From contig NW_025963846.1 in the NCBI RefSeq assembly GCF_023055435.1, positions 14,012,001 through 14,076,000 on the forward strand: a DNA stretch of 64,000 nt, read 5' to 3'. This document shows positions 1-64,000 of the stretch, in pieces. The notes beneath the pieces were generated by a model. It was not told the DNA's origin and ran no database searches. It worked only from the letters and a program-made list of their open reading frames with translations. How positions within the stretch are numbered: the first letter of the stretch is position 1; every line of letters begins with the position of its first letter. The position numbers and the translations under genes were made by a program. Origin of the DNA: Haliotis rufescens. Taxonomy: Eukaryota.

Positions 1-1271
1 TTGACCAGACAATCCAGTGATTGATATCATGAGCATTGATCCACGCAATTGGGATTGATGACATACATCAACCAAGTCAGCCAGCCTGACCACCCGATCC
101 TAATAGTCACCTCTTACGACAAGCATAGTTGCGTTTTACGGCAAGCATGGGTTGCTGAAGACCTATTCCACCCCGCCACTATGAGGTGTAGTGATGCATG
201 TCTGTTTTTAATAAGTAAGCTAATGACATGTCATCAAGCAAGAAACATCGTCGTTTCTGCGATGTAGTATGAGCAGTCTGAGCTCTTGCAGGCTTCCCTC
301 TCAGGCCTCTGGAGTGGTATATGTGCACAATAAGTTTCAATGATCAATGTATCCTATAAGGAAGCTGTATAGAGGCATGACAGCCCAGCTGGTACCCAAC
401 TGTATGTTGTCATGGTAACTACTCCTAAACCAGGAAGTCTTTTGAAATTGGGCTCCATTAGCTATGTAGCAAGGATCTGCGGAACATGGTCAGATTTAGC
501 CGGCCCTAGAACCTTATAATTGGACTTTATTTGGTCCAGATGAGATCAACAAGAAGGAATGTGAGAATCAACTATTGACATTTTGTATCACTTGAGTAAG
601 AAGGTTTTATACTAAGGCACAATGGTGAGGTGGAATGGGGTTTAACGTTGCATTCAAGATTATTGCACTAACATAGCGACCTACATGCACGTGTTTGTGT
701 CTGCTTGTACTAGTCTGGACTAATGCCGATTTTATAGTGTTAGCCTATTGAGATACCATGCCGCAGTCTAACATGAATACCCCATGCAGACACAGTTCAC
801 TGACTTAGAGATGACCCATCCTTTTTTTTCCCCTATGCTGTGCGCCAGGCAGGGTAACATCAAGTACCATCTTTTATCGTCTTTTGGTGTGCCACAATTG
901 GAACTTGTACCTAAGAATGGGGTGTGTGGACTATACACAAGAAAATATTGTAGCACTTCAGTTTAATGTGAGAGAAACGCCAGTGCAGGTCATACACGTT
1001 TACTACTTAAGTGAAACCCCCAAACAAGGGTGTTAGTCATGCCAATGTCATTAACAACCACAGGCATATGCTGGGAAGAACAGACTTCGGATCTTAGTCA
1101 GGGCAGTTCTGGAATACAAACCCTTGATTGGGGTATTCCAACACTGGCTGAGCTAAACTATCATTCAATAATCAAAAATGTCATGCCAGGACTCATTACA
1201 TTTTATGGTGAAGAGGTGATTCAGATGGTGAAAGAGTATTATACTACATGAAGTCTGTCCCTTTCCCTTGT

Positions 1272-4200
1272 TTAGTTGGAGAGCCCAGTAAGTTTGAATG
1301 ACCACGCCCACATACAAGGGATCTTGTTGACAGGAATCGGTGGAATTTCAATGACTATTCCTCCTGTGTTGCCTTTCTTCCAGTTAAAGTTGCCTTGGTA
1401 ACCCATCAAGGAAACGGTTGTTGCTACGGTCGTCACGGGGGCCCCAAGGGTCAAGGTGTCCCCCTCAGGCCAGTCAAGGATGATGGCGTATACGTTGTTC
1501 TGGTCACCATCTTTCTTGGATGTATACCTGGTGAAAAACATGAAAATCCAAAATAGTGACGGTATATAGGGCTAGGACGAGTCCAAATTACTACCAGGGT
1601 ACCCAACCCCTATTGCCCAACCGTACCCGGGTACCCGCTGTAGGTCTCAAGAGATAGGTACAAAATATCTGATTGGGAAACGGTTGACCTGTCAACATGT
1701 ATTTAGATATACGTAAAACTGATCTGGTCATGTAACACTGAAGTTGACTAAAGTTTTATCTTTATGCAAACATATATAGTCAGAAGGAAATGTGAACCTT
1801 TGTCACTTATAGTGTAGCCACAGAGTTCTAGATAATTAACTCGTGACTAACCACGGGTCCGGGTAGTCCTGTGGGTACCCGGGTCCTTCTCAGTACCAAC
1901 CTGACCCGAGTACCCAAGTTACCCATCCCAGCCCTAATGGTATAGGCCTGACTCTCTAATTGCAATTTATTGCAATAATGATTTTTATCATCCAAAACTG
2001 GCTCCCACAGGAGATATCGCTTGGATTAGATCAAGCGATATCTGCACTGTAGATATGAAATTACATCACAATGCTTTGCAGACCATTGTGACGTCACTGG
2101 TAACCATGACGTCACAATCAAATGACATCACTTATGGCTCTGCTACTGAAGCTGTTAGCAGTACTTTTTACACTGAAGACACAGCTAATTACTGTCTACA
2201 GATTGAAAAAGTTGGAAGAATGATGTTGGATGATAAATAAAATCTCACCCTCTATAGATTCTCTATATGTATTGCGATATGAACCACAATATATTGCATG
2301 CGATCTTTCATCTGTGATTTTTTATGAGCCTGAACAAAAAATTTTGACAGCTTCGTAGTCATGAACCATTTTGTTGGATGTTGTATATACATAGACACAG
2401 TATATACAGGGAGCTGGTCACGAAAAGTTTTGGCTTTTTTTATCACAGGAATCAGGCTGCTAATTTCCTAATTTCAATTTGACTTGTCACCTATGTAAAC
2501 TTTGCCAAAAAGAGGAAAAAAGATATGCATGATTTTGAAAAACACAATATACCCGAATTTTCCAAATGTATTGTGATACTTACTACGACAATACTGCCCA
2601 TCTCTAATCATCAATCAGGACTTCACAATTTTCCAACAAAACACTTACAGGCTACACTGTCTCCTTCACATAGATCATGGAGACATATATAGTGTATGTT
2701 GTTGAATGCCCAATATTCCAACCACCAGACAATAATGTGTGAGCAATGATCCATGCCATCGGGGTACAATGATACACAATGAACAAAGTCCCCGAGACTG
2801 ACAACCTGATGCATTTTGTCAGGGTGACTATTTCTGTCATATCACAGTTATTGAATGTGGTTGGGAGGCAAAACTAATACAGGCTCTTGACAATACCGCA
2901 ACACCTGCACATGTCAGCAGAACGTCAGAACAAGCCAAATTTATCCTATTTTAATATTTTTAGAAAATCGGGGGATAGTCACCACAAAGAAGATTGGATC
3001 AGGGTCATCTTCTTTAATACAATCATGGATAAAAAATCAACTCACTCCCTGCTTAAAATGATACGACTCTGAGGGTGGCATTATGGCATATGAGTGAGTG
3101 AGTGAGTGAATATGGTTTTATGCCGCTTTTAGCAATATTCCAGCAATATCATGGCGGGGGACACCAGAAATGGGCTTCACACATTGTACGACGGGTCTTT
3201 GGCGTGACGAGCGTACGCTTTAACCACTAGGCTACCCAACCGCCCCTTATGCCATATGAAGAGAGATATACTGGGTGTGAATATGTGTGACTGACCAGAC
3301 TCTCTTGGTCACTGTGTCGTTCTGGTGTGTCCAGGGCCGGGTGGAGTAGATGGCCTCCCCGTTCACCTTCATCCAGTCCCCCATCTGCTTCAGGCGCTCC
3401 TGGAAGATCGGGATGAGGCGGCCATCTTTGGTGGGGCCGATGTTCATCAGCAGGTTGCCGCCACAGCTGAAGTGTGAAATGATGACATTGTGACAGTTGC
3501 AGGTGCATTGGGGCAATGATAGAGGCAACAGGACGTCTAGAAGAGGACACAGTCCCTGAAAGAAGTATTACACAGTACCTGACACTGTCCATGACAGAAG
3601 TATGACACAGTACCTGACACAGTCCCTGACACAAGTATGACACAGTACCTGATAGAAGTATGACACAGTACCTGACACAGTCCCTGACACAAGTATTACA
3701 CAGTACCTGATAGAAGTATGACACAGTACCTGATAGAAGTATTACACAGTACCTGACACTGTCCATGACAGAAGTATGACACAGTACCTGACACAGTCCC
3801 TGACACAAGTATGACACAGTACCTGATAGAAGTATGACACAGTACCTGACACAGTCCCTGACACAAGTATGACACAGTACCTGATAGAAGTATGACACAG
3901 TACCTGATAGAAGTATTACACAGTACCTGACACTGTCCATGACAGAAGTATGACACAGTACCTGACACAGTCCCTGACACAAGTATGACACAGTACCTGA
4001 TAGAAGTATGACACAGTACCTGACACAGTCCCTGACACAAGTATGACACAGTGCCTGATAGAAGTATAACACAAGTATGACACAGTGCCTGATAGAAGTA
4101 TGACACAAGTATGACACAGTCCCTGACACAAGTATGACACAGTGCCTGACACAGTCCCTGACACAAGTGTGACACAGTGCCTGATAGAAGTATGACACAA

Positions 4201-7200
4201 GTATGACACAGTCCCTGACACAAGTATGACACAGTGCCTGATAGAAGTATGACACAGTACCTGACACAGTCCCTGACACAAGTATGACACAGTGCCTGAT
4301 AGAAGTATGACACAATTATGACACAGTGCCTGATAGAAGTATGACACAAGTATGACACAGTGCCTGATAGAAGTATGACACAGTACCTGACACAGTCCCT
4401 GACACAAGTATGACACAGTCCCTGACAGAAGTATGACACAGTACCTGACACAGTCCCTGACACAAGTATGACACGGTGCCTGATAGAAGTATGACACAAG
4501 TATGACACAGTGCCTGATAGAAGTATGACACAGTACCTGATAGAAGTATGACACAAGTATGACACAGTCCCTGACACAAGTATGACACAGTGCCTGATAG
4601 AAGTATGACACAAGTATGACACAGTGCCTGATAGAAGTATGACACAGTACCTGACACAGTCCCTGACACAAGTATGACACAGTCCCTGACAGAAGTATGA
4701 CACGGTACCTGACAGAAGTATGACACAGTCCCTGACACAAGTATGACACAGTCCCTGACACAAGTATGACACAGTACCTGACACAGTCCCTGACACAAGT
4801 ATGACACAGTACCTGACACAGTACCTGACACAGTCCCTGACACAAGTATGACACAGTACCTGACACAGTCCCTGACACAAGTATGACAAAGTGCCTGACA
4901 GAAACATGATGTAATACCTGACAGTTTCCACAAAGGTTTCCAGCAGGTCTTCGATGGTCAGGTAATCAGTCAGTTTAGCATTGCGCCTGTAGCCCCAGGA
5001 ATAATGGTCAATAGTCATTGCATTCTCCCACTTGTGTTTCTGCAGTACACCTGGAAGAGTCACACACACGAATATTACAACAGGTACTGAGGCTATGCTT
5101 ATATAATCGGTTTGCAGGTCCACTGACTCAGTGGAATCACACTGAACATGCTGAAACGCACTATTATGTTCGTCCTTCTAAATTGTAAACTTACATGTGG
5201 ACTCCCTGAATATATGTGCATATACTATATTACACTGAAGACTGATGAGACTTGCTTATGCTGCACATGGCAATATATTCAGATAACGTTTTGAAGAACA
5301 GAACAAAAGATGCAAAAATAGGTATTTTATTTCTCCTCCAACTTTTGCACACTTTCCATAAACCGTAAAACATTAGGCCACACCCACTGACAGACTACTG
5401 TTCCTTGATTGGCTGATAACAGAATGGGTGGGCCTTGTGTCGCATTATTGCGCTGTATGATGTTGCTGATTTTGTACTGTTGTCTTCCGTTATTTGTGAT
5501 AATTATCAAATAAGCAGTCTGTAGAGTTATTGTTGTTAATGAAATTCTTTAAAAGAATTGACTTCATTTTTGTGTTTATGGAGATATAAAAGTAAAAACC
5601 GGTGTGCACACTTTGTGTAAACCCACTACACGGAGGTACACAGGATGTGATAGCTTTTAACATTAATACCTTCATACACGCAAAATAGGGCTGGGATGGG
5701 TAACTCGGGTACTCGGGTACTCGGGTCGAGTTGGTACTGAGTACAACCCACAGGACTACCCAGACCCATGGTTAGTCATGTGATATATTGTTTAATGACA
5801 AACATTATCTAGAACTCTATGTGGTTACACTACAAGTCACTAATGTTCGCATTTCTTTCTAACTATGCACCCATTCCTTCTGACTTTTATATGTTTGAAT
5901 AAAGATAAAACTTCAGTAAACTTCAGTGTATGCATGAACGATCGTTTTATACATGTATGTACCTAAATAGTTTTGGCCAGGGCTCCGGTCAAACTATTCC
6001 CAGTTGGACATTATCTACCCAACTCTTGAGACCTACAGCAGGTACCCAGGTAGGGTCGGGTAATAGGGGGTGGGTACCCGGGTAGTCAGTTTGGAGTCTT
6101 CCCAGCCCTAATGCCAAACATATAGATGTCAATTTTCTTAAGTGTACATACTAACCCTGTGAGGAGAGTGGTCCAACCTACCTGGATTGTACCTGTCATC
6201 ACAGGTGTAGAACCCTCCGTGGTGACAGTCAGTGCCGCTGCCCCAACGGTCATTAGTCACTACAGTGTCTTTCACTGGGCTAGTGAATAAAAAGGTAGAA
6301 ATGAAATATTCAGTGTATCATTAAATACATTGTGTGTACATTCAAAATATCAAAAACATTTTCTTACAAAGTGCTTGCTCAACCCAAACATCAGCCAACT
6401 CAAGACATGATCAAAACATTATGCAAGTATCAGAGGTGATGGTGTCTCTCTCTTCCTCTGCGTGCGTGTTTTTCAATGCTGAACCCAGCAATATACAAGC
6501 TGCATGGCAGCAGTCAGTAATTAACTGAGTCTGGACCAGACAATCTAGTGATTGAGATCATAAACAATGATCCATATCATTAGGGTATGATGACACATAA
6601 TCAACTAAGTCACCGAGTCTGACCATCCAATCCATTAAGTCGCCTCTTACTACAAGCATAGGTTGCTGGTGACAGATCCCCACGGGGTAAATCTTCCTCT
6701 GCATGGGTTGACATACAATTATTTGGATATATTTATTTGCCAATATCAGTGCCAACCTATTTTAGAAATAATCAAATTTTCGGAATTCTAGTCTCAAATC
6801 AAATTTAATTTATTCACAGAAACAAATTATTTGGCTCTGGAATTTCCTGAAATGCTCAGATCTAAGCAGTGGGAGAAATGGGTTTAACATTAATTTCAAC
6901 AATATGTCAATCATATCACAGCTTGTCATGTTGGAGGAATGCACAAAAGGACGAGGTCTGAGAGGTTTACCATGGACATGATGCTGACAAACCTCGGATC
7001 ATAATAGGGATACAATAAATCTGCAGATCCTGGCACTGCCAAGGGATGGTACTCAGTGTTACAATCTCATTAAAATCAGATCTAAGTTCTCACTGCCGCT
7101 AAACAAAGATCTGAGGACATCCCATTACGGGTTGAACGACCTTTTGTGAACTTTGACCGACCACTGAAACGAATAACGAGAAGTTGATATCAGGCAATGA

Positions 7201-10200
7201 GAAAGCAGCTTTTTCAAGCTTTACTGAACTAGTTTCAACCTGGCGACTTCCATTTCAGACTACGCTTGAAAAATATGTTGACACAGTTCTCGATTAAAAT
7301 TTTGAAAACTGAACAAACAAACATTCTGGAATGTCTAATATATGGTTGCGATTGTATGGCTTTGCTTCTCACGTACTGTGCAACACCTCTTCCGTTTAAA
7401 TGTTTATCCCACGGAAGCGAGAGACACTTCACGGAATCAGTCATACGGGCCGAAACTGTCGATTGGAACACCCCGTGTTAACGTTTTTGAGGTTGAATGA
7501 TTAGAAAACACATTCTGACTGTCACTTTCATGTTCTGGTAAGCAACGCTCTGATTGGTTGGATGAAAGATCGTTCTGACGTGACCCATAATGGGATGTCC
7601 TCAGATCTTTGTTTAGCGATAGCGAGAACTAAGATCTGATTTTAATGAGATTGTAAGTGTTGTGAGTTGGTAAACACTTTGGCTAGAGGTAAATCCATAA
7701 TCTATCTATGCTGAACTTGCATTCACATGAGGCATAACACAATGGACATATGAAGCACTGGATAATTGAGGATAGGATTTGGCACTGACTCCAGATCTGA
7801 ATAAAACTAAATAAATAACCAGCAGATCCTGGCACTGGTAAGGGATGTAATTCTGCCTCACCTGTCATTGTACAGCCAGGCAATAAACTCCTGGGCCTGC
7901 CAGTATTCCGCTGAGCCTCCACCGCTGGCATCAGACCACACTACTTCTGGCTCATAGCTGTTGACCAGCTCATACAGCTCAGGGAGAGACCTGTTCTGTT
8001 AAAGAAGTCAGACGACATAAACATAGGATAGTTTGTTTTCTGGAAACACAAACAAGGTTGGTATTTGTTAAAAATTGCCACTCAATTCATTATTCATAAT
8101 TGAGGGTGTCAATCCCTTTTCAGTATGCTGGATGCCGATCCCTGGAAAGTGGTATTCTGGATGTGGGAGTGCAGTACACTGGGTGCCATAAAACGTTTCT
8201 CTGGTACCTGGATGCCAATACTTCAAAGTTGAAATTTATTTTTTAAATCAATAAAAATATTTAGCCATAATTAAATGGTCCTACATTCTAGGTGAAACTC
8301 CCAGACTAATTTGAGACCACCAGCTGTATACACTGATATGTCTTAACATTCTTAACTTGGATGCCAAGACAAATTATGTGGTATGGCAGATGCCTGGAGA
8401 GGGGAGTTGCCACCCTTATAATGAGAAGAAAAACATTGTCTGTTCTCAGACTTCCAGGGTTTTTTGAGCATATTGAGTGTTGTTGCAACCAATGGCAGCT
8501 GCATGGTATTGTTGCAACTGACGGCAGCTGCATGATATTGTTGCAACCGATGGTAGCTGCATGATGTTGATGCAACCGATGGCAGCTGCATGATGTTGTT
8601 GCAAATGACAGCTGCATGATGTTGTTGCAAATGACAGCAGCTGCATGATGTTGTTGCAACTGATGGCAGCTGCATGATGTTGTTGCAAATGACAGCAGCA
8701 GCATGATGTTGTTGCAACTGATGGCAGCTACATGATGTTGTTGCAAATAACAGCAGCTGCATGATGTTGTTGCAACTGATGGCAGCCGCATGATGTTGTT
8801 GCAACTGATGGCAGCTGCATGATGTTGTTGCAAATGACGGCAGCTGCATGATGTTGTTGCAACCGATGGCAGCTGCATGATGTTGTTGCAAATAACAGCA
8901 GCTTCATGATGTTGCTGCAAATGACAGCAGCTGCATGATGTTGTTGCAACCGATGGCAGCTGCATGATGTTGTTGCAACTGATGGCAGCTGCATGATGTT
9001 GTTGCAACTGATGGCAGCTGCATGATGTTGTTGCAACTGGCCATCAGTTGCATGATGTTGGAGCAACCGACGGCAGTTGCATGATGTTGTTGCAACCGAC
9101 GGCATCTGCATGATGTTGTTGTATCACTTACAAACACAAAACTCTGGGTGGTGAAGTTGTTGGCTTTGTCTTGTAGAAACAGGGGATTGAACCACTCGAA
9201 CAGGGTGTGATACACACCAAACTTCATGCTGGTCTTGCTCTTGATCGCACTAGCCAGCTCACCTGTCAGTAAAACATCAGTAAATTAGTGAGTGAGTAAG
9301 TTTAACGCAGTTTGGAAACGTATTCCAATAATATCACAGTGCGTCAGCTTAATGTGGGAGGAAAGCCTGAAGTGACACAGGCGTTTACCACTTTGGTAAA
9401 ATGAGCACGGGTATAGGTCTGACAAACCTAGTTACATAATCAGGGCAAAAACGGTATTCAAAACCATGATCAAATGTTTCAGACGTGACCAATGGGTGCA
9501 ACTCTGCAAAGCAAGTTGTAGCACCTTAGACGACTGGGCCAACCTGCCTCCCAAAATGATAATAAATTTAATGATATCCATGTAACTGATAATTGATAAT
9601 GATTTTCATTGACATTTTACCAAGTACTATTGCATAACAGTTCTTACCAACAAGATCGCGGTTTGGGCCCACAGCCTTGGAGTTCCAGTTGAAGGATGTC
9701 TTGCAGGGCCAGTTACAGAAGCCTTCATGGTGCTTGCTCACAAACACAACATATCTGAAACAGGCAGCATAAATCCATTCACTACACATTATGTTTGTGT
9801 TTCGAGATGGAATTGTTTCAATGGTCTGTAGGGGTGTCATGATTCACCAGTGTATTGACATTAGACTTCACAATGAGAAACACATCATGCCTACCCATGT
9901 ATCGATACATATTTAAATTCTGTATCGATTTTCAAAAAGAGCATTTACAGACTTGACAATAACCAGGCCCAACAACAACCTGGGTTTGTGTAAGTAACCT
10001 ATAGTCTGTCACAAAACAAAACACTGAACGGAGTGCAGAACAGGCCACAATGAACCAGTCACGAGAGTTTAACACAAACTTCCTGACAGAATCAACCTCC
10101 CATGCGCCGGAGCACATGGAAAACATGAAGCCACAAATTACTGTCTGTATCATGATGTGCATCATTTCACAAATATCACAACACAATTCAGTACAGCGAA

Positions 10201-12570
10201 TGGGTGTGGGTTTGACAGTCATAATCGTTGCCTGAGTCCTGAAGTTGTTTTGATAGCACTGTAGTCACTGTGCTGCTATTCAGAGTTACACCAAGAATGA
10301 CAACCGTACAAAATGGAAACACCAAAAATGGCAACAAATTTTACTATACTTCCGAACCTAAAATGGTTTTCATGTTAAAAAACGCTTTCATAAAAACAGA
10401 CAGAATACAAATGGCTACAACTAATTATATAAAGCAGTGAAACATAAATAGCAAATTCTATTTTGCTCATTAAAACAATCGAGTTACAAAGAAAATATGC
10501 TACAAAAACATCTCAATCTGAATAACATTGTTGAAAAAGCACAGCATGGGATGAAACGTAAGTATGTAAATCCTAACCATGTTTGTGCTTTGTCTTAATG
10601 TAGATGGAATATATTGCTTTCAAGTATGTGCATAGTGGTGACATGGAATTACTTGATAAAATCTTTTTATATTTCCTTTATGTTGTATTCTTCTCCTTCT
10701 GAGACAAATAGAATACCAGATATAATATATAACATATAAACAAAAGGAGCTTATTAATCACTGTTGATCCAGTTAATTAAAATAAATGGAACTGTCTTGC
10801 CATTTTCGTTTTAAGCTATATTAAAAGTCACTGCTGTTTTTGGTATATCCCTAAGCTTAGCGGACTGCCTCTGTGGTCTAGTGGTAGAGCATCTGCTAGC
10901 AGAGCGGAAGGTCGGGGGTTCAATCCCTGGCCAGGTCATACCAAAAGATGTTGAAAGATGGTACTTGTTGTTACCCGGCCTCACGCTCAATATTAAGGGG
11001 CTAAAACAAGGACTGTTCGGCACGGAATCAGTATTCTGTGTCTTAATGGGCTATTCATGTAAAATTGCAGTATGGTATCTTGGTTAGCACTATAAAATCA
11101 GCATTAATCACTGCTATAAAGTGACGTTGAACCCCATTTCACCTCACCTCACCTCATCTAAGAAAGTTGCCAAATCTTAGCTGTGTACTGCTGCGTTTTT
11201 ACAGAGACCATATATTATTATATGGTCTCTGGTTTTTACTATGCAATGTCGCCAATACGTATTAAAGGGGTTATAGCGAAAACGGCACCTCGGCAAAACG
11301 TCACCTCGACTCGAGCGAAAACGGCTACTGTGGCCTGGCAAAAACGGCACCTTATTTTTTCTTTTACCTTGGTCAAATAAGTGCTATTAAACGTATATGG
11401 TAACTTGCAAACACCAATAATTGTGAGATGCTAAAACAAGTGTACATTAGAAATTAGCCTCTACTCCAACTATAATCCAACTTAGCTTATACGCAACACA
11501 ACTTATTGTGAAAACATGACATGCTTTGAAGAAAAATAAATGAAATTAAACTCAAGTCGTCTCTTACAAACACAAATAATTGTGAAATTGTGAAATAAAA
11601 CAAGTAAGAAATTAAACCCCTAATCCAATTTACTCGCCGACTGATTGGGAGGCGCAGTTAACTTAATGTGAAAACACTATAAGCTTTGAAGTTTTAAGTA
11701 CCTTTACTCAATTTAAACTGAAACTGTATTTAGAGGCCTAACGTGGTGCTGTCAGATCACAATTATTCACAATGGCCTTTCGATGTGTTGCATGAGAGAA
11801 GAATGTCAGAAAACAACAACATGCTGTGATAACTGTGACCATGTAAATAAACCATATATATTACTACAAAAATCGTTCATATCCTTATTGAAAATAGAGG
11901 TGACGTTTTCGCCCGACACATAGTACCCGTTTTCGCCAAATGCGGTGCCGTTTTCGTCAGAGAAATCGGTGACGTTTTGCTGGGGTGCCGTTTTACCCTG
12001 CACCCGTATTAAAGTAAGGGCAACCATGCAGTCAATATGTCTAGCATAGCAGTTTATTGCTATGATTTCTTAGCTTCCCCAAGCTAACATAAAGGATAGT
12101 GACAGTACATGTCTAATATACAGCTCCACAGCTATCAGGATCTATCAATGATAGTGTTAACTGTAGTCCTTTACATCGATAATGTACATGGATATTTACT
12201 TTGCTCCAGCTTCTTCAAATATAGACGCCCACTCTTCAGGGTTGTAAAACTCGGCCGTGAACTCCCGAGCAAAGTCGGCGTATGTGAAATCTGGAGGATA
12301 ATTCTCTTGCATAAAGAATGATATTGCGGGTAAGGGTTGTCCTTTCCAGTTCCACCAAAACCATTCGGAAGAATAACTCGGCACAGAAAAAACACCCCAG
12401 TGAATAAAAATTCCAAGTTTTGCTTCATCATACCACGATGGTAGAGGTCTAGTGTCCAAAGAATCCCAGTTAGGTTCATATCTTTTACTGGCACATGGTG
12501 AAAAGGTTGAATAACACACTAGAAGAAACAGGATCCATAGTAAACACCGTTCCGTTGTTGAGGACGCCAT
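1272..12570 (-). CDS. FUCA: Alpha-L-fucosidase (GH29, FUCA1/FUCA2-like), 8 coding exons, ~466 aa, with signal peptide
   Basis: Exons (minus strand): 12570-12200, 9754-9648, 9262-9132, 7995-7862, 6279-6182, 5050-4918, 3466-3296, 1527-1272. All introns are GT..AG with consistent phases, total 1401 nt. Motifs: [85 protein letters not shown]. Confidence 0.97.
1567..1936. mobile_element. hAT-like MITE (TAGGGCT..AGCCCTA) with GGGTACCC subterminal repeats
   Basis: Terminal inverted repeats; imperfect 8-bp TSD ACGGTATA/ATGGTATA. A second copy in inverted orientation lies at 5686-6110. Confidence 0.85.
3547..4900. repeat. Complex minisatellite built from 11-12-bp modules (GACACAGTNCCT / GACACAAGTAT / GATAGAAGTAT) in FUCA intron 6
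   Basis: Directly visible. It generates the spurious Cys/Val/Ser-rich minus-strand ORFs. Confidence 0.95.
5686..6110. mobile_element. hAT-like MITE, second copy (inverted relative to 1567-1936)
   Basis: TAGGGCTGGGA..TCCCAGCCCTA; internal sequence is the reverse complement of the first copy; degenerate TSD ACGCAAAA/ATGCCAAA. Confidence 0.85.
7062..7653. mobile_element. MITE with ~70-bp TIRs and TA flanks (Tc1/mariner-like target)
   Basis: CAATCTCATTAAAATCAGATCTAAGTTCTC..GATCTGAGGACATCCCATTA matches the reverse complement at 7585-7653. A collapsed relic is at ~27360-27420. Confidence 0.88.
8480..9120. repeat. 29-bp minisatellite TGCATGATGTTGTTGCAACTGATGGCAGC (~22 copies) in FUCA intron 3
   Basis: Directly visible; ends about 10 bp from the exon 3 donor. 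Confidence 0.95.
10861..11155 (+). mobile_element. Family D tRNA-derived SINE with central conserved domain, (CACCT)n tail
   Basis: GTGGTCTAGTGGTAGAGC..GGTTCAATCCC head, then CCAAAAGATGTTGAAAGATGGTACTTG..CGCTCAATATTAAGGG. A diverged minus copy lies at ~625-900, fragments at ~42540-42620 and ~48130-48200. Confidence 0.85.
11268..12005. mobile_element. Non-autonomous DNA transposon, Mutator-like (9-bp TSD)
   Basis: Imperfect TIRs GGGT..AAAACGGCACC..GCAAAACGTCACC, repeated AAAACGG subterminal motifs, perfect TSD GTATTAAAG (11259-11267 and 12006-12014). Confidence 0.85.
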
Positions 12571-14600
12571 CTTGTAAGCATGTGACTATACTTCCTCGTC
12601 ATGTGATCAACTAGTCACGTGTTTTTGCAAACGGGCCAACGCTGGAACACATGCCACGGGGTTATATGGGGGTTGTCTTCTATACAGTAATGTGTGATAA
12701 GGGGTCTGTGAGTGAGTATGGTTTTTCGCCGACTTGAGCAATATGTTAGTGTGTGTGTGAAAAAAAAAGTTAATTGGTCAGCTGATCTGCATTTACAAGA
12801 CTCTATTGTTTGTCGTCGGAGATTTGAAGATTTCAATTTTAAGTGTCAAAAAGATATATTCTCGGAAAATATAAATAAAAAGATAGCATTACTCGGCGAT
12901 GTATACAACGCTTAAATATTGTTCCAGGGGTGGGGGGTACTATACAGCTAAACATGGTTATACGAATCTTCTTCAGCTTTTTCTTAAACGAACAAATACA
13001 GCAGTGAATTTGCTGTGACCTCGCCTTCCAATACTGCCCTGTCACAGTGTCACGGCAGCGTATCAACGGGGACATGTAAATGCTATTGTTCTGTGGTATC
13101 AGCAGTGGACATTGCTTCTGTTGTGTTACAGGAATATCAGACTTTAACACATCTGCGCAGTACTGCAGACACACATCTATGATATCACTTAAGGGTAATG
13201 TACATGTGAAACAATGGGATCAACAGCACAGTGGAGGACAACATTGTGAAGTGATCTATATCTCTATGATTTCTCGTTAGCAACAAAGTTCAGTGTCAAA
13301 TTCCTCATCTTTTTCTTTGAGGAAGATTATGTATTAATGCCGAGAATTCACTGGCTAGCCCTGGGTCTCACGTTAGGGTTGCTACACATTCTGGTGTCCT
13401 AGTATGCTTTACAAATTATTTAACTGCATTCTCCGTTAGTGGAATAAACGTTAACCTTTCTTTCATACCTATGGCCTATCGTCTGATAAAGTCTTATCCC
13501 TACAAGAAAACATTTCCCCTTCTACTGCAGAAAAAGAATCTAGTGAATTTTATTAACTTAACAGCGGTCAGAAGATTTATAAACAGCGAATTTTGTACCC
13601 TAAGTTTAGTACTTGGTAGATTGCACGAAGATTCTGAAGATTAGTAAATATCACTTATCGTAGTATAACCTATTGTAGTATCATTCACTATTTAAACCAC
13701 ACTGTAAAAAATGTGTTAAGAGTATAAACACATACAAGACATATGTAACAAATGTTATATTTGGGATTATCCTTTCTTAGTTAAATCATCTTCTAGTACA
13801 CATTCTAGAACATTTTGGTGGTTGGTCCCGTCCAGGATTCGAACCCTCAGTGTCAGGGTGAGGCACCTAATCGCCAGCACACAAAGTTCGAATCCCGGAC
13901 CGGACTCATCCCCCCAAAGTACTAGAATTTGTACTTTACTACGAAAGTGTAATCCCAAATATAACATTTCTTACATTTGACCACTTTCTAGAAAGCATTG
14001 TGTATTCATAGCTTTCGGCCATGGGAGCCGTGCCAATTTATACATATCGGAAAACAAAGTATGTGATCTTGACTACCAGTTGTTGGGACTTTTATTTTTG
14101 TGAAAGCATTAGTTAGGGTCTAAACACATGAAATGATCTATTAGCTGATAGTCTAAAAACAACATCCTCATAATCCATATAATACCTTTTGTTTTGAATA
14201 TAAACATGTTTTCCATAGCATCTGGCGTCGTCCCGAGGCAAGGGAGTTAACTGACTATAAAAGGTAACACTGGAATTTAAGAGTCAGTTATCTCCCTTGT
14301 TTCGGAAAGTTGATCAACAGGCTTTAAGACAAATATGGATGAGATGTATAATATATATTGAAATTAGATGTTCAAATCAGATTCATAGGCGCTTGCATAA
14401 CACATATACCACCAAGACTTAAACGAATTTGGTCAAATATTCACATAAAAATGTACAAATAAACCAAGCTAATTGTGACTAGGAAAATTGACACTTCTGA
14501 TAACAACAGTCTCCGTAGAACAGGTGGTAGCGTGACGAACTACACATCAAGTACATCAAGAGGTTGCAGGTTCGAATCCAACCGAGCTTGAAAATTCAAT

Positions 14601-14890
14601 GGGGGGCACGGGTGGCCCGTTCGTCTAAGGCGCCGCGATTCGCTGTGCAGAGTCGCGTCCCTTGGGCACGCCAGAAACCTATGATTGTTGGTTCGAATCC
14701 CGGTTCGCCCCGATTATGTTTCTAGGTTTATCAGCACCATACCCATGCTCGCGGGTTTCACCGAAGTGGTAAACGTCTGAGACCTGCATCACTTCGGGCT
14801 TCCCTCCCACATTAAGCTGACACGCCGTGATATAACTGGAATACTGTTAAAAGCGGCGTTAAACCCAACCCACTCACTCACTCACTCACT
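14601..14890 (+). mobile_element. Family C tRNA-derived SINE (~290 bp), inserted into an older tRNA-like SINE head (14510-14600)
   Basis: A-box-like TGGCCCGTTCGTCTAAGGCGCC at 14613, B box GGTTCGAATCC at 14690, (ACTC)n tail, TSD GAAAAT(T)CAAT. Other copies: 9289-9550(-), 40956-41143(-), 44044-44289(-), 45586-45811(+). Confidence 0.9.
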
Positions 14891-15055
14891 GAAAATCAAT
14901 GTGTTGTTACTGTATTCCTAATAGGAAGCTGACAATGACAGTACATCAGATTACTACTTAACCTTTCTAAGTGACGACAGGCCACCTAGTAAAAAATACT
15001 TCCTGATTAGTAAAGTAAGAATAAGATTTATATCAACCATACTCTGTGCATCACT

Positions 15056-15126
15056 TGCTTGATAACGGTGTTAGAACCTACATCGAAACGTCGCACCATA
15101 TTGTAATAAAGAAGTTGTTCATCCAT
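15056..15126 (+). ncRNA. Minimal hammerhead-ribozyme motif (U3-A8 variant) in a Penelope-like pseudo-LTR repeat
   Basis: TGC-TTGATAA-C-GGTGT(tagaacct)ACATC-GAAA-CGTC-GCA: stem I TGC/GCA, stem II, loopless stem III, GUC site. AATAAA at 15105. Confidence 0.7.
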
Positions 15127-16009
15127 CTATCTTTTACTTATCCTTACTTAGTACTCCATCTTCTAAATGCCTCTCAAAGAACTGATCAGTAAAAATCATC
15201 TTACATGTTAGTGTCTCAGTGGACAGTGAAATTCACTAAGTTAGTAAACTTGACTAACTGTTTCAGTCAGTGTGCTCCCGTCATGCTCTCGCGTCAATTG
15301 TCCCACTAATTAAGCTTCCCAGTCTACCCCGCTATAGCGCGGGCGTTCTCCTCATTGTCTCAGCAACATCGTTTTGTCCCACCTTATTCCTTCCCGTTTG
15401 TTGTTCTTGTGGAACCTATATGCAATATTAGTGTTTTACTATAGTGATTTAGGCAAGAGTACAACCCTTTTCATTTTTTATACTGTGTCATTTCTATTTG
15501 CATTACGTACAAATACTTTTTTTTCATAACGCCAATATAAGCATTCTTTTTCTTTTAATACGATGACAAAAAGGAATCAGGTGAGAATCTCATCATGAAA
15601 ACGCACCTCTATCGACTTGAATACATGATACTGTAGTTCATGTATGATACCATGTGCAGGTTACTGTTGAACACTCATTCCAACGTTATTATGCTTATTC
15701 CACGATGACGCTTACACTGTCCTGCTAGTTTTAGCGTCACAGATTTGTTTTCGGGGCGTACATATCCTTGAACTGATATTACCTTCTCTTCAAAGTAGCG
15801 TTAAAGCAAACTCACTCATTTACCTTTATTCCGCCAGCCACCCTGAAACCAAGATTTACGTGTCTATATACTCGCTTGTCTCATACAAACTCCCTGCATT
15901 TATGATATAGGCAAGTTTGATTTTATTTAATTTACTGCCGTGTTTAGTCAAATGTTATTTATATGTTTTTAGTAAAATAATTGTCATGTTTTATCGTTCA
16001 TTAACACTT

Positions 16010-16370
16010 TCTTTACTCATAGGGTAAGAAATAACTGAGTTAAAAATCGTTTGTGCACTTGTGCAAATATAACTTCACGCGCACCAGAGTATTGTTCACG
16101 TCACCCGGGCGTCATTGTTGACGTCCTTCGAATCTTATTGTGACATATAAGGTCTGAATAATGTCACACTAGAAAAAAAACCGTCACAGCTGAAGGTTAA
16201 TTGTTGACGTCATTTGACAATTGTGTTTTTCTTATTCGGCGGTTGTGGCCAGTATATTTTACTAAAAGGGAGCTCAAAAGGATTAAGAAATAATGGGTAA
16301 TAAAGACATTATTACACTCTAATGAGTGTCATACTGATTTTACGAAACTCGTGTAAGAATTCATGTAATA
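16010..16370 (+). repeat. Dispersed repeat of unknown class, second copy at ~46310-46620
   Basis: Shared blocks CATAGGGT.AGAA, CACGCGCACCAG, CATTGTTGACGTC.TTCGAATCTTATTGTGAC, GCTCAA..GGATTAAGAAAT, TTATTACACT..GTGTCATAC. Confidence 0.8.
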
Positions 16371-16845
16371 ATCTATTTAGTTATTTAGTAAGTCATTTCA
16401 TTGTTTCATTTATGCCCACGTCGACAACACGTTATCCCTTTTCCTCCCCCTAAATATATACAGGCTGAAACCAGCACGAAAACATAAACACTGTAAGCTG
16501 GTTCTCGGCCCTCTATGCGCGTCGTGAAGAGACGGGACCCAGCTTAAGATAACCGGAGCCAACTGAAAAAGCCAACAGTAATATACAAGCCCTACACAGG
16601 GCTCTCCCCGAACCCTACAATCATAAGTGAATAACCAAAGAGATCTAAAAGCGCTGCTAAAAGGTGTAGCCTCATATCGCCCAAACGAGCTGGATGGCTT
16701 CTAACTGATATCATTGTTCAATATATTATAATATAAATACTTATTACACGGAATGTTAGTTTCTTTGATATTCAAACAAAGACCCATCACTTATCATGAT
16801 ATTTATTCGAAACTAAACAGACGGAAAATATATCGGAGAAGGAAA

Positions 16846-19800
16846 ATGGCGGTAACCACAGCCTCGGGAATACCATCGAAATCATGGCAACCTGCACAGT
16901 GTACTCTGGAAACAACGTATGTAGATGGCGGTTTTCTAAGTGAATGTACCAATAACCGATAGTTTGTATTCATGATTCTCATTGATCCATTTGTTTAATC
17001 ACGTAAAATAACAAGGTAAGACCACTGCTAGTAGAATGCTGGTTGATCGACACATGTACCCCCGACACGTTCGGCAGAGTTGTCTCCCCCCCTGGTTGAT
17101 GTGCATGGCTCCTATTAATTTTATTTTACCAAGAAGCGACAAACGAATTTATGGAGCGAGAGAAAATAATTGATTATTTAGCTTAAAGCATATTTTTTCA
17201 GATAATTACCTCCTTTAAGATGCATTAAAAAAACGTTTATTACAACATTGACGGAAAGAAAAGTCATGAATTTCTTTTAAGCATGTTGTGTTTCAGGTGT
17301 TAACAGAGAAATAAGCTTACAAATCCTCATAAGATGCTTAACATTATGAAAGCCACTGACATTCATTTTCCGATGTTTTATAAAAAATATATTTTGCCAG
17401 CCTTTGTCATGTTTGTTGAGCAAACTGCCATGGAATAAAGTGCTAATTTCAGATACCAGTGCCTATATTTAAAAAATAAATAAGGATCAACTGATTTGTT
17501 CATAGACTCATATGTTATTAATGGTTACCAAACTTGTTCAGGAAGTGTTTTGTGACCATGTTGTTTGTATTCCAGGATGGGGACCATCATAGTGGAGCTG
17601 TACTGGAAACATGCACCAAACACTTGCAGGAACTTTGCAGAGCTGTGTAGACGTGGGTACTATAATGGCATCAAGTTCCATCGAATCATCCCAAATTTCA
17701 TGATACAAGGAGGTGATCCCACAGGCACAGGTACAGAGCTTCTTGTCAGTTTGCCAGACCCTGACCATGGTCATTGTGTTTTCTCTTGACTTGACCTTTC
17801 ATGTGGTAGTTCCTTGATACTCATGTCAGTAGTGATGGCAATAAGGTACAATTTCAAGATTGATTATTTGTTTGAAAAAACAATGAATGAGAAATTATTG
17901 ATCGAAAACTGTTTGTGTGTTTGTTGTTTAACGCCGTACTCAGCAATAATCCAGCTATATGACGGCTGTCTGTAAATAATCGAGTCTGGACCAGACAATC
18001 AAGTGATTGACATCATGAGCATCGATCGACGCAATTGGGATAAGATGACATGCATCAACCAAGTCAGTGAGCCTGACCATGCTGACGACCCGATCCCGTT
18101 AGTAATCTCTTATGACAAGGATAAAAAACTGAACAAAAGAAAAGAATGATATGCATTTACTGTGTTATACAGTATCCTTCATGTACATAATAAATACAGA
18201 GGTAGACACTGTTAGCATGGTTAGTCAAATGCAACTAGTCTGCAGCTCATTTCACACTTGTGACTTGAGTAAAATAGCCAGATTTTCATGGAAAACCTTT
18301 TCTACCTTTTCTCAGCCTGTCACCATGGTCAATCTCAGATGAGCCATGCGACACATTCTGTATATCGCTAATATAACTTGTGGTCAGCGATTCTGTGATA
18401 CCGAGGTCATGTGAAGGAGAAACATTTTTGGCATTATCAGAGCTGTGACTACTATATTTGCAAGAATGTATACAATTGATTCTGATTGGACCATTTGTGA
18501 CTTTTAGCCAATGAAGGGCACTGATAGTAAATTGCGACACATAAGGCAATGAAAATCATGACGTTTATTTTCAATAATAGGAGCAGCTATCCTGTGATGT
18601 AAACTGTTATTGACACAGTAAAATAAACCCATCTACATGAATGCACCCCTTGTCCCACTGAGAGTAAATATCATGGGGGGGGTCTGGTAGCCTAGTGGTT
18701 AAAGCATTCGCTCGTCACGCCGAAGACCCGGGTTCGATTCCCGACATAGGTACAATGTGTGAAGCCCATTTCTGGTGTCCCCCGCCGTGATATTGCTGGA
18801 ATATTGCTAAAAGCGGCGTAAAACCATACTCAGTCAGTCAGTCAGTAAATATCATGGACCAGTCGATAAAATATTGCAAGAATCCCGCAAGGCCTTGGCA
18901 GAACTGCCAGGGATCTGACCCAGAATCCATATTGGGCTTCTGTATAAGTCCCATGGGACTAGGACCTACTAAACTCAGGGGCCGGTCGAGTAGAAACATG
19001 ACAAAGGTATACTGTTTCATCGATATTTCTGCTTTTCTTTCAGGCAGAGGTGGGGCGTCCATATATGGAAAATTCTTTGAAGATGAAATATCTGATGAGC
19101 TTAAACATGCAGGTAGGACTAAAGATATCATGCACATAGGAATGTGAGTGTTAATTAAGTAATTCTGGTGTCACATGGTCCTGTTGACAGCGCACAGGTC
19201 ACAATCAGGTGAAGTTATGCAACGTAGGTCGCGGAAAGTAGTTGGATGGGTGACAGTTTTCGTCAGCTTGACTCTAAGCATTTCTAGGGCTTCGTTCCTG
19301 CCCCATAGGATTATTTGTTTGTTGTGTAACGCTGCACTCAGCAATATTACGGCGATATCATGAATATCGACCCTTGCAATTGGGATACGATGCCCTTTTA
19401 GGGCAAGCATTGGTTGCTGAAGACCTATTCTAACCCAGATCTTCACGAGTGTGCCCCAAAGGAAGCAGATGTGGTGTCTCCTAAGGCAAGACTGTTTTGA
19501 AATACATTTGTATATCTCTGATCACCCAGCAGTGAATGGATACCCAGTAGGATGACATGGTAATGTCACTGTTAACCTTTGAAGCACCTCACGGGCAGCT
19601 TGGGTAATATACTCCCCAAGGAGCTGAGAATGAAAATCAGGTCACACTGATCCTTGACCGGGAATAATGTAGTGCTTTTAGCATGCTTTAGAGTGTGGAT
19701 TTGGAGCATTATAAATATGCACATTATTACATTATCAATCCAACTGCAGAATGACTGGAAAATCTGCACTTACAAAATACCACTTTTAGCACATTTGATG

Positions 19801-20246
19801 TTCGCCATGAACATGAAGGATTAAGTATAACAACATGCCAAGAAATACCTATGTCAGTTAAAGTGCTCAATCATCATGATCATATATGCTGACAAAAAAA
19901 TTCATCAGTTTAAAAGAAATATGGGGCTTTCAGTTATGATTGAGATACAGCATTTATTGATTTATCAAACTAACATTACAATATTGAACAAGTTGAAATG
20001 GTAGATCTATTTTCTTTCTCAGGAGCTGGTATATTATCCATGGCAAACAGTGGTCCAGATTCTAACGGGAGTCAGTTCTTCATTTCCTTGGCTCCAACAC
20101 AGTGGCTGGATGGAAAACATGCTGTGTTTGGTCGAGTGTCTGGTGGCATGCAGGTTGTTCACAGGGTTGGCATGGTGGAAACTGATGAAAATGACAGACC
20201 ATTAGATGACATTAAGATTGTGAAAGCTTCTATCACACCTTCGTAA
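16846..20246 (+). CDS. PPIL1: Peptidyl-prolyl cis-trans isomerase-like 1 (spliceosomal cyclophilin), 4 exons, ~172 aa
   Basis: Exons 16846-16916, 17576-17730, 19044-19112, 20023-20246, phases consistent. Sequence: [113 protein letters not shown] at 21013. Confidence 0.97.
18677..18845 (+). mobile_element. Family A short tRNA-derived SINE (~160 bp)
   Basis: A box GTAGCCTAGTGG, B box GGTTCGATTCC, (ACTC/AGTC)n tail, TSD AGTAAATATCATGG. Other copies: 3092-3246(-), 24895-25018(-), 37968-38127(-), 38381-38540(-, TSD TAATGTAAG), 49534-49696(-, TSD CCATCTTCAAGGA), degenerate 39450-39570(+). Confidence 0.92.
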
Positions 20247-22303
20247 TAATAATGTGTCTGCAATCAAACTGGATGATGGGACTGCGAGACCTTGGTGATT
20301 TTTAAGAATACTCTCCGCCACACAGTGTTTTAGCAAGTCATCTGTTCTACCAAGTATGCGTTATGAGGTATCCAGCTGATGACTGTCAATCTCTTACAGC
20401 ATTGATGTGGCACAGTGGTGAGAGTGTTTGCTTGAGCCAGACTAGATCCAGGTTTTATTCTCATAATGAGTAAGGTCTGTGACAGATATGGGCAGGTTAC
20501 ACCACCTCATCACGCTATTCTGTTCGGCATGTTTTAACAGGAATAAGCTCTATAGTTTAAGATTGACATAAACATGTAACAGCTGTGAGCACCACTCAAG
20601 CATTTGACAATGAGCAGAGATCACTGATTTTTGTATGACCTGAGTAAAAACCTCAAAATAATTCTACTTAACATCAATTTGTATATGCCGCTGTGTACTG
20701 GAAATGGTAAGTGGAATTTTAGATATAGCTTTAAAGAAAAGGTTCATCAGGGAAGTATGGACTTGAAATGGTTTGCATTGTTTCTAAGTGGCACCTTCTC
20801 TCACTACTGTTTAATCATGTTTATAAAGGTCAATATGTGACATACTTAAATCTGTGAAGTATCAGAGAGCTTTTTCGAGAGTGTTAATGCATGTTTTATG
20901 GCATCATCATTTCAAGGTCTGTTCAAACATTTGTCATCTAATGTATCAGGATCATGCCATGAATCAAATGTCATGTTTTAGTTCATTTCAGAAACTGAAA
21001 ATATATTTTGTAAATAAACATTGTCTTTGTTTTTCTCTGTGTTTACTACTCAAAAGAAGTTACGGACAACCTGATTCTTTCATTTTTCTTCAGTTAATCT
21101 GTCATGGCATGTAATGTCATATATATTGTAACATATTGCATAATGTAAGATTTGGGTGGTCATTAATGACGTAACAGTTTGACAATAGCCCTCACTACCT
21201 TTCGGAAGTCGAGGTGAGTGAGTGAGTGAGTGAATAATGTTTTATTGCAAAGTCATCAATGCTACAGCTCTATCACACAGCATTTAGCCTGTGCACAGGG
21301 TTTGACAGTGCAAGCGTTGTCACAGACCAGGTCACACATACTGCTTATCAAATTCCCACTTCAGTTTGGTTCTGATGGCAAGCATAGGACGCTGCATACC
21401 TATTCCCACATGAAAAACCCTACCAACTAAATTTGTTTCTCAGTTTGAAACCTCTTCTACCACTATTTAATGTGGTAACTACTCACCACACCGTAATCTT
21501 AGTAATGTTAGTCGTGTAAGTTTAACTCCAATGACTATATTTGCATCTTTTATTAATGCCAACACACTGTATCTCACCTAAAATGAAGTTATCAAAGGTA
21601 AGTACTTAAATAAAAGTGGATGTGAGCATTGATGTTAATATAGTTTCTTATTACATGACTTAAATACTGATTACTATAAAATCCCAATAGTATCTAATGG
21701 TTTGAACAAAATATGTCATCTGGAGAAACCTACATGACAAGGTTCAGCTTCCGCAATGTGACAATTTCGGAAGACAAAATGTTTACAGAGCTAAAAACGC
21801 ATTCAGGATTTTCAGTAAGGTTGCTGTACTGTGCTGTTGTAAATCTGATTCGATCATCTTGAAAAATCTGATTTCGAACCAAGATGACTCCAACAAACTT
21901 GGAACTACATAGGCGACCATCTCACCCTCAAGGTTCAACTTTGAGGCCTGGTGATGTACAAATACGTTTTCAGCATAAATGTGTTACATTGAATGTACCG
22001 GTATTGGCAGTGTCAAGATATGGCTGGTAGTGTACATTCACCTGATTGTGAGTTTGTCTGGCATGTTGGGGAACATTGTTGATCATGGATGGCCCAATGG
22101 TTTTGGGCCCGTCTTTCGCTGAGTAGAGTTACGCCTCTTAGTTTTGCTAGGGACTGCGGATCGAGCATTCGAATCCCAGGTTTTTCCCGATTACGACCCT
22201 TGTCTGCCAGTACCTCACCTCGTGGGTTACCAACCTGGTTTCTTGCGCTTGCCCTACATTGAGAGCAAGCGCAGCCTACCCAGGAAACCAGGCTGGTGGG
22301 TTA

Positions 22304-22802
22304 AGCCTCAATCACATCGAGCTTGCGATCAGATTACGACCAAGCTGCGACCGAAAAATGTTCGAATCGGGCAAATCGTATGAAGAGCGCACGGCTGATC
22401 GCAGAGGTCGTGGGTGATCGCCAGAGCAAAATCAGTCGCAGCAAGGTCGATGGTCATGTTCAGCATTTCGCTATGGCGGGCGTACCAGTGCTGTCGAGAA
22501 GACTTCGACTTATGGTGGCACGACTGCAGATGGCGCGTACGATCGGTCGCTGATCGTCACGATTGATCGTACGATCGGTCGCTGATCGCACGATTACCTA
22601 CGATTGAACTTGCGATCGATCTTCTCCAATCGTTGGTGATCGCACGACCCCGTGTACCACCAATCGTACGATTACCTACCACCAATCGCAGTATACGATC
22701 ACAAATGGAGATCGTAGCAAACATGGTCGTAGGTCGTATCTCGGCCAAATTGCCAGCAATCCCACGATCCTGAAATCGTACGATCCGGTGTGACTGTGTC
22801 TT
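22304..22802. mobile_element. CGAT/CGTACG-rich non-autonomous DNA transposon (possibly PIF/Harbinger-like)
   Basis: Imperfect TIRs AGCCTCAATCACATCGA.. / ..TCCGGTGTGACTGTGTCT, TTA/TAA flanks, CpG-rich interior unlike the surrounding DNA. Confidence 0.65.
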
Positions 22803-23089
22803 TAGTTGACGATCCGAGTTACTCTTAACCGCCACAAGCTAATAAGCAGAGATATCTCAGTATTAACTGACATACTGTCCAAACCGGCCTTCAACACAAA
22901 TGCCTCCATCACATATTGACGTGTAGTTGCATTCCTCCAGTTCCACATTTTTAACAGACCATAAAACAGTTATCATCTACCAGTGACCTTAGAAAGATAA
23001 TAAGCACGGAATGGAGGTTATTCAGAATCTAAATGGGGTTAAAAAGTTAAAAATGCTTATTAACTTCTAAAAAAACATGTAATACTGTC

Positions 23090-24433
23090 ATGACAATGTA
23101 ATTTCACATGTACTCCGACACCATTGTCAACACTATCATAGATACGCTGAGTTGCAATAAGTTCGTGTTTGTGTGCAGGCATTGTCTACTTTTGATACAG
23201 TTTACATCCTGATAACGTTGTGAGTGTTAGCTCCAATGCAAACAACATCAGTAAAACGAGAGTTTTTCCGTGTGGCATGGCGAGCGTCAGTCATCCAACA
23301 TGTAATACAGAATTATTGAAACAGAACCGAGTAAAACGAGGTTAGAATCTTTCAAACACTCATTTTTATTTTGTATGCAGTTCAATACATGTATTCAGAT
23401 AATCAGCTGTAACAGATGGGCACATTGCGATGCTGACAATGATTCTTGAATTGGAGAGGATGTGTAGCGTCATTAATGGCAAAGGGTACTATTTTAACGG
23501 CATCAAATCGTATGGTCATGACAGGAATCCGGTCATCAATAAATTTATCAGGGACGAGCGCCCTGCTAAAATACCAACAAATGACATGCTACGAAAAATG
23601 TTACAAAGGAAGTTAAATGTGTGTGTTTGGGTCCCAAATACAAAGAGGGTGTATCACGAGATATCGGACAAAACAGGAAGTATCAAGACTAATTTTTATT
23701 GGTGCATTAGGAACTGCGATCAAGATGCTAACAATTTGCTAATATTATGAATGTGGTCAATCATTACAAGGATATCCATAATAACTGTTCAGAAAGGTCG
23801 AGATGTAGACTCGACGCGCACTATGCTTAGCTACTTCTGTGTCAAGCTTTGAAAAGTACTGTTGTGTATAAACATACCGACGACTACGTTCATTGTATGG
23901 ACACGTTTTCCGTTGAAAGTTTCATCAATTCACTGCTACAATATCATAACAAAAGAATTAACTTTTCTGACGATGTTTATCGTTTTCGGACGAATATGGC
24001 CGTATTAGACTGGAATGAACATGTAATTAGACCAACAACATCATCAAGATATGTCATGGATGCTAGAAACCCAAGACGCCAGGCCGAGAGTAAAGATCTA
24101 TTGTCTGACATGAATCTTCGTGTGAGGGTGTGAGTACACTGAATTTCTTGTTCTAATTATAAGTATTATTAATAGTATTATTATCAAGAAACAGAAGACG
24201 ATATATCAGCCTACTCGAAAAGTGCGAACTGAGTCCGAAGCTGAGAGGCGGGAGTTCAGAGTGGAGTAATACAATTAAAAACTAGGTATTCAATGGAAGA
24301 CATCCGATGGCAAACGCTGGACGGAACTCGCTGTTACATGGGAGATGGCGAAGCAGGCAGAGGTGGAGCAGACGAAGAAGAGGTTAAACTTGTCCCTCCA
24401 ACCCACACCGAAAGAGAGGATTTTGTAATTGGA

Positions 24434-24464
<31 letters not shown>

Positions 24465-24603
24465 CTATCAGTTCGAGTCCAGGAATAATGTCAAAATGCA
24501 GTAAGATTGAGCGCAATCATTCACAAATTAGTAGTAGTAGTAGTGAGGTGAGGTGAAATTGGGTTTAACGTCGCGTCCAAGATTATTGCGCTTATATAGC
24601 GAC

Positions 24604-24639
<36 letters not shown>

Positions 24640-26800
24640 ATAGTAATAGTAATAGTAGTGGTACTATTAAAAACTAGATAGGTTTTCAGCCTTCTCGAAA
24701 AGGATTTTTGTGAGAGAATCAGATGCTCAGCCAGGTGACTCAGAGAGCCAAGAGTGCCAAGAGAACTGGGGAAAACGCTGGAAGAACTCGCCAATACCTG
24801 GGAGATGGAGAAGCAGGCTGAGATGGAGCAGACGAAGGATAGAAAGATGAGGTTCATCATCAACTTGTCAGCCACCTCACCAGTGAGCCCAGAGTGAGTG
24901 AGTATAGTTTTACGTCGCTTTTAGCAATATTCCACACATTGTACCCATGTGGGGAATCGAACGTGGGTCTTCGGCGTGACGAGTGAATGCCTTTACCACT
25001 AGGCTATCTCATCGTGCCACTGAGACCAGAAGTAGTGAGGACAGCTAACAACCTCCTGGATCAAAGCGGAACCGAAGAAGGCGCCAATACATCCAAACGG
25101 ACGACCGAAGAAAAAGATTCTAAGCAAGGTCCAAACTTTTCAGGATCGACCTCATTGCTTCTGGAGATGACCGAAGAGGAGAGGCGATAGTCCAGAGTGG
25201 AGTAATACAATTAAAATCTAGGTATACAAAGGAACACATCAGGCTTTAGGAACTGAAACAAACGTTGGAAGAACTCGCCAATACCTGGATGATGGAGAAA
25301 CAAGCAGAGATGGATCAGACAGAGGAGATGAAGACATCCAAAGGGCCGACTGTTTCCGTCCTGATAACTTTGTGAGTGTTAGCTCCGATGCAAACAACAT
25401 CAGTAAAACGAGAGTTTTTCCGTGTGGCATGGCGAGCGTCAGTCATCCATGTTCGGGTATGTCACAATTTCTTCTAAAAGTGCATCCTCGCAAGATTAAC
25501 GACTTAAATCACAAACGACTTCTTTATAGTTAACATTCTAGCAATACCTACCATTTTTTTCAATATTCGTCACTCTAGATCTACAGATCGGTTGCATAAA
25601 ATTAGCAGACAACAAATAGAGAAAAGCGGGTAATTGGGCATGGCTTATGTAACCCATAGGGGTGTGACAGGTGACTTTCGCTTTTGATAATAGTATAACT
25701 TTGAGACTTTTTAGAGAACCTTACTTGAGTTGCATATATTATTTCGTTTTGCACAAGTTTTGTTAATATAATACAAACTTGGTCGGTTTTGATTGTTTGA
25801 ATGCAGTGAATTCCATTAACCATCCAGACCAAAACAACCCATCCAGCCCGACGCGTATTAGACTACCCACCGATGCTTGGGTTATAAGAAACAGCTTTTG
25901 AAAATGTATATTCGGAATGTGGAATTTCAAACCTATAAATTGCATGTATATATACAAATCTGAAATAAATGTAGGATAACAGAACGTGTTCCTATTTCTT
26001 TGACAAGACATTGGGTCTTAAATCACTTCTCATTGTTTCTTCGCACATCTTACAGTATCTATTGTTTAATACACAATATATCTGACAGCCGTTAAATTTG
26101 GTCTTAGTCATTGATTCTTAATTAGAAACAATACAGGACATGGCATGTTTGATCAAGACCTTGTTACTCGGTCTGTATTTGCAAACTGAGGACTCAACTA
26201 TTTAGCCTAATTTAAAATGACTATGTTATGCTAGTAAAGACCTATTCAGCTAAAATAGAAACACTAATTCAAAATAAATGCATATAAAACAAGCATAAAG
26301 TAACCCCAACCAGCAATACAAAATCTCCAATTCTATATAAGCTCGAAGTCCGTACAGAGTTATGGTTATTGCTGGACATTTTTTCGGACAAAACACAAGA
26401 AATACCGGTACATTGTACTGCAGCATAGTAAGAAGAGATTCAGGGAAGACGTTTTGCTTAATGACATTGCAACCAACAAAATACCAGGTTCTTTTTTCAA
26501 ATTCGTCTCCATAACCCATGATGTGTAAATGTTTACAAGATGTAGTTACTTGTAAAAGTTTATTAGACTTGCACTGAGCTTGTAATCCTCTTGAACCTTG
26601 ATTCCTTCACTTGATCTGATGTATACTGGCCCTATGAACACTCGTATACAACCTTGCCTCATGGTGGACAAAAAGGTTGGGCCGAACAAAGTCATTCTGA
26701 ATGTTCCAAAGTTGCCGACTTGACATACTTGACGCGCATTGTGTTGTGATGAATGATATATGACAGGTTCAGATTATTATAATTTTCTCGTTAACTTGTA
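23090..26800. pseudogene. Degenerate, rearranged DDE-type DNA transposase relic(s)
   Basis: Minus strand 25500-25360 and 23298-23090 read MTDARHATRKNSRFTDVVCIGANTHxVIR..HELIATQRIY..VKLHCHD. Plus strand 23490-24130 reads YGHDRNPVINKFIR..FYWCIRNC..DTFSVESFINSLLQYHNKRINF..AVLDWNEH. This is a D/D/E-like motif series broken by stops and frameshifts. Family recognition is from memory, not a search. Confidence 0.7.
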
Positions 26801-29129
26801 TTCTCTTTGATCTGTCAGTAAAATCTGTTCACACTACCAATGATTTCTCTGTAACGCGTGTCAGGAAATTTATCTTCTGGACTGTTTGCCAGTTGACCGT
26901 AACAGTTACAGGGGCCCAGACCGCTAGACTTGTTCAGACTTCAGTTTCCCCTGCACTGCAATACATAAAAAAATTCCGTCATGTCAGTTGTTATCTTACT
27001 CAATCTGATTAACATAATCTACGTTATCATTCATTGCATCAGACAAATATTGAGTATAGCTAGTGAGTCAATAATGAGGTCATAATCGAACAAAGTTTTA
27101 TAAATTAAACATGCCCGCCCGTGAGTCGCTAATGACAGGTACTTTGTTTGCCGAACTCGGTAAAGAAAATCAGCATCGATCAATCCTAATTGATGTGTCA
27201 AAAAAGTTGAGTAAAGAACAAGTAACATTTTGCGTATGAAATATTTCATAGGTTTGTAAACGTTCGCCATGACGATTCATTTATATATTAACTACAGCGA
27301 TAATATCTAGCGTACCATCCTAGCGGCTACCAATTAATGCAAAACCAATGAATGCCACAATCCAATTAAAAACAGATCTTAGTTCTCGCTTTGTTTAGCG
27401 GTAGCGAGAACTGAGATATATAAGCGCAATCGGGGAAATGAGTTCTAGATGTTACACAATAGGCCTAACGCAACTGTAACATCAATGACACCTCACTTAC
27501 GTTTTCCATCCAAGGATTAGGCTAGCCCTCATCGATCTTCTGCAGGGCCCGACAACAATGAAAGGTTTCACTTCAAACCACAAGAATCGAATGAGAGTCG
27601 AAATATCCTGCACATACGTCTTACCCTTTAGTATATACCCCATTCCTGCCAACTTTTGCTTTCTTTCCCTCGGGTATATCACCGTTTCTCCTAACATCAT
27701 TTTCTTATTCGTCAACGCATATGTCGCTGCCATTTTGACACTGCGCGCGGAAACGACAGATAACTCTTACGTGATTACCAGGGGAGATAACCATACATAT
27801 ACCAGTGAACGAAGTCGAGGCGTCTTATGTTTACAATAATGATATTTTTCAATATTTTTTGCATTTTACACTTTTGTCATGAGTCATAAGTCTCTCTCAT
27901 ATTCGACGAACGTGTAACCCACACAGATACTAAAATGACACTGGCGGACCTACAGCTTGCCTGTTAATCAGCAAATGACTTAGTGGCGCTATTTGATGTT
28001 CTTTGCTTTTCCGAAATAATTTAAATAGAGGAATATGCTGTAAGCCTCAACTTACGGACATTTTCGATTTTAAGTGATGTACAAATATTTCATATACTTA
28101 TTATTAACAATGAAACAGAATATAACCTTGGAAAAACCGCTCTGTCTGAACAAACGCGTGTCGGGAAGAGACCTCGTCACGTGACCAAGCCTTCTCCCAC
28201 TCCAAGATCCGACCGCTGTTCACTAAATTGCACCTCCACCCTTACCACAGCGATCGCGATTGTCTGTTTTTGTTAATCATAGTCATATACACAACTCTTT
28301 TTTGTCACATTTTAGATCTGACCAGGTTTAGTATCTAAAAATGTCTATTTAACACTGTAGACAATATGGGCGACTAATTTTTTTATCAAACAAGGAAAAT
28401 AGGGGTTGCACTTCATTAACGGCTATATTTGAAGGAATGGATTTTAAGAACCGACTTAGGGCAAAAAAGGAAAAAGGATTTCTTTCTCACTATCATGCGT
28501 GTCATTTTATATGGAAGCGTTAAATTGCCACGTTCTAAAAAAATATCTACGTAGAGGATACTTACATTTACCTAGAAGACACTTTCATCAAAGTGTACAT
28601 GATGTTATAATCGTGAGTATCGTTACTCATTCAGAGATATTGTTCGACAGTAGATGATACTTACAGTAGATGAGTAGTATCAGTTACGCGTAGGTGATAT
28701 TTCTTTTGCTTCTTTTTTTTAGAATGTGGCACTCATTCCAAGAGTTACCGAACGTGTAGTGGACACTAGATGCTTCTATAGATGTCAAGCGAAATTATTT
28801 CACAAAAAATGAGTCTTTGTAACCTGTATGCTTCTTTGATAATTTTGTTACACATATCCCTAGCGGGGTGTATCTTCTGTCTCGTGGCGTACAAGTAGAT
28901 TCAACGCGTAAAATCTCGCCAATGAGTCCAGTGTTTTGTGATGTGTGGTGTGGTGTGTTTTGTCGTTTATTAACCAATTTCAGATTTGTATTGTATTTAC
29001 ATTGATTCAATCGGTGCTCCGTTCGTTAGAATTGACAAAAAAACACTAGACCAATCTCCAAGACATCTTTTACAATGATTACGGACAGCGTCGTCCAAAA
29101 TTACATCCCATGTGACGAAAGATCCCTTT

Positions 29130-29262
29130 CGCGGGAAGTGACGTCATAGACGACCCCGCATAGTTACGACTTCATTGTCAGCGCATCGCCGCCTTAGTCA
29201 GACGTTTTGTTGCTGCAGCTGTTGTTTCACGCCGTTTCAGACGCTGCCATCTTGATTGGTCG
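29130..29262. promoter_or_regulatory. CpG-rich putative promoter (ETS-like GGAAGTG, CRE TGACGTCA, YY1-like GCCATCTT, inverted CCAAT)
   Basis: GCGGGAAGTGACGTCATA at 29131-29148, GCCATCTTG at 29246 and ATTGG at 29255, immediately before the ATG at 29263. Confidence 0.5.
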
Positions 29263-30781
29263 ATGGGAGGTAGGTGACATATCTCGTATAATATCATTTA
29301 ACATGTATAGGAACGTGTAAGCGATTCAATATATTTTTACGCAAGTTTTAGCAAATTTGCAGCTGCCGGTTACCCTACAACCGAGGATTCGAACGAAAAC
29401 CTGAAGAACAGTAAGCATCTTGTCTTTTAACACATCGTATCAGTTGCGAAATAAGTGACATGTTTATCTGAATATATTATTGCTGGTAAACGAAGACACC
29501 CAGAAAGTCAAATTGAATGACTGATTGAATGAGAGACACAGTATAACACTTCGGGAATGATGAAATGCATAGTTTGTTTTATTTCTCTGCAGCACTGAAA
29601 ACAAGATGATCTTTCTGCATGGTTTGGCTTTAGCCGTGTATGAGGTACAGAGATACCTCATATACCGCGATGGTAGGTATTCGTTTAAACAATATTCCAG
29701 CTATATGACGTCGGTCTGTACATAATCAAGCCAGATGATAGAGTGGTTGACATTATGAGCATCGATGCTATAAGTTTAGTCACAGAACCTTGCTACCGAA
29801 CCATTTAGTCTACAATTAAAAGACCTTTTCTAACCCAGATGGATGAACCTAAACTCTGCTCTTTAGGTGACGTATAAACTCTACTCTACTATTTCTCCCT
29901 CACAACCCATGTCTACATGGTGATTGGTGGTCGGGAGTAGCACACAGAAGAATGTCATTTCTTCTTTCTATGAGATATTTAAAATGTCAGGTATCTAATT
30001 TGATTTTGGACAACATGTGTTTTACATATCTTAGTATGTGCATTAGAGTTAGAGATAGAACTTGATATTTTGTGGAAGTGATCGCCTGACCTACAACCAT
30101 TCGGCCCAACAGATCAGAGATTGGAGATGCTAAGGCGGGATGCAGCTGGGCAAGCCGCCGCGGAGTCCGCTGCCCAAAAGAACCTCATGATTGCGGCTGA
30201 TGCTGCAGTGAAGGCCAAGGTTGCTGCTGCTGTAGCAGACGCTGAGTATGCCGCCTGGAAGGCCCTGATTGCTGCAGCTCTGGAGGCCGAGAGAGTGTCT
30301 GCAAACTTAAGGAAGAACGCCGGGACGCCTGCAGCGTTGGAGGCCGACAGATTAGCTGCAGCTGCCACGGTGAAGGGCCATTCTGCTGCTGCAGCACTGG
30401 AGGCCGAGAGAGAAGAAGCAGCCTTTGCCATGGCCCAGTCTGCTGCAGCACAAAATGCTGAGAACCTGTCTGCAGCTGCTGCTTATTTGGCCAATGATGA
30501 AGACGCTGCAGGTGGGAACTATGGAAGCATTATACATAATACGTCAAGGAAAACCGTTTCAAATGCCTAAACATAAAAAAGACTGAATGTCAGTGTTTGT
30601 GAACGTAGTTGCAGATATTTCCTCAACCATGCTGTAGCATATTAGTTGCTGACATTGTTATTTTCTTGCAGTCAAACAAGAAGCCCAACAAGAAGGGCAT
30701 GTTCGGAGGCATGAAGACTGGCTTCATGCTGTAAATGCTGTGTCTGATTGGTCCTCGGCCGTCTACGTCATTCCTGCATGA
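29263..30781 (+). CDS. Predicted Ala-rich helical/coiled-coil orphan protein, ~187 aa, 4 exons (last exon frame uncertain)
   Basis: ATG GGA G|gtaggt (29263-29269); ttgcag|CTGCC..AAGAACA|gtaagc (29363-29410); aacag|ATCAG..GCTGCAG|gtggga (30113-30511); ttgcag|TCAAAC..TGA (30672-30781). All junctions are phase 1. Only the Ala-rich frame of the large exon is open. Promoter-like motifs lie at 29130-29260. Confidence 0.6.
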
Positions 30782-31279
30782 TCCACCCGCATGTCCTCCA
30801 CTAACGACCTTGACCCTGATTGAAATCGAAACGCCCGATGAACTTTTTGCTCTGTGTATAAGAAACCTTCTGATCAACTTCATAAGAGATGCGTTAATTT
30901 AGAGGCTGATGGGTAAACAGTTTAACATATTATTCGGATATCCATAAATGTACGTGTAATTATCGTTTCTTTAGATATGTGTTGATTTACATCTTGATTA
31001 TCATGTTGATTTACTGTCTGATATTTAGTGATGACAAATATCCCGACCAGCAGGAACACTGACCGACTGTGACGGGATTGTGCGGATGTGTTGTGTCACC
31101 ATCCATGTGTTGTTGACAGTCCAGGGCGGACTAAATCGTGCTAAAGTTGTACAGACTAGGTTGTTCAATACAAGCGTCATGTTGTCAGAAACATTATCAA
31201 GTTGTTAAAGAGGGGTCGGTGATGAAGTAGACAGGGCGATAAGAGAGGTGGTGAGCGACCAGGTGCTACAGGTGTGGTT

Positions 31280-31652
31280 AGTGGGGTGTTAGAGAGGTGG
31301 TTCGTGGGGTGTTAGAGAGGTGGTTCGTGGGGTGTTAGAGAGGTGGTTCGTGGGGTGTTAGGCAGGCAGTTAGTGATCAGGCGTTAGAGAGGTGGTTCGT
31401 GGGGTGTTAGGCAGGCAGTTAGTGATCAGGCGTTAGGCAGACAGTTAGTGATCAGGCGTTAGAGAGGTGGTTAGTGATTGGGTGTTAGAGAGGGGGTCGG
31501 TGAGGTGTTGGAGGTGTGGTTAGTGATCAGGTGTTAGAAGGGCGGTTAATGATCAGGTGTTAGGGGGTCGGTGAGGTGTTACAGAGGTGGTTGGTGATCA
31601 GGTGTTAGGGGGTCGGTGAGGTGTTACAGAGGGGGTCGGTGAGGTGTTAGAG
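31280..31652. repeat. Degenerate ~21-24-bp G-rich minisatellite (GTGTTAGAGAGGTGGTTCGTGGG)
   Basis: Directly visible tandem units. Confidence 0.85.
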
Positions 31653-32001
31653 AGTTGGGCGTGTCAGCGGGAAAGTTTTGGTTGACGGTAACCTGACATA
31701 CGTCCTTATTTGAAACCCTCTTCTGTGATGGTCGTAGGTAAAATCGCTTCTCATTTGCCTGGGAGATGTGTCATTTTCTTTGCGAGAACTCTCTCCTTCC
31801 TTGCTGGAGAATCTTCTCCATTCTTCCCAGGAGTATTGTCTCGGCCTTTGGTGGAGAATCGTCTCTCTCATTTGTCCGGGAGTTTTGTCTCTTTCCTTTT
31901 GTGGGAATGTTCTCTCATCCTTTGGGCTTATTCGTTCAATGTTTGATGGAGAATCTTCTTTAATGTGGGAGTTGTATCTTTTACTTGCTGGGGAATCGTC
32001 A

Positions 32002-32044
<43 letters not shown>

Positions 32045-32186
32045 GGTTAAACAACGTTTGTAATTATGCAATTAATATAAATAAATATAATAAAATATAT
32101 TAATTGAAAACATTTGTATAAGTGAGGTGTGTGCGTTGGACGTGGGTGCATCCTCTATCTTATTAAACATCGGTGAGGTAGTTTCC

Positions 32187-35100
32187 CGTCTCTATGATTC
32201 TGTTCCAAGGACACCAGTGTCACCTCTCTAGTATTGTGTTCCAAAGACACCAGTGCCACCTCTCCAGTATTGTGTTCCAAGGACACCAGTGTCACCTCTC
32301 TAGTATTGTGATCCAAAGACACCAGTGTCACCTCTCTATGATTCTGTTCCAAGGACACCAGTGTCCCCTCTCTAGTATTTTGATCCAAAGACACCAGTGT
32401 CAACTCTCTATGATTCTGTTCCAAAGACACCAGTGCCACCTCTCTAGTATTGTGTTCCAAAGACATCAGTGTCACCTCTCTAGTATTTTGTTCCAAAGAC
32501 ACCAGTGTCACCTCTCTAGTATTGTGTTCCAAGGACACCAGTGTCACCTCTCTAGTATTGTGTTCCAAAGACACCAGTGTCACCTCTCTAGTATTGTGTT
32601 CCAAGGACACCAGTGTCACCTCTCCAGTATTTTGTTCCAAAGACATCAGTGTCACCTCTCTAGTATTGTGTTCCAAGGACACCAGTGTCACCTCTCTAGT
32701 ATTGTGTTCCAAAGACACCAGTGCCACCTCTCTAGTATTGTGTTCCAAAGACACCAGTGTCACCTCTCTAGTATTGTGTTTCAAAGACACCAGTGTCACC
32801 TCTCTAGTATTGTGTTCCAAAGACACCAGTGTCACCTCTCTAGTATTGTGTTTCAAAGACACCAGTGTCACCTCTCTAGTATTGTGTTCTAAAGACACCA
32901 GTGTCACCTCTCTAGTATTTTGTTCCAAATATATCAGTGTCACCTCTCTAGTATTGTGTTCCAAGGACACCAGTGTCACCTCTCTAGTATTGTGTTCCAA
33001 GGACACCAGTGTCACCTCTCCAGTATTGTTCCAAAGACACCAGTGTCACCTCTCTAGTATTGTGTTCCAAAGACACCAGTGTCACCTCTCCAGTATTGTG
33101 TTCCAAGGACACCAGTGCCACCTCTCTAGTATTGTGTTCCAAATATATCAGTGTCACCTCTCTAGTATTGTGTTCCAAAGACACCAGTGTCGCCTCTCCA
33201 GTATTGTGTTCCAAAGACACCAGTGTCACCTCTCTAGTATTGTGTTCCAAAGACACCAGTGTCACCTCTCTAGTATTGTGTTCCAAATATATCAGTGTCA
33301 CCTCTCTAGTATTGTGTTCCAAAGACACCAGTGTCGCCTCTCCAGTATTGTGATCCAAAGACACCAGTGTCACCTCTCTAGTATTTTGTTCCAAAGACAT
33401 CAGTGTCACCTCTCTAGTATTGTGTTCCAAAGACACCAGTGTCACCTCTCTAGTATTGTGTTCCAAAGACACCAGTGTCACCTCTCTAGTATTGTGTTCC
33501 AAATATATCAGTGTCACCTCTCTAGTATTGTGTTCCAAAGACACCAGTGCCACCTCTCTAGTATTTTGTTCCAAATATATCAGTGTCACCTCTCTAGTAT
33601 TGTGTTCCAAAGACACCAGTGTCACCTCTCTAGTATTTTGTTCCAAATATATCAGTGTCACCTCTCTAGTATTGTGTTCCAAAGACACCAGTGTCACCTC
33701 TCTAGTATTGTGTTCCAAAGACACCAGTGTCGCCTCTCCAGCATTGTGTTCCAAAGATACCAGTGTCACCTCTCTAGTATTGTGTTCCAAAGACACCAGT
33801 GTCACCTCTCTAGTATTGTGTTCCAAAGACACCAGTGTCGCCTCTCCAGCATTGTGTTCCAAAGACACCAGTGTCACCTCTCTAGTATTGTGTTCCAAAG
33901 ATACCAGTGTCACCTCTCTAGTATTTTGTTCCAAAGACACCAGTGTCAACTCTCTAGTATTGTGTTCCAAAGACACCAGTGTCAACTCTCTAGTATTGTT
34001 CCAAAGACACCAGTGTCACCTCTCTAGTATTGTGATCCAAATATATCAGTGTCACCTCTCTAGTATTGTGTTCCAAAGACACCAGTGTCAACTCTCTAGT
34101 ATTGTTCCAAAGACACCAGTGTCACCTCTCTAGTATTGTGATCCAAAGACACCAGTGTCACCTCTCTAGTATTGTGTTCCAAAGACACCAGTGTCAACTC
34201 TCTAGTATTGTTCCAAAGACACCAGTGTCACCTCTCTAGTATTGTGTTCCAAAGATACCAGTGTCACCTCTCTAGTATTGTGTTCCAAAGACACCAGTGT
34301 CAACTCTCTAGTATTGTTCCAAAGACACCAGTGTCACCTCTCTAGTATTGTGATCCAAATATATCAGTGTCACCTCTCTAGTATTGTGTTCCAAAGACAC
34401 CAGTGTCAACTCTCTAGTATTGTTCCAAAGACACCAGTGTCACCTCTCTAGTATTGTGTTCCAAAGACACCAGTGCCACCTCTCTAGTATTGTGTTCCAA
34501 AGACACCAGTGTCACCTCTCTAGTATTGTGATCCAAAGATACCAGTGTCACCTCTCTAGTATTTTGTTCCAAAGACACCAGTGTCAACTCTCTAGTATTG
34601 TGTTCCAAAGACACCAGTGTCAACTCTCTAGTATTGTTCCAAAGACACCAGTGTCACCTCTCTAGTATTGTGATCCAAATATATCAGTGTCACCTCTCTA
34701 GTATTGTGTTCCAAAGACACCAGTGTCAACTCTCTAGTATTGTTCCAAAGACACCAGTGTCACCTCTCTAGTATTGTGATCCAAAGACACCAGTGTCACC
34801 TCTCTAGTATTGTGATCCAAAGACACCAGTGTCACCTCTCTAGTATTGTGTTCCAAAGACACCAGTGTCAACTCTCTAGTATTGTTCCAAAGACACCAGT
34901 GTCACCTCTCTAGTATTGTGTTCCAAAGATACCAGTGTCACCTCTCTAGTATTTTGTTCCAAAGACACCAGTGTCAACTCTCTAGTATTGTTCCAAAGAC
35001 ACCAGTGTCACCTCTCTAGTATTGTGATCCAAATATATCAGTGTCACCTCTCTAGTATTGTGTTCCAAAGACACCAGTGTCAACTCTCTAGTATTGTTCC

Positions 35101-36445
35101 AAAGACACCAGTGTCACCTCTCTAGTATTGTGATCCAAAGACACCAGTGTCACCTCTCTAGTATTGTGTTCCAAAGACACCAGTGTCAACTCTCTAGTAT
35201 TGTTCCAAAGACACCAGTGTCACCTCTCTAGTATTGTGTTCCAAAGATACCAGTGTCAACTCTCTAGTATTGTGTTCCAAAGACACCAGTGTCAACTCTC
35301 TAGTATTGTTCCAAAGACACCAGTGTCACCTCTCTAGTACTGTGTTCCAAAGACACCAGTGTCACCTCTCTAGTATTGTTCCAAAGACACCAGTGTCACC
35401 TCTCTAGTATTGTGATCCAAAGACACCAGTGTCAACTCTCTAGTATTGTGTTCCAAAGACACCAGTGTCAACTCTCTAGTATTGTTCCAAAGACACCAGT
35501 GTCACCTCTCTAGTATTGTGTTCCAAAGATACCAGTGTCACCTCTCTAGTATTGTGTTCCAAAGACACCAGTGTCAACTCTCTAGTATTGTTCCAAAGAC
35601 ACCAGTGTCACCTCTCTAGTATTGTGATCCAAATATATCAGTGTCACCTCTCTAGTATTGTGTTCCAAAGACACCAGTGTCACCTCTCTAGTATTGTGTT
35701 CCAAAGACACCAGTGTCAACTCTCTAGTATTGTTCCAAAGACACCAGTGTCACCTCTCTAGTACTGTGTTCCAAAGACACCAGTGTCACCTCTCTAGTAT
35801 TGTTCCAAAGACACCAGTGTCACCTCTCTAGTATTGTGTTCCAAAGACACCAGTGTCACCTCTCTAGTATTGTGTTCCAAGGACACCAGTGTCACCTCTC
35901 TAGTATTGTGTTCTAAAGACACCAGTGTCACTTCTCTAGTATTGTGTTCCAAAGACACCAGTGTCACCTCTCTAGTATTGTGTTCCAAAGACACCAGTGT
36001 CACCTCTCTAGTATTGTGTTCCAAGGACACCAGTGTCACCTCTCTAGTATTGTGTTCCAAAGACACCAGTGTCACCTCTCTAGTATTGTGTTCCAAAGAC
36101 ACCAGTGTCACCTCTCTAGTATTGTGTTCCAAGGACACCAATGCCACCTCTCTAGTATTGTAATCCAAATATATCAGTGTCACCTCTCTAGTATTGTGAT
36201 CCAAATATATCAGTGTCACCTCTCTAGTATTGTGTTCCAAAGACACCAGTGCCACCTCTCTAGTATTGTGTTCTAAAGACACCAGTGTCACCTCTCTAGT
36301 ATTTTGTTCCAAAGACATCAGTGTCACCTCTCTAGTATTGTATTCCAAAGACACCAGTGTCACCTCTCTAGTATTGTATTCCAAAGACACCAGTGTCACC
36401 TCTCTAGTATTGTGTTCCAAAGACACCAGTGTCACATCTCCAGTA
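32187..36445. repeat. 36-bp satellite TGTTCCAAAGACACCAGTGTCACCTCTCTAGTATTG, ~4.3 kb, roughly 120 units
   Basis: Directly visible; 34-bp deletion variants are concentrated in ~33990-35810. Confidence 0.98.
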
Positions 36446-39058
36446 TCTACAAATTAAACATTAGACCTACCATTATTACATCTAGAACGACAATAATGTC
36501 AACCAAATGTGACTACACAGAACCCATACAACCAGCGTTCGAGCTCGTGACAAAACCTGACCGACACCAGCACATCCCACTCTCCCAGTCGGCTCACTGT
36601 CGGTTTCTGCCTGGCTGCAAATCTGGCCCTGTTCACTGAGGATGGTTGGAGTTATATAAATAAAGATTTTTAGGCAAAAACGACGACTTTGACAATGACA
36701 ACATTCATTAACTTACCCATCAGCTTCTTTTGTGATTATCACATGATGTATTGTTTTAATTCTGTTGGATGTGTTTGTGTAAATAAATGTTATTTTCTAT
36801 CTGTTTGACTTTTGTTTAGTTTTGATCTTTCCTACAATTATCAGAACTGAGCCGCACTATTCAACATAGTGGATATTAATATTAGAGGGCCGAGGATCAA
36901 GGACTGGCCAGGTACTTACCTGTGATTTGACGGGCAATAATTTCGTGTACAGATCAAGATGCGTACTCTCTTCAGCAAGGAAACGTTTTCTTCGAGCAGA
37001 AATATCGTTTTCTTCTTTTATTTTTCAATGTGTCTTATCATTTCTTTAGGTCGAAATTGGTAACTGGAACCGGTGACAATCGTTGCTTTAGGAGACTGAA
37101 TTATTCATTATGATACAATGGAACCTACTTTATCCGAACGTATCCGTTCTCAGTGTAATAGTATTTACTATTTAGTAATCGGAGATTGTGTAGATAAGAT
37201 ATAACATGTAGTGACGATATACTTATAATTATATTCAAATTTAAGGTATACATTTCTCCCTATGTTGCAGGGTATTTTCAAAGACCGTCAGTTAGTGATT
37301 AATTTGCTGAACTAAAATCTTGATATAATCCATGCTGTTTCTGTATTTTTAAAACATGTCTTTATAATGAGAAATGTGTAATGTAAAACTCTAATCATGC
37401 ACATCACGTGACAAATGTTAATATGCAATCTGCATTGTACTATGGGCCTTGATGCCTAAATTACGGAATAAACTGTCTGTCTGACAGAGACGTGACATAT
37501 ATTTAACGTACCTGTAAACTTCATCGTAATTCAAAGAAAATAACAAATATAACATTCATTAAAAAGAAAATGTCTTTCAGTTTTAGCCAAATGGAAATTA
37601 ATACCACACGGAATCCACGTTTTACCCACGTTTACCCGTTGTGAAGTCGCTATAAAGGATACGTTAACCTCCATAAACTCAACTGAATTCACTTTACTCA
37701 TTTTTGGAAATATATCCGAGGTTTTGATATCGGATATAGATAAGGCGCAAATCGAAACCAACACCATATTGCCTCTAAGTAAATGGAAATGTAATTTTAG
37801 TTTAATCGGATTTCTCGATCAGCCTATATAAGAAAAGCTTATATTCTTTTTTCCCTCTCGTCACGTATCGCTGAAATACTACTGACACTGCATTTTTAAC
37901 AAGTTCGATTCTTTCTTTGTTGTAATTCAACATTTTTTTATTAAAGAAGACAGAGGCCTGGTGTAATGAGTGAGTGAGTTGGGTTTTACGCTGTTTTAAA
38001 CAATACTCCTGCAATGTTACAGCGGGGGACACTAGAATTGGCTTCGCCCATTGTACCCATGTGGAGATTCAATCCCAGGCCTTCGGCATGACGAGTGAAC
38101 ACTTTTACCATTACGCTACCCCACCGCAACCCGATATCATGTAAATGAAGAGACGATTATAAGGCTTATGTATCTCTACGTGTGTATATTGTCGTTAACA
38201 AGCGGTTACCATATTCTTTACCTGCTGAACATATAGTATATATGTTGTGGAATTTGTCACATGATAGTGTAATTTATTGTTAAACAATGATTGTAACTGT
38301 ATTACATTGTTTCTGTTGAGAATCAGAAGTCCATTGCATTGTATTTGGGCAATGACTATTTCGCACTATATAATGTAAGGGAGTGAGTGATCAGTGAGTA
38401 TGGTTTTACGCCGCTTTTAGCAATATTCCAGCAATATCAAGGCGGGGGACACCAGAAATGGGCTTCACACATTGTACCCATGTCGGGAATCGAACCCGGG
38501 TCTTCGGCGTGACGAGTGAACGCTTTAACCACTAGGCTATTTAATGTAAGCAGTTGTGAGGAAGTTATTATATATAGATGCTTGACACTTGACTGGACTG
38601 GTCTGGTCTGGTACTGTGTCGAAAATGCTGGAAGCTAGCTAGACTAAATAAGTGGAAAGGGCGCGTGCCTGTTGGGTCTCACATTTCAGCTGACATTACA
38701 TCAAGACTAGCTTTTGTGTGAAGATCACATTTCACCCTGGAGCCTAGAGCCTAGGCCTATCACGGAGGCTTGACCACTGTTGCGGATAGGTGAACATTAT
38801 TATCACTGAACTTTTTTATATCACCCCTGCCATCATATTTTGTATTTGATACCGCCAATTGTACTACCACTCTATAGTGTACTTCTAGTGCAATTGCTGT
38901 GCAGTATTTTGTATCGATTGTAAATCTAGTTAATTTTGTAATACAATTGTTGATTTTATACCATTTGTTGCTTTCACACTAAATTGTTTTACGTTTTGTT
39001 TCAATTCGGGAATCGACACATAACAGTATATATTGTCTTAGGGTAATAATGATAAAAA

Positions 39059-39400
39059 CTTCCCAGTGTTTTCGGTGCCTTAGGTTTGGTACCTCCAAAT
39101 CTGTTGACTGACATTGGGAGAGTACCCGGGTTTGCTACCAGTAATACAGCCCTTCTGACAATCTGGGTAATGCAGAAGGCTGTAGTGTTGGGGAGTCTTC
39201 ACGTTCTCCGAAAAGGTCTTGGTGAGTTTGACTAGGCAGCGCTTCCTGGGAGAAGTCCCATTCGCTGTCTGGGCTACGTGAAGAGGGGGCAAGGGCCCTG
39301 AGCTGATGATAAGCCTAACCAGCCTGACTGTACCAGGATCACCCAAATCCTCTTTGCTAAATTCTTTATTTTAATCTGTAAGTAGTAAAAATAATAATAA
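39059..39400 (+). mobile_element. 3' fragment of an RLE-type non-LTR retrotransposon (R4/Dong-like)
   Basis: 39059-39235 translates LPSVFGALGLVPPNL..MQKAVVLGSLHVLRKGL..*, resembling the C-terminal 'IPVVIGALG..QKAVLLG..ILRKVL' motif. It is followed by a 3' UTR ending in an (AAT)n tail at ~39389, and the 5' flank is also TAA-rich. Confidence 0.7.
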
Positions 39401-39654
39401 TGCTACATCCTACTGGAATTGCTAATGTTAACAGCTATTGACATGAAAAGGGCGGTTGGGTACCCCAGTTGTTAAAGTGTTCGCTCTTCACTAAAGTATG
39501 TATGTCAGCCCATTCTTGGTGCCCTCAGACGAAAGTGGCTGGAATATTTCAAAAGGCTGGGTTGTATTCAGTTCGTAAACTCATAGTTGAGTGCAATCTT
39601 CATGGAGGTGAAACCACGTGTACCCGCAACACCATCATATGTCAGTGATATTAC

Positions 39655-39927
39655 CACCCGTGAAGATCCGGGTTAGAATCGGATGGGTCTTTAGCAACCC
39701 ATGCATGCTTGTCGTTAGAGGCAACTATGTTTATCGTAAGAGGAAACCAATGGGATCGGGTGGTCAGGCTCGCTGACTTGGGTGATGCATGTCATCGTAT
39801 CTCAGCTGTGCGGATCGGTGCTCAAGATGTCAATCACTTGATTGTCTGGTCCAGACTTGATTATTTACGGACCGCCGTCATATAGCTGGAATATTGCTCA
39901 GTGCGGCGTTAAACAACAAACAAGCAA
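39655..39927 (+). mobile_element. Family B non-tRNA SINE-like retroposon (~270 bp), full-length copy with 12-bp TSD
   Basis: Starts CACCCGTGAAGATCC, ends GCGGCGTTAAACAACAAAC; TSD CAGTGATATTAC on both sides. Other copies: 1-175(-), 6525-6688(-), 17910-18119(-), 19313-19448(-), 40317-40576(+), 43061-43303(+), 47480-47707(+), 49060-49328(+), cluster 52540-54040(-), 56702-56963(-), 60601-60827(-), 62075-62207(-). Confidence 0.9.
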
Positions 39928-40202
39928 CAGTGATATTACAGCATCGGTTTATCTGCACTTTACTGTGAGCTATAAATTAGTGTATGTTTTAGCCTTATAT
40001 ATATTCCCGCAATGTCAGCAAGAATTTATGTAATAGCATCACTGGTAATCTTATTATGCAAAGTATTCCTTCAGTGGTCTGGCACTCTGAATGAACAAGC
40101 AAGTTCCATTAACGGTGTTAACATAATCATGGATATTCATAACTTGAAATAATCTCGGTGTCTATATAAGGCCGGAGTTATGGGTGAGTTGCTCGTATCA
40201 AA

Positions 40203-43200
40203 ATGAGGGGTACCTGGTGTATTGCAGTGGTCAGCGTCACGCTGTGGGCAGCCTTTGCCGCAGCGGACAGGTGAGTGGACTGTCTTCTCTTGCCGTCCTC
40301 TGACCAACACATATATAACCGTGAAGATCCGGGGTAGAATAGGTCTACAGCAACCTATGCTTGCCGTGATAGGCGACTATGTGTGTCGTAAGAGGCGACT
40401 AACGGGATCGGGTGGTCAGGCTCGCGGACTTGATTGATGCATGTCATCGAACCCTAATTGCCTGGATGGATGCTCATGATGTCAATCACTGGATTGTCTT
40501 GTCCAGACTCGATTATTTACAGCCTGTCGTCATATAGCTGGAATATTGCTGAGTGCGGCGCTAAACAACAAGCAAAATATATATCTAAAATCTGCATAGT
40601 CAAATTGGGGGGAAATCTATATGATATAACAAATAGCCAGTTTATAGATTACACGCGAATGTTTATTGATACGTGGAAGAAAATAATATTTATCGTGCAA
40701 CGGTTATTCCGAACGTTGTCAGTACTGCATAGTGGTGTTTCAATTTACGGAAACATAAGTGACAGGATAAATAAAATAAAATAAATAACAATGACATTAG
40801 ATAATTAAAGACATTTAATTTACAAAGGTCAGCTATTAGAAGAAAAGGTTTATTTGAAGTGATGGAGTTCAACATGTCACTGTTGGGCCCTGCTTACATG
40901 TAGCTAGCTTGGATGGGTCGTTGATGAAGATGTTAAGGTCTGGGATTACGAAATAGTGAGTGAGTGAGTTGGGTTTATCGCCGCTTTTAACAGCATTCCA
41001 GTTATATCAGGGCGTGTCACCTTAACGTGGGAGGAAAGCCCGCTGTGATGCAGGTCTCGAAACATGGTGTCTGTCGTGTCCAAGGGACGCAACTCTGCAC
41101 AGCAAATTGCGGCGCCTTAGACGACTGGGCCACCCGTGCCCCCTGGTGTACGGAATAGTTTTTGTTAGATCTCAGTACCAGAACTGTTCTTGTGGTTGAT
41201 GATGCATATATAGCAGGGAATTGCAACTTCTCCAACACATGCAATTGTGGTTTAAGGAACATTACTATATTTTTCAAAATTGTCACAATACGAAAACCAG
41301 TTCCTCGTCTGCAGGTGCCAGTACTCGTGCAGCAAACAGGAGCGCAGCAACTACGAGTGCGGATGGTGGGGATGGAAACGCTGCAGCAGATACAGGTCAG
41401 TCCACTGCGCATCATGTACGCACATACAGGAAGGAGTTGAAAACGAAGCTGTCGTGGCGAGTGGGTCATATTAGAATGGAGATATAATACACTGGATAAT
41501 CGAGGATGATCTTAAATAAATGCATGCCCGTTTAACATATGCTTATAATCCTATATTCATATTGTGGTTGCTGAAAATTTTATATTAAAACTGTGGTTTC
41601 AGTGTAGATATTTAATAGTTTCATCCAAATAATATTTCTCACTTACAGGAGCGTCCCCAGCACCTGCTACAGAGACTGCACAAGTGAGTCTAGAAATAGT
41701 CTTTGTATTAGCCATAAGAAGTGTAAAGGCAAGTACTGGCATATCACGGAGTGATCACCGTGGGTATTCAGGGTTATAAATTGTCTTCCTCACATAACCT
41801 TACCACGAGGGCGTGAGTCGATGCTCTTAATATATATCACTGATTTGTGGCAGATAATCCATTACTGTACACTGTATACAGAACAGTAGCACAGTAGCCG
41901 ACCTGTCTCCTTAATGCCTATCTATCACTGATTTGTGGCAGATAATCCATTACTTACAGAACAGTAGCACAGTAGCCGACCTGTCTCCTTAATGCCTATC
42001 TATCACTGATTTGTGGCAGATAATCCATTACTTACAGAACAGTAGCACAGTAGCCGACCTGTCTCCTTAATGCCTATCTATCACTGATTTGTGACAGATA
42101 ATCCATTACTTACAGAACAGTAGCACAGTAGCCGACCTGTCTCCTTAATGCCTATCTATCACTGATTTGTGGCAGATAATCCATTATTTACAGAACAGTA
42201 GCACAGTAGCCGACCTGTCTCCTTAATGCCTATATCTATCACTGATTTGTGGCAGATAATCCATTACTTACAGAACAGTAGCACAGTAGCCGACCTGTCT
42301 CCTTAATGCCTATCTATCACTGATTTGTGGCAGATAATCCATTATTTACAGAACAGTAGCACAATAGCCGACCTGTCTCCTTAATGCCTATCTATCACTG
42401 ATTTGTGGCAGATAATCCATTACTTACAGAACAGTAGCACAGTAGCCGACCTGTCTCCTTAATGCCTATCTATCACTGATTTGTGGCAGATAATCCATTA
42501 TTTACAGAACAGTAGCACAGTAGCCGACCAGTCCCTTAATGCCGAGTGCATCTTTTAGGTACTTTTTCGGTATGCCCACCGACCTTCCGTTCTCCGGGCT
42601 GACTCTCTATTCACTATGCCATTTAGGCAGTCTATTCTTATTGGATGCTGTTGTACAAACAGGTTGTAGCGCTGAGATCATCGTAACTCCCATACCTTAA
42701 CGTAGACTTACGACAGTCGCAGCGCTAAGGTTGTTTTGTACAACGAAAGTCACACCGTGGAATATGACGAAGGTCAGATTTGTTAAAGGGCGGATATGTA
42801 GGTTGTTGCTGTATATGGTTTAGTATGTGTCACCCTGGATATCATTCTTCGTGTGCAGATGGCCAGTGGAGCGCTTTCTCATCGTGGGAAGCGACCAGCA
42901 CGTGCTCTCATACTTGTGGGGGAGGGGAGATAACCGAGCAGAGAACCCGCCAGTGTAACAACCCCGCTCCAAGCAACGGCGGCAGACAGTGTGAAGGCGA
43001 GACGTCGGAGACGAAGACCAGCACGTGCAACACTCACCCCTGCCCAAGTACGTCAGTCACGCCCGTGAAGATCCGGGGTAGAATAGGTCTTCGGCAAACC
43101 ATGCTTGTCGTAAAAGGCGACTATGCTTGTCATAAGAAGCGAACGGGATCGGGTGGTCAGGCTCGCTGACTTGGTTGATGCATGTCATCGATGCTCATGA

Positions 43201-46200
43201 TGTCAGTCACGGGATTGTCTGGTCCAGACTCGATTGTTTACAGACCGCCGTCATATAGCTGGAATATTGCTGAGTGCGGCGTTAAACAACAAACAAACAA
43301 ACAAACAAAACAATCGTTAAAGGTTTCCGTAATTGTTTCTCGTGGCCCACTCCACAAAGTGATCTTAGTGCTATCACTATATCGTAGGTCTATGTGAAAG
43401 ACTGAGCGCGAAGATCGCTGTATGAATGATATGCATACATAATATGTATTTTCTTGTAAGTAAAATGTCATTACTAAAACTAAGTACGGTGCTTGTGCCC
43501 CAGTTGCCGGTGGGTGGAGCGCCTGGACGGAGTGGACCCCAGTTGACGAGTGCCCGGCGCTGTGCGGAGGGGGGAAGGCGGATCTGACCCGCTCCAGGAC
43601 CTGTACCAACCCCTCCCCACAGTATGGCGGAGCGGACTGTGTCGGTCAAGCGACCCAGACTTCCATAATGGGCGACTGCAATGTGGACTCGTGTGCTGGT
43701 AGGTGCATTGTTATACGTCACTTCCGGTCTCGTTGCCATGGGGATGTTATAGTTTAAACTACATGCACCTACCTTAAGGAAGAGAATTTACGGATGTCAA
43801 CTCTTTATTATGAGGAACACAACGTTTCGGAGTATATACTTCATCAGGTGAATACCTACCTTGACCAAAACACATATCACTTTAAATGGTAATTTGCAGT
43901 AAACTTTGAATATAAAATAGACAGCCCTGAACCTGTACAGCGATATAGACAAGATAAGGAACAGAGCGTATCCATTTGCACGTGCAATCCGTGAACTTCA
44001 GCCATGCAGTCGGTATTGTCAAGGTTACAAGACAGCTTGGCATGAGTGCGTGAGTTGGGTTTAGCGCCGCTTTTAACAGAATTATCACGGTGTGTCAGCT
44101 TAATGTGGGAGGAAAGCTCGAAGTGATGCAGGTCTCAGACGTTTACCACTTCGGTGAAACCCACGAGCACGGGTATGGTGCTGACAAATCTAGAAACATA
44201 ATCTGGGCGAACAATCGGAATTGGAACCCACAATCATAGATGTCTGTCGTGCCCAAGGGACGCAACTCTGCACACCCTACGTGCCCCCAGACAGCTTGGA
44301 GAAATAAGTTGACTTCAGTAACTATGTGACCAAAGTATTTTACGTTGTAACACGCCACTTTGAGTTACACTGCAATACTATTGTTCTCCTGTCAGGTTAA
44401 ATCTAATAAACAGGGATGTTATAATAAACCCGGGATTTTAGTAATTCAACTTCTGTTAATATTGTTACATATGAATGTTTCTCGCTAGAAACTTATTTTT
44501 CATTAGAACACAATGTAATGAAAATCAAATGACCAATGTTTTCTTTATATTCCAAAGGATCGAACATGAAACCTTCGTTTCTGTAGCCCAGTGAGTGTAC
44601 ATTTGGCTACAGACGCGCTGATAAATCACAAAGCTTTTAAGAATGTCATTTTCAAGTACCCGTACGCCAGCACCTGATTTTTTACGCCCGTTTAATGGTT
44701 AATGGAAATTATGTTTGAATCATAAAAAAATGTTCATAAATGTTGTTTTAAGTTTCCTTTTTCGGTTTATAAATTAGATAAAACACCTACCCTCGGTTGT
44801 TGTTTTTTGAGACATAAAACCCGAAACCAAGGGATGTGTCCCACTGACATACAACTTCTTTGTTATACTGCAATAGCCACGTTCGGTCTTGCTTAGCAAA
44901 ACGGAGTACATTTTGTAGTAAATTTGATTGTAAATTTCACATAAGGAAAAGCATGTTATCTGTATTTTCTGGCGGTTTGAAATGAAATGACGTTTAGGAC
45001 TATCTGCCCTTGGGCAGAGGTGAGGTTGAAGAGAGAAAAATATGGCGGCAAAAGAACGGCGTCTTGTTGTCTGTGGTGGCCAGAATAATTACAAGATGTA
45101 GAAGACAGGTCCCACAACGCAACACTTGATAACGGTATTAGGGTCTATACCGAAACGTCGCTATTACACTATAATAAGAAGTTGTTATCCAGTTATATTA
45201 CCTTCGTCATCAGACAACTTGAAAGGCTTATGAAACAATTTATACCCGATCAGCTGTAGAGTTTCCGAATGTATGATTATAAAAAATGGCCCTAAACATC
45301 CCCCATAGCCAGCATTACAACATGTTGCGCCAATACGACCAGTGGGCAAGCCCTTGCCCCTCGGCTGTGTTAACCACTAGGGCAGAGTCATACAAATAGG
45401 TCCAGTGGTCATCTTCCCGAGGCAAGAGAGTTAACTGACTATAAAAGTTCAGTGGAAACTGGACTTCTAAAGTCAGTTAACCCCCCTTGCCTCGGGAAGA
45501 TGTTCAGTGGTATGTGCTTTACAATACGTACAAATACATCCAGACAATTACTATACGTCCAATTAATGATACCTTCGAGCGATACCCCCTTGGGCACGCC
45601 AGAAACCTAGGATTGTGGGTTCGAATCCAGGTTCGCCCCGATTATGTTTCTAGGTTTGTCAGCACCATACACGTGCTCGTGGGTTTCACCGAAGTGGTAA
45701 ACGTGTGAGACCTGCATCACTTCGGACTTTCCTCCCGCATTAAGCTGACACGCCGTGATGTAACTGTAATACTGTAAAAAGCGGCCTTAAACCCAACTCA
45801 CTCACTCACTCGTGTGATATCATGATGATTGAAGCATTCGAGAGAAGATGCAGATGTTAATATTGTATCCAATTCTCTGCCTTTGTTTACATCCTTCTTT
45901 GATCTACGGGCTTAACTTATTATCATGTTATAGATAACATCTGTATAGTTCGAGTCGTACTATATTGTATAATTTCTTCATCCTGCTTGCAGATAATAAT
46001 CTGCTATATAATTTTTATCGCATGGGATGCCGTTTCTTGCCAAAGGGCATTGTTCTTATCATTTGGCGTGTTTGTGTTTATCATTTTAAACTGGGTGTGA
46101 TCTTAAATGATAAGCCTGTGTAGTCTCTGTGTTTTATGGCCCGTTCTACCTAATGACCAGGGTCCTGTTGTACAAAGCGATCTTGTCGTTACACCCCAAA

Positions 46201-47342
46201 CCTTAACATAGATTTACGACAGTCATAGCGCTAAGGTTGTTTTGTACAACGGCACCCTGTGACATGGTTGGCTACAATGTTACGACAATGGTTTGCAATA
46301 ATTTTATTTTTTATTACCCATAGGGTTAGAATTTACCGAGTTTATAAAAATCGTGTGTGAGCTTGTGTGCAAAGATCTTTTCACGCGCACCAGTGTATTA
46401 TATCCGTCATACGGACGGCATTGTTGACGTCATTCGAATCTTATTGTGACGTGAACACTAGAAACGACGTCATAGCTGACGTTTGTTGACGTCATTTGAC
46501 AAATTGTGGTTTTCTAGGACAAGGGTGGTTATCAGTGCTTTTTTCTAAAGGGGGCTCAAGGGGATTAAGAAATGTTTGGTAATAACGAAATTATTACACT
46601 TACATGTGTGTCATACGATTAAAGAGCTGAATAATGATTTTTTTCCACGATGTTTTTTACCTGGCTTTTTATCTACACCTTATCCAATTCATAATGATTA
46701 GGTTTCTAAACATTAAGAACAGACTTCGTTACCATATAAACTTCATTTTTTTGTCGTCTTCGGGAGGAAGAAATTATCAATTTTGAAACATATTTAGAAA
46801 ACCGGTCGCTTTGATAGAAATTATCCCGGACGCTCAGGTGTAAATACAATTCAAAATTTCAGTTACGGACGCACAGTTTAAGGAACATAATATCACACGT
46901 TAATACGCATTCGTTTGATTGAACGCTGTCTGGATAAACGGGTGTTTACTTTACAACTGGATAGTTTAAAGTGGACACAAAAACAGTATTAAATGTAACA
47001 ACGACTTCTATTGTAGATATCTGTGCCCCTGGCAACCCAACAGTCGTGCATCACGAGACCAGAGAACACCTCTACTACGAGTGTGACGAGGCCGGTGACG
47101 TGGCCTACCTGGAGGAGTGCCCCGACTTCTCCACCTTCAGCCCCATTGCGGAGACGTGTACGCCACTGCCGTGCAACATCATGGACGGCCTGTATCAGAC
47201 GTTCCCTGGCGACTGTCGCAAATACTTCATGTGCCTGGCGGGTACTCGCACTATTGACCTAGTGTGCCCCTCTGGCCAGGTGTTCAACGGCGACACCCGC
47301 ATCTGTGACGACCCCGCCACCACCCAGATATGCGGCATGTAA
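40203..47342 (+). CDS. Secreted protein: signal peptide + Cys/Trp-rich N-module + 2 thrombospondin type-1 repeats + 2 chitin-binding type-2 (peritrophin-A/CBM14-like) domains, ~297 aa, 6 exons
   Basis: Exons 40203-40270, 41315-41395, 41649-41683, 42859-43047, 43504-43698, 47017-47342 (894 nt, phases consistent). Signal MRGTWCIAVVSVTLWAAFAAA. TSP1 motifs GQWSAFSSW..CSHTCGGG..RTRQCNNPAPSNGGRQC and GGWSAWTEW..CGGG..RSRTCTNPSPQYGGADC. Chitin-binding motif GDCRKYFMC..CPSGQVFN..C. TATATAA at ~40163, AATAAA at 47384 and 47391. Confidence 0.9.
41834..42541. repeat. 78-bp minisatellite (~9 copies) in intron 3 of the TSP1/chitin-binding gene
   Basis: TATCACTGATTTGTGGCAGATAATCCATTACTTACAGAACAGTAGCACAGTAGCCGACCTGTCTCCTTAATGCCTATC, e.g. 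at 41923 and 42001. Confidence 0.95.
43797..43850 (-). ncRNA. Minimal hammerhead-like motif with canonical CUGAUGA core, Penelope-type
   Basis: Reverse complement: CAC-CTGATGA-AGTATATACT-CC-GAAA-CGTT-GTG..AATAAAGAGTTG. Stem II appears shortened. Confidence 0.55.
45124..45190 (+). ncRNA. Minimal hammerhead motif (U3-A8 variant), Penelope-type repeat
   Basis: TTGATAA-C-GGTAT(tagggtct)ATACC-GAAA-CGTC-GC followed by ..AATAAGAAGTTGTTATCCA. Homologous to the 15056 copy. Confidence 0.65.
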
Positions 47343-47479
47343 TCTACAACATCAATGCACTTGACAACACACATGTAAATAATAATAAACAATAAACTTG
47401 TATAACCTTCATAAACGTGTTCTGTCACCTGTTAGAATCCATGGCCGCGTGGTAGTCAGTTGGCCACCAGAGGAAAAGA

Positions 47480-47707
47480 CACCCGTGAAGATCCGTGGTA
47501 GAAGCAACCCATTCTTATCGTAAAAGGCGACTATGCTTGTCGTAAGAGGCGACTATAACGGTACCGGGTGGTCAGGCTCGCTGACTTGGTTGATGCATGA
47601 TGCTCATTATGTCAATCACTTAATTGTCTGGTCCAGACTCGATTATTCAAAGACCGCCGTCATATAGCTGGAATATTGCTGAGTACGACGTTAAACAACA
47701 AATAAAC
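47480..47707 (+). mobile_element. Family B retroposon copy with TSD
   Basis: TSD CAGAGGAAAAGA flanks CACCCGTGAAGATCC...GTTAAACAACAAATAAA. Confidence 0.9.
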
Positions 47708-48063
47708 AGAGGAAAAGAGGCTTAGTTAAGATTTCCGTTCCGAACCGAATATATTACCGGTAATCAAAGTAATAATTTGGATAGTTAAATGACTTACCTG
47801 TAATTTTGTCAAATTATGCAGTTTTCCTTCAATTTATGCAATTTTGACCCCCTGAAAATTCACACACACACTTACAAGCTTACTACCCAATGGAAATTGT
47901 GTACAGACACCTCCTTTATGCAATAGAAAAGGCTTAAGGTTTTCAGGGAAATGCGGGAACGAAAGACTTCTTTTTCACCCATGGCCAACTGAGTATACCT
48001 CAAGACGTTAAATTGTTTGATAGGCATTACTTAGGAGTTGATGGTGACAAAGTTAACAATATT

Positions 48064-48128
48064 TGGATAACAACTTCTTTAATACTCTAAAGGCGACGTT
48101 TCGGTATACATCCTTATACCGTTGTCAA
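48064..48128 (-). ncRNA. Minimal hammerhead motif (U3-A8 variant), Penelope-type repeat
   Basis: Reverse complement: TTGACAA-C-GGTATA(aggatg)TATACC-GAAA-CGTC-GCC..TTAAAGAAGTTGTTATCCA. Confidence 0.65.
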
Positions 48129-48275
48129 ATAGACGTTAAACGATGGTATTTGTATTCTACCTGCCTGGCACTCGGCAATAATGGAGTAAAGCAACGACAG
48201 GTCCCACTTGCTCAAAACGACCTTAGGGCTTTGAATATAGTAATTCTATCTTAAAGCAAGGGAAGTACGATCCTG

Positions 48276-48382
48276 GGCCCCGTTCCTCAAAGCGATCTTT
48301 GCGCTACGATGATCGTAAACCTATGTTAAAGTATTGGACTTACGATCATCTTAGTGCTAAGATCGCTTTGTGGAACGGGGCC
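48276..48382. mobile_element. Short palindromic MITE (GGGCCCCGTTCC.CAAAGCGATC..GATCGCTTTGTGGAACGGGGCCC)
   Basis: Near-perfect ~107-bp palindrome; related copies at ~42650-42742, ~43344-43406, ~46160-46257. Confidence 0.8.
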
Positions 48383-49059
48383 CTGGTAGCGCAAAGATTG
48401 CTTTGTGCTAGTGGACCCTGGTTGGCTCGGGGTATGCAGTGTCTGAGTGGGATATCCGTGTTAACCTGGGCCATGGTATCTCAGTGGGCTAGCACTATGA
48501 AACCGGCATTAGTCTGCCAGGGAACCAGACTGGTTGGATGGGCACAGTGTGAGGGGCCTTGTTGAGTGCCCAAACCATATTTCAACAAAATTAAAACAAG
48601 GACTGGTCGGTCAGTACACTGTGTCTGAGGTGGGTATGTAACCATGTAGGGACCCTGTCCGCCATTTAAGTCGAGTATATACAATCATGGGATGAGCTCA
48701 CGTGGACCCGTCAATTCCAGTAATCTGAAAGGTGCCCGTGAATCTACTCAAAAACACCCACGCACTCATCTATCATGGTGCTTCACCTGTCTCAACATTC
48801 CCAGCTCACTGTCCATGCATTTCAGAGTAAGCGAGTAAAGGTCGCACAGACACAATGCATACATGATTCTGACAGACCAGGGGCCACAACCAGGAATTAT
48901 GGGATAAGCTGCAAGGCTATTGGTGTGTTGTTTAACACGCATTCGGTACTATTCCAGCCATGTCTACGGCCTAAAATAAGGTGCCTCGACCTGACAAACC
49001 AGTGGTTTATATTATAAGCAATAGTCCACCACTGAGGTACCATGACACAACATAGACCA

Positions 49060-49328
49060 GACCCGTGAAGATTCTGGGGTAGAAAAGGTCTTTAGCAACC
49101 CATGCTTGCCGTAAAAGGTGACTATGCTTGTCGTAAAAGGCGACTAACGGGATCGGGTGGTCAGGCTCGTTGATTTGGTTGATGCATGTCATCGATCCCA
49201 CTTGCGTGGATAGATGCTCATGATATTAATCACTGGATTGTCTGGTCCAGACTCGATTATTTACAGACTGCCGTCATATAGCTTGAATATTGCTGAGTGC
49301 AGCGTAAAACAACAAACCAACCAACAAC
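49060..49328 (+). mobile_element. Family B retroposon copy with TSD
   Basis: TSD CAACATAGACCA flanks GACCCGTGAAGATTC...GTAAAACAACAAACCAACCAA. Confidence 0.9.
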
Positions 49329-50208
49329 ATAGACCAAATCTGCAAGCCTGACCACAGCCACCCAGAAGTCGCCTCTTACAACCAGATGACTGGAAACCTA
49401 CTCTAACCCGAAATCCCAACGGTGCCTAGGTCACTGGTACGTTCTTCAGACATATGCAGTCACTTATTTCATAAACTGTAAGCCCGCTGGGATCAATGGT
49501 CCAGTTGAGCTGAGAATTTGCCATCTTCAAGGAGTGAGTGAGTGAGTTTGGTTTTACGCCGCTTTTGGCAATATTCCAGCAATATCACAATATTCCAGAA
49601 ATGGGCTTCACACATTGTACCCATGTCGGGAATCGAACCCGGGTCTTCAGCGTAACAAGCGAACGCTTTAACCACTAGGCTACCCGACCGCCCCTTCCAT
49701 CTTCAAGGAGGATAATAAATTCCATTCTGTGGGTACAACATTCAACAGAGTAAGCACACAACACCACTGCAAGTACATTACCACAGGTTTGATGACTACA
49801 AATATATTATAACATACAAGTGTATTTTCCATAATCTTTATTTCCAAATCAAATCATGGGATTGCTTAATGGCTCCTCCTTTTTGGAATCTCAAGTGTCT
49901 CTACAACAAATATTTTGTGCATGTTTTTGATTCGGGAAGGCAACAAAATAAACCTTCCACCAATTATGTAATTGTTTTTCAAATCTACTCAAATACATGC
50001 AAAAGGTTTTCATGACCCTCCCCAGGATTTTATCAGCTATTACTTTACCCTCCCCGATTCTGCATACGTTTTTACATGACCCTCCTGACCTCACATCAGC
50101 TATTACATGACCCTCCCCTGTCAAACGTTTTGTGAACCTCCTTATTCTCTCCCATTCCCATTTCAATAACAAACCAATCCTTAAAGCTGGAAATGTTTAC
50201 ATCAATTC

Positions 50209-52418
50209 TCACCACATAAAGCGTTGAAGTTCATTAGAATCTGGCCAATGGAACGGTTTATACAAAAACATATAAAGTGCTGCTGCATTGATGAAAAGAA
50301 AATACAGTAACTCCAGTACTAAAATAACCTTAGAAGGGGACTGGTCATTGATATTCAATCTCCAAATATAAAACGGAATTACAAAATATCTGAACTCGAG
50401 GAGTTTTTGAGGAACAAGGGTCACAACAAGACACACCCAGAAACACATCCTCCAGATGATGGTCTTATGACTTAATGAGCTGCTAAAGCTGATCAAGGCA
50501 AAACAATACATCGGAACTAACAAAAACTTGACCAGTTCGTGTCGTCTGTAGATCTTCGACCAGACATAAAAAGGGTAGTGACGATTGTCAGCCAGAAGAT
50601 ATTCATGCACGTATGTAAAATTCGAGATCAGGTATGCTGCAGCTACTACAAAAATGCTGACCAAAAAATGATGATTGAAAAGGAATTTGAAAAAATATAT
50701 GATCTTTGATCTGGACATCAAATGCATAAAGCTAAAGACGAGACATGTACTTAGGAAATAAAACACTTGAGGAAAATTAAGACATGCTTGATGATGACTT
50801 CTATCGCCAACCACGATACCATTGTTGATGTAAACAAAGACAACAAATAGCAAAACAATGAACATATAAGGGAGAATAGTTTTTAGGATATTTTGCACAA
50901 AATTAAATAATTTCTTTCGGTCATGTATCAAGGTCTTGCTGAGGCATTTAAAGAGAGGCTTTAGTATGGTCAAAGAATATTTATCAATGCTGTCCTTTCC
51001 TCGGTACTGTTTGCAGTCATCGAGCCATTTAAACACATCTTTCTCACAGGCGATGCCGGCCATGAAGACTACCCAGATGATGTTGGTCTGGCGAAACATG
51101 ATAGCAATGGCGCCGCAGATGGAGGCGGAGACGTGGGCATGGCGGAGGCAGGCGAGGTACATGAGGAGGACCCAGAGGACGGAGCCTGGGTCGGTGTAGT
51201 AGAGGAAGGTGAAGAAGTAGAGAACGGGGTACAGTCCCAGACACAGTCCCTGGAGGGTCTGGGATAGGGAGTCCGTCCTCTGATTCTGAAATGAAAAATA
51301 ATAAAGAACGAGGTAGGCCAAGGTCCTTTATGGGCCACCAGCAATGGTAATTTTCATAAGGTATGAAAAATTACCAGACATGTTAAATTTGCTGAACGCT
51401 TGCATTCTTTCTTACACTTTTACTTCCAACATGATCAAATACCAAGATGAATGTGTTACTACTATATCCCAAGAAAATCAGCTTGGGTAAAAGACTTGCT
51501 CATGTCTGTGTGTGCGTGTTGTGTGTCTGTGCTTGTAATAGTCCGGACTAATGCCAATTTCATAGTGCTAGCTGAGATACAATGCCGCAGGTTAACATTA
51601 GCATTAAAGCCTCTTTCTCTTTGTTGGTCCTGTTGACCATAATATATACACGCCATAACATTAATTAGAACCTTTTTAACATGAATTGGGAAATTTTAAT
51701 TTCCATTTGCAACCTGTTGCTGCAGACGTGGGGCTTAATATCGTCCTCTAAGCAGGTCTGTATAAATCACTGTCCTGAATCAAGGCTAGTGCTACAGCAC
51801 ACAATTACAACCTGCATCAAGGACAGGTAAGGAGGACCTGAATCAAGGCTAGAACTACAGCACACTATTACAACCTGCATCAAGGCCTGGTAAGGGGGAC
51901 CTGAATCAAGGCTAGTGCTACAGCACACTATTACAACCTGCATCAAGGCCTGGTAAGGAGGACCTGAATCAAGGCTAGAACTACAGCACACTATTACAAC
52001 CTACATCAAGGACAAGTAAGGAGGACCTGTATCAAGGCTAGAACTACAGCACACTATTACAACCTGCATCAAGGCCTGGTAAGGGGGACCTGAATCAAGG
52101 CTAGTGCTACAGCACACTATTACAACCTGCATCAAGGACAAGTAAGGAGGACCTGTATCAAGGCTAGAACTACAGCACACTATTACAACCTGCATCAAGG
52201 CCTGGTAAGGGGGACCTGAATCAAGGCTAGTGCTACAGCACCCTATTACAACCTGCATCAAGGACAGGTAAGGAGGACCTGAATCAAGGCTAGAACTACA
52301 GCACACTATTACAACCTGCATCAAGGACAAGTAAGGAGGATCCAATACAAGGGATTTTTCCTCTCAAGCTCAAGGGACTGGGGACCTATCACGCTGATGG
52401 CAGTAGTAGTAGAAGTAC

Positions 52419-52462
<44 letters not shown>

Positions 52463-54578
52463 ATGGAGGTAGTAGTAGTAGTAATGGAGGTAGTAGTAGT
52501 AGTGGTGGTAGTAGTTTTTAGTTTAAATAAATAATCTAAACCAGACAATCCAGTGATTGATATTTTGAGGAACAAACCACACCATCGGGTACACAATCAA
52601 CCATGTCAACAAGTCTGACCACCAGATCCTAATAGTTGCCTCTTACAAGCAGCATAGGTTGCTGGGGACCTATTCAAACCAGGAATCTCAATGGGGCAGT
52701 GGTAGTTGTAGCAGCAGTAGCACAGTATCCAGGTGATACTTACCTTCTTTTTCCCATTGGGGATGGCAGCAGCCAGCAGATACAACACACACACATTAGC
52801 CAGCATGAATAGCAGGTTGACCCCACGCAGAACGAGGGTGGAGCAGACACTAGCCGGGGGCACCTGCAGCAGCCGTGCCACGGGGACCAGCACCCCTGCA
52901 GACATCAGGTACAGTCCTGGCAGGGTGGTGATCATTGGGTCCCACTGGAACATACACAACCACTGAAACATAGGCAACTACTGAAACATACACAACCAAT
53001 GAAAACATTCTTCTTTCTGTTATTGACCCATATGTTTGTTTGTTTACTCAGCAATATGCCAGCCATATGACGGTGACCTGTAAATTTTGTTATCTGTTTG
53101 TTGTTTAATGCTGCACTCAGCAATATTCCAGCTATTTGACGGCAGTTTGTAAATACATGTAATCGATTCTGGACCAGCCAATCCAGTGACTGATATCATG
53201 AGCATCGATCTATGCAATTGGGATACGATGACATGGATCAACCAAGTCAGCGAGCCTGACCACCCGATCCCGTTAGTCACCTCTTACAACAAGCATAGAC
53301 CTATTCTAACATGGGACTGGCCTGTAAATAATTGAATCTGGATCAGACAATCAAGTGATTGATATTGTGAACAGCGTTCCATGCATCACGGTATGAGGAC
53401 AAACAATCAACCATGTCACCGAGCCTGACCACATGATCCATTTAGTCACCTCTTATAACCTGCTTAGGTTGCTGGGGATTTATTCTGACTTGTAATCGCC
53501 ACAGGATTTCTGATTATTAATCTTGCAATCAAATACATGAAAACTGTCATATTTATTATTTATTGGGAAATGAAGAGCTTTGTAACAACTTCAGAGGATA
53601 CATATAGTAAGTGAGTCCGCAATATTTCAGCTATATCATCATGTCTGGAATTAATCAAATTTGGGTAAGACAAACAAGTGGTTGATATCATGAGCATCAT
53701 TCTTTGCAGTCAGGGGTTCAAGTTCTAGGGGTAAACAAACTGAAGCATTGAGCAGGGTGCATTTGGGACCAAAATAACACTTGCACTTTCAATATGTTAA
53801 TGCATTTTGAATGATTCATATCAGATTGTGGAGATGTCAATTTCTATATATCAAAGTGGGAATGTTTAGTGAGGTGACAGTTTGGTGGTTGGTTAGTTGT
53901 TTAACGCGCACTCAGCAATAATCCAGCTATAGGACGGCGGTCTGTAAACAATCAAGTCTGGACCAGACAATCCAGTGATTGATATCATGAGCATCGATCC
54001 ACGCAATTGGAAGCCTGACCACCCGTTCCCGTTAGTTGCCTCCAGTGAGGTGACAGAATGAAACATGAACGAACATAGATATTCAAATATAAAATATAAC
54101 GAAAATGTGTTGAGATGATTGAATGTCGAATATGTGTAAATGTTATTGTCGGTGAGAGTAAGCTAGTGAGAATGTTGAAATAAATGTGTATAAATCTGAG
54201 ATTGTTGTGTATTCTTGTGGAAGTGTTACACGATGAGAAGTAAACTACTGTCACAAAAGCGTTTCTGTGTCTTGTATCATGATACACATATCATATGTGG
54301 TGCCGTCCCCTGCGACAGTCTCTGGTTACAGGAAATTTTGGAGCCGTTTTGACGTGTTGATAGGTGCCTTTACAAGTCCTATTGTATCTCAGTCGATGTT
54401 GAATCGATAAGGTAAGTTCAGGTCGCACCTCTGATAGATTCCCATGACAATATTGTTGTGCTTGTGGAATATGAAAAATCTCGTCCATATAAGGTTTTCC
54501 TTGTACTTCATTGATGACTTTCAAGACCGTTATTCCGCAGGCTGCATAGAGCAGCAACCCAACTGTAAATGCAATCAT
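50209..54578 (-). CDS. ALG10: Dol-P-Glc:Glc2Man9GlcNAc2-PP-Dol alpha-1,2-glucosyltransferase, 3 exons, ~475 aa
   Basis: Exons 54578-54429, 52944-52744, 51285-50209 (1428 nt). Motifs: PYMDEIFHIPQAQQYC, WDPMITTLPGLY, FFTFLYYTD, FRQTNIIWV, NNGIVVGDRSHH, LADNRHYPFYVW, VPQKLLEFRYF, QRFMW C-terminus. Confidence 0.96.
51773..52340. repeat. 63-bp minisatellite (~9 copies) in ALG10 intron 2
   Basis: GGACCTGAATCAAGGCTAG(TG/AA)CTACAGCACACTATTACAACCTGCATCAAGG..; two variants mostly alternate. Confidence 0.95.
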
Positions 54579-55132
54579 CCTCAAGCCGCTTCCACGTCTT
54601 GAGGGCACGTACGATTAGAGTAATCCGCCCCTAGTTTCCCACAGGCCCCGCTAGGAAGACTGTACTGTAGACAGGCACCCAGTCCAAGCTACACCGCTGT
54701 GAGCTCCGGTATTAGGAGTTGCGCCATCAAACTGTCACGACTTTTTTTTCTTACGGAACTTACTGTCTCCTTTATAATTTATTAGAGGGTCCTGGCCATA
54801 ACTACAATAATATCTTTACGTCCAAGGATATATGATTACATGTAAAACATATCAGAAGCACCGGATGTGGATCTCTGCATATGTTGCGTGTGGATTTAAT
54901 TACTTACCGTATTGTCACTTTTTATTTTTAAAAAACGTTTACACAAAGTGATTTATTTAGGGTTTAACCATTACATCTTCCAGTCGTTCTGTGTCAAAAC
55001 ACATATGTATTCTTGAATTATTCTCTTTAGTGAACAGTATACAGCCATATCCGACTTGCATCTACACGAGCCTTATTTTAAATGGTTGGTTATTGATAGG
55101 ACACACATTTGGTTTGCCGGATGCGGAGTCGG

Positions 55133-56045
55133 TTAAATGGTATTCCGCATGTCGATACCTGTTGTATTCCGCATGTCGATACCTTTTAAGTGGTATTCCG
55201 AATGTAGATACCTGTTAAGTGGTATTCCGCATGTCGATACCTGTTAAGTGGTATTCCGCATGTCGATACCTGTTAAGTGGTACTCCGCATGTCGATACCT
55301 GTTAAGTGGTATTCCGAATGTCGATACCTGTTAGAGGTATTCCGCATGTCGATACCTGTTAAGTGGTACTCCGAATGCCGATACCTGTTAAGTGGTATTC
55401 CGCATGTCGATACCTGTTAAGTGGTATTCCACATGTCGATACCTGTTAAGTGGTATTCCGAATGTCGATACCTGTTAAGTGGTATTCCGCATGTCGATAC
55501 CTGTTTAGTGGTATTCCGAATGTCGATACCTGTTAAGGGGTATTCCGAATGTCGATACCTGTTAAGTGGTATTCCGAATGTCGATACCTGTTAGAGGTAT
55601 CCCGCATGTCGATACCTGTTAAGTGGTACTCCGAATGTCGATACCTGTTAAGTGGTATTCCGCATGTCGATACCTGTTAAGTGGTATTCCGCATGTCGAT
55701 ACCTGTTAAGTGGTATTCCGAATGTCGATACCTGTTAAGGGGTATTCCGCATGTCGATACCTGTTAAGTGGTATTCCGAATGTCGATACCTGTTAAGTGG
55801 TATTCCGAATGTCGATACCTGTTAGAGGTTTTCCGCATGTCGATACCTGTTAAGTGGTACTCCGAATGTCGATACCTGTTAAGTGGTATTCCGCATGTCG
55901 ATACCTGTTAAGTGGTATTCCGCATGTCGATACCTGTTAAGTGGTATTCCGAATGTCGATACCTGTTAAGGGGTATTCCGCATGTCGATACCTGTTAAGT
56001 GGTATTCCGAATGTCGATACCTGTTAAGTGGTATTCCGAATGTCG
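55133..56045. repeat. 29-bp minisatellite GTTAAGTGGTATTCCG(C/A)ATGTCGATACCT (~31 copies) between ALG10 and SLC35A2
   Basis: Directly visible; each unit contains a GGTATT/GATACC inverted pair. Confidence 0.95.
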
Positions 56046-57807
56046 TAGTGCAGTACGCTGGATGCCATCAAATGTTGCCAATATGTCAATGTTGAAATGT
56101 ATTTTTATCTTTTATTTTCTTGCAAAGAGTGACAAATCAATGACATATTTAGCCCTAATTGAGCTTATATGCATGCATGGTCATGCATTCTGTGTGAAAA
56201 TCCAAGTCGAATTTACTTGTACCAGCATTGTACACTGATCGATATGACTCAAGCGTTATGTAATTGGATGCCAAGACAAATTAAGCGGTTGCCTAGTGAA
56301 ACAGGGATGAGGGGCGTACGCGACCCCAAAACATGTTATACGCTGACCTTTCTTGGCCAAACAAAAAAAAGCAGACAGAGGGATGTGGGGGAGGAGGCTT
56401 TGCGAGACCCGCCCTTAGATTTTATTGATACAATATACAGGAATAAAATAACAATGGAAGTATTTCAGACAAATACGGGAGAAGGTTTATAACCAGGTAC
56501 AATTGTAATGTACATAATTATGTTAACATTTGTTTATGACAATTTCTAGTTTATTTGTTGGTTACTTTAAACAAAACAAAAATTTACTTCCACCTACATT
56601 GGGTATTCGTGTTTCTTTTTCATCATTAAATAAGTAGAGAAACGGGTTCATGTTGAATTTGCCACAGAAACAAATACCAGTAAAGGATTCACTATAAATA
56701 TGTGTGTTTTTTGCTTAACGCCGCACTCAGCAATATTCCAGCTGTATGACGGCGACCTGCAAATAATCGAGTCCAGACCAGACAATCCAGTGATTGACAT
56801 CATGAGCATCGATCTACACTATTGGGATACGGTGACATGCATCAACCAAGTCAGCGACCCTGACCACCCGATCCTGTTAGTCACCTTTTACGACAAGCAA
56901 AGTCGCCTTTTACGATAAGCATTGGTTGCTGGGGACTTATTCTCTACCCGTTTCCTCACGGGTCATATTAAGAAGGTAGTTTCAAAAACTTAATTTTTGT
57001 TGTTGTCGAATGTTGAGTAAATATGTAAGTGTCTAATAGCAAGTAGTTTGAGGAGTATGACCAGACAGAAAACAATAAATTTCTCAAGCATACAACAAGG
57101 AGTGTATATCCTGTTTGTGTTAAGTTTACATGCAGACGCTCCATCGTTTACTTATTTTACTATACAAGCGGTGGTTGATATGTTCTGAGACTCACATAGA
57201 AAGACTTGACAAAAAACTTTTAAATTATTCATTTTTAAACATAGTCCCCTTCCAAACTGATACACGTCAACTGACAACGGCGTTGCATTGATTTTATCCC
57301 AGTTTCGTGGAAGTCCTTCTCTTGATGACCAAAACGTTCTCCCAGCTGCTATGACGTCATCGTTCGAGTCGAAATGGGTTCCGGTTAGAGCTTTCTTTTG
57401 TTTGGGAACAGATGGATGCCTGACGGAGCCAGATCAGGAGAATCATCTAGGTTCTGAAGCTGTTCCAAGCCACACTCTGGCTTGTAGACATCTCTTAGTC
57501 TGAATTTCATCCCCTAATTGCCTAAAAAGCGCAGACTAATATGCCCCGTTGTCAGGCGTTTTGGAAGATATTCTACAATGATATACCACAACGATATTCT
57601 ACAATGATATTCTACAATCACACCCTCGGCAATCCAGAAGCATTCTAGCTGACGTGACAGTCTTTGCTTTCTTTGGTGGTGTTGATGTCATGCGAATGCA
57701 TCCTCTGTTTTCATTGTTTTTTGTACCCAAGTTTCTAACATAGATCCACATAGATCCTTGTATTAATTAAAGAACATTTCTGGATCTGTAAATACAAGAT
57801 ATTGTTC

Positions 57808-57990
57808 TGGATCACAACTTCTTTATTCTGTTATGATGCGACGTTCCGGTATAGATCCTTACACCGCTGTCAAGCACGAGTGAACGTCATAAGGATCTAT
57901 ACCGAAACATCCCATCATAATATAACAAAGAAGTTGTCGTCCATAATAAGATATCTTGTCTTTACTGTTACTTACCAACTTCTAAAAATG
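57808..57990. mobile_element. Inverted pair of Penelope-type pseudo-LTR/hammerhead repeats (degenerate cores)
   Basis: Minus copy 57875-57808 (GTGC-TTGACAG-CGGTGT..ATACC-GGAA-CGTC-GCAT..AATAAAGAAGTTG) lies back-to-back with a plus copy from ~57889 (..AAGGATCTATACCGAAACATC..AAGAAGTTGTCGTCCA..CAACTTCTAAAAATGCC). Confidence 0.6.
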
Positions 57991-59052
57991 CCAATCCGCT
58001 TTAACCAGAGCTAGGATACCACGAGACATGCATTTTGTGCGTTTTTGATCAGATGTCAGAATTAAGCTTTGGAACATGAGCTGATATTTTCTTCGTTGCC
58101 ATTCTAGCTCTGGATAATTTCTGGTATTTCAGACATGACCGGCCTTCCAGGGTTGGGATCGTCTTCAATTTAAGGCCCCCACTGTCAGCTACCCCTCGTC
58201 TCCCTTTTATTTTTAAGCGCTTACGGCGAATATGGTACGTTACTAAAGATATGTTGTTGTTTTTCAATGTGATGATTCACTGATCCTTATATCAACAGCT
58301 AGTGGTCTATTTTGACCTGATTTATGGGCTGTCATGACCAAATCAGTTAGGCCGTTTTGGCACTGCTCCATTTCGTGACTTGCATCTGAATTTAGCACTT
58401 TATCCCATGCCAGTTTGCTTTACAAAGACTGGTAAAATATAAACTTGTTCTGCAAGTACTTGATCACTGAACGTCCCTCGAGTTTGTTGATTTGCCAAAG
58501 GTCACAGACCCTATAACTTTACTGACTTTGTCACAGCGGTAAAATTTGCTCAGTTGACTCAAGTTTTATGGATATAGCTCCATGACATCATGTTATGTCC
58601 ACACAAAACATATAACTAATATTACGCAATTCCGTCTATGTGAAGTTCAGAAGTAACTGTTATCGTAATAATCACATTAACAGTTAACGGGCGGTAGCTT
58701 GAGGCGGTTTGCGCGGCGTGCTTAACGCAAAACCAGTTTTGTTGAACCCAAACAAAACATTACTGGTGATAATGTTTAGAATGCGCGATCACCTTCTGTG
58801 CCTAGCTAACCATACGTCGAGCGATTAGGAGCCCAGTCTTGCTGTTCTTCGATATCGGTTACTCCCCCTTTTTCTTGTGTTGGAATGTCAGGCTTGCAGT
58901 TGCACACGTTCTTGTGATTAGGCGACTGTATGATCGAGGGTGCTCCATAGCTGACATAAATCGATGTTCCTTGTGGCTTCAGTCGAATAAAGTTGGCTAT
59001 TTATTCGACACTTTTAAAATTCAGATTGAGGTGTGAACGAAATCTGGCATCG

Positions 59053-61225
59053 ATGTCTGCCACATCTGCACCTGTTAGCGAGAATACGCGTGATCTCGAG
59101 GAAGGGAAAATGGCGAAGACGGGTAAGAAAAGTTGCAAAAATTTAGCCTATTACAACAACCTACGGACTGCAACATTATTTCATAACATGACAAGTGTTT
59201 CAAAGTTAAGCTACGGTCATGTTGTAATTTTGTGTAAAAATGGGCAGTACGTTCATTGCTTTCCTTGTTGTTTTTCAAGTGACTAGTGTTTCGCCGGTCA
59301 ACAGGATAGGCCTAGGCTATTGATTTTCGAAATGCCACATTGCAATCGAGATTTTCTGCTCTATTTGACACGTATGCGGGAGATAACATGGACATTGTTT
59401 CCTTCGTTGCATACATGTATAAAACGATTTGCCAGTATGCAAAGGTTGTCGTCAGGTCATTCTGTGTTCTTTTTCTTCAAACGTAGACATATTAGATCAT
59501 ATTACGGATAAAACTGGTTAAGATGTAAAACTTTAAAGAGCCAACCAAGAACGTCAAAAGGATCTATGAAAACAATCAATACTAACTTATGTAGTCATAT
59601 CGTTATGTTAGATATGCAGAGATAGACAATACAATATTTGTGGTATTGTTGGTAATGAAATATTGTTGTTTTCTTCTATTTTAGTCAAACATTAAACGCT
59701 CTGTTGCCATGACTACTCGTTTGTAGTCATGTAAAGTTTATTGTAACATTTATCTGCATTTCTAATCCAAAGTCTTATTTGTTGAAATAGATGGCTGTAG
59801 TAATGAATTGTTACTGTTATTATTAGTCTGGACTGTTCATGGCATGATTAACGTTTGGCATACAAGCAAAAACATCTGAACATGCAGATATTGGAAGACA
59901 AGCTAAAACACCTCAATGTTCTCACATAATAAAAACACATTAACATTAGCAAAATAACAATCATTTCTTGCAATATATTGAAATGCCGCTGAAAACTTAA
60001 AACAAAAAGCAATCATGATTTAGGGATAGTTTAATTCATCAATGTTTATTAGTTCATTTATTATCATACAGTTACTTTTAAAGTATATTTTAAATCAGAG
60101 CTTTTTCTTTCATCATTTACACATGGCACGACGTGACGTACCTTAAGACAAAAAAAACAGAAAATTGCAATACACTTCAGGGTTGCATGCCACTTGCTTC
60201 AAAACAAGAAAATAAATTGGCATTGTTTTATCCATTACAGTGGAACGAATCAGTACAATGGCTGATGACGTGTCAATCGATTCATATCTGTATATATGCT
60301 GTATGTTCATTGCTTTGAGTTGGAGACAAGTGATGATTGTTTCTACCATGTCTACAGTCAACAAGCTTTTTACTTTTGAAATGCTACATTACTTTTGGAA
60401 TTTTCTGCTCCAGATGACTAATAAGCAGAAGATGACACAAATAGTCTTTCTTTTGTTGCATACATGTATGAAAAAGTTTATTTTTGCCTTTGTGCAAGGC
60501 TTGTCCTTCTGTTTCCTATTTCCTAAACAAAGATCTATATTGCTTTATAAGAGTTTAAGACGCTAAACATTGCACATGATATACATATAAAATTCTTATA
60601 TTTGTTTGTTTGTTGTTTAATGCCGCACTCAGCAATATTCCAGCTATATGACAGCGGTCTGCAAATATTCAAGACTGGAGCAGACAATCCAGTGATTGAT
60701 ATCATGAGCATCGATCCACTCAATTGGGATACGATGACATGCATCAACCAAGTCAGCATGCCTGACCACCTGATCCTGTTAGTCGCCTCTTACGACAAGC
60801 ATGGGGTTGTTGAAGACCTGTTCTACTTATGACTCGGACCTATGTTAATATATCCAATGTAACAAATCTATAATTGGTGATTTCCAGGAAACTCCCAGGA
60901 AGTGTTGAAGTACTTCAGTTTAGTGTGCCTGACCCTGCAGAATGCTCTACTCATCCTTGTCATGCGCTACGTGCGTACACGTACAGGAGACATGTTCATG
61001 GCCACCACTGCTGTCATCCTTTCTGAGGTACTCAAGTTCTCATCCTGTTTGCTGCTCATCCTCTTCCAAGAAGGCAGCTTGAAACGCTTCCTGCAACGTC
61101 TCCACGAAGACATCTTCCAGCAGCCGCTTGACTGCCTCAAAGTGTCTGTGCCTTCATTCATATATACACTGCAGAATAATTTGCTTTATGTGGCAGTGTC
61201 AAATTTGGATGCTGCAACTTTTCAG
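59053..61225 (+). CDS. SLC35A2: Nucleotide-sugar transporter of the SLC35A family (UDP-galactose transporter-like), first two coding exons; gene continues beyond the window
   Basis: Exon 59053-59122 (MSATSAP..MAKT G|gtaaga) and exon 60888-61225 (LKYFSLVCLTLQNALLILVMRYVRTR..ATTAVILSEVLK..LKVSVPSFIYTLQNNLLYVAVSNLDAATFQ|gtaaat). Assignment to A2 rather than A3 is by motif resemblance only. Confidence 0.88.
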
Positions 61226-62667
61226 GTAAATGGACGTTATTATCATAATCATTGTTTAATCCTTAATGGGATTCTTTAGTTGACAGACAGATGTTAGTCT
61301 GTGGATTTGTCAGGTGTGTGGATGTAGTTTTTTTAATTATTTTTAATATCAGGTTGCATTATGTGATCATGACTTAAGAGCAAAGTGATAGATGTTATTT
61401 TGTATGCAAATAATTCTGGAAGAGTTCTCGGTTATCATGGTTATAGCGCGGTAAAGCATGGCTCACAAAATATATTTACATTTTTAATTTTTTAATAAGC
61501 TCTAGTTTTCTAGTGACACAATGTTTTCCCCATCTCAAATAACATTGTCAGCTGATCACCGTGATCTAGTAACACCGGAAATACCAGTCAACAAATCTGA
61601 ACTGAAGTACGCAATTTAATCCCATTATTATACTATCTGGTTATAATAAAGTGTTCAATTTTGTTTATCCTGACTTATGTTTGTAATATATTTTATTAAT
61701 TTTATTCAAAATTTTATTCAATAATATTTACATTAATTTTGTCGTAATCGTGTGTGAAGTGATCGGTAGATGGCACAACTCACCGTTATTTACAGCAACC
61801 ACAGTCAGAATACCGCTACTGATGCCTTGAAATGAACTTTAGTTGCAAGAGAATGAATACATTTATCATAAATTCCATACTTTGACTTGTTAAAAACTAA
61901 AAAGTCATATTTGGGGCAGTTTAACTATTAAATGTCAACATCTCTTTGCAGTCGAAATATGGTGACTGGTCAAATTGTTCCATACCTTAAAATATCCTGC
62001 AACAGCAATCACTTGACCGAAGTGCTACACTTATCATGCTTATGGTTCTTATACTTTTTAATATATATAGTGGTTGGTTTTGGTTGGTTTGTTGACAGCG
62101 GTCTGTAAATAATCGAGTCTGGACCAGACAATCCAGTGATTGATATCATGAGCATTGATGTACACAATTGGGATCGATGACATGCATTAACCAAGTCAGC
62201 AAGCCTGAAATATATATAGTGAAAGCAGCAACTAAAATAACACAATGTTGGAATGATAAAATGATTATATTAGATACAATTTCTTCTGATCATTGCATCA
62301 AAATTCTTTGAAGTTGTATCATTGGGTACTTTTTAACTGAATCACTGGTAGATTGAGAGGAAATGGCATCAATCTCTTTCTCTAACCGTAATACTGATCG
62401 GCAGCCTAAATCTAAGGATGCAGAACATGGGCCTTCCTCTGCTGAGAACTCAAACGTGTTATCAAGTTGGCTGTCTGTTCCACCATAACAGCTGTAAAAC
62501 CACCTCTAAAGCCTACCATACCATCCTTGTCAATTGAAGACGATGGCATATCGGATAGTTTCCTCAATGATGAAGTTCCTGTCAAAATGAACCAGTCGCC
62601 TGATACTAGTGCGCTTGTTACCACACTGACGTCAGAGCACGGACAGATGCACAGTTATATCAGAGCC

Positions 62668-63155
62668 ATCTTCCCTAGGCAAGGGAGTTAACTGACTGTA
62701 AAGGAACAGTTTCCACCCTTGTCGAACTAGGCTGGCATTTCTGGTCTCGATCGTAGAGCCACCAGTGGCGATTACGAGTTATGTCCCTGCTATTCCCCTC
62801 CTACTGACCAACCAGATTCCACCTGTCATATTACTTGCATTTTCTTCAAACAAAGACGATTTGATCGATGATCAAGTTCTATGTTGTAATAAAAGTGCAT
62901 CTTAATTAAACTCATGAAAAGATTTGGAAAATATCTGTTGATGCCCAGTTGACGGTACACATCCTGCAGTTGACCAAATCTGCGTGTTGAAATCCATGTT
63001 GTTTACGAAACGGATGTCGATTTCGTAACACGATTTTGATTGGACTATGCATAGACTCTATGGTCCAGCCAAAATATAACTCCATACTCTAAGCCTAGTT
63101 CGGCAAGGGTGGAAACTGGACTTTTGTGGTCAGTTAACTCCCTTGCCCTGGGAAC
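62668..63155. mobile_element. MITE with ~65-bp TIRs (TTCCC.AGGCAAGGGAGTTAACTGAC)
   Basis: Left TIR 62668-62735 pairs with right TIR 63092-63155. Hairpin-only derivatives are at 14232-14306 and 45412-45500. Confidence 0.85.
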
Positions 63156-64000
63156 ATGTATCAGAGGAGACTTCGTCTACGTCAGCCTCGACACACAGCT
63201 GAGAGTCGTTGATTGTCCGTTGCACCTTATCAAGATGCACAAATGATCATCACCCTGAATATTTCATCAATGGATATGGTCGCTCTCAAGTTGACATCGG
63301 CAATTTCAACTTCCCCTCGGATTGATCGCACAAGTTTGTACTTTTCATACACTCAAGAACGACAGAACAAGGATCGATCCTGCACCTCTGATAAGGATTG
63401 CCGGGCTTCCTCAAAGAATCACTGTTCCAAGTATCGACATTCTCAGGATAGCTCTTCCAAGGATCAACACCTTAAGGATTGACACTCAAGGGATCAATGG
63501 TCTAGAGCTAAGAATCGGCTTTGCCGAGATTGGCACTCAAGGGATTGACCTTTACAGGATCGCTGCTCTACTGACGAATTGACAGCGGAACCACTGATAT
63601 CACCGACCACTCAAGCTCGTCAGGGCAACTGTGACCTTTGAAGTTTCAGTCATGAAACCACCTCCAGCGTTAACCATACCCTCCATGTCGATTGCAGGTG
63701 ATGGTGTCTCGGGCAGCTTTCTCACTGACGAGGTTCCCACCAATTGGATCAACCATTTGTCCCCATTGGAGCAACCAGTGCCTTGGATGCCTGCATGGCT
63801 TGTCGAAACCAGCTTAAACAGCCCCTACTGTCGACCTTCCTATTACTCCCTGATGGTCAGCTGCAGTCGCTTATCGTCCCCGGCTCCTCCACGTGATGCT
63901 CTAGTCTTTGACAAACTGACCACTTTGTCTCCGGACACAGTCGCTCCCAAGTCTACTAAGGCATGACGGAGCCAGGATTGCTCTCATGCTTCAGACAAAG

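Follow-up and report, generated by a model that had tools for sequence, protein, structure and literature searches.

Minimal type I hammerhead ribozymes are known from metazoan Penelope-like elements (PLEs), including the Cercyon element of S. mansoni, in which the 3-8 pair is U3-A8 (Cervera and De la Pena 2014, PMC4209133; this and the other published systems are compared here on the available portions of the sources). A dedicated descriptor for the S. mansoni U3-A8 hammerheads returned approximately 1,300 matches, mostly single motifs, and these ribozymes were reported to cleave weakly and in multimers only (PMC4209133). Natural U3-A8 covariation has also been reported by Perreault et al., who cite in vitro activity (PMC3088659). 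The hammerhead of D. virilis Penelope has a helix I of 2 bp (PMC4209133), and a start site within the pseudo-LTR (pLTR) is described for the same element (PMC8557442). In Poseidon_Ac from Anolis carolinensis, ribozyme mutants were without effect on in vitro insertion, and the available part of the report records no RNA-seq reads ending at the cut site (Frangieh et al. 2024, PMC11167929). The role of the hammerhead in Penelope elements is a standing question (PMC8557442, PMC11167929).

The motifs analysed here lie in a 64,000-nucleotide stretch of the genome of the abalone Haliotis rufescens (the window). They have in common with the metazoan PLE hammerheads the type I core, the U3-A8 pair, an extra base between positions 9 and 10.1, the G10.1-C11.1 pair, a palindromic loopless stem III, a location in a pLTR and thousands of solo copies (PMC4209133). 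The stems are shorter than in S. mansoni, with 5-6 bp rather than 7-8 bp in stem II and 2 bp rather than 4-5 bp in stem I, the latter as in D. virilis; a further difference from the S. mansoni PLEs, as far as these are described in the available text, is that a TATA box and a poly(A) hexamer bracket the abalone ribozyme (PMC4209133). With Poseidon_Ac the abalone PLEs share a reverse transcriptase (RT) with a C-terminal GIY-YIG endonuclease, two internal RT start sites, a tail of 30-40 nt and uncut RNA as the main template. They differ in the core (C3-G8 in Poseidon_Ac, U3-A8 in abalone), in the start of the ORF (inside the ribozyme in Poseidon_Ac, approximately 105 nt after U3 in abalone) and in the traces of cutting in vivo, of which the available text gives no sign for Poseidon_Ac, whereas abalone has a modest genomic excess at the cut site (PMC11167929). 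Non-LTR retrozymes have the type I hammerhead, the PLE connection and molluscan examples in common with the abalone repeat, but are tandem non-coding units of 150-450 bp with canonical ribozymes, whereas the abalone copies are truncated ends of coding elements (PMC7229834; bioRxiv 10.64898/2026.07.22.740005).

We consider it highly probable that the window motifs are the truncated ends of two protein-coding PLE families, each with a minimal hammerhead of the known U3-A8 type; this ribozyme is predicted to be a weak cutter and likely sits at the very front of the RNA. The U3-A8 variant itself is already known and abalone is a new host, with the proviso that the supplements of PMC4209133 may list molluscs. 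Three things are added: a layout in which promoter, ribozyme and poly(A) hexamer are predicted to follow one another, a genomic hint, modest in size, that cutting takes place, and a well-supported habit of a LINE to insert at a preferred distance behind TATA boxes.

Hammerhead motifs in the window and across copies

Positions in the repeat are numbered from U3 (+1), so that C17 is +34 and the first base past the predicted cut is +35. The preliminary description listed four U3-A8 motifs, and all four were found on reading the sequence, with U3 at 15059(+), 45126(+), 48128(-) and 57873(-); the last, which had been announced as a mutated copy near 57875(-), does carry core substitutions. Every motif is followed by a poly(A)-type hexamer, which is degenerate at 45126, and by a shared purine-rich decamer. 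The wider search allowing U3-A8 that had been recommended was run with a strict pattern and returned 944 + 939 = 1,883 exact matches in the 1.33-Gb genome, with 0 for the reversed control; the four motifs are therefore not chance occurrences. The Rfam scan of the window gave no hammerhead family at E <= 5, in line with the expectation that standard searches miss the variant, although it had not been overlooked, as a U3-A8 descriptor was already published (PMC4209133).

The first minimal type I hammerhead (15056..15095, plus strand), assigned from its sequence, its folding and the features listed in the available part of PMC4209133, has stem I at 15056-58/15093-95, U3 at 15059, A8 at 15064, an extra C at 15066, stem II at 15067-71/15080-84, a loopless self-complementary stem III at 15088-91 and a predicted cut after C17 at 15092. 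A putative poly(A) hexamer of the pLTR follows at 15105..15110(+). The core, stem II and the loopless stem III bear out the minimal type I anatomy proposed for the motifs, and the reading of U3-A8 as a compensatory 3-8 pair also holds, the pair being published for Penelope hammerheads (PMC4209133). The TGC/GCA stem I is indeed 3 bp at 15056, but this is not the family norm. Stem II had been called varied and yet paired; the fourth pair, A-U in family A and G-C in family B, is a real compensatory change, whereas the G-U pair at 15083 is private to the 15056 copy, the family having G-C.

The interval 15056-15126 first given for this element is too short. BLAST to a family B copy (87% over 142 nt), contig cover and alignment define a 5'-truncated family B pLTR stub at approximately 15033..15181(+), from -26 to about +123 relative to U3. 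This stub is without the TATA box of its family and is therefore likely promoterless. An initiator-like motif occupies 15051..15056(+), and the parent element is predicted to start at approximately 15051-15053, as suggested by the TATA spacing and by clustered stub starts and LINE junctions (see below). The PLE ORF opens inside the 3' 'tail', with its start codon and initial codons at 15167..15181(+); the same codons open the ORF in a family B locus (L219) and in three family A loci (L204, L209 and L210).

The remaining U3-A8 motifs of the window are in family A. The copy with U3 at 45126 is an older stub with a U3-A8 hammerhead (45124..45243, plus strand; sequence, BLAST and alignment), and a decayed inverted arm at 44851..44888(-), holding the 3' half of the motif, is probably its partner. 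The stub at 48013..48128(-) begins at U3, without the 5' strand of stem I. Two stubs at 57805..57996 are arranged head to head, on no single strand, in a long palindrome (fold of -78 kcal/mol) whose minus arm is the mutated copy with U3 at 57873. A stub of a third family, C, at 43790..43848(-) has the canonical C3-G8 pair, U17 and a partly deleted stem II. The family C hammerhead repeat, which also occurs at L069, L074, L102 and L140, has an upstream TATA box and has been struck by the LINE described below (L102/L130).

Other features of the window were noted in passing. An uninterrupted open frame of 372 aa at 50209-51327(-) matches DIE2/ALG10 (E = 3.6e-89), and an exon-sized alpha-L-fucosidase match lies beside a low-complexity repeat at approximately 4900-5060(-). 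A 36-bp minisatellite of more than 100 copies runs from 32057 for approximately 4 kb. The tRNA-like heads at 18687-18745(+), 49618-49689(-) and approximately 14520-14720 are probably SINEs.

The anatomy across copies was taken from 85 distinct motif copies in fetched loci, with a stem II of 4 bp as a filter. The loci were fetched with U3-A8 patterns, and the counts are therefore uninformative on the genomic frequency of C3-G8. In these preselected loci U3-A8 is present in 84/85 copies; the extra base between 9 and 10.1 and the G10.1-C11.1 pair are found in 85/85, with at least 4 bp in stem II as set by the filter. Stem I has 2 bp in 60/83 and 3 bp in 8/83 of the family A and B copies from the fetched loci, unlike the helix I of 4-5 bp of the S. 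mansoni type. All seven copies that were folded have a dimer-compatible four-base palindrome as stem III. Beyond the abalone genome, metagenome contigs hold at least 122 further U3-A8 hammerhead stretches in many unrelated families, with stems I and II covarying. Two additional pairings were considered and rejected, namely a conserved 'lock' hairpin and an extended stem I in which the first RNA bases pair with the purine-rich decamer; for neither is pairing kept up across subfamilies by compensatory change.

Protein-coding families A and B

The strict matches that were listed split into two sequence families, A and B, with the 15056 copy in family B. Among the first 30 matches, the shared repeat has variable 5' ends and its longer copies enter a GIY-YIG-type reading frame; such frames stop approximately 170 nt before the motif. 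An RT frame of 723 aa precedes the family A motif in L084 and one of 601 aa precedes the family B motif in L081, and the frames of the two families are 57% identical. The PLE frames match RVT_1 above the Pfam gathering score. The GIY-YIG profile match (E = 5.7e-4) is below the gathering score; the motif was recognized by eye, and the endonuclease is spanned by an alignment of the family A protein, annotated as an uncharacterised H. rufescens protein, with an 836-aa A. carolinensis protein (36% identity over 726 aligned residues) that the search output does not name Poseidon. By eye, the translations from L081 and L084 have the CCHH motif and lack the CX2-5CxxC linker, the combination expected of endonuclease-bearing (EN+) Penelope/Poseidon PLEs (PMC8557442).

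Downstream of the motif, the tail, the ATG and the ORF are colinear in L204, L209, L210 and L219, and no intron separates ribozyme and ORF in these four copies. The order of the element is thus ORF, 3'UTR, TATA box (-38), hammerhead, poly(A) hexamer, tail, start codon and ORF. The two junctions were seen in different copies; no intact pLTR-ORF-pLTR copy was found, the longest frames (723 and 601 aa) are without the N-terminus, and tblastn detected no PLE ORF inside the window. The association with Penelope-like elements that was originally suspected is therefore upheld by RT and GIY-YIG frames that run into the same repeat, and the search for an RT and GIY-YIG partner sharing the pLTR ended in coding families A and B.

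The same evidence bears on the classification of the repeat, which had been taken for a non-autonomous or retrozyme-like family, i.e. a small non-coding hammerhead repeat with a circular RNA that is served by a PLE in trans. Most copies are short and non-coding, as such a family would have them, and one 169-nt tandem unit does derive from the element, though without the ribozyme core (see below). However, no fixed monomer and no tandem 150-450-bp units each with a hammerhead occur among the 30 sampled copies, the sole array found being without a core, and the repeat is contiguous with the PLE ORF on both sides, its varied 5' ends entering the GIY-YIG and RT frames and its 3' ends the start of the ORF. 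The retrozyme-like reading is largely refuted and we regard it as very improbable; the repeat represents truncated ends of protein-coding PLEs.

The shape of the stubs fits this origin. In the 30 sampled copies, 3' ends fall at +78..87 (9/30) and at +115..130 (17/30), in clusters approximately 35 nt apart, and an inverted arm is present in 15/30, three pairs being the two arms of one insertion. Such 3' ends and inverted arms are the published insertion anatomy of endonuclease-bearing PLEs (PMC8557442, PMC11167929). The RT would start inside the RNA at about +85 or +120 and copy backwards, as Poseidon_Ac does in vitro, and from either end of the RNA it may fold back or jump. The stubs themselves are dead passengers.

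Promoter layout and the genomic trace of cutting

A TATA box is present at -38/-36 in 12/30 sampled copies, from three families with differing spacers; in one further sampled copy it is shifted by an internal duplication, and in the remainder this part has been lost by truncation or altered by mutation. At -8..-6 there is an initiator-like motif; the poly(A) hexamer is found approximately 12 nt past the predicted cut site. Among the 26 stubs with a resolved 5' end (4/30 were unresolved), 11 begin at -10..0. The TATA box 38 nt before the core and these clustered starts together indicate that the RNA likely begins just before the ribozyme. LINE target duplications end close by, at -7..-12, in 13/30 loci (counting loci where both were seen). 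Pol II would accordingly be expected to start at about -8..-6, and the ribozyme is predicted, from these sequence landmarks, to lie at the capped front of the transcript within an LTR-like R region. Of three small-RNA runs, two yielded 0 reads and one yielded 4, and RNA ends are not visible in contig runs. A literature search turned up nothing on a TATA promoter of this kind in Penelope. The TATA-hammerhead-poly(A) layout is not general outside the abalone genome: for the U3-A8 motifs on metagenome contigs, a TATA-type hexamer occurs at -39..-42 in only 5/69 among the matches listed.

If the RNA is cut at the predicted site, its cDNA is expected to yield copies that begin exactly at +35. For family B there are 45 matches to a boundary at +35, and 28 of the 30 examined (23 distinct) are without the core; at the two control positions used, +31 gave 8 matches (6 without the core) and +37 gave 27 (11 without the core). 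As the +35 set includes approximately 7/30 fold-backs and 9 members of a single group on contig C90, a cautious estimate of the excess is two- to three-fold. For family A, 71 matches span +31..+42, and +35 is the mode in 30 scripted loci, with 5/20 distinct core-less rows. When all 71 were inspected by eye, 9 were at +35 compared with approximately 3 per neighbouring base (p about 0.004-0.01); leaving out three overlap fold-backs raises p to about 0.08-0.14. These three of the nine family A cases, and several in family B, share a 2-nt self-complementary overlap and could form without cutting. Overall, copies that start at the scissile bond are two to four times commoner than copies that start at its neighbours, a modest hint that the hammerhead may cut in vivo.

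On contig C90, at least ten copies of a 169-nt unit with its first base exactly at +35 are arrayed in tandem, and the same junction recurs in another subfamily on contig C1. The unit runs from the predicted cut site to approximately +203 in the PLE ORF and occurs as the tandem array and as partial tandems at C90:23.61 Mb (L476-L481), C90:26.3 Mb (L482-L484) and C1:65.84 Mb (L467). It holds both RT start sites and no ribozyme core, and could be a copied circle or the product of repeated end-to-end jumps.

In the seven copies that were folded, a hammerhead-compatible monomer fold lies 0-12 kcal/mol above the minimum, so that help from a second copy or from the ORF protein is likely needed for cleavage, as for Poseidon_Ac (PMC11167929, available part). 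We picture most templates as uncut: their cDNA would pass the intact core and often end at the capped end of the RNA, giving short stubs such as those in the window. A minority of templates would be cut after C17, as a dimer or with the help of the protein, giving copies that start at +35.

Alternatively, the PLE origin could stand with a catalytically silent hammerhead that is retained for protein binding or as a signal for folding, the +35 starts then arising by fold-back microhomology or RT pausing. The 2-bp stem I is compatible with silence, as are a competing hairpin, predicted by folding for families A and B, in which both the poly(A) hexamer and the cut site are hidden, the origin of the majority of genomic copies from uncut RNA and the dispensability of the ribozyme in vitro in Poseidon_Ac (PMC11167929, available part). 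However, in many unrelated families covariation extends over the whole core, the 3-8 pair and both stems, I and II, and the competing hairpin is not preserved by compensatory change in subfamilies B2 and B3. Pausing at stem I would favour +37, yet core-less copies are fewer at +37 than at +35, and the +35 junctions at L467 and L476-L484 are clean and without microhomology. We therefore judge a silent hammerhead to be unlikely. For a hammerhead that cuts occasionally, its place 6-8 bases behind the cap and the genomic trace suggest a role, in which a capped mRNA would be turned into an uncapped and likely untranslated template.

TATA-relative insertion of an RNase H-bearing LINE

LINEs of the I group have an ORF1 and an ORF2 encoding an apurinic endonuclease (APE), an RT and an RNase H, a short tandem tail and a target duplication. 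The element that has inserted next to the abalone ribozymes is an RNase H-bearing, I-group-like LINE: the full element of 6.58 kb has an ORF1 (with no Pfam match), an ORF2 with APE, RT and RNase H matches in Pfam, a short tandem tail and duplications of 9-13 bp. In L081, for example, an RT-RNase H LINE is associated with a 12-bp duplication at -18..-7. Genome-wide, 72 LINE 3' ends have a ribozyme core within 18-48 nt downstream and the reversed control gave 0; by hand estimate, fewer than one such adjacency is expected by chance even for an assumed 30,000 core motifs in the genome. The LINE lengths differ among 30 LINE-ribozyme loci, 13 of which have, within 1.5 kb, a 7-13-bp duplication ending at -7..-12 and a TATA box upstream. 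The differing lengths and the duplications point to independent insertions into genomic PLE copies and, with the LINE 5' junction 28-34 nt behind the TATA box, the promoter has repeatedly been split from the ribozyme.

These junctions might instead be chimeras, formed when the PLE RT jumps onto LINE RNA, or copies of one amplified composite. Some loci do lack upstream PLE sequence within 1.5 kb, and L158-L160 are tandem duplicates. Against this, the PLE 3'UTR resumes upstream with a 7-13-bp duplication, the LINE copies vary in length between 68 bp and the full element, PLEs of three to four families have been struck, and the same spacing is seen at non-PLE sites. A chimeric or composite origin is accordingly hardly credible, and independent insertion is the preferred explanation. 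Specificity for the ribozyme was also rejected: approximately 4% or fewer of the LINE ends lie directly before a ribozyme (72, against a total of 1,913 obtained with a longer pattern), and the spacing keeps to the TATA box.

The target was described from contig C1, on which 98 distinct LINE ends were selected by 3' sequence alone. An exact duplication of at least 8 bp (mode 11) is present in 51/98; the 47/98 without one were left out. A strict TATA box lies 28-34 nt before the LINE 5' junction in 22/51 of the duplication-bearing sites and is missing from 29/51; outside PLEs it is found at -34..-28 in 16/41 sites. The background is 0.4% per control window (36 windows), and no site had the box on the reverse strand only. 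The position window was set after the first sites had been seen; the loci fetched later (L228-L277, 28 sites) have the TATA box in 11/28 by hand count, two of them sharing a target family. In a TATA-selected search, 49/66 rows fall in 4/15 allowed spacings (hand count, duplicates included). Only 3/13 long LINE copies have a TATA box, and no clear initiator signal emerged at the non-PLE junctions. A TATA-relative insertion habit of this LINE is thus well supported, as a partial preference that concerns about 4 in 10 sites. In the open-access literature we found nothing relevant on a non-LTR element directed to a TATA box or a start site.

Dictyostelium TRE5-A and yeast Ty3 are position-specific retroelements that are guided by transcription factors to Pol III genes. 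The abalone LINE resembles them in its fixed distance and orientation to a promoter element with little sequence consensus at the nick, and is unlike them in bearing an RNase H (I-group-like), in using Pol II-type TATA boxes and in the partial nature of its preference (about 4 in 10 sites). The analogy suggests that TBP or the Pol II pre-initiation complex may guide it. A second possibility is that the LINE reads the shape or sequence of the DNA directly, its endonuclease or ORF1 protein binding bendable AT-rich, TATA-like DNA and nicking at a fixed distance without transcription factors. A protein alone can set a fixed distance, the LINE sites are TATA matches rather than verified host promoters, and many targets are dead PLE stubs that are perhaps not active promoters. 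Three observations speak against direct reading, which we regard as possible though short of probable: the polarity is strictly one-stranded, the targets show the T/A pattern of a TATA box and are not simply rich in AT, and the 5' junction lies at the distance of a canonical start site.

The guided alternative can be extended to a model of the whole system, which we put forward tentatively. In it, TBP or the pre-initiation complex would bring an active LINE to the core promoters of Pol II, where the LINE would set its 5' end at the start site of the host and make use of the TATA box; its insertions would map the Penelope start to the front edge of the hammerhead; and the hammerhead would cut in vivo, so that part of the Penelope RNA would lose its cap and first 40 bases and copies starting at the scissile bond would be left behind. 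Were the transcription machinery to guide it, the LINE would tag promoters naturally and would give rise to regulatory mutations in abalone.

The LINE gave 559 first-look candidates and many 100% identical ORF1 matches; nearly identical long copies in such numbers, in the hundreds, point to recent activity. In front of the ribozyme, the same spot is also occupied by other LINE 3' ends whose tails differ (L011/L012, L046, L088 and L092), so that several related LINE families may share the habit. Many copies consist of only approximately 67 nt and the tail, and all of these break off at one point next to a G+C-rich inverted repeat (L098-L117, TATA-selected rows). The full-length LINE (L418-L446 and L447-L466) opens with an initiator-like pentamer, and 3/20 long copies lie in PLE pLTRs.
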